Shown one piece after another: positions 1-64,000 of a stretch of 64,000 nt of DNA (positions are counted from its first letter, which is position 1; the number at the start of each line of letters is the position of its first letter). The position numbers were made by a program, and so were the translations under genes. This DNA comes from Trypanosoma brucei (lineage: Eukaryota), in assembly GCA_000002445.1 (NCBI GenBank), contig CH464491.1, positions 1,504,001-1,568,000 on the forward strand, given 5' to 3'. The notes below the pieces were generated by a model that worked only from the letters and a program-made list of their open reading frames with translations, was not told the DNA's origin and made no database searches.

Positions 1-789
1 TATAGAAACGAGGAATATGTTGGAGCCGCTATTCGAGCAAGTGGCGTGCCCCGCTTTGAGCTTTTCATTGTCGTGAAAATTGCTCCAAAGGTAACAAGAA
101 CGGAGGAAGCCGTCGAGACATGCATCCGTGAGAGTGTGCGGAAACTTTGCATTGATTACGCCGATTGTGTATTAATTCACTGGCCCGGTTGCGGTGGGCG
201 CATGCCACATGAAACAGAGGAACACAAAGCCGCACGCCGCCGCTGCTGGAAAGTAATGACAGCCCTTCAGCAGGAAGGGATCGTTCGCCATTTGGGCGTG
301 TCAAATTTTGCTGGAAGACATTTTGCTGCACTTTCTGAAGATGGGTCGGAGGCAACACTGTTTGCGGAAGGGAAAGTCAACAAACCAGTGGTGAATCAGA
401 TAGAGTTGCATCCCTTGTGTGTGCAGAAAGATGTCTGTGACTACTGTAAGGAACACGGCATAATACTTCAACAATACTCTCCTTTAGGACAGTGCAACGC
501 CAAACTTATCGAACATCCGGCTCTTTGCTCCGTGGTGAAGGACACATTCTCTGGGTTTTCTGTCCATGATGTACTGTTGTTGTGGGGACTGAGCCAAGGC
601 TTTTGTGTAATCGTCCGAAGCAAATCAAAGAAACATATTGAGCGTAATTGGGAGGTCGCGAAAAGTTTCTTCTCGGAGGGAGCCCTCACTAAGGTACATT
701 TAGAACGGTTACGGGACTTGAGGGAACTCATGAAAGTTGAGGGAACGGAAGACCACCATTTTTGTTGGCATAGCAACACGATAGATTAA
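1..789 (+). CDS. Aldo-keto reductase family protein, 5'-truncated; the frame is open from base 1.
   Basis: Frame 1 is open from position 1 (YRNEEYVGAAIRASGVPRFELF...) and stops at 787-789. It carries the AKR-type motifs IHWPG, LGVSNF and NQIELHP. The listed 46 start is a GTG, and the real N-terminus lies upstream of the window. Confidence 0.8.
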   Translation, partial: YRNEEYVGAAIRASGVPRFELFIVVKIAPKVTRTEEAVETCIRESVRKLCIDYADCVLIHWPGCGGRMPHETEEHKAARRRCWKVMTALQQEGIVRHLGVSNFAGRHFAALSEDGSEATLFAEGKVNKPVVNQIELHPLCVQKDVCDYCKEHGIILQQYSPLGQCNAKLIEHPALCSVVKDTFSGFSVHDVLLLWGLSQGFCVIVRSKSKKHIERNWEVAKSFFSEGALTKVHLERLRDLRELMKVEGTEDHHFCWHSNTID

Positions 790-1777
790 GGGCTGTCGAA
801 GTAAAGGGGCGATATTCCCTCACCTGCAAGTCTTCAACTTCTGAATTATGCTGGATGCACTTCGGAAGGAAAGACCTAGGACCCTTGATAGTTGCTTGTA
901 TTCTACCGCTCGTCTAACATTGCGGTGATCGCAAACGTGCTGAGAAATGCGCAAAGGAGGCTAAGAAGGAAAGTGCTCGCCGTGTAGACTTTTTTAGTAT
1001 CGTCCGTTCGTTGCATTTTAACGTTTTGAAGTGGTATTCATTTTGATGAACTTTCCTGCAGTTTCTTCACATTTGAAGGATGGAGAAAATTTATTCCGTG
1101 TGGTGAAGAACGTAAGCGCTGTGGGTTCTCTCTGGTGAGGGTTCTTGACTCAAGAAACTATAATACTGCGGAGGTTCTTTCGGTTGAAACCAAGTCTGTA
1201 AAGTAATGATGTTCCAGTGGAGCGGTTTGTGATATACACACATATGTATATTTAAGGTAACCATTGGCCGCTGCTTGTACTCCACAGGAGTCGATGACAT
1301 TGTTATTTCGAATGTCATGTCATCTACGCGATTAGGGCCAAATCAGAGCGTTGTTCAAAGTTCACGTGCGTGTGATACTTCCTCACTGTGTGTCGTGAAG
1401 TGCGGTTGCATTCAACGTGAGTACAACGTGGGAATTAGGTATAAACTTATTTACCACTTTAATTCACGCGAATCTGTTGTACCCCGAAACACCACTAGCG
1501 CCGTGTTTTATGATAATCATGTTTGCATTTGCGTATGTATGTGTGTGTACACACATACGTGCGGTTGTTCTGTTATGGACTCGTGATTGTTATTGTTGTG
1601 GTTTATTTTTAAGACAGTGTGGATCCTGCGCTGTGGTGCACTCTACTACCATCTTTTATGCAATGTTATCTGTCGCTCCACTACTTTTCATCAAGTGTTA
1701 TTGGTAGGATTATATCAGCACCTTCTAGTTTAACTCAGAGGTCGATACTTTCTTTTCTCTTTTTTTTTCAAACAGCG

Positions 1778-2062
1778 ATGTTCCGGCAGCGGCTTCTGTT
1801 CTCCGCTGTGAAACCTTCCCGTAACCTCCTCCGGGATTGTGGTCGCGAGAAGCGTCTTATGGAATCTGAAGGTGATTTTGTCGATCGACATCTGGCATCT
1901 CTTGTGGCTGAACGAGAAAAGGCTTATGCGGGACTGTTTGGTGGGTCCCTTGCCGCCACGTGCCTTACGTTTGTTTCAATGGGACTGTTTGGTTTGACAT
2001 TTGGCTATCATGCTGGAAAAGCAGTCATAGACGCCTATGGAAAAACGCGAATATCGGCTTAA
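1778..2062 (+). CDS. Small hypothetical protein of about 94 aa.
   Basis: The first ATG, at 1778, opens MFRQRLLFSAVKPSRNLL, which is rich in basic and hydroxylated residues like a presequence. A hydrophobic helix follows (FGGSLAATCLTFVSMGLFGLTFGY). The track's 1619 start is a GTG. Confidence 0.4.
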   Translation: MFRQRLLFSAVKPSRNLLRDCGREKRLMESEGDFVDRHLASLVAEREKAYAGLFGGSLAATCLTFVSMGLFGLTFGYHAGKAVIDAYGKTRISA

Positions 2063-2447
2063 AGATGATGGAAAGCAAAGTCGGAATAATTTCTCTCCTC
2101 CCTGTGAAAGCTCCGGTTGGGCATACCACTAAAAGAAAATTCATTGTTTTGCGCAGTTATATATACTACAATCCGTCTGTTTTTTTATTTTCTCCCCCCC
2201 CTGTGCAAATGTTGTTTTAACGATTAAAAGTTATCTATTTCGTACTTTCGTTTCGTCACTTCTTGCGTTCCCTCCATATTTTTTCACTTTCGGTATGTCC
2301 CACGAGTGCCACTAACGCGAAGGTTGAGCAGTTAGGGCGTACGCACGGGCGTAAGATTCGTCAGTCACTTATACATATAGAAGTATTATACTAGAGAGAT
2401 CACGAGTCCATCTTTGTAATTGCTAATATCTCTTCAGAGGAATAACA

Positions 2448-4520
2448 ATGTTAAGAACGAAAAGCACAACCGCTGCTGGCCGGCAGGATAAGATGTTAAA
2501 GCACCAAAGAGCATCGGCGCGTGGGGGCGAGACGGGGTCAGGGACTCGTACCCCTGAAGGTTTATCTCCATCGCGTGAAGTGCTGCGTCGCAGTGAGCCC
2601 CTGGCTACGTACAGAAGATATTCCGACAGCATTGGAGAGGATGGGTACAGTGACTCTGGGAAAATATACTGTGAACAATATCAGGCCGCTTGGACGAGAG
2701 TAACAACAGGGTGTATGTCGGGTATTGCATTCGTCCTAGTTGTTGCGGTCCTCTATGCCCTATATATACTCTGCAGTTCTTACATTTACAGTGTTGGCTG
2801 TGCTGTGGTCCTTTCTATCGCTCTCCATCCAAATCGTTGTGGTGGAGAAAGTCGTAATTGGAAAGGACGGTATATCGAAAGAATGCGCTCAACGCGCGAG
2901 AAATGGACGGGACGTTCGAGAGTTTTTGGTCTACTGGGTTCCCTTCTTTCCTTAACTCACTTTTTTCGGTATGCACTCGGGCGTGGTGTCGCCTTTTCTG
3001 GCGTTGACAAGCTACTTGGCAGAGCCGGTAAGAGAGGACGCAAGTTTGTCAAAATATGTGATCCCAGCGCTGGTAGTAACTCGGGGAAGGATTCAAAACT
3101 TCAGCAGAAACCAGCCAATGTTTTGCCTGCTGGAGACGCCAATTCTTTGAAGTGGCAGGAAGAAAGCACGCTTTCTTGTATTCTGTTGGTGGTCCTCATC
3201 TGCTTTGTCGCCCATTTGATGTTCGGCATACTGTTATTCCTTGGTATACATTCCATACTCATCGCCTTGTTCATCATCACCGTCCCTTTCATGACACCGG
3301 ATCGCTTCATGTCTGTGATGTGGCGCGTGTGGCTCTTAGCCATCACTGTCTTCTTCTTTGTTGGATTTTCATATAATGTTGCATTGGACGTCATTTCCAT
3401 CAGCGATGTCGTGAAGCAAACAACATCAGTTGTGGTTGAAGCGGGGGAAAAGTGGACGGGTGGGGTGAAGGAAGGCAATCGTACAAATGTAGCGGCAAGT
3501 TTTGCCAACGGAACTGCAGCCTCTTCCTCTTCCTTCGCTGAGTTTGTGAACATGACGCGGTCGAAACTGAACAAAATGTTTTTACAAGAGCTTGCTTACG
3601 CAATGAACCACACAAATGCAACGGAACTTGCCTTGACCGTGCAGCACGCAGTTTCTCCCTTGATGTCCTCCCTTTCGTCCGATATTAGCGTTCGTTCACT
3701 GCTGAAGAATGGCGGGAATATTCGGGGTAATTTTGCGCAACTCAAGAAGTTGTATGAACAAGTAGTATGGACCGATGTCGCACAAAAACTCATGGAACGG
3801 TGGCAAGAACTCTTTGTCTATGCAAATCAACTCTTGATGAAGCTGGGATCTAATGTTTTGAACCTCTTTGACTCTGTGTACGCAGTTATGTTATTGTTTG
3901 TCGTCATGCATCATCTATTGCAGTTGGAGCACACCGTGCTGTACTACATACTGGCGAAGTTGCTAAAAGTGCTAGATCCCCAGTGCGGTGAGTATCACGC
4001 ACGTAAGATTGAGACTGAGATAACGAACTCTTTCCACACTCTATTACAATCATTTTGGCATAAGGCATGTTTTCGATTTTGCATTACTTTTTGCCTTTTT
4101 AAATGCTGGTCGTTTCCAACGCCGTTACTGTTTGGTGTGGTTTCTGCCGTTATTGCACTTTTGCCACTCGCACCTAAGTGGATATCTCCTGTGGCCCTTA
4201 CATTCATGTACAAACTCTTCTGCGCGGCATATGGTGATGGGTTTGCAGCGGCTCTCGCAGATCCTTGTTTGTGGTGTTGCTTCTTGGCTTTTTGTGCAAC
4301 GTACATGGATGAGCGGTTGCTTTGTGTGTCGCAAGGGTTTCTCGACGATCGTTCTTCGGTAGCGTCTGCACCAGGGCAGTGGAAGCTGCCAACTGCTGTT
4401 ATCAGTACCGCACTTGTGTTGGGGTTCTTTCAGTATGGTGTATGTGGTATCTTTCTTGGACCGATGACAGTTGTCTTGGCAAAAGTTTTATACGATAACT
4501 GGGATACGGCAATGGAGTAG
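2448..4520 (+). CDS. Polytopic membrane protein of 690 aa, hypothetical; the C-terminal part weakly resembles AI-2E/TMEM245-type permeases.
   Basis: ATG at 2448. There are many long hydrophobic segments, for example IAFVLVVAVLYALYILCSS and ILLVVLICFVAHLMFGILLFLGIHSILIALFIITVPF. The C-terminal GIFLGPMTVVLAKVLY is typical of permease-like proteins. Confidence 0.65.
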   Translation: MLRTKSTTAAGRQDKMLKHQRASARGGETGSGTRTPEGLSPSREVLRRSEPLATYRRYSDSIGEDGYSDSGKIYCEQYQAAWTRVTTGCMSGIAFVLVVAVLYALYILCSSYIYSVGCAVVLSIALHPNRCGGESRNWKGRYIERMRSTREKWTGRSRVFGLLGSLLSLTHFFRYALGRGVAFSGVDKLLGRAGKRGRKFVKICDPSAGSNSGKDSKLQQKPANVLPAGDANSLKWQEESTLSCILLVVLICFVAHLMFGILLFLGIHSILIALFIITVPFMTPDRFMSVMWRVWLLAITVFFFVGFSYNVALDVISISDVVKQTTSVVVEAGEKWTGGVKEGNRTNVAASFANGTAASSSSFAEFVNMTRSKLNKMFLQELAYAMNHTNATELALTVQHAVSPLMSSLSSDISVRSLLKNGGNIRGNFAQLKKLYEQVVWTDVAQKLMERWQELFVYANQLLMKLGSNVLNLFDSVYAVMLLFVVMHHLLQLEHTVLYYILAKLLKVLDPQCGEYHARKIETEITNSFHTLLQSFWHKACFRFCITFCLFKCWSFPTPLLFGVVSAVIALLPLAPKWISPVALTFMYKLFCAAYGDGFAAALADPCLWCCFLAFCATYMDERLLCVSQGFLDDRSSVASAPGQWKLPTAVISTALVLGFFQYGVCGIFLGPMTVVLAKVLYDNWDTAME

Positions 4521-5094
4521 ACAATGTTTCTGCTCATTACGATTGTACACTGTATCTTTAAATTTTAAATATTGAGGACTCAATGTCCTGGTGTTGTGCC
4601 CCCCCCCTCCTCCTTGCATGTACCGTACACGTTAGGAATAGGTATAGCAACGGATCGGGAAGCAGGGAAGATAATAAAGAGAAATATGGAACAAAAGTCG
4701 GTGGAAGCAGTTGAGATACGGTAAGACGTAGTGGGCACTTCATGGTGTGGAATTGTTTTTCGATAAACTGTAATCTGCCCTTGCTCCTACGTGCTTTATC
4801 GTCATCGCTGATCCACAAGGTGACAATATACATGTATGTACACATGTACGGAAAACCACTAAGTAATAAACGAAGCGACCGTCGGTGTCTTGACGACGTA
4901 TTGCTTGTTACGTTGATTATAGTGATAACCGCACATACTCGTTCATGGAAGCTTTTGCTCTTCTATTCCCCGTGGACCCTTCGTGGTAACTCGTGTTGTG
5001 TGTTGCCTCCTGCGGACGGTCTCTGTCCATCCGTTCTCCCCTTTTGATTATGGTTGTTTGATAAAGGTGAGTCTATTCATACTCTTTCTCCTTC

Positions 5095-5943
5095 ATGAGA
5101 TGCAGCCGTGTCACATTTTGTAGACTTGAAATTCACAGGCAACTTGAGGTTTATCTGCGTCACTATAAGTGCAGCAGCCATTCTTCCGCTGCCATTCCCT
5201 CGGCGGTTGCTGCAACGCCTGTGCCATTGGTGCTCAAACCAACCTTTTTAGTGAGCGCCTGCCTCTTAGGAGAGCCTGTCACGTATCGTGGTGAGAGTAT
5301 TAAACCACGTAACCCGTGCTGCACGCCAATCGGATTTATCGTTGATTTCTTGTGGCGTCGGTGTGGTTTGATTGACTGTATTGCAGTGTGCCCTGAGATG
5401 GATGTTTTAGGTATGCCGTCACCACGGCCCCCATTACGTTTAGTACGCGATGCAGCAACTGGGCAGCGCTCAGCGTTATCGTCTGATGTTGCTGTGAGGT
5501 TGCCTCTGACACCATTCACTGATAACTGGACGGATGATAGCGGACTTAAGCAAAGGTTGACGCTTAGGGATCCGCGATTGGTTGAGGAACTTCTGCAAAA
5601 GCGGCTGATGGGTGTCGACGGTTGCGTGCTTAAATCCCGTTCTCCAAGCTGCGGTGTGGGCGATGCAAGACTTTACAACAATGTGGCGGGAGGAAAGTAC
5701 GTGAAGACGGATGGTTTTTTCGTGGAGTCGTTCATCCGTTCCTTTCGTTCGGATGGTGAGGCACCTTTACCGGTTGTAACAGAGAAGTCATTGTATTTTG
5801 ATGATGACAAGGTGCGAACAAGAATGAACGAAGCGAAGAAAAGTTGTAATTGTGGTGTGCTCGCTTTTTTAAATAGTGCGTTGAAGCGTCACGAAGCCCG
5901 AAAAGGCAACAGTGCTCTTGTTTCTCACCGGTATCCCTACTGA
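5095..5943 (+). CDS. Hypothetical protein of 282 aa with a Cys-rich N-terminal region that may be DUF523-like.
   Basis: ATG at 5095 and a long ORF in the same orientation as its neighbours. The motif ACLLGEPVTYRGES resembles the CLLG..RYDG signature of DUF523, but I hold that only weakly. Confidence 0.5.
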   Translation: MRCSRVTFCRLEIHRQLEVYLRHYKCSSHSSAAIPSAVAATPVPLVLKPTFLVSACLLGEPVTYRGESIKPRNPCCTPIGFIVDFLWRRCGLIDCIAVCPEMDVLGMPSPRPPLRLVRDAATGQRSALSSDVAVRLPLTPFTDNWTDDSGLKQRLTLRDPRLVEELLQKRLMGVDGCVLKSRSPSCGVGDARLYNNVAGGKYVKTDGFFVESFIRSFRSDGEAPLPVVTEKSLYFDDDKVRTRMNEAKKSCNCGVLAFLNSALKRHEARKGNSALVSHRYPY

Positions 5944-6237
5944 TCACACGAGTCGTTTCGCATTGATTCTAAAGCACTGTGCTCTATGTCATGAAGTGTT
6001 CTTATTTGCTGGTGGGGCCACCGGTCTCCTGTTTTCGTAACTTCCGTATGTCTTTTAGCTATTTGCATTTGTGCATGCGTTCTGTTTCCGCTGCCGTGTA
6101 GTCTGAATTCCAGTATCCAACTGTAGGTCACTTTTACCTTCTCGCTTTGTTATATATTGTCCCTTTTTACCTCTTTTGGACACTTCTAGGAGTGTTTTCG
6201 TTAAGTTCGGATATCGCAAGAGTGGTGCGCTGTATTC

Positions 6238-6489
6238 ATGAATCAGTCTAGTTCATTATGGGGCGAGGAGTTTGAGGTGCTCAAGCAAATGCAGGAGGAT
6301 CGCATGAACTTCGCCAACAACATGACGTGCCACGAGCGCTGTGTCTCGCAATATTGGTTCAACAACTTCTACGGACCGGAGCACCGTTGCATGAGGAACT
6401 GCTTGGAGAAGTTAAATCAGGTGGGCGTTATCACAAATATTGTTTTCACAAAACATGAACAGGGTAAGACAGGAAGCAAAGGAAAGTAG
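6238..6489 (+). CDS. Small Tim (Tim9/Tim10 family) chaperone of the mitochondrial intermembrane space.
   Basis: It is 83 aa with a twin CX3C motif, C-HER-C (CHERC) and C-MRN-C (CMRNC), about 20 residues apart. That is the defining small Tim signature. Confidence 0.6.
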   Translation: MNQSSSLWGEEFEVLKQMQEDRMNFANNMTCHERCVSQYWFNNFYGPEHRCMRNCLEKLNQVGVITNIVFTKHEQGKTGSKGK

Positions 6490-7013
6490 GATGCCGGGCA
6501 TTTAGTTGGCATAGGCCTTTCCTTGGATATTTTCCTAAAGGCAAAGTGCAGAAGGGGGTCATAGTGTGCCTAAATCGCTTGAGGGGTAAAGGACACCGGC
6601 AATTCGGCGGTTGCTTTTGTTACTCGTTGTACCAGTTACATCATCAATTTTCTAATCATTCTGCGAATAGTCAAGGAGAAATACTGCTGTACGTACATTT
6701 TTTTAAACTTGTCTTTCACATGTATTAGCACACGCGAATGCAGGTTTAAGTAGGCGATTCACTTTTCGTTGCGCACTTTCCTTCTTTTTGTTAATTTCTA
6801 TTGAGGTATGTTCTATCGTCAGTATCTTCTGCGTACGCTTGTGTGGTGTTCGCTCCTCTTTCATATCCGTATCGGAAAAAAAAATAAGACAGAGGGAGAA
6901 CATTATGCCGAAATGCGAAAGGCAGGACTCCTTGATGTCTGGTGGTTAAAAAGAAACTAAAAAACATCACTAAGCATATCTCATCGGTGTTTTCGTTAGT
7001 CAATACTTCACAA

Positions 7014-7018
<5 letters not shown>

Positions 7019-7045
<27 letters not shown>
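7019..7045. repeat. (TG)n dinucleotide microsatellite of about 13 units, intergenic.
   Basis: tgtgtgtgtgtgtgtgtgtgtgtgtgt seen directly, upstream of SRP54. Confidence 0.95.
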
Positions 7046-7391
7046 ATTGGGATGTGGGGTAGGGAGGGGGTGATCAAACACAGGAAGAAGAAACAGTAAC
7101 ATAAAACGTAACATTGAGACGGCTGCGAAAATGAAATTTGCTGGCACGTTATTCATTATCATCATAAAACACATTACAGTTGTGTGTGTTGTCCTTCTCT
7201 GTCATTCCCAGCGCAGGGAAATAGCAACATATGCATATGTGACTATGAACGTACTAATGAATAACCGCATTTGGCGTTTTCACATGTAGATATATTTGTC
7301 TTTTGACTAACAAATAAACTCCAAAACTTTGTGGTTTGTATTTACTTTAGTAAAGGAAGGAAAACTCTTTGAACAGAAAAGATTGTGGAAG

Positions 7392-8855
7392 ATGGTGTTA
7401 GCAGAACTCGGACAAAAGATCGGGGCGGCGATCTCCAAAATGTCATCCAAGTCGTTTGTCGGCGAGGATGACGTGAAGGAGTTTTTAAATGAGGTTGCTC
7501 GAGCACTTCTTCAAGCCGATGTGAACGTCAAAACGGTGAAGGAGCTCCAGCAAAATGTCCGTGCCGAAGTCGCCATTACGGCAGAAGCAGCGGGGCTAAA
7601 CAAACGCAAGATGCTTCAGACCGCCGTTTTCAATGGAATCAAAAAAATGCTTGACCCTGGTGTGAAGCCATTTATACCTGCCAAGGGTAAGACAAGCATT
7701 GTGATGTTTGTGGGGTTGCAAGGATCCGGGAAAACGACGTCATGCACTAAGTACGCTGCATACTTCCAGCGTAAAGGCCTAAAGACGGGTTTAGTGTGTG
7801 CCGACACCTTCAGAGCCGGAGCCTACGACCAATTACGCCAGAATGCAACAAAAGCAAAAGTACGCTTTTATGGTTCGTTGACCGAGGCCGATCCGGTCAT
7901 CATTGCCAAAGAGGGAGTGTTGGAGCTGAAGAAGGAAAAATATGATCTCATTATCGTCGACACTAGTGGGCGCCACAAGCAGGAATCGGCACTGTTCGAA
8001 GAGATGAAGCAGGTGCAGCAGGCAGTGAAACCAAATGATATTGTTTTCGTAATGAGTGCAACAGATGGGCAGGGTATAGAAGAACAAGCGCGACAGTTCA
8101 AGGAAAAGGTGCCTATTGGTTCCGTCATCGTTACAAAGCTTGATGGTCAGGCAAAAGGTGGTGGTGCCCTTGCGGCTGTAGCAATGACAAAGAGCCCTAT
8201 TGTGTTCATTGGAACGGGTGAACACTTCGACGATTTTGAACTGTTTCAACCAGAAAGTTTTGTCAGCCGAATGCTTGGTATGGGCGACATGCGGGCATTG
8301 GTAGACAGCATGAAGGACGCAAACATTGACACTGATAGCGAATTGTATAAGCGCTTTCAAGATGGACAATTCACCCTACGGGACATGTACGAACATTTAC
8401 AAAACGTTCTCAAAATGGGGTCGGTCAGCAAAATTATGGATATGATTCCTGGTATGTCAGGCTTTACTGGGAATGCCGGTGACGCTGGTGACGTGACACT
8501 AAAAACGTTTATCCACATGATGGACAGTATGACCGCTGCTGAACTTGACGACTCTCGAGTAAAAAAGACAATGACTCCGACCCGTATTCACCGAATTGCT
8601 AGGGGAAGTGGTCATACCATTCTGGAGGTGCACAACCTCATCACTAGCTATACCAAATTCGAGGATGTGGTAAAAAAAATGGGGAAGGTGAACTTTAAGG
8701 CCATGACGCAAGATTCCAGTACCGCCTTCTCTGGAAAAATGGGGCAGCAGCAGGTACTGCAGTTAGCAAAGGCGCTTAATCCCACAATGCTACGCCAGAT
8801 AGGTGGACTTACAGGCCTCCAGGACATAATGAAGCAACTTCAGAGCATAAAGTGA
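7392..8855 (+). CDS. SRP54: Signal recognition particle 54 kDa protein (SRP54).
   Basis: It begins MVLAELGQKIGAAISKM, the N domain. The G domain has GLQGSGKTT, DTFRAGA, DTSGRH and KLDG. The C-terminal M domain is Met-rich (MGDMRALVDSM, MGSVSKIMDMIPGM). The track's 7329 start is a TTG. Confidence 0.95.
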   Translation: MVLAELGQKIGAAISKMSSKSFVGEDDVKEFLNEVARALLQADVNVKTVKELQQNVRAEVAITAEAAGLNKRKMLQTAVFNGIKKMLDPGVKPFIPAKGKTSIVMFVGLQGSGKTTSCTKYAAYFQRKGLKTGLVCADTFRAGAYDQLRQNATKAKVRFYGSLTEADPVIIAKEGVLELKKEKYDLIIVDTSGRHKQESALFEEMKQVQQAVKPNDIVFVMSATDGQGIEEQARQFKEKVPIGSVIVTKLDGQAKGGGALAAVAMTKSPIVFIGTGEHFDDFELFQPESFVSRMLGMGDMRALVDSMKDANIDTDSELYKRFQDGQFTLRDMYEHLQNVLKMGSVSKIMDMIPGMSGFTGNAGDAGDVTLKTFIHMMDSMTAAELDDSRVKKTMTPTRIHRIARGSGHTILEVHNLITSYTKFEDVVKKMGKVNFKAMTQDSSTAFSGKMGQQQVLQLAKALNPTMLRQIGGLTGLQDIMKQLQSIK

Positions 8856-9701
8856 GTAATTTGTTCTTGTTAGTGAAACTTTGTTTGAATCGGCGGAAAT
8901 AGTCCAAATTATTGCAGATGTGCCAATGAAGGTAAAATGGAGATGTGATAGGGAGATCAAAGGAGAGGGAACAAGTTGTAGTGGCGGGAGGGGGAAGAAA
9001 TCAGAAATCTGCGATAGGGAAAAGTAACAAATGGGGAAATGTTTGCAACTGTGTGGTTTGCGGTGTGTTTGTATTGTGGCAGACTTGCTCGTGGCGTGAA
9101 CTTGTTGTCTTTTTTTTTTCTCCCTGTGAAACGTAAAAATACCACCACATCTGTAGTACTTCTGTTATCTGTTTAGTTGCCATATTTCGTATCACTGTCA
9201 GTTGTGCTCTGTACCCCTTATAAAGACTGTCATAACGAATTGAGTGTGTGCAAGTATTCACACTTTCCTCTCGAAGTCGCGTGATGCAAGTGGTATAACG
9301 GCACTGGTGTGTGTGCGTACTAGCGCTTAAACATATTTCTTGTTTTCATTCTCCTTCATTAAGTTTCTTCAATTGTTTCTTTTTACTGGCGCTCTGCTTT
9401 TCTTGGGGAAACTGCCCGGCAATATCTGCGTCTTCAGTTCCTTCACACGTTGCCTTTCTCTCCCATTATGTCTGTTCTCCTTGGGGAAGCAGCTTACTTC
9501 TACACCTTCCTAGTTTCGGAGGATAGAGAAACATAGATAGAAACGACCGCGCGCATATACATAGTGTAGCATATACGACTTTTGTCTGCAAAAAAAAAAA
9601 ACATATATATATACATACAAACGAGGCTGCACACAAATAACTTTTCAAAAAAAAAAAAACACACGCAGGTGCATCAGGCGTGTTGTGTAATCGGACATTC
9701 G

Positions 9702-11654
9702 ATGATCGAAAATGTTACCGCAGTGTGCTGTGAGCAGACGGTTTCCGCGTCCGACAAAGTAGAGGATATGATTCCTTCCAGTGGTGCTGCAGCAGACACA
9801 GACACTTGTAGCGTGTCGAATAGTGCATTGGGTGGCGACAACGAGAACCGAGCTAAGGAAACCGTTCATTTCCCCCGGACACCCGTTCGTGTGGTAACCC
9901 CTCTGCAGAGAAGATCCCCACTGGGGCATTTAACTCCACCTGCCACCCCGCTATGTCGTACACCACCTTTAGCAGTCCCCTGCACTCCGGACGGCGAAAG
10001 GCTCCCGCCTAATCACAGTAAATCACTATGCCCAAATGACCAAGATGAGCGTTTTCAAACACCCACAGTGAAAACGCCGATGCTCGCGGCAGATCAAGAG
10101 AGCCCAGTAAAGCATCGCCATCAGAGGCGCAAGTTCCTCGATAACTATTTCTTCTTGAAAAACCTTAACGCACTACCGCTGACGCCTGAGCGCAAAAAGG
10201 AGCGGGACGCCGGGCCTTTTTGCAGACGAGCGCTACAATTTCCCTCCCCCAACACCTCAATGCACTCCGTTGGAATGGATGCCATCTCTTCTCCGCTACC
10301 ACCACTATCACCGTCGACGCCAGTAACCCGACCCCCTCAACCATCTGCAGAAGGCAGTGATGTAACGGAGGTTCAAACAGCTGGTAGACGGTTTGTACGC
10401 TCATTCACCACACAGTCCGCTGAGCAAAGTTACACTAAATCAGGCGATATATTATCCGTGCCTGAGGGGGAACGGTGTGAGAGTGTACAGGCATCTGTGA
10501 AAGAGATTTGCCCCGCGGCAGATGCTTCTTCACGTGCAAGCAGTTCGCTGGGTGAACAAAACGACAGGGGTCGTTCGCCGTCGCCCATTGCAGTGGATGA
10601 GGAAGGTGAGGTCACTCGCCCACCGCATGAAGTGGCAAGGACGGTGACACCCTGCCCCCTAAGGTCAAGTGAAGTGGGCGGAAAGGCAGAGGATTTTCCC
10701 CCTGATGCTCCGATAGATGCACAAGAGCAAGGTGTGCAGCCGTTGGACAATAGCGGCTTCGCACCAATTGGCGTAAACGACGTTTCCCTTCATATCACTT
10801 CAACGGCTTCGTGCCAATCAGGTGAACAATCGACCCTCTGTGAGGGGCATGATTGCCCGGAGTTGGGGGTTTTAAATACAAAATGCGTTACTGTTGGTGC
10901 ACGTACGTCTTTACGAACGGATGGAAGCAAATCAGGAGGAAGAGTAGAAGAGCTCTCCCTAGATCAAAGGAAATTGTTGACGGAGCAACCCACACGTTCG
11001 CGGGGTGGCGCTGTCTTTCCAACAGAAGAATCTTTACGCGGCTTTTCTGATAAACTTTTCGACCAGTACCAAAATAAACTTGCTCATTTGGCCTTTGATG
11101 TTCTTTATACACGGATGGTGGCTTCTCCGAACACCCAAATGTTGGAGAGTCATGGACGGCGACTTATATGCATGCGGCGCGATGCGTGGATCAGGGAGTT
11201 GATTGAGTTGGAAAGGCTTCTCCTTCCTTTAGTAAGGGGCCGATCCCGAAGTCGCGGAGGAAATAAAAACTCCGCCAGAAGTAAAAGCAGTAAACGTGCG
11301 GAAAGTCCGCGCAGCGACGGGAGCTCAAAACGATCACGCAGTGCTCGCTGCTACATTCTCCCGACCGTACACGATGACAAAGGGTACACACGTGATTATT
11401 TGGGTGACGGTCCCAGCTGCAAGGGGTTCAACAAGAATGTCACACAGAGTGTTGTTATTATGGATGCAACAGATGTCGTGGAGGAAGAGGAAAAGCCAAA
11501 AGCACACACCACAGCACCTGATCCAATCCTGTCATCACACCACAAGGTAGTCAGCAGCGGTGGGTGTTTTCCATTTGTTCACCGACTAAGTTCCCGTGGT
11601 GGAAGGCGAAAGGAAAGGCAGTCGCGTGGTGCTACTACAATACCGGCTGAATAG
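9702..11654 (+). CDS. Hypothetical low-complexity protein that is Pro/Ser/Thr-rich with an Arg/Ser (RS-like) C-terminal domain.
   Basis: The first ATG is at 9702 (the track start 9582 is a TTG inside a poly-A/TA-repeat region). It has many SP/TP dipeptides. The RS stretch is RGRSRSRGGNKNSARSKSSKRAESPRSDGSSKRSRSAR, at about 11230-11345. Confidence 0.55.
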   Translation: MIENVTAVCCEQTVSASDKVEDMIPSSGAAADTDTCSVSNSALGGDNENRAKETVHFPRTPVRVVTPLQRRSPLGHLTPPATPLCRTPPLAVPCTPDGERLPPNHSKSLCPNDQDERFQTPTVKTPMLAADQESPVKHRHQRRKFLDNYFFLKNLNALPLTPERKKERDAGPFCRRALQFPSPNTSMHSVGMDAISSPLPPLSPSTPVTRPPQPSAEGSDVTEVQTAGRRFVRSFTTQSAEQSYTKSGDILSVPEGERCESVQASVKEICPAADASSRASSSLGEQNDRGRSPSPIAVDEEGEVTRPPHEVARTVTPCPLRSSEVGGKAEDFPPDAPIDAQEQGVQPLDNSGFAPIGVNDVSLHITSTASCQSGEQSTLCEGHDCPELGVLNTKCVTVGARTSLRTDGSKSGGRVEELSLDQRKLLTEQPTRSRGGAVFPTEESLRGFSDKLFDQYQNKLAHLAFDVLYTRMVASPNTQMLESHGRRLICMRRDAWIRELIELERLLLPLVRGRSRSRGGNKNSARSKSSKRAESPRSDGSSKRSRSARCYILPTVHDDKGYTRDYLGDGPSCKGFNKNVTQSVVIMDATDVVEEEEKPKAHTTAPDPILSSHHKVVSSGGCFPFVHRLSSRGGRRKERQSRGATTIPAE

Positions 11655-13138
11655 CCTCGCAAAACTTCAAACAACCCTATTAAGTTACCTGTTGAGATTG
11701 TTCTTGAGAGTGTCACAACTGCTGTAAGGGTCCATTAACACAACGGCTAAATGGTTCGATGATGTGAGTGAAATATCTTTACCAAGACTGCCATGTATTG
11801 TCCTTTTAATTCTTAAAACGCAAATCTTTCCCCCTCTTCATTCGGACCCCTCAGGCCCGTGTCAACTGCAAGTGTGGCCTCTTCCCTATATTTTGAACAT
11901 GCGTCCATTTTTTTGTGCAAAAAAAAAATCCATCTACTTGGCCGTGTGCGTTGTGTGGTTGAGCCGGCTTCTGTCAGTAGTGGCTGCTCTGTTGTTTTTT
12001 TCGTCAATTTTTTTGTGGCAATATTTTCTGCTTCCGCCGCCACTTTGTTTTCATTTGCTTTGGGGATAAACTATGTTATTTTGTTTTTAGTCCTTTCTAC
12101 CTGCGGTGCTCGTGTGATTGGGGTGGGGGCGGTTGTCGCTGGTGGTGTGAGGTGGAACACGGCTAGAGTTCGCAAGGCGGCTAATGGTTGTAGGTGCCAA
12201 TGTAAGTACAAGTACATTTTTCTTTACTTTTATGTACTTATTTGTGACATGTGGCCACGTGCGTGTTGCAATATGTCGAATAGGGAGAACGTAGTTGAGA
12301 GGGGGGGGGGAAGGTTCATTCGGCGTGTCCGAGGTGACGCTCCCACGCAAAAAGGGTTCATATCTTTTCAACTAACTAGCAGAGGTGTACAGCAACTTTG
12401 TAGTGCTCTGCGGCAAATTTCTTTCTCCTTCGCTGAACAACTTGTGGTTGCAAATCATAGAGAAATTACATTGAGGAATACACATATATTTATATATAGA
12501 TATGATTCCGGCTGCTACAGAATTTTGCCTTTACAGGAAGTAAGGTGGTATCGTCTGCGTCTCTGTTCTTTTATCGTCTTGTGAGGGTTGTTATTTTAAT
12601 ACTTTTTTATTTTCCTTTACTCGAGATACTTGTTGTTTTACTCTTTCTCTCCTCCCGTTTTAGTTGTTTTTCTTTTTCTGTTACTTGTGTGAATGTCGGC
12701 CGTTTTGGTGGACGGGGCCCACTGAGTCAAATTGGTTTCTGGCACAACTTCGTCCTGTCAGGTTATAAATAGGCTTGGATGAACCCGTATAGAGAGTAGG
12801 AGATGATGGAAGGGAGCTGTTATTAAATATTGAAGGAGGCAAAGAACTGACGCATTAACCTATGAAACATATCATTTATAATGAAGAATGGTCCTCTATC
12901 TTTCCTTACACTTACTGTTATGATGTCAATTTTTTGTGTGTCTTTTTTAAAAAAAAAAAGAAAATTTTCTTACTATAAACGGCTGCCACTAGAGTAGCAT
13001 TCATAAATGAAAGCTACTACGGGATGTCTGCAACTGTTGTTTTATTTTCAACTGTCTTTTTTATCTACCTGTACATTCGTACCTTCACCTTTTTATCCGA
13101 AGCGCCCTTGTGTGGTGTAGGGGTAGTTTCACAGATTG

Positions 13139-14131
13139 ATGACCCAAGCTGTAGAAATGGCGCAATGCGATCGCGTCGTTATATTTTTAGACGTCGACGG
13201 CGTACTTTTGCCTGTACCACGTTTCACCTTTGGTGGAGGTGATCTCTCTCCTCAATGTGTTGGATACCTGCTGAAGATTGTTGACGCTTGTGGTACGGCA
13301 GAGAAAGTCACCATTATTCTTTCGTCCACGTGGCGCAACTTCCCTGCGCAGGTGCAGCGACTGAATAATTTCTTCGCTAAAACAGTAGGTGACGCCGTTC
13401 CACCAATTGCTGGTGGAACTCCAAACGGCACACCGAAGGTGACAGTGGTGTCGTATTATGCCGATGACCCAAGCGAACAACGTCTCGTCCGTGATCGTGT
13501 TGATGAGATAAAACGGTGGATAAACACGAACATGCGTGAACACCCTGAAGCCGTAGGCGGGCGCTGGTTCGCCATTGATGATATGCAGTTGGATGTGGAT
13601 GAACGTATGCGAGGTCATTTCCTGAAGACAACAACTGAAATCGGCTTGGTGGAAGATGATATCGAAAGAGCAAGGGAAATTATTGCTGCTTTTCCTCCAC
13701 CTGAAGAGGCAGCTCGTAATGCAGCAGCGGCCCTCGTTGATCCCGCTCTTAAGGATGAGGAAATCGATATATTAGAAACGCGTTGTCGAAATCTCTCAGA
13801 GACCGCGGAACAACTGAAGAACGACTTGGCAGAAGCACACGAAGAGATACGCCGCCTTCAAGGAGAGCGCACTGTGAGGGAGAGGGATATGAAGGAGTTG
13901 ACAAGACGTTTTGAAGATGTCAGTTATCGCTTAGCCCAGTATGATTTTTCGAAGAAAAACGCTGTGCTTCGCTCAGCAATAGAAGCTCTTGCGTCAAAAA
14001 CAGGCAAGGAGCGTCGGGAGTTGGAGGACCGCATAAAAACACTGGTGAATCTTCTGCGCCATAAAAAGGAGTTGGAGAAGATGGCGGCAAAAAATAGGAA
14101 GAAAGAGGGTCAAGCACAAGTAAAGAATTGA
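13139..14131 (+). CDS. Hypothetical protein with an N-terminal HAD-like phosphatase motif and a C-terminal coiled coil.
   Basis: ATG at 13139 (13136 is a TTG). VVIFLDVDGVLLPV resembles HAD motif I (DxDG). ILSSTWR could be motif II. The C-terminal 120 aa are heptad-rich with many charged residues (EELKNDLAEAHEEIRRLQGERTVRERDMKELTRRFEDV). Confidence 0.55.
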   Translation: MTQAVEMAQCDRVVIFLDVDGVLLPVPRFTFGGGDLSPQCVGYLLKIVDACGTAEKVTIILSSTWRNFPAQVQRLNNFFAKTVGDAVPPIAGGTPNGTPKVTVVSYYADDPSEQRLVRDRVDEIKRWINTNMREHPEAVGGRWFAIDDMQLDVDERMRGHFLKTTTEIGLVEDDIERAREIIAAFPPPEEAARNAAAALVDPALKDEEIDILETRCRNLSETAEQLKNDLAEAHEEIRRLQGERTVRERDMKELTRRFEDVSYRLAQYDFSKKNAVLRSAIEALASKTGKERRELEDRIKTLVNLLRHKKELEKMAAKNRKKEGQAQVKN

Positions 14132-14815
14132 TGGGAATCGAGTCACATGTGTTCCCAGTCTGTGTCGTTCTAGCTCACAGGGGTTTGAGGTTGTTAATTG
14201 AAAAATATTGTGATGCCATTTATCTGTTGTTCAAAAAAAAATTAATTGACTATTCAAATGGAGTGATGTCGCGAGCTTTTACGCGGTCAAACTAAACATA
14301 ATATATTGATGCTGTCGGCTTCCAGCTACCGTCCAACTGATTATTCAATTCTTTTCTTTGGTGCGGTAATTACCGATTTTTGGGTCTCCTTTTTTTTTTT
14401 AAATTATTCATTCTTGTGGGCGCTCGTTCGTGTTTACTTACCAATTTCAAAAAAAAAAAAACGAGGCTCATCCGAATGACGTGAGGTGTGAGTAAGCCAA
14501 AAGGGAATGAAGTGGGGGTGACACTGCTTTTGTGCCTTTGTTTTTGGACGGAAAGGAGTTGAGTTGGCTGCATGTTATCGTTCCTTGGCGACGATGTTGC
14601 ACCCGGGAGAAACGTTTTTTTTGTTTGGCTCTGGCGCTGCACATTTTGTTTCATATTCATCCTGATTCCCCAACCTACTAAATCATATTCGACGAATTAA
14701 GCAAGGCATTGTGATGCCACTAGCAATATTCTGGTACTACTCGTTGCCTACTGTTGTGTTAACTGTTCTGTACATGCCATTTGTATTCGGTGTTTACTTC
14801 AGGTACATCAACTTT

Positions 14816-14880
14816 TGTTGCTTGATTTTTATTCCTCATGCACTTTCTTTATTATTTGTCTTTCACACCTTTGATATTTG
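14816..14880 (+). promoter_or_regulatory. Polypyrimidine-rich tract upstream of the RAD54-like gene; a candidate trans-splicing signal.
   Basis: ttgcttgatttttattcctcatgcactttctttattatttgtctttcacacctttgatatttgac seen directly; function inferred. Confidence 0.35.
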
Positions 14881-14926
14881 ACGGTTGTATTCACTGCTGG
14901 TTGGACTTGTTGGAAGGAGCTCCGAT

Positions 14927-17900
14927 ATGCCAGTTTTTCGTAATTCCACTGGTTTTGTCACTCCCTTTCGAATTCCGAGTGCGGTAAGCAGAGAAGACTC
15001 ATCGTCAACCACAACAACACCTCGCTCTTCTACTGTGTTGCAACGACAAAAGCGGGAGGTGGTGTACCCAGATTCCAGAGGCAGTTCAGGCAATGAAGTA
15101 GTTGCAGCGCGTCTAGCTAAACGCGCAAACATTGATTACCATCAACCAATAAAAGAGAACAAAACCTTTCCCAACCATGGAGGGCCCAATACTGAAGTTC
15201 ACGATGATAACGCCAGTGAGAAGACGACAGAAGAAGGCCCAGTTTCGTCGAAGCCGTCTGTTCCTCCGACAAGTGGTGTGCAACAGCAACAACCACAGGA
15301 AACGGCACCTGTTTCTACGGATGCTGCGGGAGCGGATGAAGGAAGTGTTGAGAAAAGTACCGAAATTGTTTCTCTGTATCCGGTAAGTCCCCATGGCTGT
15401 CTTTATTTTCAAGTGGAAACAGAGGCGGCCACCCGTCACGACTCAGTCGGTATTATTGTCATCAACACGGAACTTCTGGGTGTCATGATGTACGACTGTG
15501 CAGGAAGACAATATGGCAACAGACCAGAACCCGGCTACCCTATATCGGAAGAAGATATGAAGAGCGCTAAAGCCGGTGCCAAACTTAAGGTGGGGCAAAA
15601 AAGTGTACTTCTCGTTACTGCGCTATTGGAGGAATCATTCCGAAGCGGTGAGTTCTTCCTTCGGTCTGAGCACCTTTCTCGTAAGAGGGAAGAGGACAAA
15701 AAGGCGAAGGAAGAAGCAGCTGCAGCAGCTGCTCCTCGGCGAGTAGTGCCAAAAATGACATTGGGTGAAACTTTACTAGGGAATATGTTTGCCTCACCCA
15801 TTTTCCGTAAGCGACCGCGTGAGGGTCAAACTGGGTTCGTTGTTCCAATTGCTGGACGTGTGAAACCTGGAACCAGCGGAATTGGTGCTGAGTTGAAGTC
15901 TTTGCACGATCCTGACCGAGAAGGAGCAGTGGTACTTTTTCATGCTCACTACAAACGGGACGTTAATGGCCGTCTGCAAGTTTCGGTTGTTGTGGATCCG
16001 ATTATTGGTGACAAACTTCGACCGCATCAGCGAATCGGGGTGAAGTTTCTTTTCGATTGCATTACGGGTCAGCGGATGCCCGGCTACCACGGTGCCATCT
16101 TAGCAGATGAAATGGGTCTTGGAAAAACCATTCAAACAGTTGCTACCGTTTATACTTGTCTCAAACAAGGGAGGTATGGGGTACCCACAGCACGAAAGTG
16201 TTTGATCGTTACCCCATCTTCCCTAGTGAAGAATTGGTGCAACGAGTTTGACAAATGGTTGGGTGTGGGGGCTGTTAAATATCTCTCTATATCGGAGTCC
16301 ACACCAAAAGGCGATCGCATCATTTCTCGCTTCGATGGCGACGGTGATGTTCTCGTCATTTCGTACGATCAGCTACGCAAATACATCAGTCGCATTTCGA
16401 CGCTGAAGTCGGTTGAGTTAGTTGTCTGCGATGAGGGACACAAACTGAAAAATGCAGAGGTGAAAACAACGAAAGCAGTTGATATGCTCCCTACGCGGAA
16501 CCGCATCATCCTTAGCGGTACACCCATTCAAAACGACTTATCAGAATTTCATGCCATGGTGGGGTTTGTTAACCCCGGTATCTTAGGCACTCGTGATGTC
16601 TTCGGTCGCGTATTTGAGGAACCCGTGACGCTTGGACGGGACCCCGACTGTCCTGAGCATCTCCGGATGTTGGGAGCCGACCGCGCACATTACCTTTCCA
16701 CTTTAACCCAGCGCTTCATTCTTCGGCGCACGCAATCCATTAATGAGTCGTACCTCCCACCGAAGGTTGATCTTACAGTGTTCGTACGACTGGGTGAAAA
16801 GCAGCGCGAGGCGTATGAGAAGATTTCTGCTATCGTGGAGAGCTCGCAGTGTACCCCGCTTGTTCTGATCTCGTCATTGAGGAAACTTTGTAATCACATG
16901 GATCTCTTCCACGAGGCGGTGGTTAGCTCCAATGGGGATCAGAAGGGTAAGGGTGGTGGAATTCCCAAATCGGTGCTTCCGAAAGGCTACAAGGTTGGGA
17001 CTCTTTCCCAAGAGGTGGGCAGCAAGATGCAGTTTGTTTCCCTCATGCTAGACGAGTTATGCAGTAATGGGGATCACGACAAACTAGTGATCGTTTCGAA
17101 CTTCACTCAAACACTGGACGTCATTGCTGCCATGTGTAAAACCAAAAAGATTAGTTTCTTTCAGCTCGACGGTAGTATGCCCATCAAAAGGCGGCAGGAG
17201 GTGGTTGATCGGTTCAATGTCCCCAATTCTCAAGAGATTGTTTTCTTGCTTTCTTCCAAGGCTGGTGGAGTAGGCCTCAATCTTATTGGAGCGAATCGGC
17301 TAATTCTATTTGATCCTGACTGGAACCCTGCTAACGATGCACAAGCTATGGGTAGAGTGTGGCGTGATGGACAGAAGAAGCGTGTCTTCATATATCGTCT
17401 TTTAAGTACCGGTTCAATTGAGGAGAAGATTTACCAGCGACAGGTCAGTAAGCAAGGCCTCTCTGCAAACGTTGTTGATATGCAAACAGACTCAAAGCAA
17501 CACTTTACACTGGAAGAACTTCGGTCACTTTTTCGTTTTCGGAGTGACACCGACTCAGAAACACACGATCTTCTGCATTGCACGAGTTGTGAAGCGGTTA
17601 TGAATTCAGGGGGTGGCAGGGCCTCTGGAAGAGCAAGATTAAAAGAGCAGGAAGCACCAATGAAGTTCCGCCCTGTAACTGTGAAAAAGAGCGGACCCCG
17701 TATGGACGAACTAAAAGGGTGGAGGCATTTCTCTCAGTGTGCAACTTTCCCCTTGGACAAAGTTATACGTGCCATAGCCACGGCAGCACCGGGCATCTGC
17801 AGTTTCATCTTTGCTGATGAGCGTGACAACACCGCGACGACCGCATCGAAAGATGGCAAGGGAGGTAAGAGTGGTGGTGCCAAGGTTGAACCCGTGATGA

Positions 17901-18040
17901 AAGTGGAGCGGGCTTTTGCTGAAGACGAGGAAGCAATTATATGCATGAGCCAAACAGAGGAGATGGTAAGAGAGTCTCAACTTGAGATTGAGATCCATGA
18001 GGATGATGATGATGATGATTATCCCTCTGGTGACGATTAG
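14927..18040 (+). CDS. RAD54: SNF2-family DNA-dependent ATPase of the RAD54 type.
   Basis: It has LRPHQRIGVKFLFDC, ADEMGLGKTIQ (Walker A), DEGHKLKN (DExH), LSGTPIQNDLSEF, and helicase-C motifs LLSSKAGGVGLNLIGANRLILFDPDWNPANDAQAMGRVWRDGQKK. The first ATG is at 14927 (14885 is a TTG). It ends in an acidic DDDDDD tail. Confidence 0.9.
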   Translation: MPVFRNSTGFVTPFRIPSAVSREDSSSTTTTPRSSTVLQRQKREVVYPDSRGSSGNEVVAARLAKRANIDYHQPIKENKTFPNHGGPNTEVHDDNASEKTTEEGPVSSKPSVPPTSGVQQQQPQETAPVSTDAAGADEGSVEKSTEIVSLYPVSPHGCLYFQVETEAATRHDSVGIIVINTELLGVMMYDCAGRQYGNRPEPGYPISEEDMKSAKAGAKLKVGQKSVLLVTALLEESFRSGEFFLRSEHLSRKREEDKKAKEEAAAAAAPRRVVPKMTLGETLLGNMFASPIFRKRPREGQTGFVVPIAGRVKPGTSGIGAELKSLHDPDREGAVVLFHAHYKRDVNGRLQVSVVVDPIIGDKLRPHQRIGVKFLFDCITGQRMPGYHGAILADEMGLGKTIQTVATVYTCLKQGRYGVPTARKCLIVTPSSLVKNWCNEFDKWLGVGAVKYLSISESTPKGDRIISRFDGDGDVLVISYDQLRKYISRISTLKSVELVVCDEGHKLKNAEVKTTKAVDMLPTRNRIILSGTPIQNDLSEFHAMVGFVNPGILGTRDVFGRVFEEPVTLGRDPDCPEHLRMLGADRAHYLSTLTQRFILRRTQSINESYLPPKVDLTVFVRLGEKQREAYEKISAIVESSQCTPLVLISSLRKLCNHMDLFHEAVVSSNGDQKGKGGGIPKSVLPKGYKVGTLSQEVGSKMQFVSLMLDELCSNGDHDKLVIVSNFTQTLDVIAAMCKTKKISFFQLDGSMPIKRRQEVVDRFNVPNSQEIVFLLSSKAGGVGLNLIGANRLILFDPDWNPANDAQAMGRVWRDGQKKRVFIYRLLSTGSIEEKIYQRQVSKQGLSANVVDMQTDSKQHFTLEELRSLFRFRSDTDSETHDLLHCTSCEAVMNSGGGRASGRARLKEQEAPMKFRPVTVKKSGPRMDELKGWRHFSQCATFPLDKVIRAIATAAPGICSFIFADERDNTATTASKDGKGGKSGGAKVEPVMKVERAFAEDEEAIICMSQTEEMVRESQLEIEIHEDDDDDDYPSGDD
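18003..18020 (+). repeat. (GAT)6 trinucleotide repeat inside a CDS, encoding the poly-Asp tail of the RAD54-like protein.
   Basis: gatgatgatgatgatgat, translated as DDDDDD. Confidence 0.9.
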
Positions 18041-18379
18041 TATCAGTTAGTGAAATATTTGTCGTTAGGTTACTTCTGGGTCAACTCATACGTGCGCCCA
18101 GTTGCTCCACTGCTAAGTTTTCACAAGGGGTGCTATTGCGTACGTGCGTCACCGACACACGTGCTCTATATTAGTACGCAGGGTGAAGAAACTGGGGAAA
18201 TAAAGGCGTTATGCCAATGCGCCCGGGGGAATCATCGTATTGCATTACCTTGTTGTGTTTCATTTGCTTTCTTTTTATCTGCGTCAAATCCCCAAAAGCA
18301 AGAGGATGGGGATGCCGCACAAAACTTTATTTGCCAAGTCATAACTTTAGTCTTTCCATAGTTCTCACGCGCACATTCA

Positions 18380-18412
18380 CATTTGTTTGTCCCCTCCTCT
18401 CGTTCCAATGCC
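18380..18412 (+). promoter_or_regulatory. Polypyrimidine tract upstream of the first malic enzyme; a candidate trans-splicing signal.
   Basis: atttgtttgtcccctcctctcgttccaatgccag seen directly; function inferred. Confidence 0.35.
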
Positions 18413-18666
18413 AGACTTACTGCCTAGGTGCTGTGGGGAGGCAGTACATACGAGGTTCAACTCTTTCTAATTATGTTTCCGCACATCTACTAACCTACCC
18501 CTCTCCAAAAGAAGAAAAAAGACTAATACGTCATTTTAGATTTTAATCTTTTGTACCTTGGGCACCAGAGGAACACGGACAGTGTAAAAGAAGGTGAATA
18601 ATCATTTATATCTATATCACCACGCAAGCGATACGTATTCGTCTGTACACAGATTTAGCTACTGAC

Positions 18667-20361
18667 ATGACGCATCAATCAACTGATGTGTCCGGGCCGT
18701 GTGGCGCTGCCGTTCTAACAAATCGTTATCTCAACAGAGGAACCGCCTTTACCATTGAAGAGCGCAAACAGTTGCATATTCTCGGGCAGCTTCCTACAGT
18801 TGTTGAAACCCTGGAGCAGCAGGTGAAGCGTGCGTACAATCAGATGAAGAGCTGTGGCAAGCCCATCGATCAGTACCAACAGCTTGCTGCACTTCACGCT
18901 ACAAATACAACCCTTTATTACGCGACCATCTTTGCGCACCTTGAGGAAACACTTCCCATTATTTACACACCTACAGTGGGAGAGGCTTGCCAACGGTACA
19001 GCAGCCTTTTGTTTCGTGAGCGCGGGCTGTACTTATGCCGCACGTACAAGGGTATGTTCCGTACCATCATGCGCGATTCAGGGTACGAGAATCCGAAAGT
19101 TGTTGTAATAACTGATGGTTCTCGCATCTTGGGTCTTGGTGACCTCGGAGCAAACGGTGTGGGCATCAGCATTGGCAAATGTTCACTATATGTTGCCGGC
19201 GCCGGAATCAATCCAAAGAATGTTGTCCCCGTTGTACTTGACGCAGGGACAGATAATGCGGCTATGTTGAGTGACGATAATTATATCGGTGTGCGCCAAA
19301 AACGCCCCTCTGACGAGGATTTCTACGCTTTGTTGGATGAGTTCATGGAGGCTGCGAGTGAAGCATGGCCGGAAGCCGTTATACAATTTGAGGACTTCAG
19401 CAACAACCATTGTTTTGACATGCTTGAGCGGTACCAAAACAAGTATCGATGCTTCAATGATGATATTCAGGGAACTGGTGCTGTAATTGCTGCAGGCTTC
19501 CTAAATGCTGTGAAGCTTTCAAAGGTGGATCCCCTTGACCATCGTATTGTTGTGTTTGGCGCTGGTTCCGCTGCTATTGGTGTGGTGGACAATATTGCGG
19601 AGCTCACTGCACAACTGTACAACCTCAAGTCCGATGATGTGAAGAAGACATTTTATCTCGTTGACACAAAGGGTCTCGTTACCACTACGCGTGGCGACAA
19701 GTTGGCCTCCCATAAAGTGTCACTGGCTCGTACCGATGTCTCTGCAGAAGATTCAGCGAAATTGAAGACGTTGGAAGACGTTGTAAATTTTGTGAAACCG
19801 ACAACGCTCCTCGGACTTGGCGGCGTGGGCCCGGTATTCACGGAGAGCATGGTGAAGGGTATTCTAAACAACACGAAACGGCCAATTATATTTCCACTTT
19901 CCAACCCCACCAGCAAATCTGAGATCACCGCAGACAACGCCTTCAAGTGGACCGATGGTAAGGCAATTGTTGCCTCAGGAAGTCCCTTCCCGCCCACAAC
20001 TCTGAACGGCAAGACATACAAGGCATCCCAAGGTAACAATTTGTATGTTTTCCCCGGTATTGGACTTGGTTGTGCCATCGCGAAACCGGCGTATATTCCC
20101 AATGATTTACTTATTGCCGCTTCTCGCTGCCTTAACGGCCTTGTTTCAAAGGTGGGGCTTGAAGATGGATCTCTGTACCCTCCTCTGAGTGATATCCACA
20201 ACATTTCTGCCAACATTGCTACCGATGTCATTATGGAAGCACAGCGCTTGAAGATTGACAACAACTCTTCGTTGCCCCGCACACGAGCGGAGTTGATGGA
20301 TTATGTGAAGCATGCCATGTGGAAGCCGGAGTATCCAACAGGCATTCTCCCTGACGAGTAA
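18667..20361 (+). CDS. Malic enzyme (NADP-dependent malate dehydrogenase, decarboxylating) without an N-terminal presequence; cytosolic type.
   Basis: Full-length malic-enzyme homology with IYTPTVG, ITDGSRILGLGDLG, FEDF and FNDDIQGTGAV. The dinucleotide-binding motif is GAGSAAIG. ATG at 18667. Confidence 0.95.
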   Translation: MTHQSTDVSGPCGAAVLTNRYLNRGTAFTIEERKQLHILGQLPTVVETLEQQVKRAYNQMKSCGKPIDQYQQLAALHATNTTLYYATIFAHLEETLPIIYTPTVGEACQRYSSLLFRERGLYLCRTYKGMFRTIMRDSGYENPKVVVITDGSRILGLGDLGANGVGISIGKCSLYVAGAGINPKNVVPVVLDAGTDNAAMLSDDNYIGVRQKRPSDEDFYALLDEFMEAASEAWPEAVIQFEDFSNNHCFDMLERYQNKYRCFNDDIQGTGAVIAAGFLNAVKLSKVDPLDHRIVVFGAGSAAIGVVDNIAELTAQLYNLKSDDVKKTFYLVDTKGLVTTTRGDKLASHKVSLARTDVSAEDSAKLKTLEDVVNFVKPTTLLGLGGVGPVFTESMVKGILNNTKRPIIFPLSNPTSKSEITADNAFKWTDGKAIVASGSPFPPTTLNGKTYKASQGNNLYVFPGIGLGCAIAKPAYIPNDLLIAASRCLNGLVSKVGLEDGSLYPPLSDIHNISANIATDVIMEAQRLKIDNNSSLPRTRAELMDYVKHAMWKPEYPTGILPDE

Positions 20362-20503
20362 TGTAAGGGACGTGAAGGGAGCGATTGACACTCCGTGCTT
20401 ACACCAATATCGGTGAGCGAAGCATCCCTTTTACGAAGAAATTTCAGGTGAACACCCTTTTATATACTAAAAACGTGTGTCTTGTATATCTTCTACAGAC
20501 AAA

Positions 20504-20505
<2 letters not shown>

Positions 20506-20537
<32 letters not shown>
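20506..20537. repeat. (AT)n microsatellite of about 16 units in the 3' flank of the first malic enzyme.
   Basis: atatatatatatatatatatatatatatatat seen directly. Confidence 0.95.
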
Positions 20538-20540
<3 letters not shown>

Positions 20541-22131
20541 CGTTTCATGTTTTGTTTATTCATTTCGTCTTCATTTTACGTTCGCAGCAGCATTTTTTTT
20601 GTTTATGTTCTCTATTTTTTCTTTTATATTTTATTCGTCGCCTCGTTTCTGAGGTCTTTCGCCACTTTTACCCTTTGTTGGGGGCTGTTTGCAGTATGGT
20701 GAAAGTCTTTTACTGCTAGGATAATGAAATTGTGTATCGCATAACTGCGTGTAGAAAACGAACGGAATAAATTGGACATGAGCCAGTTACCGAGGTTTAT
20801 GAAAGAATTAACCACAGTTGTGGAGTGCCGTATACAAATGATGAAACGTATCGAAACGTGAAGAGAGAAGAAGTAGGCACGAGAGGGGATAAATTTTTTT
20901 TTTGTGATATGAAGGAGACGTTCGTAAGTTTTTCTCTTTTTTAGCCTATGAGCGTGTGTGCCGCAGCACAGGCTCTAGAGTTTCGTGAAGTATGAGGGTT
21001 CGAATGAGTTCCCGTACTTTTTCATATTTGAGAAACATTTTTTTTTTCATATGTGTCTGGTGGTTCATATTTGTTAGCCACTTTTTCCCCCTTCCTATGT
21101 TTATGGTGAACGCGTAAATAACAATTACTGTTGTAATCGCTCATCACACCGTGGCGGGTTGCGGTAGCCAAACTTCTCACGAAGAGGGTGGAGCTGCGGG
21201 GAGCGGAGGATTAATTGATAACGTCATGATAGTAAACAGGAGACACTTTTTTCATCAGTGTAAAATTCACGGTTCCGCAACAATACACGCCGAAGAGCCT
21301 CTACTTTTTTTACTGCAGTAATTAATTGCTGAGGAAAAGCAAATGCTTTTATATTGCAGGGAAAGGGGGGGATGCAAGGGGGAAAATATTGATATTGCAA
21401 TCTTTTTCTTTTTAGGGGGGGGGGAGATGCGGTGTAAGAGCGTAGAGGGACAGAGGTACATCAATGAAACACCAACTTTCAATGCGCTGTGGTTGCTTCT
21501 GTTGTGTCGGATTATGTTCGTCTGTTAATTGAGTTGGATGTGGTGCCTGTGTGTGTCGGGTTTTGAATTACAACTTCCAGATGCTCCTGTGCTTCATTGT
21601 CGATATATGTTTTCATTTATTTCTATCTTTATTTTTGTTTTGTATGTTTTGCCGTGTGTGCGTTGTGATTCTGTGATGAACTCATAGTTTTTGAAGAGAT
21701 AGGGTGGGCTCAGTGGGAAAATATTATATTCAAAATAAACTAGGAGGAAGAAATAACTTAAGGAGAAAGCACAATCAACGAGGAGGAAGACGTTCAGAAA
21801 CGCAAAAGACACACGAGCAGATCCAATATCATCATATCGCTTATCACTACGAGAATAAACTGTCACTTTTATTTGTTCCCCCCTATTAACGTTGAGCGAA
21901 AGGAGAAAAGTAAACAAATTGAAAGGGAGTAAGTTGTCATTTGGATGACGAAACTACACTTGTTTTTGGCATCCCTCTTCAAATTTTTTTCCACTTTCGT
22001 TTTATGATTTAAAGAATTGTTATAAAAAACAAGATAAGGACGTGTTGACGAGTACAAACAAAAAAGGAGGAAACTAAGGTTACTTAAGCAAGTCATACTC
22101 TGCTTTGAAGAAAAATCAGGTAACAGGTGCG

Positions 22132-23847
22132 ATGTTGGGTCGTTCGTTTAAACTTTGTGTTTCCACAAACGCCCGTGGGATCGATTTTCTCCGCAACCGT
22201 TTCACCAATAAGTCAACCGCGTTCACACGGAAGGAACGAGAACACCTCGGTGTTGTTGGGCTACTTCCACCCGCGGAGGAGACACTTGACGACCATGTCA
22301 AGCGCTGCTGGACACAATTGACCCATTTGGAGTACCCAATCAACAAATACCAACTCTTACAGGGAATTCTCAGCACTAATACTGTTCTTTATTACAAGAT
22401 TGTGGAAACCTACATGAAGGAAACACTTCCAATTATTTACACACCTACAGTGGGAGAGGCTTGTCAAAAATACGGAAACATCTTTCAAAGAGACCATGGA
22501 CTCTACATAAGCATGAAGGAACGTGGGGTGATCCGGCAGACCCTTGAAAACCTTCGGAAACCTGAGGTTGAAGTTATTGTAATAACTGATGGTTCTCGCA
22601 TCTTGGGTCTTGGTGACCTCGGAGCAAACGGTATGGGCATCAGCATTGGCAAATGTTCACTATACGTTGCCGCCGGTGGAATTAACCCGAGCCGCATCCT
22701 ACCAGTTATGATGGACGTGGGGACAGATAATGAAGGACTTCGTGCGGATCCTCAATATCTTGGTTTGCGCCAAAAACGCCCCTCTGACGAGGATTTCTAC
22801 GCTTTGTTGGATGAGTTCATGGAGGCTGCGAGTGAAGCATGGCCGGAAGCCGTTATACAATTTGAGGACTTCAGCAACAACCATTGTTTTGATATGCTTG
22901 AGCGGTACCAAAACAAGTATCGATGCTTCAATGATGATATTCAGGGAACTGGTGCTGTAATTGCTGCAGGCTTCCTAAATGCGATCGAGGCAAGCGGCAT
23001 TCCTGCAGAGGATCATCGAATAGTGTTTTTTGGCGCTGGTTCCGCTGCGACAGGTGTGGCCACCTGCATTGTTGACTTGGTTGCCGCAAAGTACAAAAAG
23101 ACGTTCGCAGAAGTGCAGAATAACGTATATCTTCTTGATACCAAGGGTGTCATAACAACCACGCGTGGCGACAAGTTGGCACCACACAAGGTCCCGTGGG
23201 CCCGCACTGATATTTCAGCCGAGCAGAGCAAGTCGCTTTCCACATTGGTGGATGCTGTGAAGTTTGTAAAACCAACAGCGCTGATCGGCCTTGGAGCCCA
23301 AGGTGGTGTTTTCACTGAGGATATTCTAAAGTTTATGCGATCATACTGCGAGAAGCCTGTGATTTTTGCACTTTCCAACCCCTCAAGCAAAGTGGAGGTT
23401 ACTCCAGACAACGCCTTCAAGTGGACCGATGGTAAGGCAATTGTCGCAACTGGCAGTCCCTTCCCGCCCACAACTCTGAACGGCAAGAAATATGAGGCAT
23501 CCCAAGGTAACAATTTGTATGTTTTCCCCGGTATTGGACTTGGTTGTGCCATCGCGCAGCCGAAAAATATCCCACAGGAGGTACTCCAAACAGCGGCCGT
23601 CACCCTCAGTAAGTTAGTGGATCGTAATGTCATGGCTTCTGAGGGAGCACTGTATCCATGTATTGATGAAGTGCGTGAAGTGTCGAAACAGGTGGCAGCT
23701 GCTGTGATTGAAAAGTTGCAAGAGATGGGTTTGGCAAAGGAGGGGTTGCCCACAAGCAAAGGGGAACGATTGAAATTGGTGGAGGAACGGATGTGGACAC
23801 CCAAATATCTTGAACCGGAATATTACCTGTCGAAGAAGCTGGAGTAA
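22132..23847 (+). CDS. Malic enzyme paralogue with a mitochondrial-type N-terminal presequence.
   Basis: The first ATG is at 22132 (MLGRSFKLCVSTNARG, basic and hydroxylated with no acidic residues). The rest aligns with the upstream malic enzyme. 22105 is a TTG. Confidence 0.95.
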   Translation: MLGRSFKLCVSTNARGIDFLRNRFTNKSTAFTRKEREHLGVVGLLPPAEETLDDHVKRCWTQLTHLEYPINKYQLLQGILSTNTVLYYKIVETYMKETLPIIYTPTVGEACQKYGNIFQRDHGLYISMKERGVIRQTLENLRKPEVEVIVITDGSRILGLGDLGANGMGISIGKCSLYVAAGGINPSRILPVMMDVGTDNEGLRADPQYLGLRQKRPSDEDFYALLDEFMEAASEAWPEAVIQFEDFSNNHCFDMLERYQNKYRCFNDDIQGTGAVIAAGFLNAIEASGIPAEDHRIVFFGAGSAATGVATCIVDLVAAKYKKTFAEVQNNVYLLDTKGVITTTRGDKLAPHKVPWARTDISAEQSKSLSTLVDAVKFVKPTALIGLGAQGGVFTEDILKFMRSYCEKPVIFALSNPSSKVEVTPDNAFKWTDGKAIVATGSPFPPTTLNGKKYEASQGNNLYVFPGIGLGCAIAQPKNIPQEVLQTAAVTLSKLVDRNVMASEGALYPCIDEVREVSKQVAAAVIEKLQEMGLAKEGLPTSKGERLKLVEERMWTPKYLEPEYYLSKKLE

Positions 23848-24466
23848 AGCCGAGGGCCTCTGTCGTTTAACTCATTGGTGTTGCATATTCTCTTTTATTT
23901 TTCTTTCTTATCTTTTTTCTTCGACCTCCGTGCTTTATTATGTTTCCGTTGTTGTGATAGTTTTTTTTGTTATTTATTTGAATGTGAGCCAATGTAAGAC
24001 ACGCGGTGATCTTTCACATGGTGACTGTTTGTTTCTTCTCACTTCATTTTTATCCGACATTTCTTTCGATAATTTGCGTCGATTGATCCGTCTGTTTGCT
24101 TCCAAACACAAAACTAATGGTTAGTAACAATAATAGCAATAGTGACAGACACAAAGAGGGGAGGGAGCGTTTTCAAGGGGGGCTGGGGTGAATTGAACAG
24201 GTAGGAGGGAGAATGTGGGGAATACGATAGGCGGATATTACATTGATTTGTTCAACCGCCAAGCAATAGATTTACTTTTTATTACTATTATTGTTTTATT
24301 ACTATACCAATATCTTTTTCCCCCCATATCTACAATACAATTCCTTGGTGGACATCGATTCCCACAATAAAGTATGCACACGCCACCGCATTTTCTTTTG
24401 TTTCGCAACGACTGTGTTCACGTGCGAAGTTAGTTCCGCACCCCTTCCTGCACGTACACACTAACA

Positions 24467-24495
24467 CGCACACACACACACACACACATATATAT
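24467..24495. repeat. (CA)n microsatellite followed by (TA)n, intergenic.
   Basis: cacacacacacacacacacacatatatat seen directly. Confidence 0.9.
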
Positions 24496-25063
24496 TCGCA
24501 TACATGCAAGGGATCACACTTATAGTTTACCTCGCAACTCGTCTGTTTTTGTCACTTACGTACCAACTGGGAGCAGCGATGAGGAGTGCTTTGCATAGGT
24601 GTTTGCGTAGAGAAAAAAAAAACGTATGTGCCTAGGTGTGCACGCTTACGTAAAAAGCAATGTTATACGTAAATGTGGCTGCCGTTTTCTTTACAATTAT
24701 TTTCCATGTTTTTATCCCGTTGATTGTCACATGCGAATAGCACATTTTTTTTCGTTCGTAGCGGGTGAATACCGCAACGAGTGAGAGGTAGGAGTTGGCA
24801 CTCGGAATATCGCGTCGCAATGGGGTCAAGTAATGAATTATGAGAGGAAAAGAATTGTACTGCCGTAATTTTAGTTGGATTCAGTTTAGCTATCAAATGT
24901 GTCAAATGCTTCGCTGTCTTCACTGCTCCCTTGCATGCACTAAAAAAAATTTTGTGACCTGCTATACAACCACCTGTTTGAGTCTCCGCACAACCACATA
25001 TCAAGAATTTGTTCTGTTACCTGTCGTAGTTTTTAGGGGTGATTTGTTCCAGGGGAAAGTTAA

Positions 25064-25726
25064 ATGACAAATTCCCCAGATGACGATGTGGACGACAATA
25101 TGTTCGAGTATGTCTCCTCATCGGCTAAATCACGGACTGGCGACACGCCGACTGACGGTGGCAGGAGGACTAAGAAAACGGTATATGAACTAGAGCGTGA
25201 GGCGCGCATTAACACTATTTTGAAGGAGGGAGGTTTAGTTTTACCTCCACCATCGGGTGAAGCAACTGTACCAACGGTGGCGATATCGCAAGGCATCTCG
25301 TCTTCAAGTGTTTGCACACCTGTTGCTGCGTCATGCCTTTCTCCTGCATCGCCGCCGAACATCAGTGGTGGTATGGGGCCCGTTTTAGGGATATCTGGAG
25401 ATAGTGAAGCAACCAGAAAGGCAGCGACGCAACGCAGCTCTGCAGAGGAAGCACAGCGACTAAAGGATCAGCGTTACGCTATTTTTCGTCGAAACAAGGC
25501 TTTGAATCAAAATGCTCTTAGAGAAGTGGATCCTGACACGAAACGATATGTTCAAATAGCATACACGCCAGCTGATGGCGGACCCCGACAGTTACGAGGT
25601 ATGGGAAGAGGAAGCGGTAGAGGTACCGGCCGCGGAAATTATGGTAATACCTCCAATGGGATGTCCCGAGGCGCTCGGCGGCCTATGGGGCGTGGCGGAC
25701 GGGGGTTTAAGCGAACGCGGGATTGA
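25064..25726 (+). CDS. Hypothetical protein with a C-terminal RGG/RG box; possibly RNA-binding.
   Basis: ATG at 25064. The C-terminus is GMGRGSGRGTGRGNYGN..RGARRPMGRGGRGFKRTRD. Confidence 0.5.
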   Translation: MTNSPDDDVDDNMFEYVSSSAKSRTGDTPTDGGRRTKKTVYELEREARINTILKEGGLVLPPPSGEATVPTVAISQGISSSSVCTPVAASCLSPASPPNISGGMGPVLGISGDSEATRKAATQRSSAEEAQRLKDQRYAIFRRNKALNQNALREVDPDTKRYVQIAYTPADGGPRQLRGMGRGSGRGTGRGNYGNTSNGMSRGARRPMGRGGRGFKRTRD

Positions 25727-26069
25727 AGTGGATGATGTGAGTGAAAGGAACCTAAAAGTCTGAGGTTCCCTCTTCTTCTTGTGTGCGACAAACCGTTACG
25801 GACGATATACTGAAGAGAGAAATGTGTGTAATATTTGGGATCTTCCAATTTAAGTGAAATAAATGTCCAAGTGAGGACGGAAGTGTGATTCTGTTCAAAA
25901 GTTTTCATGATTTTAACGCCCATTTTTCCTTTGACAGGTGACGTTCTCTCGATTCGTAACTCTTTGTATTTTTTTTTCTCTGTTGTAATCACTGCTCAGG
26001 TACGAAAGGAGGAAAAGAGAAAAAGGAAAGACAGAGTAGCTGAGGGACTGAGAGTAGGAAATAAACCTA

Positions 26070-27323
26070 ATGTCTTTTTTTGAAGATAGCGCAGACGAAC
26101 CCCCAAGAAAAAGAAGCCATGCTGAGCGGCAGTCATCTGTGCAAGGGCAAAGTAGCGGTCGAAGCTCTCAGAACCGGGTTCGGGGTTGTGAGACGGAGAG
26201 CGATGATGAGGATGCGGCACCAGTGTTTTCTCGCGATGCAAGCGGACGTGTTGGTTTGCGATTACTGCAGCAAATGCAAAAGTCTACTCCACAGGTGGGG
26301 AGTTCCCCTTCAGTCTCAACTGGTGTATCAAATACTGGAAAATTACTTGTGGTAGAGGATTACGTACCGCTATCTGTTGGTGGTTTCATGGAAACCTCGA
26401 CCGAGTCTGCAGCGAACAGCCTTGACAACATTAAACCAGGCGATATTATGTGTCTGCGGTGCCCTTCTGATTTTCGGGCTGAACCAAATGGTAATGTGAA
26501 ACGTTCTAAAGTCTCGAGTAGCACATCGTGTGGCACAACGGCGGGTATTAACTTTGTCAAGGAAACAGAACTAACAGCGGAGGAAAGGCAGTATGGGCGC
26601 CGCTTGACATGTGAAATGATGAATGAAATGTTTGAAGTAAGCCGCCTTGATCGTGCCACAAACTCTCTGGAAGCCGTTTTCCTTGACGGGACACGAAAGA
26701 AACTTAAAACTTATGCAGTTCGTCCTGCGGGTTTTGTTGAATCTGACCTATACAAACGATGGAAGGCTGATGAAAGTTCGCGGCCCGTACGGGTCGTATA
26801 CGCGGCGCAGAAGCTTCAGGTTACCGAGTCCTCTGGAGCCAATTCTGGAAGCAGCAGGGATGTTGATGGCAAAACCGCCGCAAGTGCGGTGCAATCCGCG
26901 GTGTGGTGGGTTGTGCCCCAACTTATCGTGCGTCTTGTGGAAGAGAGTGCCGGAGACCTTTTTGGAAAGAAGTTTGTTGTGAAGTCTATAGCGCGGAAGG
27001 ATGGAAAGATACGTCTTGAACCGCTCCGTGTTCCGGATGTTACCGTTTACAAAGATACCAGAGACCATGCTTTGCCCAACAGAGGGACGGAACACTCGGC
27101 TGTGGATGTCTTCGGTTGTGCAGCACTCGAAACTGTGATACCTCGTTTAGGAGAACAGGGGCTTATTGTTCAGGGCCCTATGCGTGGCGAACTCGTGGTC
27201 GTTACATCACGTGTGCGGAGTCCAAATGGGGGTCTTGAGGAAGTTAAGGTGCGCTCAACATTGACGGAGGAGGAATTCTCTGTTGAACCGCATATGTTGT
27301 GCATGATGGTTACTCAGCGGTAG
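26070..27323 (+). CDS. Hypothetical protein of 417 aa that may have a GPKOW/Spp2-like architecture (a degenerate G-patch plus KOW-like segments).
   Basis: ATG at 26070. GRVGLRLLQQMQKS weakly resembles the G-patch core G.kLLqkMGW. The C-terminal segments GKKFVVKSIARKDGKIRLEPL and GELVVVTSRVRSPNGGLEEVKV look KOW-like. The domain call is tentative. Confidence 0.55.
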   Translation: MSFFEDSADEPPRKRSHAERQSSVQGQSSGRSSQNRVRGCETESDDEDAAPVFSRDASGRVGLRLLQQMQKSTPQVGSSPSVSTGVSNTGKLLVVEDYVPLSVGGFMETSTESAANSLDNIKPGDIMCLRCPSDFRAEPNGNVKRSKVSSSTSCGTTAGINFVKETELTAEERQYGRRLTCEMMNEMFEVSRLDRATNSLEAVFLDGTRKKLKTYAVRPAGFVESDLYKRWKADESSRPVRVVYAAQKLQVTESSGANSGSSRDVDGKTAASAVQSAVWWVVPQLIVRLVEESAGDLFGKKFVVKSIARKDGKIRLEPLRVPDVTVYKDTRDHALPNRGTEHSAVDVFGCAALETVIPRLGEQGLIVQGPMRGELVVVTSRVRSPNGGLEEVKVRSTLTEEEFSVEPHMLCMMVTQR

Positions 27324-27570
27324 TTGTTCATACATCACGAATGAACAGGTGGTAAATTGCCCTGCGTAGCACCTTAATTATTTTTCTGTGCGTTTGGGAA
27401 GGTTCGTTATTTTCTGGTGAGTATTCATTGTGAGTTTATTGTACGTTTTTCCCCTTTTATTTGCGTCCGTCGTTTGGTTTCGTTTAGGATACCGATCGCG
27501 AGGTTTCTAAAACCATTTTGCCCCCCCCCCCTGGAAGTGTACTCAGTACCTTGTGCGATTTTGTGGATAG

Positions 27571-29193
27571 ATGATGAACATATCACCTCAATTTAAACGG
27601 TGGGGACAAAACACCCGGAATTTGCAACAGCAGGAAGCATATCCCTTGCGGGAACCTCCCTTCGATACATACATGGTGTTAGATTTTGAAGCTACATGCG
27701 AGCGTCACCAACGTCTTGAAGTGCCGGAAGTTATTGAATTTCCTATAGTCCTCGTAGATGCGCGGAATGGTAATACCATTAGTGAATTCCAGCAGTACGT
27801 GCGACCGGTAGTTAACCCTCAGCTCTCTCAGTTTTGCACTGAGCTTACGGGTATAACGCAATCAGTGGTAGATAGAGCAAGCACATTTCCCGACGTATTT
27901 ACCGCTGCGATGAACTACCTTCACCAAAATAATTGTGGTGAGAGAGAAATTAACAAAAGATATCTCCCCGTGACATGTGGTGACTGGGACCTCAAGACAA
28001 TGCTTCCTATTCAGGTTAAAGCGTGTATCCAACAGGGGTTTACGGTCAACGTGCCTCCATCCCTTCGCCGGTGGTTCAATATCAAACAGTACATGCAAAG
28101 AGTTTTATCTCCGGGTTTGGGACAAACGGTGTCACAACCTATACGCGATCTTCCAGATATGATGTCTGTACTCGGTCTGGAGATGAAGGGCAGGCACCAC
28201 AGCGGGATAGATGACTGCAGAAATATAGCCGCTGTGCTATGTGAACTTATCAAACTTGGCCATGTTATTACCCCAACAACAGACTACAATAGTGAGCTCA
28301 CACGGGGTACCTCGTGGGTTAGTGTCGGTGCAACTACGTCCTTGAAGCCCAGTGCAGGTTTAGGGAAGTGTCAGCAAATGCCTCACTGCCGAGAGGAGGG
28401 TTCGAACAACTCTGCCATGGGACGGAAGAGGGCTGCTAGTGACACAGTGAACAATCAACAGAGCATGATCAAGAGGATTCATATTAACGTGCTTGAAAAT
28501 GAAGATCCGCTACAAGACTTGCTAAACTTGAAGACTGATGACAGAAACAGGATGGGTAGTGAAGACATGACAAAGGAAAAGGTGGTTACATATTCTAAGG
28601 CCCTCTCCCGTATTCTCCGACATGGAGCAGACAAAATGAAAATTACAATCTCGGATGCCGGGTATGTGCTAGCCGACGATTTAGTACGCTGTGCGCCCTT
28701 CTCTAACGATAAGGCAGCGCTGACCCATCTCGCCTGGGTGGTTTATTCCAACGACAAGAAACGATTTAAAATGGCTTACGATGAAAACAGGCGTGTATAC
28801 ATACGCGCTAACCAGGGGCACAGTTTGTCTGGGATTAATCCCGAACTGGTTCCAATCACTAGCGAGACTCAAGTCCCTTTTGCCGTGCATGGCACGTATT
28901 ATTCTGCGTGGGAACGAATACGTGGCTGTGGTTATCTTTCAACAATGGGACGACAACACATTCACTTCGCCAAGGGGATGCCAGGGTCCGACGGCGTTAT
29001 AAGTGGAATGAGAAATACCTCAGAGGTGCTTTTAGTTCTTGACGTGCCGTTGCTTTTGAAGGAATCTGTGGAGTTGTGGGAAAGTGCCAACGGCGTGCTA
29101 CTTACCCCTGGTGTAAGTGGCACGGGTCGACTGCCTTTGAAGTATATCAGTTCTGTGGTCGACCGCCGGACAAATGATCTACTACCACGGTGA
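27571..29193 (+). CDS. Two-domain protein: an N-terminal ERI-1/3'hExo-like DEDDh 3'-5' exonuclease and a C-terminal Tpt1/KptA RNA 2'-phosphotransferase.
   Basis: N-terminal exonuclease motifs are YMVLDFEATCE (Exo I), TCGDWDLK (Exo II) and HHSGIDDCRNIA (Exo III, DEDDh). Tpt1 motifs in the C-terminus are LSRILRHGA, RANQGHS, HGT, RQHIHF and ANGVLLT. ATG at 27571. Confidence 0.8.
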   Translation: MMNISPQFKRWGQNTRNLQQQEAYPLREPPFDTYMVLDFEATCERHQRLEVPEVIEFPIVLVDARNGNTISEFQQYVRPVVNPQLSQFCTELTGITQSVVDRASTFPDVFTAAMNYLHQNNCGEREINKRYLPVTCGDWDLKTMLPIQVKACIQQGFTVNVPPSLRRWFNIKQYMQRVLSPGLGQTVSQPIRDLPDMMSVLGLEMKGRHHSGIDDCRNIAAVLCELIKLGHVITPTTDYNSELTRGTSWVSVGATTSLKPSAGLGKCQQMPHCREEGSNNSAMGRKRAASDTVNNQQSMIKRIHINVLENEDPLQDLLNLKTDDRNRMGSEDMTKEKVVTYSKALSRILRHGADKMKITISDAGYVLADDLVRCAPFSNDKAALTHLAWVVYSNDKKRFKMAYDENRRVYIRANQGHSLSGINPELVPITSETQVPFAVHGTYYSAWERIRGCGYLSTMGRQHIHFAKGMPGSDGVISGMRNTSEVLLVLDVPLLLKESVELWESANGVLLTPGVSGTGRLPLKYISSVVDRRTNDLLPR

Positions 29194-29391
29194 TACTTGG
29201 GCGAAATCGTGCTCTGGTGACAGCTGAGAGTTATCCGTATTGAACACTGTAGACATCCTTTCTTGCATCACATTGACTATTAATGTGTTTAGTTCTAACT
29301 TTCTCCCGTTGCTAAACTTCTCCCAGCTCTTTGTTTTTTTTAAAAAACGGTGATTAGTACTTCCCCTGTCTTCCCCGGGTGCCAGTGGGGA

Positions 29392-32300
29392 ATGATAGAC
29401 AGTGATTTGCAGGGTCACCGTGACAGTGGACAACGATGCTCACCGTGGGTAAATTGTGATGCATTCCTGCAACCGGAGATCACTAAACCACTTAGGAACA
29501 TTGTTGTCTGTGACCTCCCAGCACAATGTTACATTATTGGCACGAGTTCCAAAAAAAACATCGAGCAGAAAGAAGTGTTGTTGTTTAATAAAAGTGATGG
29601 TGGTCCTCTTGTCTATAGCTATAGCAGATCATACACGGCGGACGAAGTGGACTCGCTTACCGCTTGTGCATCGAAAGAGGGGCGGCTGCTACATGTCAAA
29701 GCACTACTGGGATGCGTTCGCTTTACTAGTGGTTATTACCTACTTCTGGCAACTAGGCGGCAAACGGTAGCGCGTATAGGCTTTAATCGCATTTTCGAAG
29801 CTCTCGATATTGAACTTGTTTCATTGTGTCTTCCAAAAATGATAGCTTTAACGACCGTAGTGGCCACAAAGGCGGCGACGGTGTTGGGAGTAAAGGGGCC
29901 GGCGAGCTCGTCAATACAAAAAGCTCGTCTTCAAGAGGAGGAGTATTGTCGACAGTTTCTTTCATCGGCACATAAACAAAACCTGTTTTACTCGCGCACA
30001 TATGATTTGACAAACACGCTGCAGTCCAACATGACCATCCCCAGCCAGAGACGGCTTGTGCGGACAAAGTTTGTGTGGAATGAATTTCTTTTGGAACCGT
30101 TATTCACTCTACAGGAGACGGAATCTGTTCGGTGCGAGAGAGAATCTGCTCAAAATGGTGGCCAATCATATGAGGCAGCACCGCTGTGCCCTAAGGATTT
30201 GCGGCGGTGGTTTGTCTACGTTGCGCAAGGGTCTATTGTCCAGCGTGCCGTGTGGTGTGGGTCCCGACCACTGCTCTTTACACTGATAGCCCGCACAAGT
30301 AAAAACTACGCTGGTGCCCGTTACTTTCGTCGCGGTGTGAATGGGAACGGCCACGTTGCAAACCATGTTGAGATCGAGCAAATTATCTCCGACGAATCAA
30401 CGTTGCACGACTATGGGCGAAGAGGCAGTTTTACATCTTACGTCCAGGTACGTGGTTCGGTACCCCTTCACTGGTTTCAGCCACCTACACAACTCCCTAA
30501 ACCACCTATTAAATTGGGCATGAGTAATTTTTATTGCGTCGACACATGCAGACACTTCCAAGAACTTCTAGGGGACTATGGTGCACCAGTTATTGTTGTG
30601 AACTTGCTACGAAAGCGGGAGAAACACCTCCGTGAAGGTGCTCTTGGCAGTGAGTTTAAGAAAGCTGTGGAAACTTTAATTGGATACACAAAAAAGGATT
30701 TTTTAGGTGGGTGCGAAAGCTCATCAAACGTGTTGATCTACAGGGAATATGACATACGGGCCAGTGCACAAGACGCCTGGAACAAGACAACATCGCTGGC
30801 GGAAGAGGTGTTTGCCAAGAACGGTTTTTTTGTATGTGGTACTGACGCGAGCACTGGTGTCGACACTGGTTGTTATGGTCGGTGTTGCATTCATAGTAAT
30901 GGTTATGATGCAGAACGGAGTGTAAGACTACAACAGGGTGTAACTCGCAGCAACTGTCTTGACTGCGTTGATCGAACTAATTTAGCCCAGTATTTCTTTG
31001 GTTTGCATGCACTCGGGTATCAACTGCATGCTCTTGGTCTTCTCCATTCACCAATAGATCTCTCTCTTTCGCCCCAGGTACGCGAGCAGTTCCTGCACAT
31101 GTACCTATTGATGGGAGATATCATTGCCTTGCATTATGGCGGGTCGGCACAGGTGGGGGCTGGTGTGCTAAACCGAGGAACGGGGTGGGACAAAATGATG
31201 GGTATCAAGCGGTTGTACAACAATATCCTCGGTGATCGCGAGAAACAGTTGTTCATGAACCTCTTTCTCGGTCGGTTTCAGCCATGTCCAAATCGGTGCT
31301 CCCCTTCCCAAAACCCAGTGATGCGCATCCCTGATGGTGAACAACAGGGCACTGGGAGCGATGGAAAAGGCAATGAGTCCAACGAATCAACTAATTCCAG
31401 TAAACAGGTTGCTTGTTTAGCAGACCTATCTGAGGGAGCATCTGACTACTACTTAGTGGTCAATGGTGGCCCATCGCTCCCCGATCCCACTGAACTAGTC
31501 GGATGGTGGAAGAAGCCATTACAATTCTTTAGTAGCTTCTTCCAGCCTCGCCAACGGTCCTTGCTGGACGAGAACGCACCTTCCTCTCCTGTGTCCTTCG
31601 GTTTCGTACCGCACGAGGGCGGGAATGGTAAAGGATCTGCAGATGATGAGGAAGAGTACATTGTTCGAGAAATATGCATTGATGAACGTGCGGCAGCCAT
31701 TGATCCATATACGAATAGGGGGTTGGTCGGCGCAGGTGCAGGTGAGTTGAAAGAGGAAGGTTCAGCCGTATTGTTGCAGCGAACAACAGCGGCCACGACA
31801 TCACTTAACCGGAAAACACGGACCCTTCTAACCGCCGCGCACACCGAACCGTCACCACAGATTTTATGGTTCGTGCAGGATTCCTTGTGCAATGAGCAGC
31901 ACCAGGAAGCTGAATTTCCACAGAGCGACGTTGCGTCCAACAAACGTGACATCCCGACAGAAAAGATGCCTGATGATTTACTCTACCATGATCATCTTAC
32001 ATATCCTGATTACGTGTTGGGGAGTGAATTTAACAATAACATTGAAACAGCACGATGTATGTGCGATAATTGCGTCCCCGAGGATGACCTCCAACGCATG
32101 CAGTTGGAGGTAATGCACAAATATGGTGATCCATGTGACTGGGGTGTGGAAACAGTTATAGACGCTCTGCTAGATGTGGAACCGGGTGTGAAGCGCGAAA
32201 CCATAGATGCATTGCGACAGATGAATGTTCATGGACGTACGCTACTCAATATGAACACAAAATCTCTGGAAGAGAAGGTTTTGCTTCAACGCTTCATCAG

Positions 32301-34074
32301 GTTGGTGGACAAACTATTTCGTTCAGCATCCAGCTCCCCTCCCCAGCATGTTAGGGACGACGAGATGAGTGAATTATGGTTGCTCCACCAACACGGTGAT
32401 GCTTTAGAAAAGTCAAATATATTCGCTTCTTGCAAATTTGTATCTTGTCCGGACGCTACGCAACGGGTGCTGCAACCCTTCTTTCGTGATTTGTTGGCAC
32501 CGGATATTATTGCGGCGACACTGAGAACTTTAATATCGAAGATGGCCGATCCTGACTCCGGCGTCCCGCGCAGTGATCGAATTCGCTACCGTGAGGGAAG
32601 TGGCTGCCAATACGTTCCTCCTGTTGTAGTAGCACAGCAATGCTTTAGTTCTAATGAACTGCATGAATGGTTGCTCACCGAATCACCGCGCTTGGGCCTC
32701 ACATTACATGAGCATGTCGAGTCGCACGAAAGGGCACAAGCGTGTTGGCAATTTGTCCTCTGGTTAGTGCATGCAAAAATTGTCGTTCCAATATCTATTG
32801 AACTAATCTCCGGTGTTTTAGTGCCCCCTGTTGTTACAAGGGCTGATGTGACATCATCTACAAGGCTGTTTACATTGAGTACAATACAGGAACTCCACGT
32901 GCTCAACGAAAGTGAGCGTCACCCGTGTGGTGACGTGGATGTGCTGAGGGTTAAAATAAACCCAATCAAATCAACCCCTTTGCTTCTCACCGGAGCTTCT
33001 GCTCTCGCATGTGCCGAAACTCTGGTTGCTGTGGCGTTGGATACATTGCTTTACATGCAGGATATGTCTTCACCTACTGTACCCCCAGATGTGTCCCACA
33101 ACCCCACTGCTTGGAAGTTGTTGGAGACGGTATCCACTTCCAGTGCTCACCTTGCAGCAGTTAACATCAGAGGGCTTGAGCGCCGGGAGCTGTTCTGCTT
33201 TTGGGCGAACGTTTTCAATGCCTTGTACATTCATGCATGGATGTCAACACTAGGCAAACGGGCACAGGATTTTACATGCTTCTACAATACAAATGGTTAT
33301 AACGTTGGCGGTTGCTTCTTTTCGTTGAGTGACATCAAAGATGGCATATTAAGGGGAAACAAACCCGCCTACTACGCTGTTCTACCTCCGTTCAGCAAGT
33401 CTGACCCGCGATTGTTTATGGTTATCCCCCCAGATCCGAGTGACATTGAAGTGGAACTGCAAATGAAATCCAGAAATTGTTTTGATGATAAGCATATCAC
33501 CACCTCAAGTCGCCGTGATCTTCATACACGTATTTTGCTTGCTTTAATTGACGCCTACCTGGTGCCGGAGAATTTTGAAGACATGCCGTCGTACAACCCG
33601 CGAACGCTCCTCTTTGCAAGTTCCCCCACTGTTGCGTCACGCAGTGCAGAGGGAAGTAACAGCAGTTTCCTGGAGGATGACTTGGAAATTGACGAATCTT
33701 ATCGATCGCGTACTACTGTGGGGTTGTGGCACGCGAATAGTATTCCTGTCGTTGCTGCGACCTGGTTGTCGTCATGGTTCAACCAGCGCCACACGAATAA
33801 AAGCTCCACTCTTGCCAATCCATGTGTTCCACTTACTCCAGAACACCTATTGCAGCAAATACATGCCGCGGAGAGTTTTGTGTTGCGTTCACTCAGTCGC
33901 GCTCCACAGCCCACTGTTCCACTTCATGGCGTGCATGTCCCTCGAGCTTTGCTGCCGCTGTTTGTCAATATGGACAACGCTAGTATTGATGAGTTCATGC
34001 AATTACTGTCCGTTTCGCCACGGTCAGAAACATCACTTCGATGTGATATGTGGATTTCTAACCCACCTGCGTAA
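29392..34074 (+). CDS. Very large SAC-domain phosphoinositide phosphatase with a long C-terminal extension.
   Basis: The SAC catalytic CX5R(T/S) motif is RSNCLDCVDRTNLAQYFFG. The upstream RYFRRGVNGNGHVANHVEIEQI is typical of Sac domains. The first ATG is at 29392 (29350 is a GTG). About 1000 aa follow the catalytic core. Confidence 0.8.
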   Translation: MIDSDLQGHRDSGQRCSPWVNCDAFLQPEITKPLRNIVVCDLPAQCYIIGTSSKKNIEQKEVLLFNKSDGGPLVYSYSRSYTADEVDSLTACASKEGRLLHVKALLGCVRFTSGYYLLLATRRQTVARIGFNRIFEALDIELVSLCLPKMIALTTVVATKAATVLGVKGPASSSIQKARLQEEEYCRQFLSSAHKQNLFYSRTYDLTNTLQSNMTIPSQRRLVRTKFVWNEFLLEPLFTLQETESVRCERESAQNGGQSYEAAPLCPKDLRRWFVYVAQGSIVQRAVWCGSRPLLFTLIARTSKNYAGARYFRRGVNGNGHVANHVEIEQIISDESTLHDYGRRGSFTSYVQVRGSVPLHWFQPPTQLPKPPIKLGMSNFYCVDTCRHFQELLGDYGAPVIVVNLLRKREKHLREGALGSEFKKAVETLIGYTKKDFLGGCESSSNVLIYREYDIRASAQDAWNKTTSLAEEVFAKNGFFVCGTDASTGVDTGCYGRCCIHSNGYDAERSVRLQQGVTRSNCLDCVDRTNLAQYFFGLHALGYQLHALGLLHSPIDLSLSPQVREQFLHMYLLMGDIIALHYGGSAQVGAGVLNRGTGWDKMMGIKRLYNNILGDREKQLFMNLFLGRFQPCPNRCSPSQNPVMRIPDGEQQGTGSDGKGNESNESTNSSKQVACLADLSEGASDYYLVVNGGPSLPDPTELVGWWKKPLQFFSSFFQPRQRSLLDENAPSSPVSFGFVPHEGGNGKGSADDEEEYIVREICIDERAAAIDPYTNRGLVGAGAGELKEEGSAVLLQRTTAATTSLNRKTRTLLTAAHTEPSPQILWFVQDSLCNEQHQEAEFPQSDVASNKRDIPTEKMPDDLLYHDHLTYPDYVLGSEFNNNIETARCMCDNCVPEDDLQRMQLEVMHKYGDPCDWGVETVIDALLDVEPGVKRETIDALRQMNVHGRTLLNMNTKSLEEKVLLQRFIRLVDKLFRSASSSPPQHVRDDEMSELWLLHQHGDALEKSNIFASCKFVSCPDATQRVLQPFFRDLLAPDIIAATLRTLISKMADPDSGVPRSDRIRYREGSGCQYVPPVVVAQQCFSSNELHEWLLTESPRLGLTLHEHVESHERAQACWQFVLWLVHAKIVVPISIELISGVLVPPVVTRADVTSSTRLFTLSTIQELHVLNESERHPCGDVDVLRVKINPIKSTPLLLTGASALACAETLVAVALDTLLYMQDMSSPTVPPDVSHNPTAWKLLETVSTSSAHLAAVNIRGLERRELFCFWANVFNALYIHAWMSTLGKRAQDFTCFYNTNGYNVGGCFFSLSDIKDGILRGNKPAYYAVLPPFSKSDPRLFMVIPPDPSDIEVELQMKSRNCFDDKHITTSSRRDLHTRILLALIDAYLVPENFEDMPSYNPRTLLFASSPTVASRSAEGSNSSFLEDDLEIDESYRSRTTVGLWHANSIPVVAATWLSSWFNQRHTNKSSTLANPCVPLTPEHLLQQIHAAESFVLRSLSRAPQPTVPLHGVHVPRALLPLFVNMDNASIDEFMQLLSVSPRSETSLRCDMWISNPPA

Positions 34075-34507
34075 CTGGTGCAGTACATTCGTATGGAAAT
34101 GAATGACTTCCGTGCTGCCTTGCTGTCAAGCGTGAAGAGGGAGAAAATGCCTTGCATTTCCCCATTGCACGGGATTCCTCGGAACGAATGTGCACGAAAC
34201 TGATGTGTAGAAATAGGAGGCACACCGTTACTTCTGTTCTCACTGCATTTTATTACCATGCATTCATTTGTCTTTCAACTATTCTGCAAACTTTCTCCTG
34301 TATACTTTATTGATGTGCCTTTATTATTGTGGATTTTCTGCTATACGCTCTGTTCCCTCTCCCTTTAGCTTAATACATCCCTTTGTCAAATTTACCCACA
34401 TTTTTTTTTAAAAAATTGCGTTGTTGTGCTTGTTTCTACATTTCGTGATGATGGAAAAAGTTGAAAGGGGTAAGTGAGGTGACGTACCCTTGATATAGAA
34501 AATCGGG

Positions 34508-36946
34508 ATGCTTCGCTGCACTGTTGTGGGACACCACAGGAGTGGCAAGGCCCGCGCATTTGTGTTTCGCGACCCATCACTTCGAATGATGCGGGCGGGA
34601 AGCGGTTATCAACAGCTGCGGCGCATGGGCATGCCGATGCAGGTAGGAATGGGGTGGCGGAAGGTTGACAGCTTCCACGCCAATACACAGTATCAACATG
34701 CCTGGCCCCTGCTTTCTCACGATGATTTGGGTAACAGCGACCAGTCAAATAATACAAAAAACATTATGTACTCTATGTACATGCCAAAACGTAATAAGGG
34801 CACAGCTCCGTGGTTTCGCGGGGCGGATACATACAGTGTGAAGTATTGTGAGCAAGGTCGTTATGAGTACCAACGCTACCTAATGATTAACAGATTTCCA
34901 AGTGAGTACAAGAAACACTTTTTGTCGTTTCTTTCCAATATTCGTATGTCCTCGGGATCGGCAACGATTCCTCAGGAAGCTCTTCATTGGCTTCTGCGAA
35001 TGATCGTAGATAACTTTAACCCGCAGCATGTGCACTATATAGCGGCTATGAAAACTCTTCAGAGTGCTGGTGAACTGGATATGGCGAGGGATGTTTGGAA
35101 GATTATGGAACGGCAGCAAACGTGGCCCTGTACGGCAACTATCTGCGCCTATCTTGATGTATGCGTAGAAGCAGGCGAAAAAACGTGGGCAATGGAGGCG
35201 TGGAATCGATACTGCACGGAATTGAAGTTTCTGGAGCCCGGCGAGGTGGACCCAAAGCCCATTTCTCGCGTGCCATTTTCCCTCACCCGAGAAGAACTAT
35301 TGTACCTTCCGAAATGGAAGAAACATTTTGACCATGACCCCAATCTCGACGTCATGGACCTCAACCGCTTCAACCGCACTCGTGAGGTTTACCTACGCAT
35401 GGCACAAGTGATGCTGGCAGGTGGTGAGCGGAATGCTTTTCAACATTTCTTTACAAAATTGGAGGAGGCAATGCTAAATAAACCTACACCAGTGCCGGAG
35501 CCACCTAATCCGCATCTTGTACGCCGACCGCGTTGGGCACCCTACGAACATTGCAAGTCAGTGCATCACTCACCGTGGCGCCTCCAGAACAATGGTCGTG
35601 CATTGGCGCTTGGTCCTTCCGTCACAATCGAAGATGAAATGCAAAGTCGGTTCTTTTCTAACGATCAATTCTTGGTACATTCAGTGAAGGAAGTCTTGCG
35701 TATTGTGTTGCAAGAGCACAAACGGGCTCATCCGACCGAATGCACCCGTTGTAAAACTGAAGCGTTCTTTTACAAGACGAAGGATGCCGATGAAACACTT
35801 AAATTCTGCGACGATTTGATTGAACGTCTGTTCGCTTCCTTGGGAGTGAGACTATCCAATTTGAATACGTCCTCACTTCTTTCCACAATTCTCGAAGTAT
35901 TTCGAGTTGTCGGTAAGGAGTCGGGTGCTGCGCTGCTGCAGCGCGCGAATGAGTTTCTTGAACGCAAGGCATCTTTGGGCGATGCAGAAGGGTCAAGAGA
36001 GAACCTTACAGCATCCAACTACTTACAAGTTCTTTCAGGTTTTGCGGATGAAAGTGCTTTTGTGTACAACACAAAGAAGGATGGAACATGTCAGTACAAA
36101 ACTGGCTTCGATCCACGAACCACGATGCGCCATTTGGCCGATGTGGTTCAAGAAATAGCTGGCAACCCACACGTTACTTGGGCTGCTGATATGCACCTCC
36201 AGGTGGTTGAAACCATGGTGGGTTGTGGTACCATGAAGGCTAATGATTATTTTGTACGAAATGTACTCCGACAGTTTTCCTGGGATAGCCGATTCCTGGA
36301 AGTTTTGTACGTGGAGTACCGCCGCCAAGATGATGTTGACATGTGGGCGGAGCTTACAAAGCGCGCACTAGTATGGACAGCGCGTTACAACGCACCTGCC
36401 TCGGAGCGCCTTCGTCGCCTTATAGAGGATGACTATGATACTATTCGGGTGCAAACCCGCACATTCCGGGAACTTGCAGTCTTTCAATTCCGTGACGTTG
36501 AAGAGCGCCGTCACTCGCGGGATGTGGTGAATGAACTGCCCAACCCATGGTATGACTACGTTGCGCATGCTTTGCCATTCCCTGACAGGGATGCGGGCTA
36601 TCCGGATGAGTACGGTGACCTTGGCCAGTGGCGAGCACCTGGAGGTCCGGGCTCCCCCGTGCGTGGTCCCGGTTACTACGCACCCCCAATGGAAGGGGAA
36701 CACCAACGAGGTTACACCGCGGAGTGGCGCGATCTCCGCAATCCGATGCGTCCACCGGAGTTTCCCACACCGTGGGAAAGAAAATACCGTCAGTACGCAC
36801 GAGGCCAGCATCCGTCGTACGATATGGTATACGCTGGGCCCATGCCTGAGATATTCCCAATGCGCCGTGACTTCAGGAAGCCCACACGGTGGGATTTCCA
36901 CGACATCGAGAAGCAAGGGAAGTACAGGACGAGTGGCCCCTATTAA
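34508..36946 (+). CDS. Hypothetical protein of 812 aa with possible PPR/TPR-like helical repeats and an aromatic-rich, Pro/Gly-rich C-terminal tail.
   Basis: ATG at 34508. The pair YIAAMKTLQSAGELDMARDVWKIMERQ and CTATICAYLDVCVEAGEKTWAMEAWNRY reads like 35-aa helical repeats. The C-terminus is GYPDEYGDLGQWRAPGGPGSPVRGPGYYAPP... Confidence 0.55.
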   Translation: MLRCTVVGHHRSGKARAFVFRDPSLRMMRAGSGYQQLRRMGMPMQVGMGWRKVDSFHANTQYQHAWPLLSHDDLGNSDQSNNTKNIMYSMYMPKRNKGTAPWFRGADTYSVKYCEQGRYEYQRYLMINRFPSEYKKHFLSFLSNIRMSSGSATIPQEALHWLLRMIVDNFNPQHVHYIAAMKTLQSAGELDMARDVWKIMERQQTWPCTATICAYLDVCVEAGEKTWAMEAWNRYCTELKFLEPGEVDPKPISRVPFSLTREELLYLPKWKKHFDHDPNLDVMDLNRFNRTREVYLRMAQVMLAGGERNAFQHFFTKLEEAMLNKPTPVPEPPNPHLVRRPRWAPYEHCKSVHHSPWRLQNNGRALALGPSVTIEDEMQSRFFSNDQFLVHSVKEVLRIVLQEHKRAHPTECTRCKTEAFFYKTKDADETLKFCDDLIERLFASLGVRLSNLNTSSLLSTILEVFRVVGKESGAALLQRANEFLERKASLGDAEGSRENLTASNYLQVLSGFADESAFVYNTKKDGTCQYKTGFDPRTTMRHLADVVQEIAGNPHVTWAADMHLQVVETMVGCGTMKANDYFVRNVLRQFSWDSRFLEVLYVEYRRQDDVDMWAELTKRALVWTARYNAPASERLRRLIEDDYDTIRVQTRTFRELAVFQFRDVEERRHSRDVVNELPNPWYDYVAHALPFPDRDAGYPDEYGDLGQWRAPGGPGSPVRGPGYYAPPMEGEHQRGYTAEWRDLRNPMRPPEFPTPWERKYRQYARGQHPSYDMVYAGPMPEIFPMRRDFRKPTRWDFHDIEKQGKYRTSGPY

Positions 36947-37625
36947 CGTCTTAAACAGTGCTAGTAGCGGTGAAGGTATTGTTGTGTAGAATTGGGAAGC
37001 AGGGGGACGATAGCGGTGTCACACCGCTTGCCGTGTTGGTTGTGTGTATGAATCTGGACATAAGTGAACTCCTAACGCAGAAACACCTGTTATTTGTTGA
37101 CATTACCGTGAGTGTGGCTTTGGGTTTGTCAGCGCACTGCTGAAAAAGGGGTGTCGACAGCTTGCGAGTATGTGTAATCAGCCTTAACCGACTGTGATGG
37201 CGGGACCCCTTGCGGTGTGCGAAGAGAGTTGATATTAGCAGAAACGAAGCACAGGTTATGGTGCGACTGTGTGGTTGGTTACTTACTCTTGGGCTCGCCT
37301 CCTTCGTTGGAGGAAGCGTGACGCTATCGACTCTGTTTTTAACGTTTTTTTTTAAGCGTCGTCTGACATATTGGCCGCTCCCACTCATTTAGTGGCCATG
37401 CGTGTTGGTGCTCGCAGCTATGGATTCCCTTTCAGCTTGTTTAGCGTTTTTTATTTCTTTTCATACTTCTCTTTTTCTTTTACCCAGCAGTCCCAGTTTG
37501 TCAGATTCCACCCAGCGTGAAGCTACGTTAGCGGTGTAGGACATCATCAGAATAATAGAAAGTTTAAATTAAGAAAGGACAACTCCTACCTGTGAGAAAG
37601 AGAGTGGTAGAGGAAGTAGCCTTCA

Positions 37626-38333
37626 ATGCCCACACGACCCCTGTTAGTTAAGTATGAGACGCCGGTACTGCTTTCCGAGGTGAAGCACAAGAAGGCTCTG
37701 AAAGAGAAGAAGCGTGTGGCTGTCGGGGCGCAAAGTGGTCCGCAGGCTGAAGATGTTCTGTACAGCATCATCCCTCCGCGTGAGTTTGAGGAGAATGGCC
37801 AACAATGGGTACAATATGTCTCTAGTATACCTGCCACGCGAATGGACGTTATCAACCTTCAGGAGCGTCTTGATTCTCTGCTGCTAGAGCGCAATGCTCG
37901 AGAAACTGGGATTTGTCCGGTCCGTGAGGAGCTCTACTCGCAGGTTTTTGACGAGCTAATTCGTCAGGTTACGGTGAACTGCGCTGAGCGTGGGCTCCTG
38001 CTGTTGCGTGTGCGCGATGAACTTCGTATGACACTTGATGCGTACCGGTCATTATACGAAAGCAGTGCGGCATACGGGATGCGTAAGGCTCTTCAGGCTG
38101 AACAAAGCAAGATTGAAATGGAGTCTAAAATCCAGGCACTGGAGCGCGAAAAGGAGGAGCTTAAACAACAAGTGGAGGAGTTAGAATACCGCTGTGAATC
38201 AATCATTCAACAAGAGAAGGAAAAGTTTGCTGAGGCAGAGAGAAAACACAACGAGGAGGTGGCGTTCTTCCGACGCACTTACCAAACTCTCACAACGAAC
38301 TTGCAGACATTATGTAATGCTACCAAAGCTTGA
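37626..38333 (+). CDS. Axonemal inner-arm dynein light chain p28 (DNALI1 family).
   Basis: It is 235 aa. ILYSIIPPREFEENGQQWVQYVSS, TRMDVINLQERLDSLLLERNARETGICPVREELYSQVFDELIRQVTVNCAERGLLLLRVRDE and a C-terminal coiled coil are the conserved p28 core. ATG at 37626. Confidence 0.9.
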   Translation: MPTRPLLVKYETPVLLSEVKHKKALKEKKRVAVGAQSGPQAEDVLYSIIPPREFEENGQQWVQYVSSIPATRMDVINLQERLDSLLLERNARETGICPVREELYSQVFDELIRQVTVNCAERGLLLLRVRDELRMTLDAYRSLYESSAAYGMRKALQAEQSKIEMESKIQALEREKEELKQQVEELEYRCESIIQQEKEKFAEAERKHNEEVAFFRRTYQTLTTNLQTLCNATKA

Positions 38334-38954
38334 GAATAGAACAAACTGCTCAAGAAGTGAAGCATCATATGGTTGTTGGGTTGGTATGTCTTCTGTTTGT
38401 GGCAGATATTGGTGTATCTGGCTTTTCCACCGTTGAGTTTGATATTGTAATGTTACTTAACCCTTTCTCATGGTTTCTCCCTGCATCGTCGATCATCTGA
38501 AGGTTGCGTCTGTGACGATGCACTTTGGTTGTCAACTACACTGTTCCTTTTCCACATTCTTTGGGAGATGAGAAACCAGAAGCGACAATTGCGGAAGGGG
38601 AGTTAAGGAGAATGTTGGTGGAAACATTGTGAAAAAAGCACTGTGTGTGAGAGAGAGGGCAAATGAATAGAATACTTGTGACTTTTTGTGTATGTTTGTG
38701 TATATGCGAAGGGAAGCAAGACAGAGAAAAGGAGCGTGCTCGATGTAAAAAAAAAAAGAAACTGCGTTCTGACTCACTCGGCGCCGTGCCGGTAGAGGGG
38801 TACGTGCGTGAAGGCTAGAACATGTTTGAGATGCCTACAAAACACAAACGCACATTCTGAGATTCATTATCTTCAACTGTGTCTCATCGCCTCATGGGCT
38901 TCTTGAGAACATTGCCCCAAATCTTGGGGCTGCAGCAACTTACTGGGGACGCTG

Positions 38955-38996
38955 CTATCCTTTCTTCTTCATATTTCTCGTTTACCTACGTTTAGA
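38955..38996 (+). promoter_or_regulatory. Polypyrimidine tract upstream of TIM; a candidate signal for trans-splicing and polyadenylation coupling.
   Basis: ctatcctttcttcttcatatttctcgtttacctacgtttag is a pyrimidine-rich run ending in AG about 95 nt upstream of the TIM ATG. Its role is inferred from kinetoplastid mRNA processing rules. Confidence 0.4.
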
Positions 38997-39016
38997 GTCT
39001 CTGAGATCATTACTAG

Positions 39017-39844
<828 letters not shown>

Positions 39845-40814
39845 TTTTCCTTCATGTGTCAATGAGGTTTGGTGCTTTTGCCGTTGAGTGGGTGAAGATA
39901 GCAGTATATATATATGCGCAAGTGAATATAAAAAAGATGTAAAGACAGGTAGCAGGGAGAAAGCCTCGCATAACATTATAAAAGGGAGTGTAACTGGAGT
40001 GGGAAAACAAAGGAAAGGGGGATTCGTGTATTGAGCATATGAGAAAAAAAAGAAATTATGCTGTATGTTTTTACCTATTATTTATGCGGAAGGTGAATGA
40101 CAAAACAAAAACCAAAAGGATATCATCATATGCTTTTGTTTCATCCAAATGGTTGTCTCTTCCGTACCTCAGGGTCGCTACTTCGTTGACTGTGGTTTTA
40201 GCGAGGAGAGGGAACAATAGGGGGTGTTGTATACATTTACACGTACGTATCTTCCTTTACTCTCTCTTGCCTTCATTATATTCCCCCTTTTTCTGGGAGA
40301 GGAAAAGAGAGTGTAGAATGAGGGGAGTACGTGTACGGAATTTTAACGATTACCCCATTTTTTTTCTTTGAACTATTATTTTTAGAATTCTAACGGTGTT
40401 TCTTCTATTTCCTCTTCCCTGGCACGGTCCCCTTTTGTGGACCAACGGACACTTCCGCCTCACTCTCGGGAAGCGTACTGCGCCCTCTTCCTCTACTTAC
40501 CATAGCGGTTTGTCGGTACTGTTTTCCCTTTAAAAAAAAAAAAATCACTTTTTTTTTGAATCGATGCTATGTAGGTTTTTTTTTTGTCACAGCGGAAGGT
40601 TGAGTAGCAAATATTACTTCCTCTTTGAAACTTACGTTAGGGGTGTTTCATTTTATCCTTTTTTTTTTTTGACCTGGTGCGTCCAGGAGACGTCTAGTTA
40701 TTGAGTGGTCGTCGCACCTCACGACAACGTTGTTGAAGTGACAGCTGGCATAAGCTCCCGAACAGCACCATCAATATACGTGCATTGCAGGTGGAATACA
40801 TCAGTTTGGAAAAA

Positions 40815-41603
40815 ATGAAGCGACTATTCCCTTCTGCAGGAGTGAGTGTTGTATTAACATCGTCTTCTATCGTGATGTCATGTCCTTGCAATCACATATT
40901 CATTTCGCGTCGTGCTTACTACTGGCCCTATAATGAGGATTTTGTACCCGAAGGTGCTGAAACAAGTAGGTTTCAGTCGAGTGGCTCCCCTGGCACGCGG
41001 CGCCGCGTACTTCAGGAGTATGCACTGAGTCCTCTCTTTGGTGCGCGTGTGCCTTGTTGTGTTGTGGGGACGCTGCGCACCGCAAAAGAAATAATCGTTC
41101 TTAAGCGAGACATTCAGTCACTTCTGTGCGAGCTTATGGAGTTACCGCAGGGAAGTGTTACTTTGGGTCCATTGCAGCAGATGAGGGAAATGATGCTGTA
41201 CAGGCACGGAACTTCACTCAGTCCACGATTAGGCGATGAGCGTCAACTGAACATGGACGCGTACGCTAGAAGGCCCATAGCGGCGCGCACTATGATGGAC
41301 GTGTTTCTTGCAGAGGATATGTCATTGGATGAAATTGTGAATTTTGGTCGCCTGTCATTGGGAAAGTTACAAATAGCCCTCAACAACTTGAGGAAGGAAA
41401 GTGCTGAAAAGAGTAGCGCAGATTGTGAGGACGGTAGTGCCGTTGAACCAGCCCAGTTGCTGGTGGATCGCATGGGAATATCATACTGTGAGATTCCTTC
41501 TTTAGATGAGAGTGACTACGTGTTTGAAGAAGTAGGTGGCGTTGCGGTGACTGATGAGGAGGCTGAACGGGTTGCTCAACGGTGGGCGGAACGTTGTGAG
41601 TAA
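40815..41603 (+). CDS. Hypothetical protein of about 262 aa.
   Basis: A long ORF in the PTU orientation. The first ATG is at 40815 (40785 is a TTG). I recognise no domain. Confidence 0.5.
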   Translation: MKRLFPSAGVSVVLTSSSIVMSCPCNHIFISRRAYYWPYNEDFVPEGAETSRFQSSGSPGTRRRVLQEYALSPLFGARVPCCVVGTLRTAKEIIVLKRDIQSLLCELMELPQGSVTLGPLQQMREMMLYRHGTSLSPRLGDERQLNMDAYARRPIAARTMMDVFLAEDMSLDEIVNFGRLSLGKLQIALNNLRKESAEKSSADCEDGSAVEPAQLLVDRMGISYCEIPSLDESDYVFEEVGGVAVTDEEAERVAQRWAERCE

Positions 41604-42022
41604 ATTTGGAAGGTATGCATACCGTTGTTATTTCCGCGTCATGACGGAGAATCGTATTTCTTAGTTTTTTTTTCACCTATTCGATGAGGTGCATTGTTTT
41701 GCTGCCATGTGCTTGCGCTCCTTTTTTTTCTCTGCAGCAAGGGAAGATGCTCGTGAAAAGTTTGCGCTGTGCTTGATTTCTCCTGAACGAAACATATTGT
41801 TGCTTTACTCTGCATGAAAAAGTTTGAAAACTCTGGTTTTCTTTTTTTAAAATAGGTTTATTAAAATTATATAATAAAGCGGTGATAAGTGATATAGGCT
41901 AATAGGAACGTGCGTGCGGGAAGAAGAGGAAATCATAATTACTACAGTAAACGGAGAGTCAAACAACTTCGCTGCGACGAAATTCAGAAGAGGCAACCAC
42001 GGATAAGTGAGAGGAGATTACA

Positions 42023-42700
42023 ATGTTGCAGTGTCTCACATATGCGCGAACATTTTACCCGTGCCACCTATTACTTTTAACCATATTGGTAGCGCAGGGT
42101 GCGAAGGGGTTTCGCTTCACAGTGAACCCTGGTCGGAAGTGTTTTACAGAAGAAGTCCCTGAAGCTGGGCGGTATTACCTCCAGTACAAAATGACGCGCA
42201 GCCTCACCCCATTTGTTGCCGTTGCCGTTACGACATCTGGTGGTGCATCGCTCGTGGTCCATAATGTGGCGAAAACGGACGCAAGAGAGATATTTGAGCT
42301 AAACCAAGACAGAAAGATAGCGATTTGTTTTAAGGTGTCACCAAAGGCTGTGCACTCTGCCACCTCAATGAACATTACGCTAGAGTTGATGGATGCAGAA
42401 GAAGCTGAGCTAACGCGGCAGAAAAGGCAAAGTTATAGTACCACAAATCCCACCGCGCTCGGCATTGGAAAAGCAAGTGGCGCGTTGCGGCAAATGCACT
42501 ACATTAGAGACACCACGACGCGCATTCGGTTTGATTTTCTGAGTCTTCTTGCAGTGGATGAAGACGTACGTTATTCCCTTAATGAAATGAATGCTGTGGC
42601 GTGGAATTATGTCTATGTCTTTGCTTTTGTATCATCAATCATATGCTGTGCTACGTACCTGCGCCTCCGCCACTTTTTCACGACCAAAAAGTACATTTGA
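42023..42700 (+). CDS. p24/emp24 (GOLD-domain) cargo-receptor-like type I membrane protein.
   Basis: It has an N-terminal signal peptide (LLLTILVAQGAKG), then FRFTVNPGRKCFTEEVPEAGRYYLQY, a GOLD-like beta region. A coiled segment, a single C-terminal TM (VYVFAFVSSIICCATYL) and a short basic tail (RLRHFFTTKKYI) follow. That is the p24 architecture. Confidence 0.6.
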   Translation: MLQCLTYARTFYPCHLLLLTILVAQGAKGFRFTVNPGRKCFTEEVPEAGRYYLQYKMTRSLTPFVAVAVTTSGGASLVVHNVAKTDAREIFELNQDRKIAICFKVSPKAVHSATSMNITLELMDAEEAELTRQKRQSYSTTNPTALGIGKASGALRQMHYIRDTTTRIRFDFLSLLAVDEDVRYSLNEMNAVAWNYVYVFAFVSSIICCATYLRLRHFFTTKKYI

Positions 42701-43536
42701 CAAATCCGCTCATGGCAGTTTTTTGATCATTTTAAAATTTCGTGTCACTTTTTTCGCGTTATATATACATATATATACTTAAAATTTTTTCTGTTTACAC
42801 GTATGTGTGCTTTTTTGTACCGGACTGCTGCACGAGACCTCACATTATCGCTTAAAAATGTAGTGGCAGGTGGAAAAAGTATCGAAATGGACGCGTGGAC
42901 GTGACGAAACCGGTAGTGCGTGTGTGCGGACACGGACTTTACATGCCTATATACAGTCATTATATTGACTTGTATATTATCGTTTACTTTTGATATTTTA
43001 TTTTGTTCTGACGATGCCCATTGCTTGCGTTCTTTTGGCGTAAGTTTTAACTGTTTTGCTTGGCCCTTTTATCGTTTTTTTAACCTTTCACTTCATTCTT
43101 TTTCCTTTTAGCGGTGAACAAATCTCGCTAAGCATTCCTGGTGGCTCTTTCAGTTACCGCAGGTGCTTGTATATTTATATACACATATTTTTTTTAAACC
43201 TATACTTGGTATTAAAAAAAAAAAAACAGTCTTTCGATGCAGGATTGGGAGTGGACGAAGCTGTTGCCTTGGTAAATGACCTCTGGTGAGACGATAGAGC
43301 AAAACTTCTGTCGACATCTTTCCTTCCTCCTGCTCTGCATAAACATGCTTATGTTTTTGTGTGTCTTATGCGTGGTGTGGCGTGATTTAGAAGGATATTC
43401 TTTTGTTCTACTTTTACTATCTTTTTCGCCCGTGTGTGTGTGATATAGTGCATTCCTCTCCCTCCTTCTTACTCTAATTTTTCATGTGCTTCTTTTTCTG
43501 CTCCGCGTATATGAATTACTGTACGTAACTACCGCT

Positions 43537-46227
43537 ATGAGTAGAGGGTGGTACGAGAATATACTCGCTTGTTGTTGTAATAAGGTGTTTCTTGCCAGTT
43601 GCGTGGCTACATCTTTCTTTCCCTTTTTATTCCTTTGGCAGGAGTGTCCATCGCCATACGTTGTGCTACTTTCGGTTCGCACGGACATGAAAAATCTTTC
43701 AATCTTCTCCGCAAGAAGGGATGACAGTCTCTCTGCTTTCTTTTGGACTGATTCTCTGATAAAATCCTGTGGGAATATCGGGAGCAGCGGGATTCATGCG
43801 TCGGTCACCTCCAAACAGAAAAAGAGTCCTGCAGCGAGTACGGATAGGAAGCGTCGCCGCTCAACTGAATTTTCCACTGAAACACTCCTGATCGCAGAAA
43901 CACCGGTGACAACTGCTTCGAAAAACACTGTTCTTACGCCCTCGGCTTCAAGAGCCCTCTCACCACCCGTTGCCAGTGGCCCTTCATGCGCTGAAATTTC
44001 GGTACGCGGTTTCGACGATGCTCTCAGCGTTAGTGAGGATTTGTTTGAGGGAAGGTTGGGGCCAGCCGTTGTTGACGTGGAGCTGGGTGAAAACACGTCT
44101 CTGATGAATGATGCGTCGGCGTTCTCTGCAGCACTGGCGGAAATAGACAGGGGAAGTGCAAGCGACGTGCAAAAACTGAACTCTTCCATTAAAGTTATGC
44201 TTCTTGTTGGTGGTGAAGCGTATTACGTATTTACGCCTCGTGACACGTTTTCTATTACCTTCTTAGCGAAACTGCTCGCTTCGGAGAATGTGACAAAGGT
44301 TTTGTTGAATGGACGACCTTTGTATCAATTACTATTTCGTTTTCTGGGTACAGATCGCATTGACGTGAGGAACCTTGTGGATCTTTCAGTTTGGGTACAA
44401 GTAATTGAACGTGTACGTGGACCTATTCATGCCGGAATCAAATGTGCTAACCCGAAAGAGGCTATGATGAAACTCCCAGAAAGTGTGAGAGCGCAAATCC
44501 AAACTCGGGTGAACAACTCGATGGTGGTACTGAGACATGGAGGTAGTTTGCCGGCAGATGGTCCGTTAAGACAGGGTGGTGGAGGTCAGAACATGCTTGA
44601 AATGCCCCCGCTGCCGTCAATAGGCTCTATTTCGGACTCGCAAATGGAGGATCGTCTTTGCTCTTCTATGGCCCTTCACGAGTATTATGAGAGCTTCGTT
44701 AAATCAGTTGATGACGACAACCCGAAGGTCTCATCTGTTTGTTCACTTCCTGCCGTTTGCCGCCTTGAAACTAGTGTAGCATTTTTGTGCGAAGTCATGA
44801 CATATCACGGTATGTTTGTGAGGAAGACTGCCTTTGAATTGATGACAAAGGATTTGGAGGATCAGATTGAAAAAATTAGTGACTATGGGAAGACCTTACT
44901 TGACGCAAGCCCATGTTCCAAGTATTCCGGAGGGTGTTTTAGCGTGAGGGAGGCAACGGCAGAAGTGATGGTTGATTGCTTGCGAGATACATACGGCTAC
45001 AATCTTTCCGTTAACGGCAGCTTTGACAAGCAACTCCAAAAACTTTATCGTGGCGCCGGCAAAGGAAATGAGTCGGGAAGAAAGTTGGCCCATGTATGGT
45101 TGGCTATTCGTGAGCGCACTGATTTTATGCGAACTCTCAGAAGCAACGTGGAAAATATGAATATGTTAGACCGCATCGTTGACGTTGCGACACAAGTTGC
45201 TTCGAACGAAGAGGATGAGGGTGCGAATGACTGCTCAGGCAGCGGTGGGAGTAGTGTGGGGAGTACAAAAAAAGCAGTCTGTTACTCTGTACATCCTCAC
45301 TGGGCCGTTCATCACACTTCGACGGGACGATTGTACTGTTCTCGACCCAATCTGCAAACTGTTCCCAAAACGGCACAAAAATGCACCTACGTAAGTCCCC
45401 TCACATCTGATTATGGGTTGTTGTTCACAAACCCTGAGTGGACAATGCGACACTTGTACGGTCCAGCACCTGGGTGCGTACTTCTTTCGTTCGATTTCAA
45501 CCAAATGGAGTTGCGCGTGTTGGCACATCTGAGCGGGGACGAGTTGCTCATTAAGCACTTGTCAAGTGAATACGACGTGCTATCAGCGATGACACGGCAC
45601 ATTACTGGTCTTAGTGATGATGAGCAGGTTCCGCCACACCTCAGAGAAACAGTCAAAGTTGTTGTCTACGGCTTATTTTACGGTATGGGCTTAGCGACAA
45701 TGAAGGAACGCGTGAAAATTTTGATGGACTCAGCACACTCAGTTCCGTCTAGTCAACGAAAATTTACCGCCGACACCTTACTACGTGCGTTTCATCAGCG
45801 TTACCCGGCTGCAGGAAAGTTTTTAACACGCGCACGCATCCGTGCGTTTCATGAGGCGCGTTGCGTTACCCTCACGGGTATCAACGACTTGTCGAGTGAG
45901 AAGGACGGCAATCGGCGAAGGCAGCACTCAATCGCTCGTATACTTCAGGGTAGTTCTTCCACGTTGTTTCAAAGTGCCATGGTGAAGGTTCACGAAAGGC
46001 GTCACGACATTGTTCCTAACCTACCTGCGGCCCCCTTCGCCCTTGTCTTGTGCATTCACGATGAACTCATATATTCTGTGGTTGAGGGGTACGTGGATGT
46101 TGTAGCAAGGAAAATAAAGGGGATAATGGTGGAGCAGGCGCAAGTATTTTCGTTGCGGGTCCCCTTACGAGTTTCAGTGAAGGTTGGAAAAACGTTCGGT
46201 TCACTCGAGAAACTTGATGTTCCTTAA
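43537..46227 (+). CDS. Family A (Pol I/Pol theta-like) DNA polymerase; polymerase domain only, with no recognisable 3'-5' exonuclease.
   Basis: Motif A is LSFDFNQMELRVLAHLSGDELL. Motif B is RETVKVVVYGLFYGMG. Motif C is LCIHDELIYSV. The N-terminal ~250 aa are Ser-rich low complexity. The first ATG is at 43537 (43486 is a GTG). Confidence 0.85.
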   Translation: MSRGWYENILACCCNKVFLASCVATSFFPFLFLWQECPSPYVVLLSVRTDMKNLSIFSARRDDSLSAFFWTDSLIKSCGNIGSSGIHASVTSKQKKSPAASTDRKRRRSTEFSTETLLIAETPVTTASKNTVLTPSASRALSPPVASGPSCAEISVRGFDDALSVSEDLFEGRLGPAVVDVELGENTSLMNDASAFSAALAEIDRGSASDVQKLNSSIKVMLLVGGEAYYVFTPRDTFSITFLAKLLASENVTKVLLNGRPLYQLLFRFLGTDRIDVRNLVDLSVWVQVIERVRGPIHAGIKCANPKEAMMKLPESVRAQIQTRVNNSMVVLRHGGSLPADGPLRQGGGGQNMLEMPPLPSIGSISDSQMEDRLCSSMALHEYYESFVKSVDDDNPKVSSVCSLPAVCRLETSVAFLCEVMTYHGMFVRKTAFELMTKDLEDQIEKISDYGKTLLDASPCSKYSGGCFSVREATAEVMVDCLRDTYGYNLSVNGSFDKQLQKLYRGAGKGNESGRKLAHVWLAIRERTDFMRTLRSNVENMNMLDRIVDVATQVASNEEDEGANDCSGSGGSSVGSTKKAVCYSVHPHWAVHHTSTGRLYCSRPNLQTVPKTAQKCTYVSPLTSDYGLLFTNPEWTMRHLYGPAPGCVLLSFDFNQMELRVLAHLSGDELLIKHLSSEYDVLSAMTRHITGLSDDEQVPPHLRETVKVVVYGLFYGMGLATMKERVKILMDSAHSVPSSQRKFTADTLLRAFHQRYPAAGKFLTRARIRAFHEARCVTLTGINDLSSEKDGNRRRQHSIARILQGSSSTLFQSAMVKVHERRHDIVPNLPAAPFALVLCIHDELIYSVVEGYVDVVARKIKGIMVEQAQVFSLRVPLRVSVKVGKTFGSLEKLDVP

Positions 46228-47039
46228 GTAACGTTGCTACGTTCTCACAATCGGCCTATAAATGCACAGCATTGACTGTGCGTTCTCACCGTCTCTTACC
46301 GATTTATGGTTTAAAACTAATCATCTTTTGTGTGTACACTTCACCAACATCTATATATACATATATCCCTTTCAGTGAACAATCACTTGTGTATATGCGC
46401 ATATGGGTAGAATAATGGAAAAGAGTTCGTTTGTTTTGCGGTCTCGTACTTCGTTGTTCCTTTTGTTGTTGTTGTTATTGTTGTGGGGAAACAATGGTAC
46501 CTTTGATGTTTCCTTTCACTTGTCCTTTTGAGTCACGGGGTAGAAGAAACGAAGTGAGTAGAGACTGAGAATATTTCATCGACTGTTCACGCGTACAGGG
46601 TTGAAATAAAAGGAATAATCCCTTTTTCCTTTGTTTCTTCTTTCCTACATAACATCCGTTTTCATTGTGTGTGTCTGTGTGTGTGTGTCAGCTCAGTTGT
46701 GGTATTGACAAAGGATTGGAACAGAAACAGGAATGACAACACTAGTGGGTTACTATAACAACGGACCGAAGTACATTGCAGGGGAGTTGTCCTTTTATTC
46801 ATTCATCCCCAATATATATTTTTAGATTTTTTCACCTCTCACACATCTTTTGTGAACAAGATCATGGATGCGATTCACCAACATGTATTATCTGTTTCTT
46901 ATTTTTTGTTTATCCGACTTTTAACGAAAAACTTTACATGAAACACTAAAAAAAAAATGCAATACGAGAGGCGGAAGAAATATCGTTGGAGGAAGTAGGA
47001 GCGACAGAAGAAAATTTAATAGGAAGGCTCTACAGCCAA

Positions 47040-49298
47040 ATGATGCCAGTATTCGGCCCACCCCCCTCGCCGGTGGTAATGGGACCGGCCCCACCACCAG
47101 CCACACATCCACCACGTAATCCCATTTACAACAGCGTTTTTGGGGCGTTTTTGTCAGAGCAACAAAAACAAGCAGTTTCACCATTACCGAGCCCCAACAG
47201 AATGCCCTTTTCAAACTTCACCCTAGGGGGTCCTGAGAATTCCGGAACCAAAGCGGAAGTAACGGGAAGTGAAATTTCAAAGCCAGTATTTGCTGCTCCC
47301 TCTGCCACACCAACACTGTGGCTGCAAACGGACACCGATGTCGGGATGCCTGCAGGTATTGATCGTGCCCTACCGGCTGTCAGAATGGGAACCACGAACA
47401 CGAGTTTCCCACCAGTGTTCACCACACAAAGACCGCAGACAGCCGGCGCCTCTGGTGGTGGGTTTCTGCTCGGTGCAGATAGTGGCCCGACTCCAGCCAA
47501 AACAGGCGCTGGTTCTCCTGAAGCAGATATGAATGCATCGACAAGAATGGTCTCACCAAAGCCTTCCATCTTCACTAGTCCTCCCTTTTTGAAGGGGAAA
47601 CCGTTGATGCCTCAAATCACGCAGAAACATACGGGTGGTGACGCCTCATCAACTTCGATTCTTGGGGCGAATAGGCCTTCGGTGTTTTCTTCCAAAAGGA
47701 ATTTCAGTTCGATGGAAGTTTCCGGACGCTCCCCCACTCTAAAACCAGTGGTGGCCGGAGCCGGCTCTGTTTTTGCCGACGCGAAACGTGTGAGGGGTGA
47801 AACCCTCGAGTGTGGGAAAGGCGTGGACGCAGCGTGGTCCGCATATGGGCCACAACAAAACGGTGGAGGTACTTTTTCTGCTGCTGCGGTCCGATCGCCG
47901 GCACCAACTGGCACTTCAGTATCTCTTTTCAATCGCAGTTCGCAGATGCAGAAGCAGCACGGTGGCGGTAACACGGCAAAAATCATGAAGGTCGTACGTG
48001 TCTTTTCATCGTTTATGATAAATGTAATGAACGCCGATGAGGCACAGCGTGAAGTGGTGGAAGAGTTCATCGAAGAGGCCTTCTTTGGCACAGTGGAATC
48101 TCACGATGTGGATAATTTTCCAGCAGCCCTACGGCAGTTACAGTCCGCATGGATCGCGCTAAAGGGAAGTCAGTCACAACTGAAGGGAGAGCGATGGGTT
48201 GTGCTTTTTGCTCTCGGTTCTCACCTGAACGTTGTTACCCGAACCATCCAAAAGGAGGAGGAAGTGAACGGTAACGAAGAGAAGGAAGGGACGAAGGTGT
48301 TAGGTGGAGCTGTTCGTCATGATATTTGGAATGTTTTGTCGGACAGCTGTACACACGCGAATCTTTTGTGTGAGATTTGTCTGCAGCTATTCTCCAACCA
48401 GCGCGACAATCACGTGCCTTACTGCATCCTCCCTATTGTACTACGTAGGGCACGTAGCGTATTTGAACTCGCATGTAACAATGGCGTTTCCACGGTCCAG
48501 TCTAACATGAGGTCTGTGCTTCTTAAACTTCATCGGTACGTCCGCGTGGCACCACCGAAGCGACAGTTATCCACTGTTGTCGAAAAACAGCGCGCCGTTG
48601 CATTCGCCGCACTACTCAGTGAAATGATGCTTTACGGATCTGCCCCACCAGAGAGCAGCGCCTTCGTTGAGGCCTTTCATCAGCATTGTATGGACGCGGT
48701 AAAAATTAGGTGCGCGTTATACCGCCATTGTGCTGATAACCTTCTACAAGAACCTCTTACTGATTCCATTATCGTTCAAGCGATGGAACTTTTGGCACGC
48801 GCCTTTGTTATTGTTGATGATGAAGCTATAGAAAATAAGCGAATGTTGTTTGTGAAGCTCACAGCCTGTGCGTTGGCACTGGGTCGCGTTCCAGTTGCTG
48901 ATTTCCAGCAAGCATTTGTTGCTACTGGTCTTGAAGATTTGATCGTTGCTGTGCGTAGTTGCAACATTCGTCTCTTTAATGTTGCAATGAGGAACAATTC
49001 AGAGCTTTACGTGCGGTGTGGTATCCACAATGTATTGCAGTTTGTGTCAAAGCGTATATCACTTCTGATGGTTGTGAAGTATTATTCAACGTGTTTCTCT
49101 GATCGCATTCAAGTGCAGGATATGATTGATTATTACCAGCTGCCGTACAATGTTTCGGAAGGGTGCAATGTGTGGTTACTTCCTCTTCTGGTCGAGAAAC
49201 GTATAAATGGTGTGATCGAAAGTGGTGTTCTCATTCTCAGTAACGCGAATCCGTTTGACGACTACAGTAAGGATGCAATTCGCGCTTTCGTTGAATAA
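47040..49298 (+). CDS. Hypothetical protein of about 750 aa with a Pro/Ser/Gly-rich N-terminus and a helical C-terminal two-thirds.
   Basis: A long ORF. The first ATG is at 47040 (46986 is a TTG). The N-terminal 330 aa are low complexity (PPPSP, FG/SG-containing). The C-terminal part is Leu-rich and helical. I cannot assign a family with confidence. Confidence 0.55.
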   Translation: MMPVFGPPPSPVVMGPAPPPATHPPRNPIYNSVFGAFLSEQQKQAVSPLPSPNRMPFSNFTLGGPENSGTKAEVTGSEISKPVFAAPSATPTLWLQTDTDVGMPAGIDRALPAVRMGTTNTSFPPVFTTQRPQTAGASGGGFLLGADSGPTPAKTGAGSPEADMNASTRMVSPKPSIFTSPPFLKGKPLMPQITQKHTGGDASSTSILGANRPSVFSSKRNFSSMEVSGRSPTLKPVVAGAGSVFADAKRVRGETLECGKGVDAAWSAYGPQQNGGGTFSAAAVRSPAPTGTSVSLFNRSSQMQKQHGGGNTAKIMKVVRVFSSFMINVMNADEAQREVVEEFIEEAFFGTVESHDVDNFPAALRQLQSAWIALKGSQSQLKGERWVVLFALGSHLNVVTRTIQKEEEVNGNEEKEGTKVLGGAVRHDIWNVLSDSCTHANLLCEICLQLFSNQRDNHVPYCILPIVLRRARSVFELACNNGVSTVQSNMRSVLLKLHRYVRVAPPKRQLSTVVEKQRAVAFAALLSEMMLYGSAPPESSAFVEAFHQHCMDAVKIRCALYRHCADNLLQEPLTDSIIVQAMELLARAFVIVDDEAIENKRMLFVKLTACALALGRVPVADFQQAFVATGLEDLIVAVRSCNIRLFNVAMRNNSELYVRCGIHNVLQFVSKRISLLMVVKYYSTCFSDRIQVQDMIDYYQLPYNVSEGCNVWLLPLLVEKRINGVIESGVLILSNANPFDDYSKDAIRAFVE

Positions 49299-49790
49299 GC
49301 AAGTTTCAAGATTAGATCAGCATGTGACGACGACCCGTAGTTCACGCACCGCTCCTTTTCTGCTCCCCTCCTCACCGTAAGTGAGCGTGTATGGGTTGGG
49401 CGAGAAAAAAAAGACAATTAAAAGGTATGCGTCCTCTCCCGTTGAAAGGAAGGGTAGGGGCTACCTAAAGTTTCTACAGCTTAGCACCACAGCAGCGAGG
49501 AGTTTACTTCAACAACAACTCTAACTACTTTTTGCAACATTATGAGTGTCCGCTATATGGATATTATAAAAAGGAAAGTTGTGGAATGGCGAGTTGTGGC
49601 ATATCGGACGATACGTTTATGTCCAAGCTTTCACTGAGCTGCGGTGGACTTCATGTTTTTGGGTCATATCCATTTGTGTTATCCACCTCTAACTGGTCAA
49701 TGGGGATATGGGTTGTGTGGCTCCTTCCAACTTTTACTTTCTTACTTCGTACAATTTGTATAGGCGTTTGCCTTCCCTAACGTTATTATA

Positions 49791-49836
49791 ACATCTCCTC
49801 CTTATCTTTTTTTTGTACTCTTGCCTTCGCTGCACC
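49791..49836 (+). promoter_or_regulatory. Polypyrimidine tract upstream of MCM5; a candidate trans-splicing signal.
   Basis: catctcctccttatcttttttttgtactcttgccttcgctgcaccg seen directly; function inferred. Confidence 0.35.
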
Positions 49837-50089
49837 GTGGTGGTGGGGGTATTGTTCTTCCGCCTACTCGATATGGTGAATTTACGCGATGCACGTGTAT
49901 GCGAACCATTTCTTAATTAGAACGTGAACACACACCGAAAAGAGAGCGTAGCACTCATACACTTTTCCTGTTAGGTGGGTAGGAGGTATCAAGTGGGCGA
50001 GAAGCGTCCCTTGCGATCGTTTTGTGTGTGGTTGTGGAACTCGTGTTTAATTTTGCACAGGAAACGTACTTTAGTGGTTAGTGGAGCAG

Positions 50090-52402
50090 ATGGAATCGGA
50101 TGCGGGTGTGGTGCAAGTAACCAACTTCCGGGGCGGCTTCACCGGAGAGGATGATTTGAACAACGGTGAACGTCAGCAGGATGAGGCAATCGACTTAAAG
50201 CTCATTTTCAAAGAATTTGTTGAACGGTTTCGTGTCCATAACGACCATTTATACATGGCTATGCTTCGAGGTAACCTTGCAGCAGGGCTTTTTTTTATGG
50301 AAGTGGAAATGTCACATATACAACAATTTAGCAGTGCTGTATTTAACGCAATTCTTTCAACGCCTACACGTGCACTACCATTATTTGAGCATGCTGTTTG
50401 GGAGCTAGCGCAGGAACACAAGCTACTACCACCGCTAAGTCGTCGCAGTAGTATACAGCTTCAACTGTATTGGGGGGTACCACCCACTCCGCTACGCCTA
50501 CTTGCTCAAGCCTCTGTTGCTCGTTTGGTATGTGTAAGCGGCATTGTTGTTAAGGTAAGTGCCTGTCATGCCCGATGTGTACGTGCCGCTATCCAGTGCA
50601 CGAGTTGTAGCAGTAAAACATACATCAATGGTGGGAGAAGCGTCGACTTACCTCCGCATTGCTTAGAGAATGGTGGTCGTGGGACGGCGACCGGCGGCGC
50701 AGGGTTTGGAGGCGGAGTTGGACAGCGTAAATGTAGACCAAACCCGTACACACTGCTCCCTATGGAGTGTGAATACGAGGACCAGCAGATCATAAAAGTG
50801 CAAGAACTTCCGGAAGATGTCCCAACTGGTGAGTTGCCACGTCACGTAACGGTTGTTGTGGACCGGTACTTGGTTGACCGTGTGAGTCCAGGGTCTCGGG
50901 TGCAGATTGCTGGCATTGTCTCCGTGCAGGAGAAGCGCGGGGGTGTGGAAGGAGGTGGTAGAAAGGGAAGTAAAGGGACACGTGCCGCTGCGGGACTTCG
51001 TGCTCAATACCTTCGGTGCGTCGGTCTCATGTTCATCACTGCGAAGGACGGTGGAGCTTCCGTTCAAAGCGTCAATCAGAACTTTTCCTCTCGGGTCCGC
51101 TCTCAGTCGCGAATGGCGTGGCAGGTGGAGGAAGAAGCAGCATTTCAACGCTTCGCAGAGCAGGGTGATGTGTACGAGCGACTTGCACAAAGCATAGATC
51201 CCGCTATCTTTGGTTTGCAAGACCAGAAGAAGGCGATTGTTTGCCTTTTGTTTGGTGGTACGAGGAAACGACAGGGTAGTAATTATTTACGTGGTGATAT
51301 GAATGTGCTCTTTATCGGGGATCCTTCCACAGCGAAGTCGCAACTACTCAAGTTCACAGAAAAAGTAGCCCCGATTGGTATATATACATCCGGTAAGGGA
51401 AGTAGTGCAGCTGGTCTAACAGCATCTGTCATATCTAGTGGAAATGGTGACTTTGTGCTCGAAGCAGGTTCGATGGTGCTTGCGGATGGGGGTGTCGTTT
51501 GCATTGATGAGTTTGACAAAATGAGGGAGCAGGACCAAGTGGCGATCCATGAGGCTATGGAACAGCAGACTATATCCATTGCTAAGGCTAACCTCACGAC
51601 GATGCTTAACAGCAGGACGAGCGTATTAGCAGCTGCCAATCCAACGTTGGGTAGTTACGATCCGCTTCGATCAAATGAAGACCAAATGGACTTTCAGAGT
51701 TCCATCCTTTCTCGCTTTGACCTCATTTTCAAGGTAATTGACCCACGTAACCCCGAAGTTGATAATAAACTCGCGCAGCACGTGATCAATCTACATAAAG
51801 GGGGTAGTGCTCGTCATTCACATAGTACGACAACAGCAGTTGTTGAACGTTCTTTCTTCACAAAATATATCTCATACGCCAGAGCTACTCGTCATCCCCG
51901 TATTTCAGAGGACGCCATGTCTGTGCTGCTAGACTTTTACGTTCATGTTCGTCGTGAGGCACATCAGCAAACCCTCGATGCATTGTCCAACTCCGGTGGG
52001 ACGAAGGCTCAGACTCCTATCATTCAAGTAACTGCGCGCCAGCTGGAGAGTCTTGTGCGAATAACGGAGTCCATGGCTCGCATGCGTCTCGATGTACTCG
52101 CCCACCGCGCAGATGCGGAAGAAGCTATACGACTCTTTAAGTCAGCGACGGTGGATGCAATCAAGAGTGGTGTGAGTGATCAAAGTATGACCGCTGCTCA
52201 AAGTGAATTAGTTCTCCGTATTGAGGATGCGTTGCGAAGGCGGGTAGCACTCGGCGCAACGGTGGAACATAGCCGACTAATGTCGGAGATGGCTCGCGTC
52301 GGTTTCGATGTGAAGCTTGTGGAGCGTGCCATCTATGCAATGATGAAGCGCGAAGAATTGGAGTGGCGGAGGCAGCGCACCCAAATTCATCGGTTACGTT
52401 AA
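50090..52402 (+). CDS. MCM5: Replicative helicase subunit MCM5 (minichromosome maintenance 5).
   Basis: It has the MCM box GDPSTAKSQLLKF (Walker A), CIDEFDKM (Walker B) and SRFDLIF (arginine finger). The blocks IGIYTSGKGSSAAGLTASV and VAIHEAMEQQTISIAKA are conserved with MCM5. The block KVQELPEDVPTGELPRHV..DRYLVDRVSPGSRV and the C-terminal winged-helix tail align specifically with MCM5 orthologues. ATG at 50090. Confidence 0.92.
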   Translation: MESDAGVVQVTNFRGGFTGEDDLNNGERQQDEAIDLKLIFKEFVERFRVHNDHLYMAMLRGNLAAGLFFMEVEMSHIQQFSSAVFNAILSTPTRALPLFEHAVWELAQEHKLLPPLSRRSSIQLQLYWGVPPTPLRLLAQASVARLVCVSGIVVKVSACHARCVRAAIQCTSCSSKTYINGGRSVDLPPHCLENGGRGTATGGAGFGGGVGQRKCRPNPYTLLPMECEYEDQQIIKVQELPEDVPTGELPRHVTVVVDRYLVDRVSPGSRVQIAGIVSVQEKRGGVEGGGRKGSKGTRAAAGLRAQYLRCVGLMFITAKDGGASVQSVNQNFSSRVRSQSRMAWQVEEEAAFQRFAEQGDVYERLAQSIDPAIFGLQDQKKAIVCLLFGGTRKRQGSNYLRGDMNVLFIGDPSTAKSQLLKFTEKVAPIGIYTSGKGSSAAGLTASVISSGNGDFVLEAGSMVLADGGVVCIDEFDKMREQDQVAIHEAMEQQTISIAKANLTTMLNSRTSVLAAANPTLGSYDPLRSNEDQMDFQSSILSRFDLIFKVIDPRNPEVDNKLAQHVINLHKGGSARHSHSTTTAVVERSFFTKYISYARATRHPRISEDAMSVLLDFYVHVRREAHQQTLDALSNSGGTKAQTPIIQVTARQLESLVRITESMARMRLDVLAHRADAEEAIRLFKSATVDAIKSGVSDQSMTAAQSELVLRIEDALRRRVALGATVEHSRLMSEMARVGFDVKLVERAIYAMMKREELEWRRQRTQIHRLR

Positions 52403-52997
52403 CATAGATATATAGATTACTTTTAATAGACCCTGCGCAACTGCGTCCTCCCATATTTACCTTCCTTAACTTCTTCTTACTTGGGTACCTTTTGCGAGTT
52501 AATCTTTTCAGTGTAGTAAAGAAACGTTTACTTTGCCTGACTCTTTCATTATGTAATAACCACCAATATCGGTAATGTAACTGGTAGTTGTTGCTAAGGC
52601 GCAAGTTTCAAGACCGTGAGGTGAAGCTGTTATTTCTGCTGAGATATAGTATGTGCCTCGTTTCTTAAAATCAACATTTACACAAATATATATATATATA
52701 TATTAACCTCTCAGAAGCGTGAACCAGCACACTAAGGCGCCTCTGATGCAGCCGTTCAACCAGTGGGATGGATTCAATATTATTGGGAGGTTTTTTTTTC
52801 ACTATATAGTATTACACAGCTGGTTTGTTGCACATTTACAAAAAAAAAGCACTTACTTTCTCTCTAATGTTAACTCGTTGCTTTCCATTTCTAATTTATC
52901 ACATCTAATGCATTATTGAAACGTTTTGTAAACAACAATTTGGTGTCAATCAAATGGGGGCGAAGCTTTACAACTTCTTCAACAGTATTAGTGGCGA

Positions 52998-54311
52998 ATG
53001 GTAAGAAAGGAGGAAGAAAAAGTTTCAGAGGAGCCCCTAGCGTTTAAAAGATGCCAACATCCGAAGGAGATTAGGGCGGGGCGGAAGACGAAACGAGATA
53101 AGACCGTGTTGAAAAACGTTTATTCGAAAGAGAATGGACAGGTCCAGCTAACAAACAGCCTTATTACCACAAGGCGTCGCAGAAATTTGTTGAATATATG
53201 GTTGGATGCTCGAGGAAACGTAGAAGTCAACTCTTTTGATAGAGTGGGTTGTGGTGAGGCTACTGCTAGTCGATTCAACAATGGTGCGGTCATCGCCCCA
53301 GGCACTGTTAATATACCGAACTTTAAAGTGGGGTCACTGGAAATTTATCGCCGCTTCCCATTAGTGTATGACTATCTCATGCAGCACCACGATTGTAGTG
53401 CCATCGAGATGTATCTTCATGAGGTCTTGACAGTTTTGCAGGAGAAGACCTTACCTACGGTGACTGCAGGTACACTCAACGTAATGGACGGGTTCGAGAA
53501 TGGTCAGAAATCAAAGAGCGTCACCATTGCTGTGGCGGATTTCGGATGTGGCACCGGCCGCATTAGCTGCATGTTGTCTCGTCACAGTGCCGTTGGTGCA
53601 TTGTACTGTTATGACAGCGAAGCAGCGATGCTAGGTCCATGTATTGACAACGTGGTGCGCAGCATAGCAAAATCACGACTCGATGTGCGCGATATTTGCA
53701 TTATTCCCCACGGCGACTGTTCACTACCCACGAAAAGGGATGAGTGCTTATATATAGGCGAAGAGAGTAATGGTAGTGAGGCTGCCACTGATGCCCCTCG
53801 AATCACAACAATGAAACTGTGCGTGCGCCCGTACAGTTTTCAGAATGTTCAACAAGGTGCCCTTAAGAATCATGCGCGTTGTCGTCTCATTGTTTGTGCA
53901 TGGTCACTTTCATATGTTATGCGTGCACACTGGGGCGCCGATCGCTGGCATACCGTAGTCGACGAGACCATCAATAGCCTTCTACAGCTGCTTGAAACTA
54001 CAGCTGTATCGCTTGCAAATGAAGGCAATGAAGTGACTGAGGACTCTGGCTCCTCAGCACTCATCATCATTGAAACCTTAGGAACCAACACAACGGAGCC
54101 ACGCCGACACAACACGCTGCTAGAACGGTTGGAGACGCATCACGGCTTCCAGCGACGGTGGGTGCGCACAGATTATAACTTCCGTGAACCTACGGAAGCA
54201 GTACAACTTACTCGCTTCTTTTTCGGAGAAACCCTGGCGCAGCGTCTGTCTGAATCTGGGAGTACCACACTGCCGGAATGCACGGGTATATGGACTCGCT
54301 GGAGAAAATAG
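52998..54311 (+). CDS. Putative SAM-dependent methyltransferase; hypothetical.
   Basis: VTIAVADFGCGTGRIS fits Rossmann MTase motif I (hhDhGCGTG). It is a 437-aa ORF with ATG at 52998. The family is not identified. Confidence 0.5.
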   Translation: MVRKEEEKVSEEPLAFKRCQHPKEIRAGRKTKRDKTVLKNVYSKENGQVQLTNSLITTRRRRNLLNIWLDARGNVEVNSFDRVGCGEATASRFNNGAVIAPGTVNIPNFKVGSLEIYRRFPLVYDYLMQHHDCSAIEMYLHEVLTVLQEKTLPTVTAGTLNVMDGFENGQKSKSVTIAVADFGCGTGRISCMLSRHSAVGALYCYDSEAAMLGPCIDNVVRSIAKSRLDVRDICIIPHGDCSLPTKRDECLYIGEESNGSEAATDAPRITTMKLCVRPYSFQNVQQGALKNHARCRLIVCAWSLSYVMRAHWGADRWHTVVDETINSLLQLLETTAVSLANEGNEVTEDSGSSALIIIETLGTNTTEPRRHNTLLERLETHHGFQRRWVRTDYNFREPTEAVQLTRFFFGETLAQRLSESGSTTLPECTGIWTRWRK

Positions 54312-54621
54312 GTTTTGTTTAGTTCCTGAGAACGCGTAATCACATATCCTCTTTCACACACTGGGCTGTATATTCTTCAACTTTCAACTCGTATCGCCGT
54401 TTTTTACTATTTTTTTTTTTTACTTTATGGGGAAAAGAGTGTGATAACGTACTGTGTGTTTCTCATTATGATATTTTTGTTTTTTTTGCTTCTTCTGTCT
54501 TCGTTAATATTTTACGTGGTCAACGACAACTTTCGCCGGTATGGTGGATAATGGTGCTTGAGTAAGGAGCCAGAGAAAGGAAAAAAAAAGGACCCACAGG
54601 AATATATCCGCCCATTTGAGC

Positions 54622-56871
54622 ATGAAAATATTGCACACACGCGCGGCAGCAGAGCCCATATTATTGGCTACAACCTGTCACAATATGAATCTTCTTGCTG
54701 TTGTCACCAAATCACTGGTCGTTGTGTACCGCTCAACTACACTCACGGTTGTAACGCAGTTTGCGCTATCGATCCCAGCCGATGAAACGTCGGTTTGTGC
54801 TTGCTGGTCACCCTCAGGCCGCCTGCTGGTGATTGGACTGCAGAACGGTGAAGCGTTTCTTCTCGATGTTGAAAGCGGCGATCTCGTACGGCGATTTGTT
54901 CCACGTAGCGATGCAGAGTGCTCCAGCATTATGGTAGAGGACATTAGTGGTGGCACTGCACCCGCACCGGCCGCAGGTGATGCGGACAACGATGGGGATG
55001 ACGAGGGAGTTGGCAAAAGTTACGATCCCTTGCGACAACCACCAGTGCTGTTCACGTCGATGAAAGGCGCCATCATGGCCTGCACGTGGACGACGGTAGC
55101 CTCCCAGGTGTCCTCAACTAATCGGCATCAGGAACGCTGCTTACCTCTTCGTACCACCGTATTGTCTCCTATTCTTGATGAGTTGGAGCGTGAAGATGAG
55201 ACTCCGGTGCTAATTCTCCTTGACCAAGAAGGGGGCTTGAGTTTTCTTCCCGGAGGAATGCGAGAGGTTTGCTTCGTTCCGGCAAGGTTACCGGTCAATC
55301 TAACCCCAAATCTTGCGTGCGTGGACACGTTTGTCGTTTGCAAACCATCAACTGCAGCTGGAAAGGAGGGCGATTCCGGTGGCTTGGCGTTAAAACACCT
55401 TGATTGTGCGACTGGTGACAGTTCCAAACGTGATGCCGATAACGCGGTAGCAGCACATGTGGCGTATTTGGTTGTGCGCCGCTCCTTATCAAAGGAGCAC
55501 CCGCACGTGATACGCTTTGATTTGTCTCCAATAATCGCAAGCGCAACTCGTCGTGATGTTGTTTCTGTGTGCTGCATTGCGGAATACTGCCGTATGGGCA
55601 GGGACTGCTTCTTGTACTCGCTTCGACGGTGGACCAATCTCATTTGCACCGTTCACAACGATATGTTCCTCCCGAAGAATGCGATGCTGCTGCGCGATTC
55701 TCTGGTAGAGGAGATCGCTCACCCACAGGAGAAGGAGGTTATGAAGTATTTTAATGCTGTCAACTTAGCGACACTGGTGAATGACGCAGAGGAACTTTCG
55801 CAGCAGCTGAAGCAACTGATACTTCAGATATCAAACGTTGCGTACCGCTGTTATGATATTGCTCTTCACATATCCGAGGCTCATTGTGCGGATCGTCAAC
55901 GACAACGTCTTCTTCTTAGCGTGATTGGGAACCTTCGACTCCGCTGTAGCAACCTCATGCGCGAGATGCGACATGGGGCAGAGCGTGAGAAGGAACTACT
56001 GCAGTGGGTTATACAACGCGCTGCTTTACTAACGAATGCCACTCCACCAGCAACTGACGTCCTTTTGCTAAATGAACCTCTCCGAGCCCGCTGGCATTCC
56101 ATGCTGCTTCGTACACTTCATCGCATTGGGCATGGGGAGTCCGCTGTTACCTCCTTGGTTGATGAAAAGGGCATGAGGAATGAGGTGGACCTAGCACAAA
56201 TAGTAAAGTCGTGTATGCCGCGCCATTATGAAGTTACTGGCTACGACTTGCCTCTAGTTTGCCAGCAGAGTGATCCAGTACACATTCGTCAATGCGAAAT
56301 ACTCATTAGCGACAAAACAAGTTTTGCAGTTGATGGCGTCATGCTGCGAACGGTGGCGCTTACGCGGGAAGAACCGTTTCAGCCCTTAACCGCATTCTTT
56401 GTCCTTGAGCGTCAACCAGGTGCCGGTAGTGTCTTCAGGCAGGTACAGGAATGGGTGTCTGTAGAGACCCAACAACTACAACTCACAGTTGATACCGCTT
56501 CATTTTTATGGAGTGCAGTAGTTGATGAAGAGAGCCATTGTGTTGTGCTATGGGAGCAGAAGGTCACATCTCAAACACCGTCAGCAGCTCTTACAGGTGC
56601 AGCAGCGAACACTTGGGCGGAGCAAACTTTGGTGTTAGCCCTCACCGATGAAAATGGGGCTCTGGAGTTGCACAATGAAGGTGTGGATGAGAGTGTCGAT
56701 GAAACGGGTGGCAATGCTACGGAAACTAGCGCCCAAGGGGCGAAATATGCGGTGCTTGAGGTTAAGGGCATTTCCACGAAACATCTGAGGGTGTCCGTGA
56801 GTCAAGTAAGAGGGTTTGGCGTGCTGTATGCCAAGGAGCGCTTTGTTGTTGTTGATTTTTACCGTGGCTAG
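54622..56871 (+). CDS. Hypothetical protein of about 750 aa with an N-terminal beta-propeller-like region that weakly resembles APC4.
   Basis: The first ATG is at 54622. WSPSGRLLVIGLQNGEAFLLDVESGDLVRRF looks like a WD-repeat blade. The APC4-like interpretation is from memory only and weak. Confidence 0.5.
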   Translation: MKILHTRAAAEPILLATTCHNMNLLAVVTKSLVVVYRSTTLTVVTQFALSIPADETSVCACWSPSGRLLVIGLQNGEAFLLDVESGDLVRRFVPRSDAECSSIMVEDISGGTAPAPAAGDADNDGDDEGVGKSYDPLRQPPVLFTSMKGAIMACTWTTVASQVSSTNRHQERCLPLRTTVLSPILDELEREDETPVLILLDQEGGLSFLPGGMREVCFVPARLPVNLTPNLACVDTFVVCKPSTAAGKEGDSGGLALKHLDCATGDSSKRDADNAVAAHVAYLVVRRSLSKEHPHVIRFDLSPIIASATRRDVVSVCCIAEYCRMGRDCFLYSLRRWTNLICTVHNDMFLPKNAMLLRDSLVEEIAHPQEKEVMKYFNAVNLATLVNDAEELSQQLKQLILQISNVAYRCYDIALHISEAHCADRQRQRLLLSVIGNLRLRCSNLMREMRHGAEREKELLQWVIQRAALLTNATPPATDVLLLNEPLRARWHSMLLRTLHRIGHGESAVTSLVDEKGMRNEVDLAQIVKSCMPRHYEVTGYDLPLVCQQSDPVHIRQCEILISDKTSFAVDGVMLRTVALTREEPFQPLTAFFVLERQPGAGSVFRQVQEWVSVETQQLQLTVDTASFLWSAVVDEESHCVVLWEQKVTSQTPSAALTGAAANTWAEQTLVLALTDENGALELHNEGVDESVDETGGNATETSAQGAKYAVLEVKGISTKHLRVSVSQVRGFGVLYAKERFVVVDFYRG

Positions 56872-57428
56872 TTGCGAAAGGGGATCAAGCGCAATCGAGT
56901 TTAGTGTCCCAGGAAATTACCATTCGGGAACTGTTCTGTATTGTATTACTTAGCAGTTCATTGTAGTTGCCCCGAGTGTCGCTACGGTCTCTGGTAAATT
57001 CATAGAGAGCGGTTCCTTTTACCATCCGATTGCTGTACGTGGGTACACGTGCGGCGCAACTGCTAGAAGTTGGGCTTCGGAACGAGACGGAACCTTGTGT
57101 CGGTGTCACCCGAAGTCTACACAATTCTTACAACATATCCTACTCTCTGTTGTATATTTTTGTTACGCGCAATTTCTTTGCCTCTACGACTGATGCACGA
57201 TGTTTCATGTGTTTCCTTCCGTGTAATTTTTTTCACCGTATGTACAACATCTCCCATCCCCCTTTTCTTTTTGATACCCAAATTGCTCCATTTCAAAGAA
57301 ACATAACCTATTACACAAAGTCACGGGTCAGGCGCATTTTATTTTTATTTACTTGTTTATTATTATTATTATTATTTTCCGGGGAATACACACAGTTATT
57401 TATTTAATTGAGCCACCCAACACATAAA

Positions 57429-57788
57429 ATGACTGAAGCACTCTACAACTTCATCGAGAGCGAGCGCTTCCAGCGGGTCTCGGGTATTGTTTCCAGCGGC
57501 GCGAGCACCATTTACCAATGGTTGAGTGAGCGGGCGTGGGCCGTGTACACAACAGGCGCCTTCGTTTCTGTTCTTGTTGCCCTTGGAAGTGCACACGAAA
57601 AGCAAATATTGGCGGATCACCTCTATGGTTCTCATGCACCTCTCCAACAGCAGCAGGAACGAAGCAATACCATAGAAGGTGGGAAGAAATTACTACAAGA
57701 GGAGGCCTCTCAGGGAGTCCGGCAGGTTGTGTGGATGATGCCTCGTGAGGATTTCATGCAGGAGTATCGTGAACGTCATGGCATTTAA
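57429..57788 (+). CDS. Small hypothetical protein of about 119 aa with one hydrophobic segment.
   Basis: The first ATG is at 57429 (57408 is a TTG). There is a TM-like segment AVYTTGAFVSVLVALGSA. It lies in the PTU orientation between larger genes. Confidence 0.35.
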   Translation: MTEALYNFIESERFQRVSGIVSSGASTIYQWLSERAWAVYTTGAFVSVLVALGSAHEKQILADHLYGSHAPLQQQQERSNTIEGGKKLLQEEASQGVRQVVWMMPREDFMQEYRERHGI

Positions 57789-57875
57789 TGAACGAGTGAC
57801 GGGCAGTAGAGTTAAAGGGTGAAAGAAAAAAGACAGTAGATGATGTGGGTCATGAAGAAAGTGTGTTGTTGTGCT

Positions 57876-57880
<5 letters not shown>

Positions 57881-57911
<31 letters not shown>
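57881..57911. repeat. (GT)n microsatellite of about 15 units, intergenic.
   Basis: gtgtgtgtgtgtgtgtgtgtgtgtgtgtgtg seen directly. It accounts for the HTHTHTHT artefact ORFs on the minus strand. Confidence 0.95.
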
Positions 57912-57912
<1 letters not shown>

Positions 57913-59146
57913 TAGTGAAACAGTTTAGACAATGCGCGGTGGTGAATTGTAGGCTATTCGGAGAGGCTTCGCGTCTTCTACCACAGTGGTGCACTCTTTG
58001 GTGTTAGTTTACCTTTGTTGCCATCAAGTGATGGGGAAGAAGGAAGGCTGATATATATATTTATAAAGTTATTCTCTCCCTTTTTAACGAGGATGGAAAA
58101 AATATTGCATGTTGAAGTTGAAAAAAAGTCACGTGGACAATATCGATGTTGTTCTTTCTTTAGGAATGCTGTGGGTGCCGATGAATGAGTGTTCTACCGC
58201 TGTTATTATTGTTTCTTTTCGCTTGTGTGTGGAAAAAGCTTCATGAACTCACCGAACACGCCACAACATCTCGTTCACCTCTTTGCAGAAACGATAACAC
58301 TGAATATTTCATTGTGCGAGATCGGCGTGCAAAGCATTTTTGTTGTTCTTTTTTTTAAAAAAAAACTTTGTGTTGTGTTGTTGTCGCTGTTTATTTTTTT
58401 TTTTTCCTCTTTGGTGATTTGTTGAGGTGTACGCACACGTTACTGACGCAACGCCACAATACTCGCGTTCCGCCGATTAAAAGCTGGAGAAACCGATCAG
58501 ATGTGTTGCCTAAATGTGTTCCTCGTTCCATTGTGATTCAAAGAAGGCTGTTAAAAATTATGATATCTGAGGATGAAGCCGACGGAAAAAGGAACAAAGC
58601 AAAGGCAATGGTGAATGAAGTAAGAGAGAGGAAATGAGAAGGTTCCGGCACATCAGCATCTTCATCTTTTTTTCCTTTTTGTTGGATGTGCTGTGATTAG
58701 GGGGGGGGAAATAATTTTTTAAAAAAAAAGTAGGTCTCGTGTAACGGATAAATGCGAGTTAGCGAAAAGTATAGCAACACTACTGAACACATACTAACAC
58801 GCAAACAGTACACTGCCGTCAGTGGTCGCTCAACTCGCGCTGAGAGAAAAATGACTTGGCCCTGTAGTTTGCCGCAGAGGCTCTGCTGCACTTCAAATAC
58901 CACTTACATTTCCACCTTCTTGTATTTTCTTTATTATTATTTTATTTATGGTTTGTATGTCTTCTGAAGGTGGAAGGGTGACGGGTGCCCTCCACGCTAT
59001 CTTTACCAAAGGTTGTGTCGCTAGTTGCACATAAGGTTAGTAACAAATTATTTAGTGTTAACCCTACGGTCGCCACCTGCCTCTGTTAAGACATATATTT
59101 GCTTACCCCTATTGCGTTTGGTTAAGCATTTGGTTACTTGCAACTG

Positions 59147-60280
59147 ATGAAAGGCGATGATTCTGTTCATGGAGATGCAACGACTGACCTTCAGTCCCCT
59201 CGGGAAGATGTTGTAACTATGGCTAGTGACGGGGATCATATGATCCGTAAAAGCTTAAAGGACAGTAACAGTGATGCCCCAATCTTTGGGGAGTTGTTGG
59301 ATGCTGAGGTTACTGTTAACCCAATGAAACTCCGCGAAGCCTCCCGCGCGGGGATTCCCCCATTGTACCGCAGTGCTGTGTACCGATATCTCTTAGGGGT
59401 CTCATTTGTTGATAAGTCACGTGAGATGACGGTGGAACGCATGCAAGAAAAGGATTTCGAGCAACTTGAGGCAACTTTTGCTCAAATTGTAGCATGCGAT
59501 GAAAAGGGGGGGTCAACGCGGTGTCATGCCTCGCATGCACTCTTTGCAGCTAATTGCGACACCATGATGACACGGAGGGAGAGCAAATTTGTGAATGGGT
59601 ATCGCTGCTCAGATCGCTTCTCTACTTTTGGTTGCACGACGTGGCTCGCAGTTCTCGCCCGACTGAAGTATATGCCTCAGTTTGTTGGAAACCATGAACG
59701 TCGTCAACGTATTGAATCCGCATGGAGGGCTTTGTACGTCTGTCACTCGGAGGCAACGCCAGATGAGGTAAACTACATCTTTGAGCTTGCCATTGCTTTC
59801 GAAGCAGTGTACAGTACTGCACGAGACATATATTTTTCCGTAGAATCAATATACCACTTGTTGACGCATCATAACAATGTGCTTCAAAACAAGCAATGCC
59901 TACAACACCACTGTGGTGTGTTTTTAATGTTGTTTCGTGCTACAAACTTTGAGTTATATCGCCACTTCGTAACTGAAGGCGTTTCAGTACTTGATTGGGT
60001 GCCGGGGATACTTACGACACTGCTTGCTGGACGACTGCATGTGGAGGATTTGCTTCGGTTGTGGGATGTGTACTTCGCGGATGCTCAGAACTGCTTAGGT
60101 TTTCCGCTGCATCCGTATGTATGTCTAGCCATTCTGGCAGAGATGACTGAGGTGCTGATCGAATGCGAGAAGTCGGGCATTATTGAACTTTTGCAAAATA
60201 TGCCGCGCATGAGAATGGGGTGTATCATTCAGAGGGCTATCGCGCTAAAGGAGTCGGTACTTTCACAAGGACTGCTTTAG
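59147..60280 (+). CDS. TBC (Rab-GAP)-domain-like protein.
   Basis: GIPPLYRSAVYRYLLGVS matches the TBC arginine-finger block (GIP...R..vW.lLlG). The size, about 378 aa, is compatible with a stand-alone TBC domain. The first ATG is at 59147 (59138 is a TTG). Confidence 0.55.
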   Translation: MKGDDSVHGDATTDLQSPREDVVTMASDGDHMIRKSLKDSNSDAPIFGELLDAEVTVNPMKLREASRAGIPPLYRSAVYRYLLGVSFVDKSREMTVERMQEKDFEQLEATFAQIVACDEKGGSTRCHASHALFAANCDTMMTRRESKFVNGYRCSDRFSTFGCTTWLAVLARLKYMPQFVGNHERRQRIESAWRALYVCHSEATPDEVNYIFELAIAFEAVYSTARDIYFSVESIYHLLTHHNNVLQNKQCLQHHCGVFLMLFRATNFELYRHFVTEGVSVLDWVPGILTTLLAGRLHVEDLLRLWDVYFADAQNCLGFPLHPYVCLAILAEMTEVLIECEKSGIIELLQNMPRMRMGCIIQRAIALKESVLSQGLL

Positions 60281-60748
60281 AGAGTAAATGGAAAACAGTG
60301 TGTCCACGCCCTCTTCCCCTTCCTTCCCAGTTGTTCTCTCGCAGTACTCTGCGGGTACGTAGGCATGTGCGTGCCAAAGGGCGTAAAACGAAGATATCGG
60401 TAGGAGGTTTTTGCATTTCTTTTCTGTGGGATGTTGTCTTTGTGTATGCTTATCTGGTTTTGCTTGATTTCCTCCTTTCGTCAAGATTGGAAACTCACTC
60501 ATTCGGGGAAGCTGTTGCCACGGATATGGGGTTAAAGAATTTACTTTCTCCCTTTGTGTCCATTCTCTCTCCTTTATTTTCCTACATTGCGCCCTTCGTA
60601 TCGCTCAGCTCGCTCGATTTCACCCACGCTCGTGTGGCCTCCAAAATATTTTGTGACATCGTTTTTATTTTTATTTTGTCTCGCACATATCATCGGAAAA
60701 TGAAAATGATAGATATGCGTTTATACAATAATAACTACACCTTCGGAT

Positions 60749-62095
60749 ATGAACGTTTCACTTGGTACGGCACCGTGTAAAGCTTCATGTGGGGTCAAGC
60801 AACCCACCGGTTCGTGTAAGGGGCCACTGATGTCGCCATTTCAGGACGTGAAGAAGCAGGAGAATAACGACGTGAGAAAGGGTGCAGAAGCCTTAACGGG
60901 TTCTTCCTACTCTGGAGCCAGCGCACCTTTCTATCACTTCAGCCCCCCAACAGGTTCATTCTCGGAGAGCCTCAGGAACGATGTTGATAGACCACATTCG
61001 TTCATTGTAGATTTCATCGACCAATGTGTTGCCAACGGTGTTCCCGAATCGTTTATTGTTGATCATGTGCTTTTTATGACGAATGCTATGCGGGATCAAA
61101 TTAACCTTACTGAAACGTTAGGCGTTCAGCGGCGAAGCGCAGGGCAAGGTGTGGTCAGGCAACGCCAAAAGTTGGATGAAGCAGATAAAGCAGCGAGAGC
61201 GGTCTCCATTTCAAGGGTCGAGAAAGGTGTTCAGCGAAACGGTAGTTCGTCTCTTTCTCTGGTTGAACAGTCGACCGCCAGGCCAACACCTATCAAGGAT
61301 AAGAGTCCAGCATCGCATAAAAACAAAAGTTGTACAGGTAAGGGTGTGATCCGAAGAAAGCGAATAGAGAGCACGAGACCCACAAAAACGATATTTACAC
61401 AGACGCCACAGCCAATGTGTGTGAAGGACTCTTTCCGCGGATCGAAAGAAGGTGGAAGGATGGTGTTCCACGGATTCATGCGACCCACGGACGCCAGTAA
61501 TAGAAAGGAAACACTGAAGTATGTTGATAGCTTTGAGTCATCTGCGCAGCGACTACCATCTCGTCAACAATCACAACCACGTGTGGAAACGCAGCAACGT
61601 AAAGTCACAAGAAGCGTATCTGCAAAGAGTAAACCGTCTGCCGTTGATGTTGCTACGGAAATGTCTCCGCGGGAAGAGTACCTAACGTGGTCCGATGGCG
61701 ATTCTCCAGCAGCAAATTCACAGCAGACAGATAGAGTATCACCGATGACCAAAACACAAGAGAATCGTGCCGTATCTTCTACAGGTGTCAAATCTCTCCC
61801 TGTGAATAGTGATCTAAAACCCCAAGACAAGAAGCAGCACAAGAAAGAAGAATCACCAGCTCATACTGCCGAATTGATACTGAGAGAAGGAGGAGGGGTT
61901 GCTACTGCAGCACTTGTGAAGCGGGGTCGAAATCTATTTCGTATTGTTTCTTCTCCTCCCATTTCCATCGAAGTTCCTTTATTTTTTCCAAGCCAACAGC
62001 TGCAGATGTATATTGAGCGATGTGAGAGGAAAATGCGTGAAGCTATGCGGTTCTTAGACTCCACAAACAACGGTAGCTTCAATGTGATGCGATAG
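60749..62095 (+). CDS. Hypothetical Ser/Thr/Gln-rich protein of 448 aa.
   Basis: A long ORF from the ATG at 60749. The composition is hydrophilic and low complexity. No domain recognised. The true start could be a downstream ATG. Confidence 0.45.
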   Translation: MNVSLGTAPCKASCGVKQPTGSCKGPLMSPFQDVKKQENNDVRKGAEALTGSSYSGASAPFYHFSPPTGSFSESLRNDVDRPHSFIVDFIDQCVANGVPESFIVDHVLFMTNAMRDQINLTETLGVQRRSAGQGVVRQRQKLDEADKAARAVSISRVEKGVQRNGSSSLSLVEQSTARPTPIKDKSPASHKNKSCTGKGVIRRKRIESTRPTKTIFTQTPQPMCVKDSFRGSKEGGRMVFHGFMRPTDASNRKETLKYVDSFESSAQRLPSRQQSQPRVETQQRKVTRSVSAKSKPSAVDVATEMSPREEYLTWSDGDSPAANSQQTDRVSPMTKTQENRAVSSTGVKSLPVNSDLKPQDKKQHKKEESPAHTAELILREGGGVATAALVKRGRNLFRIVSSPPISIEVPLFFPSQQLQMYIERCERKMREAMRFLDSTNNGSFNVMR

Positions 62096-62454
62096 CTATT
62101 TAGAATTACGACAACCTGCGCTGGGAAGGGCTCTGTGCCTGCTGAATGATACAGGCGAGGTGGAAAAAACCAACAAAGGAATGGAAACGAAGCACAACGC
62201 TTATTTGTTGACAGGGCGCTGACTGAAAGAAGGAGACATACACCTAAGCCTCAACATAGTTTTATTCAGTCCACGCACGTTCGTTGGTGTTGCCCAAATT
62301 TTTATTGATGTGTGCTTTCCTACCGGTTTCTTCTAACATCCTTTGCGGTCCACTAACCGTGTCATTGTTTTCATATTATTATTATTTTTTCGTTGCACTT
62401 CCATTTTTCACGAAATATGTGTTGTTTGTAGATAGGTAGGTAACTTTGTGTCAC

Positions 62455-64000
62455 ATGACTGAGGTCTTCCGTGTGCAGTTGGTGTCTCTCTACCGCAGCC
62501 CCGAGGTGGTGGGTTGTACGGCCGAACCGGTACTGCACACGGAACTGGTTATTCAAGGCCAGGGGACCACACACGAGGGGCACCAGGAAAATGAACGAGG
62601 TATAATAATGGGTTCTGTGGGACTTCTTGCGAAACACCATTACGTAGCGATAGATGTGGTGAGTCATTTTGAGGAGGGCCAACCCTTGAGGATAGAAGAT
62701 AGTCTCAAATCAATTAGAGCTAGGCCGCCGCCGTATATTCATGTGGAAGGTGGTGGACGTTTGTTTTTGTTACACCCCATAGAACACAATAGGTATTTAC
62801 TCTCTGTTACGGTTCCCAAAACCGTGTGGCGATGGTTTGGCCCCACCGCATTACATGTTTTATTGTCAACAGCTGTTAGGGGTTACGAAATTGGAACAGA
62901 CGTGGCGGCAGTTGCCTCTGTGCCGACGTATTACCCATTGCACAATCGCATAAGTGAGAATGCTACAGCGGTGCAGGACGCGCTAAGGACTCGGATGCAA
63001 CAAGTGGTGGAATTTACGGCACATCTGACGGAGTGTATAAGTCAAGGGACGGTTTCCTCACCCACCATCTCGCAGGTGTCCGCACAGGTTGTTGCTTCTG
63101 TTAATAAAATGTGCAGCTGTAGCCCGTCTGCTTTGCGTCATAGTAACCAGTTTCGAGTGATGATGCAGAAATTAGTTTGGTCGGCCACAAATTTTTCCGA
63201 GTACACATCAATGAACGGGGCCATAGCCAGTGGTGGACTTTGCGATGGCTACAAACGTTTGGTAGTCACGGCATCTGCTGTGTGGCACCGTGGTGAGCCC
63301 GTATTCAGTTGCGGTTCCTGTGAGGACTTTCAGATGTACCTTCTACCAGCTGCTCTGACGACGTATATGTGCAGGTGCCTCGGTGAAGGTGCGCAACAAA
63401 CCATCACTATAAAGTGCTTTGCGATGCACGCGAGGACGGGAGCTGATTGCCTTCGCGTTCCAGGTTATTTAAAACCAATGAGCCAACCACATCATGTTGG
63501 AGCGACAGTGTGTCTCTCTTTTGCCTCCGCTGGAGGGTGGTGTATCGCCCTTCAAATGGAAGTGGCATTGAATGACTTTACCGGCGCCCCCATGTCTCAT
63601 ATAGTATCCGGTGTGATAAAGCTTATCTCTACGACTCTTGAGGTTCCCCAGTTCACGAAGCTGATGGCCAATAAAAGCGCGGAAACCCTTCACTGTGCAC
63701 CGTCTGCTTCCCTCTTCACCGCTGCGGCTTCTGGTGTTATGGAATCTGTGCGGCAGATCGGTATTTACCAACATTACTGCAGTAACGGCGCGTACGCTAT
63801 CAACATATTACAGAATACTTGTATTTATCACTATTGCAAGGGCGACACTTCTCACCCAGGAGAGACGGCAGAGTGTAGGAATCCGTGGCCGGAAAGTTTG
63901 GATGCAGCTGCGCTTGAGCTGGTGCAGCTCACCTCCTTTTCTCTTCGTTATGGTAGTGGCCGCGCCTCGAGGAATGGCAGTGCTCTCTGCGCTGCGCCGC
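62455..64000 (+). CDS. Hypothetical protein, 3'-truncated by the window end.
   Basis: I translated from the ATG at 62455 in frame and found no stop codon through position 64000 (more than 510 codons). The orientation is the same as the rest of the PTU. The ORF track omits it because no stop is present. Confidence 0.5.
   Translation, partial: MTEVFRVQLVSLYRSPEVVGCTAEPVLHTELVIQGQGTTHEGHQENERGIIMGSVGLLAKHHYVAIDVVSHFEEGQPLRIEDSLKSIRARPPPYIHVEGGGRLFLLHPIEHNRYLLSVTVPKTVWRWFGPTALHVLLSTAVRGYEIGTDVAAVASVPTYYPLHNRISENATAVQDALRTRMQQVVEFTAHLTECISQGTVSSPTISQVSAQVVASVNKMCSCSPSALRHSNQFRVMMQKLVWSATNFSEYTSMNGAIASGGLCDGYKRLVVTASAVWHRGEPVFSCGSCEDFQMYLLPAALTTYMCRCLGEGAQQTITIKCFAMHARTGADCLRVPGYLKPMSQPHHVGATVCLSFASAGGWCIALQMEVALNDFTGAPMSHIVSGVIKLISTTLEVPQFTKLMANKSAETLHCAPSASLFTAAASGVMESVRQIGIYQHYCSNGAYAINILQNTCIYHYCKGDTSHPGETAECRNPWPESLDAAALELVQLTSFSLRYGSGRASRNGSALCAAP

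Follow-up and report, generated by a model that had tools for sequence, protein, structure and literature searches.

Islands of near-identity in tandem malic-enzyme genes of Trypanosoma brucei point to repeated gene conversion between old paralogues

Gene conversion is a well-known process in the tandem genes of trypanosomes, and the closest precedent for the malic-enzyme pair described here is the PGK A/B/C array of T. brucei and T. congolense, for which Parker et al. 1995 is cited. In both systems, tandem genes encode isoenzymes for different compartments, and partial gene conversion appears to have made the coding sequences chimaeric while the targeting determinants stayed distinct. The compartments differ (cytosol and mitochondrion for malic enzyme, cytosol and glycosome for PGK), as does the number of genes (two against three). 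The malic-enzyme genes are also far more diverged (58% identical in amino acids and 66.6% in nucleotides overall), with patches visible as islands, and, unlike in PGK, one and the same central tract shows homogenisation in all kinetoplastid lineages examined.

Tandem arrays of T. brucei undergo partial (‘allelic’) gene conversion that leaves subspecies-specific mosaics (Jackson 2007; Jackson et al. 2010), and chimaeric copies occur in 21 of 47 arrays (Jackson 2007). These surveys address the same organism and process with the same criteria (cladistic and distribution- or GENECONV-type), but cover arrays of more than three copies only, which are dosage arrays, whereas the malic-enzyme cluster has two genes, paralogues that separated long ago and have diverged in function. 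Malic enzyme is not mentioned in the main text of Jackson 2007 or of the T. b. gambiense genome paper, and our literature search brought up no account of conversion between these genes, on which Allmann et al. 2013 (J Biol Chem) or Leroux et al. 2011 may carry a remark. The pair is apparently a new example, and would be an unusually clean case of regional concerted evolution, as its divergence makes each tract an island.

Regional concerted evolution between old paralogues is known from primate globin and opsin genes and from yeast ribosomal-protein paralogues. As in the malic-enzyme pair, interlocus conversion affects parts of the coding sequence, the borders are diverged and trees switch along the gene from orthology to clustering by species; the malic-enzyme pair differs in time depth, its duplication predating the Bodo/trypanosomatid split, and in repair background, with polycistronic transcription and no introns. 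From evidence that is comparative throughout (an old duplication, homogenised synonymous sites, species-wise clustering of tracts and strain-specific, non-reciprocal patches), we conclude that these ancient tandem paralogues very probably overwrite short stretches of each other repeatedly by ectopic interlocus gene conversion. With tracts replicated across seven lineages and events still segregating among strains of the T. brucei group, the locus can serve to estimate how long ectopic conversion tracts are, which way they run and how fast they form in trypanosomes, beyond the VSG system.

Shared tracts in two diverged genes

The window, to which all coordinates refer, is a 64,000-nucleotide stretch of T. 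brucei TREU927 (contig CH464491.1). It holds malic-enzyme gene A (Tb927.11.5440, 18667..20361, 564 amino acids) followed in tandem by gene B (Tb927.11.5450, 22132..23847, 571 amino acids from the ATG), both on the plus strand and both found as open reading frames exactly where the original prediction had placed them. The product of gene A is 100% identical to the TREU927 protein ‘malic enzyme, putative’, carries PF00390 and PF03949 among its precomputed Pfam domains and has 6w29 as its top solved relative (926 bits over residues 13-557); PF00390 (malic) and PF03949 (Malic_M) are also present in the annotated DAL972 protein that matches gene B. Both genes thus encode malic enzymes by their two full-length Pfam domains and their similarity to solved enzymes. 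The longest frame of gene B opens at an upstream TTG (22105), and the annotated DAL972 protein uses the same ATG as 22132, from which gene B starts with a basic extension (MLGRSFKL...); its B-clade orthologues all begin with ML or MF, followed by any residue, R and a hydrophobic residue. Leroux and colleagues are also said to have located one isoform in the cytosol and the other in the mitochondrion. On the published assignment, A is the cytosolic and B the mitochondrial NADP-malic enzyme (PMC6522824).

All repeats between A and B sit at one constant offset of 3474 nt, and the core is free of indels. Direct repeats were found only within the two coding sequences: the intergenic region (20362..22131), comprising the 3' UTR of A and the 5' UTR of B, is unshared between the copies, and the 300-nt flanks of A and B are 28-30% identical, which is the random level. 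The intergenic region also contains an (AT)16 microsatellite (20506-20537).

Four tracts on the plus strand stand out in a direct-repeat search with mismatch counts, supplemented by codon comparison. Tract 1 (18944..18989 in A, 22418..22463 in B; encoding ETLPIIYTPTVGEAC) has 1 mismatch in 45 nt (18945-18989 versus 22419-22463), at 18957, followed by a perfect 32-nt fragment (18958-18989), and is by itself too short for significance; its partner had been predicted 6 nt away, at 22425-22469. Tract 2 (19103..19197 and 22577..22671; encoding VITDGSRILGLGDLGANG(V/M)GISIGKCSLYVA) has 2 mismatches in 95 nt. Tract 3 (19292..19508 and 22766..22982; 72 identical codons, RQKRPSDEDFY...FEDF...FNDDIQGTGAVIAAGFLNA) spans 217 nt with the one mismatch that had been foreseen (1 in 216 over 19293-19508 versus 22767-22982), a C/T difference at 19419 that reads TTTGACATGCT in A and TTTGATATGCT in B. 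These three blocks bear out the claim of identity or near-identity. Tract 4 (19931..20082 and 23405..23556; encoding DNAFKWTDGKAIVA...SQGNNLYVFPGIGLGCAIA) does not, with 9 mismatches in 153 nt (19931-20083 versus 23405-23557, 94% identical), and is a composite of perfect fragments of 40, 34 and 62 nt with two mismatch clusters between them. The 45-nt flanks of the blocks are just 38-73% identical between A and B.

Synonymous divergence is far from uniform along the pair, as predicted. Degenerate codons for identical amino acids are the same in 151 of 158 cases inside the blocks (96%) versus 72 of 162 outside (44%; Fisher p = 7e-26), and NG86 dS is 0.195, 0.044, 0.051 and 0.199 in blocks 1-4, compared with 1.63 in the remainder of the genes. 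In a run-length permutation on synonymous codons, used as a GENECONV-type criterion, none of 20,000 shuffles reached the four longest identical runs (41, 28, 28 and 21); the longest run in the shuffles averaged 13.7 and peaked at 34. The block pattern exceeds chance. GC3 is not raised in the T. brucei tracts (0.46 versus 0.51-0.54) and behaves inconsistently in other species; with no GC3 excess in the tracts, we rejected GC-biased gene conversion as a visible signature.

Because the genes have perfectly matching stretches of 127, 89, 62 and 56 nt in common, as well as an identical peptide of 72 residues, RNAi fragments, probes, short reads and tryptic peptides taken from these parts should be unable to separate the isoforms.

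Homogenisation across kinetoplastids and placement of tracts

The core of tract 3 clusters by species in 7 of 7 species, with bootstrap values of 83-100%. As between-species NG86 dS is saturated, we used the fraction of identical codons in its place, which for this core reaches 0.84-1.00 within species, against 0.25-0.65 at the gene ends and at most 0.73 in between-species pairs. Tract 2 likewise clusters by species in T. brucei (100%), T. vivax (99%), T. cruzi (88%) and Phytomonas (100%), and tract 4 does so in T. brucei, T. vivax and Phytomonas, whereas T. cruzi and T. melophagium do not show this grouping for it. As to the lineage specificity originally asked about, block 4 and other tracts are lineage-specific, but the central tract is homogenised in all kinetoplastids examined, and conversion is not confined to T. 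brucei. Runs of identical synonymous codons are significantly long in T. brucei, T. vivax, T. melophagium, T. cruzi and Phytomonas (P < 2e-4) and in Leptomonas (P = 2e-4), with P = 0.06 in Bodo. Leptomonas and Bodo give a weaker signal (core nucleotide identity 0.82-0.83), and in these two a codon bias particular to the species, acting on an invariant peptide, could contribute to the species-wise clustering. The donors of old tracts are left unassigned here, as block 4 and the T. vivax 344-405 tract differ by only a few residues in their similarity to A-type and B-type orthologues. Copy number varies at the locus, with three A copies in T. melophagium.

The copying is non-reciprocal and would proceed through homologous-recombination repair, for which the same chromatid, its sister or the homologue could supply the donor and which would be expected to depend on RAD51/BRCA2 and to be limited by mismatch repair. 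Tracts measure tens to about 220 nt and run in both directions. They fall in segments for the most conserved, catalytic parts of the enzyme, while the N-terminal third with its targeting sequence escapes and goes on evolving as orthologues do, along with a middle segment, the C-terminal fifth and the UTRs. The blocks take in all four of the most conserved 15-residue windows in the family and 8 of the 12 that rank highest, and conservation among 40 non-kinetoplastid enzymes is 0.78 in blocks versus 0.59 elsewhere (p = 4.5e-14). Purifying selection on the catalytic core may preserve enough nucleotide identity for heteroduplex to start and extend, each conversion would then renew that identity and make the hotspot self-maintaining, and divergent flanks would halt the tracts; selection may also remove conversions that overwrite isoform-specific parts. 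With present data, homology dependence and selection are inseparable as causes of the placement.

It is conceivable, and we put this forward tentatively at somewhat less than an even chance, that the segment of roughly 180 nt encoding the metal-binding core (FEDF...NDDIQGTGAV) is a self-perpetuating hotspot that has been under concerted evolution since before bodonids and trypanosomatids diverged, and that conversion also moved amino-acid changes between compartments (S/T at 19975 in DAL972 and K/E at 20020 in T. equiperdum). If so, the cytosolic and mitochondrial catalytic cores would have behaved as a single evolving sequence over hundreds of millions of years, with the remainder of each gene diverging.

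Exchange might instead be real but retained by positive selection for co-evolution of the catalytic cores, a form of adaptive concerted evolution and not a neutral by-product of repair. The homogenisation of the central tract in every lineage examined would fit, as would the species-specific residues of tract 3 that A and B have in common within each species (T. brucei, T. congolense, compared at the protein level only, T. vivax, T. cruzi, T. conorhini, T. rangeli, Phytomonas and Leishmania (Viannia)). Tract limits, however, vary freely among species and even strains, Phytomonas tolerates an almost completely homogenised core, and a neutral hotspot that reinforces itself predicts the same pattern, and we regard selection for co-evolution as unlikely.

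Strain-specific patches in the T. brucei group

We compared TREU927, T. b. gambiense DAL972 and T. equiperdum, each represented by a haploid consensus of a diploid, sexual organism, such that what looks specific to a strain may be a haplotype of greater age that is still segregating. The three differ in no fewer than four non-reciprocal patches, each specific to a strain, with transfers running both ways. At 19296-7 only the A gene of TREU927 has the B type. In tract 4, the mismatch cluster at 19971-19980 is erased in DAL972, where only DAL972-A has the B type, and that at 20015-20020 is erased in T. equiperdum, where only T. equiperdum-B has the A type. Elsewhere, 19314 (A/B) is C/C in TREU927 and T. 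equiperdum and T/T in DAL972, 19419 is C/T in TREU927, C/C in DAL972 and T/T in T. equiperdum, and the tract 1 mismatch at 18957 is absent in DAL972. Because these patches differ among the strains, conversion appears to have been recent, within the T. brucei group, in line with its original description as recent and repeated.

Three of the events (19296-7, 19971-19980 and 20015-20020) can be polarised by the three-strain comparison of haploid consensus sequences, with the donor unchanged and the recipient altered. This bears on whether reciprocal double crossovers or unequal sister-chromatid exchange, and not non-reciprocal conversion, made the patches. Unequal exchange does occur at the locus, given the changed copy number in T. 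melophagium, but for the DAL972 and T. equiperdum patches in tract 4 the donor is unchanged in all three strains, and a single unequal crossover would yield chimaeric genes and a change in copy number, not internal patches. A reciprocal origin is in our view very improbable.

Codon constraint, age of the pair and assembly

Purifying selection at the codon or nucleotide level, through an RNA element, codon preference or a regulatory site, might hold the blocks identical without any exchange, and the coincidence of the blocks with the most conserved protein segments speaks for this. Yet between-species synonymous sites are as saturated inside the blocks as outside (identical-codon fraction 0.38-0.46 versus 0.37-0.47), so that nucleotide-level constraint on the blocks across species is absent. 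Nor are the blocks equally identical in distant species: tract 3 is 99% identical between the T. brucei paralogues but just 72-83% identical to its orthologues, and its 5' half encodes a poorly conserved peptide in which species-specific residues recur in both paralogues. Other windows that are equally well conserved (PIIFPLSNPTS, FGAGSAA and VDTKGLVTTTRGDKL) serve as an internal control, as they keep synonymous differences in T. brucei; the VDTKGLVTTTRGDKL window is homogenised in T. vivax instead. An Rfam search matched no family and block 3 folds no better than its shuffles (z = +0.91), on which grounds we rejected an RNA element. Codon-level selection alone is thus scarcely credible, and gene conversion between the paralogues, as originally proposed, is supported by the contrast in dS, by the saturated between-species sites and by the failure of the rivals tested.

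Block identity alone could also speak for a recent duplication, with the blocks as untouched remnants and the diverged parts fast-evolving or replaced. Tandem A and B types are present in 8 species, and wherever upstream sequence was covered (T. cruzi, T. vivax, Phytomonas, Leptomonas, T. b. gambiense and T. equiperdum) a gene for the same SNF2-family helicase precedes the pair; in T. melophagium and Bodo saltans the tandem pair was seen in stretches that do not extend to the upstream sequence and include no helicase gene. N- and C-terminal segments cluster by paralogue (86-88% bootstrap for the Trypanosoma B clade), with 0% support for any within-species A+B pair in the gene-end trees, in agreement with the view that the targeting region and the C-terminus have been kept distinct. 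Because tandem A and B types with conserved synteny occur alongside ends that group by paralogue, the duplication is older than the species compared and, judged from these sequences, predates the split of trypanosomatids and Bodo. Every trypanosomatid examined has both types in tandem, as does Bodo saltans, dS outside the blocks is saturated (1.63), and the orthology of the diverged segments refutes recent duplication, to which we give virtually no weight. Whole-sequence malic-enzyme phylogenies will mix two histories.

An assembly or consensus artefact, in which reads of one paralogue were merged into the other, is conceivable in that consensus polishing with short reads can go astray at repeats of 100-200 nt and gene A is frameshifted in the long-read assembly of T. 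vivax. It has next to no chance of explaining a mosaic that recurs in eight species and ten independent assemblies, produced by different technologies, varies in extent from species to species, consists of patches with paralogue-specific sequence on either side at less than a read length and has its protein-level signature also in records of T. congolense, T. rangeli and T. conorhini.

Near-identical blocks in a diverged gene pair

The + strand carries two malic-enzyme ORFs in head-to-tail order, gene A (Tb927.11.5440; 18667–20361, 564 amino acids) and gene B (Tb927.11.5450; 22132–23847, 571 amino acids), both with PF00390 and PF03949 and with 6w29 as the nearest solved structure (926 bits). 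Gene A is 100% identical to its Trypanosoma brucei brucei TREU927 counterpart (P0001), which identifies the source of the window. A is described as the cytosolic and B as the mitochondrial isoform (PMC6522824); citations elsewhere on isoform location and function go to Leroux et al. (2011) and Allmann et al. (2013). The B sequence opens with a basic N-terminal extension (MLGRSFKL...), a pattern found in all B-type orthologues. Directly upstream of the pair is an ORF for a SNF2/RAD54-like helicase (14885–18040; ResIII, SNF2-rel_dom and Helicase_C in orthologues), and the A–B intergenic region holds a perfect (AT)16 microsatellite (20506–20537).

Similarity between A and B follows a single offset of 3474 nt throughout. 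A repeat search found none outside the coding regions, and the 300-nt gene flanks are 28–30% identical, as for random sequence. Aligned by codon, the two genes are 58% identical in amino acids and 66.6% in nucleotides overall. The original prediction of near-identical blocks in these diverged paralogues is borne out by mismatch counts, codon identity, shuffles and synonymous divergence (NG86 dS). Block 1 (A 18945–18989) has 1 mismatch in 45 nt, although its partner in B lies 6 nt from where it had been placed; block 2 (19103–19197) has 2 in 95; and block 3 (19293–19508) has, exactly as counted originally, one in 216, a C/T difference at 19419. Block 4 (19931–20083) does not deserve the description near-identical, being a composite of three perfect fragments with 9 mismatches in 153 nt. 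Identity falls to 38–73% in the 45-nt flanks of the blocks. Codons for the same amino acid are identical between A and B at 151 of 158 positions in the blocks compared to 72 of 162 outside (p=7e-26), and none of 20,000 shuffles reached the four longest unbroken stretches of identical synonymous codons (41, 28, 28 and 21). Both dS (0.04–0.20 versus 1.63 in the rest) and dN (0–0.04 versus 0.59) are low in the blocks.

As a 72-residue identical stretch (19292–19508 and 22766–22982) yields peptides common to both proteins, mis-assignment of isoforms is possible. A proteomics table tags Tb927.11.5440 as 'Mito' (PMC6686227), whereas PMC6522824 has the same gene as the cytosolic isoform.

Duplication age and nucleotide constraint

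A protein search recovered A and B types from all trypanosomatids examined, and from Bodo saltans, which is free-living. We compared locus DNA from T. cruzi (L001), T. vivax (L003, L009), T. melophagium (L004), Phytomonas EM1 (L005), Leptomonas pyrrhocoris (L006), T. b. gambiense DAL972 (L007), Bodo saltans (L008) and T. equiperdum (L010). The order A then B holds in 8/8 species, and a SNF2-family helicase gene precedes A wherever upstream DNA is covered (T. cruzi, T. vivax, Phytomonas, Leptomonas, T. b. gambiense and T. equiperdum; no such gene falls in the stretches from T. melophagium and Bodo). Neighbour-joining trees of the N-terminal (alignment columns 25–102) and C-terminal (485–575) parts group sequences by paralogue, with 86–88% bootstrap for the Trypanosoma B clade, and never recover a within-species A+B pair. 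The paralogue-wise trees and the shared gene order therefore rule out the blocks as leftovers of a recent duplication.

Copy number also changes at this locus, as T. melophagium carries three tandem A-type copies (L004 1005–2690, 3503–5188 and 6001–7686) before a single B; the first two match exactly and the third departs from them at 3 codons. One T. vivax assembly breaks gene A into two ORFs (L003 6561–8254), probably through an assembly frameshift error, and the other has it intact (L009).

Constraint on the nucleotide sequence itself would leave the blocks equally identical in distant species, the main comparison proposed with the original prediction, and between species they are diverged. 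Within T. brucei, A and B are 99% identical in block 3, against only 72–83% identity to any orthologue. Where amino acids agree between T. brucei and T. vivax, T. melophagium or T. cruzi, a fraction of 0.38–0.46 of the codons is identical in blocks and 0.37–0.47 outside, and NG86 dS is saturated in both. No Rfam family matched the region, and the RNA fold of block 3 did not surpass those of its shuffles (z=+0.91). Equally conserved peptide windows (PIIFPLSNPTS, FGAGSAA and VDTKGLVTTTRGDKL) provide an internal control in that they retain synonymous differences in T. brucei, and the peptide encoded by the 5' half of block 3 is poorly conserved, yet the same in A and B.

Recent transfers and concerted evolution

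That gene conversion has been recent, as first proposed, is upheld by strain differences in a site-by-site comparison of TREU927, DAL972 and T. equiperdum. At 19296–19297, TREU927 A is of B type and distinct in the other two; at 19971–19980 (5 nt), DAL972 A is of B type, while A differs from B in TREU927 and T. equiperdum; and at 20015–20020 (3 nt), T. equiperdum B is of A type, while B differs from A in TREU927 and DAL972. Both paralogues have C at 19314 in TREU927 and T. equiperdum and T in DAL972; at 19419, TREU927 has C in A and T in B, DAL972 C in both and T. equiperdum T in both. For the polarised events the donor copy is unchanged in 3/3 genomes, so that transfer was non-reciprocal, and it went in both directions. 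In two events the recipient protein was altered, with S replaced by T in DAL972 gene A and E by K in T. equiperdum gene B. Because each genome is a haploid consensus of a diploid organism, some events may be older segregating haplotypes.

In block 3 protein, A and B share species-specific residues within each of T. brucei, T. congolense, T. vivax, T. cruzi, T. conorhini, T. rangeli, Phytomonas and Leishmania (Viannia). In the DNA, a long identical-codon run covers the gene centre of each species, and its extent is species-specific. T. vivax has an extra tract (columns 344–405, VDTKG...TTTRGDKL; L009 6001–7695, L003 10001–11716) where T. brucei is diverged at synonymous sites, and in Phytomonas EM1 (L005 6001–9932) nearly the whole core is homogenised (columns ~160–480, with 136 and 116 consecutive identical synonymous codons) except a short island at columns ~320–343 and the two gene ends. 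Trees of the block 3 core unite same-species A and B in 7/7 species (83–100% bootstrap); for block 4 this pairing is confined to T. brucei, T. vivax, Phytomonas and Bodo, and block 4 homogenisation is absent in T. cruzi and T. melophagium. Identical-codon fractions within species are 0.84–1.00 in the core and 0.25–0.65 in the gene ends, and no between-species pair exceeds 0.73. Run-length tests are significant in all species but Bodo (P=0.06); the signal is weaker in Leptomonas and Bodo, where codon bias may contribute. Overall, the gene-conversion interpretation is supported and extended.

Known arrays and tract placement

Partial gene conversion is well documented in T. brucei tandem arrays, with chimaeric copies in 21/47 arrays (Jackson 2007) and subspecies-specific mosaics distinguishing TREU927 and DAL972 (T. 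b. gambiense genome paper). The PGK array of glycosomal and cytosolic isoenzymes holds a conversion chimaera, and for T. congolense PGK conversion Parker et al. (1995) are cited elsewhere. Whereas the array surveys were restricted to arrays of more than three copies, the malic-enzyme pair has two genes, and the main texts of Jackson (2007) and the T. b. gambiense genome paper do not mention malic enzyme. Literature searches turned up no account of conversion for this gene pair, though Allmann et al. (2013) or Leroux et al. (2011) may contain a remark; for the Leishmania major pair, a 2026 preprint says no more than that the genes are in tandem and about 65% identical. The pair is a new, very clean case of a mechanism unsurprising to trypanosome specialists. 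Since its central tract is deep and recurrent, with events still segregating in the T. brucei group, it is a useful natural reporter locus.

When 15-residue windows of the family are ranked by conservation, the blocks take in all of the first four and 8 of the first 12, and conservation is 0.78 in the blocks versus 0.59 outside (40 non-kinetoplastid malic enzymes; p=4.5e-14). Going by malic-enzyme structures in general, these windows would contain the catalytic Tyr (YTPTVG) and Lys (GKCSLY), the residues that bind metal (FEDF, NDDIQG) and the NN that binds substrate (SQGNNLY). The simplest account of tract placement would be that protein constraint preserves enough nucleotide identity in the blocks for recombination to start, that every conversion re-creates this identity in a self-maintaining hotspot, that diverged flanks halt heteroduplex extension, and that selection purges tracts overwriting isoform-specific parts. 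No GC3 excess was found in the tracts. Outside them, GC3 in A and B is 0.77 and 0.55 in T. cruzi (L001) and 0.71 and 0.41 in T. melophagium (L004), with no strong paralogue difference in T. brucei (0.54 versus 0.51); the paralogue gap may reflect different expression-linked codon selection.
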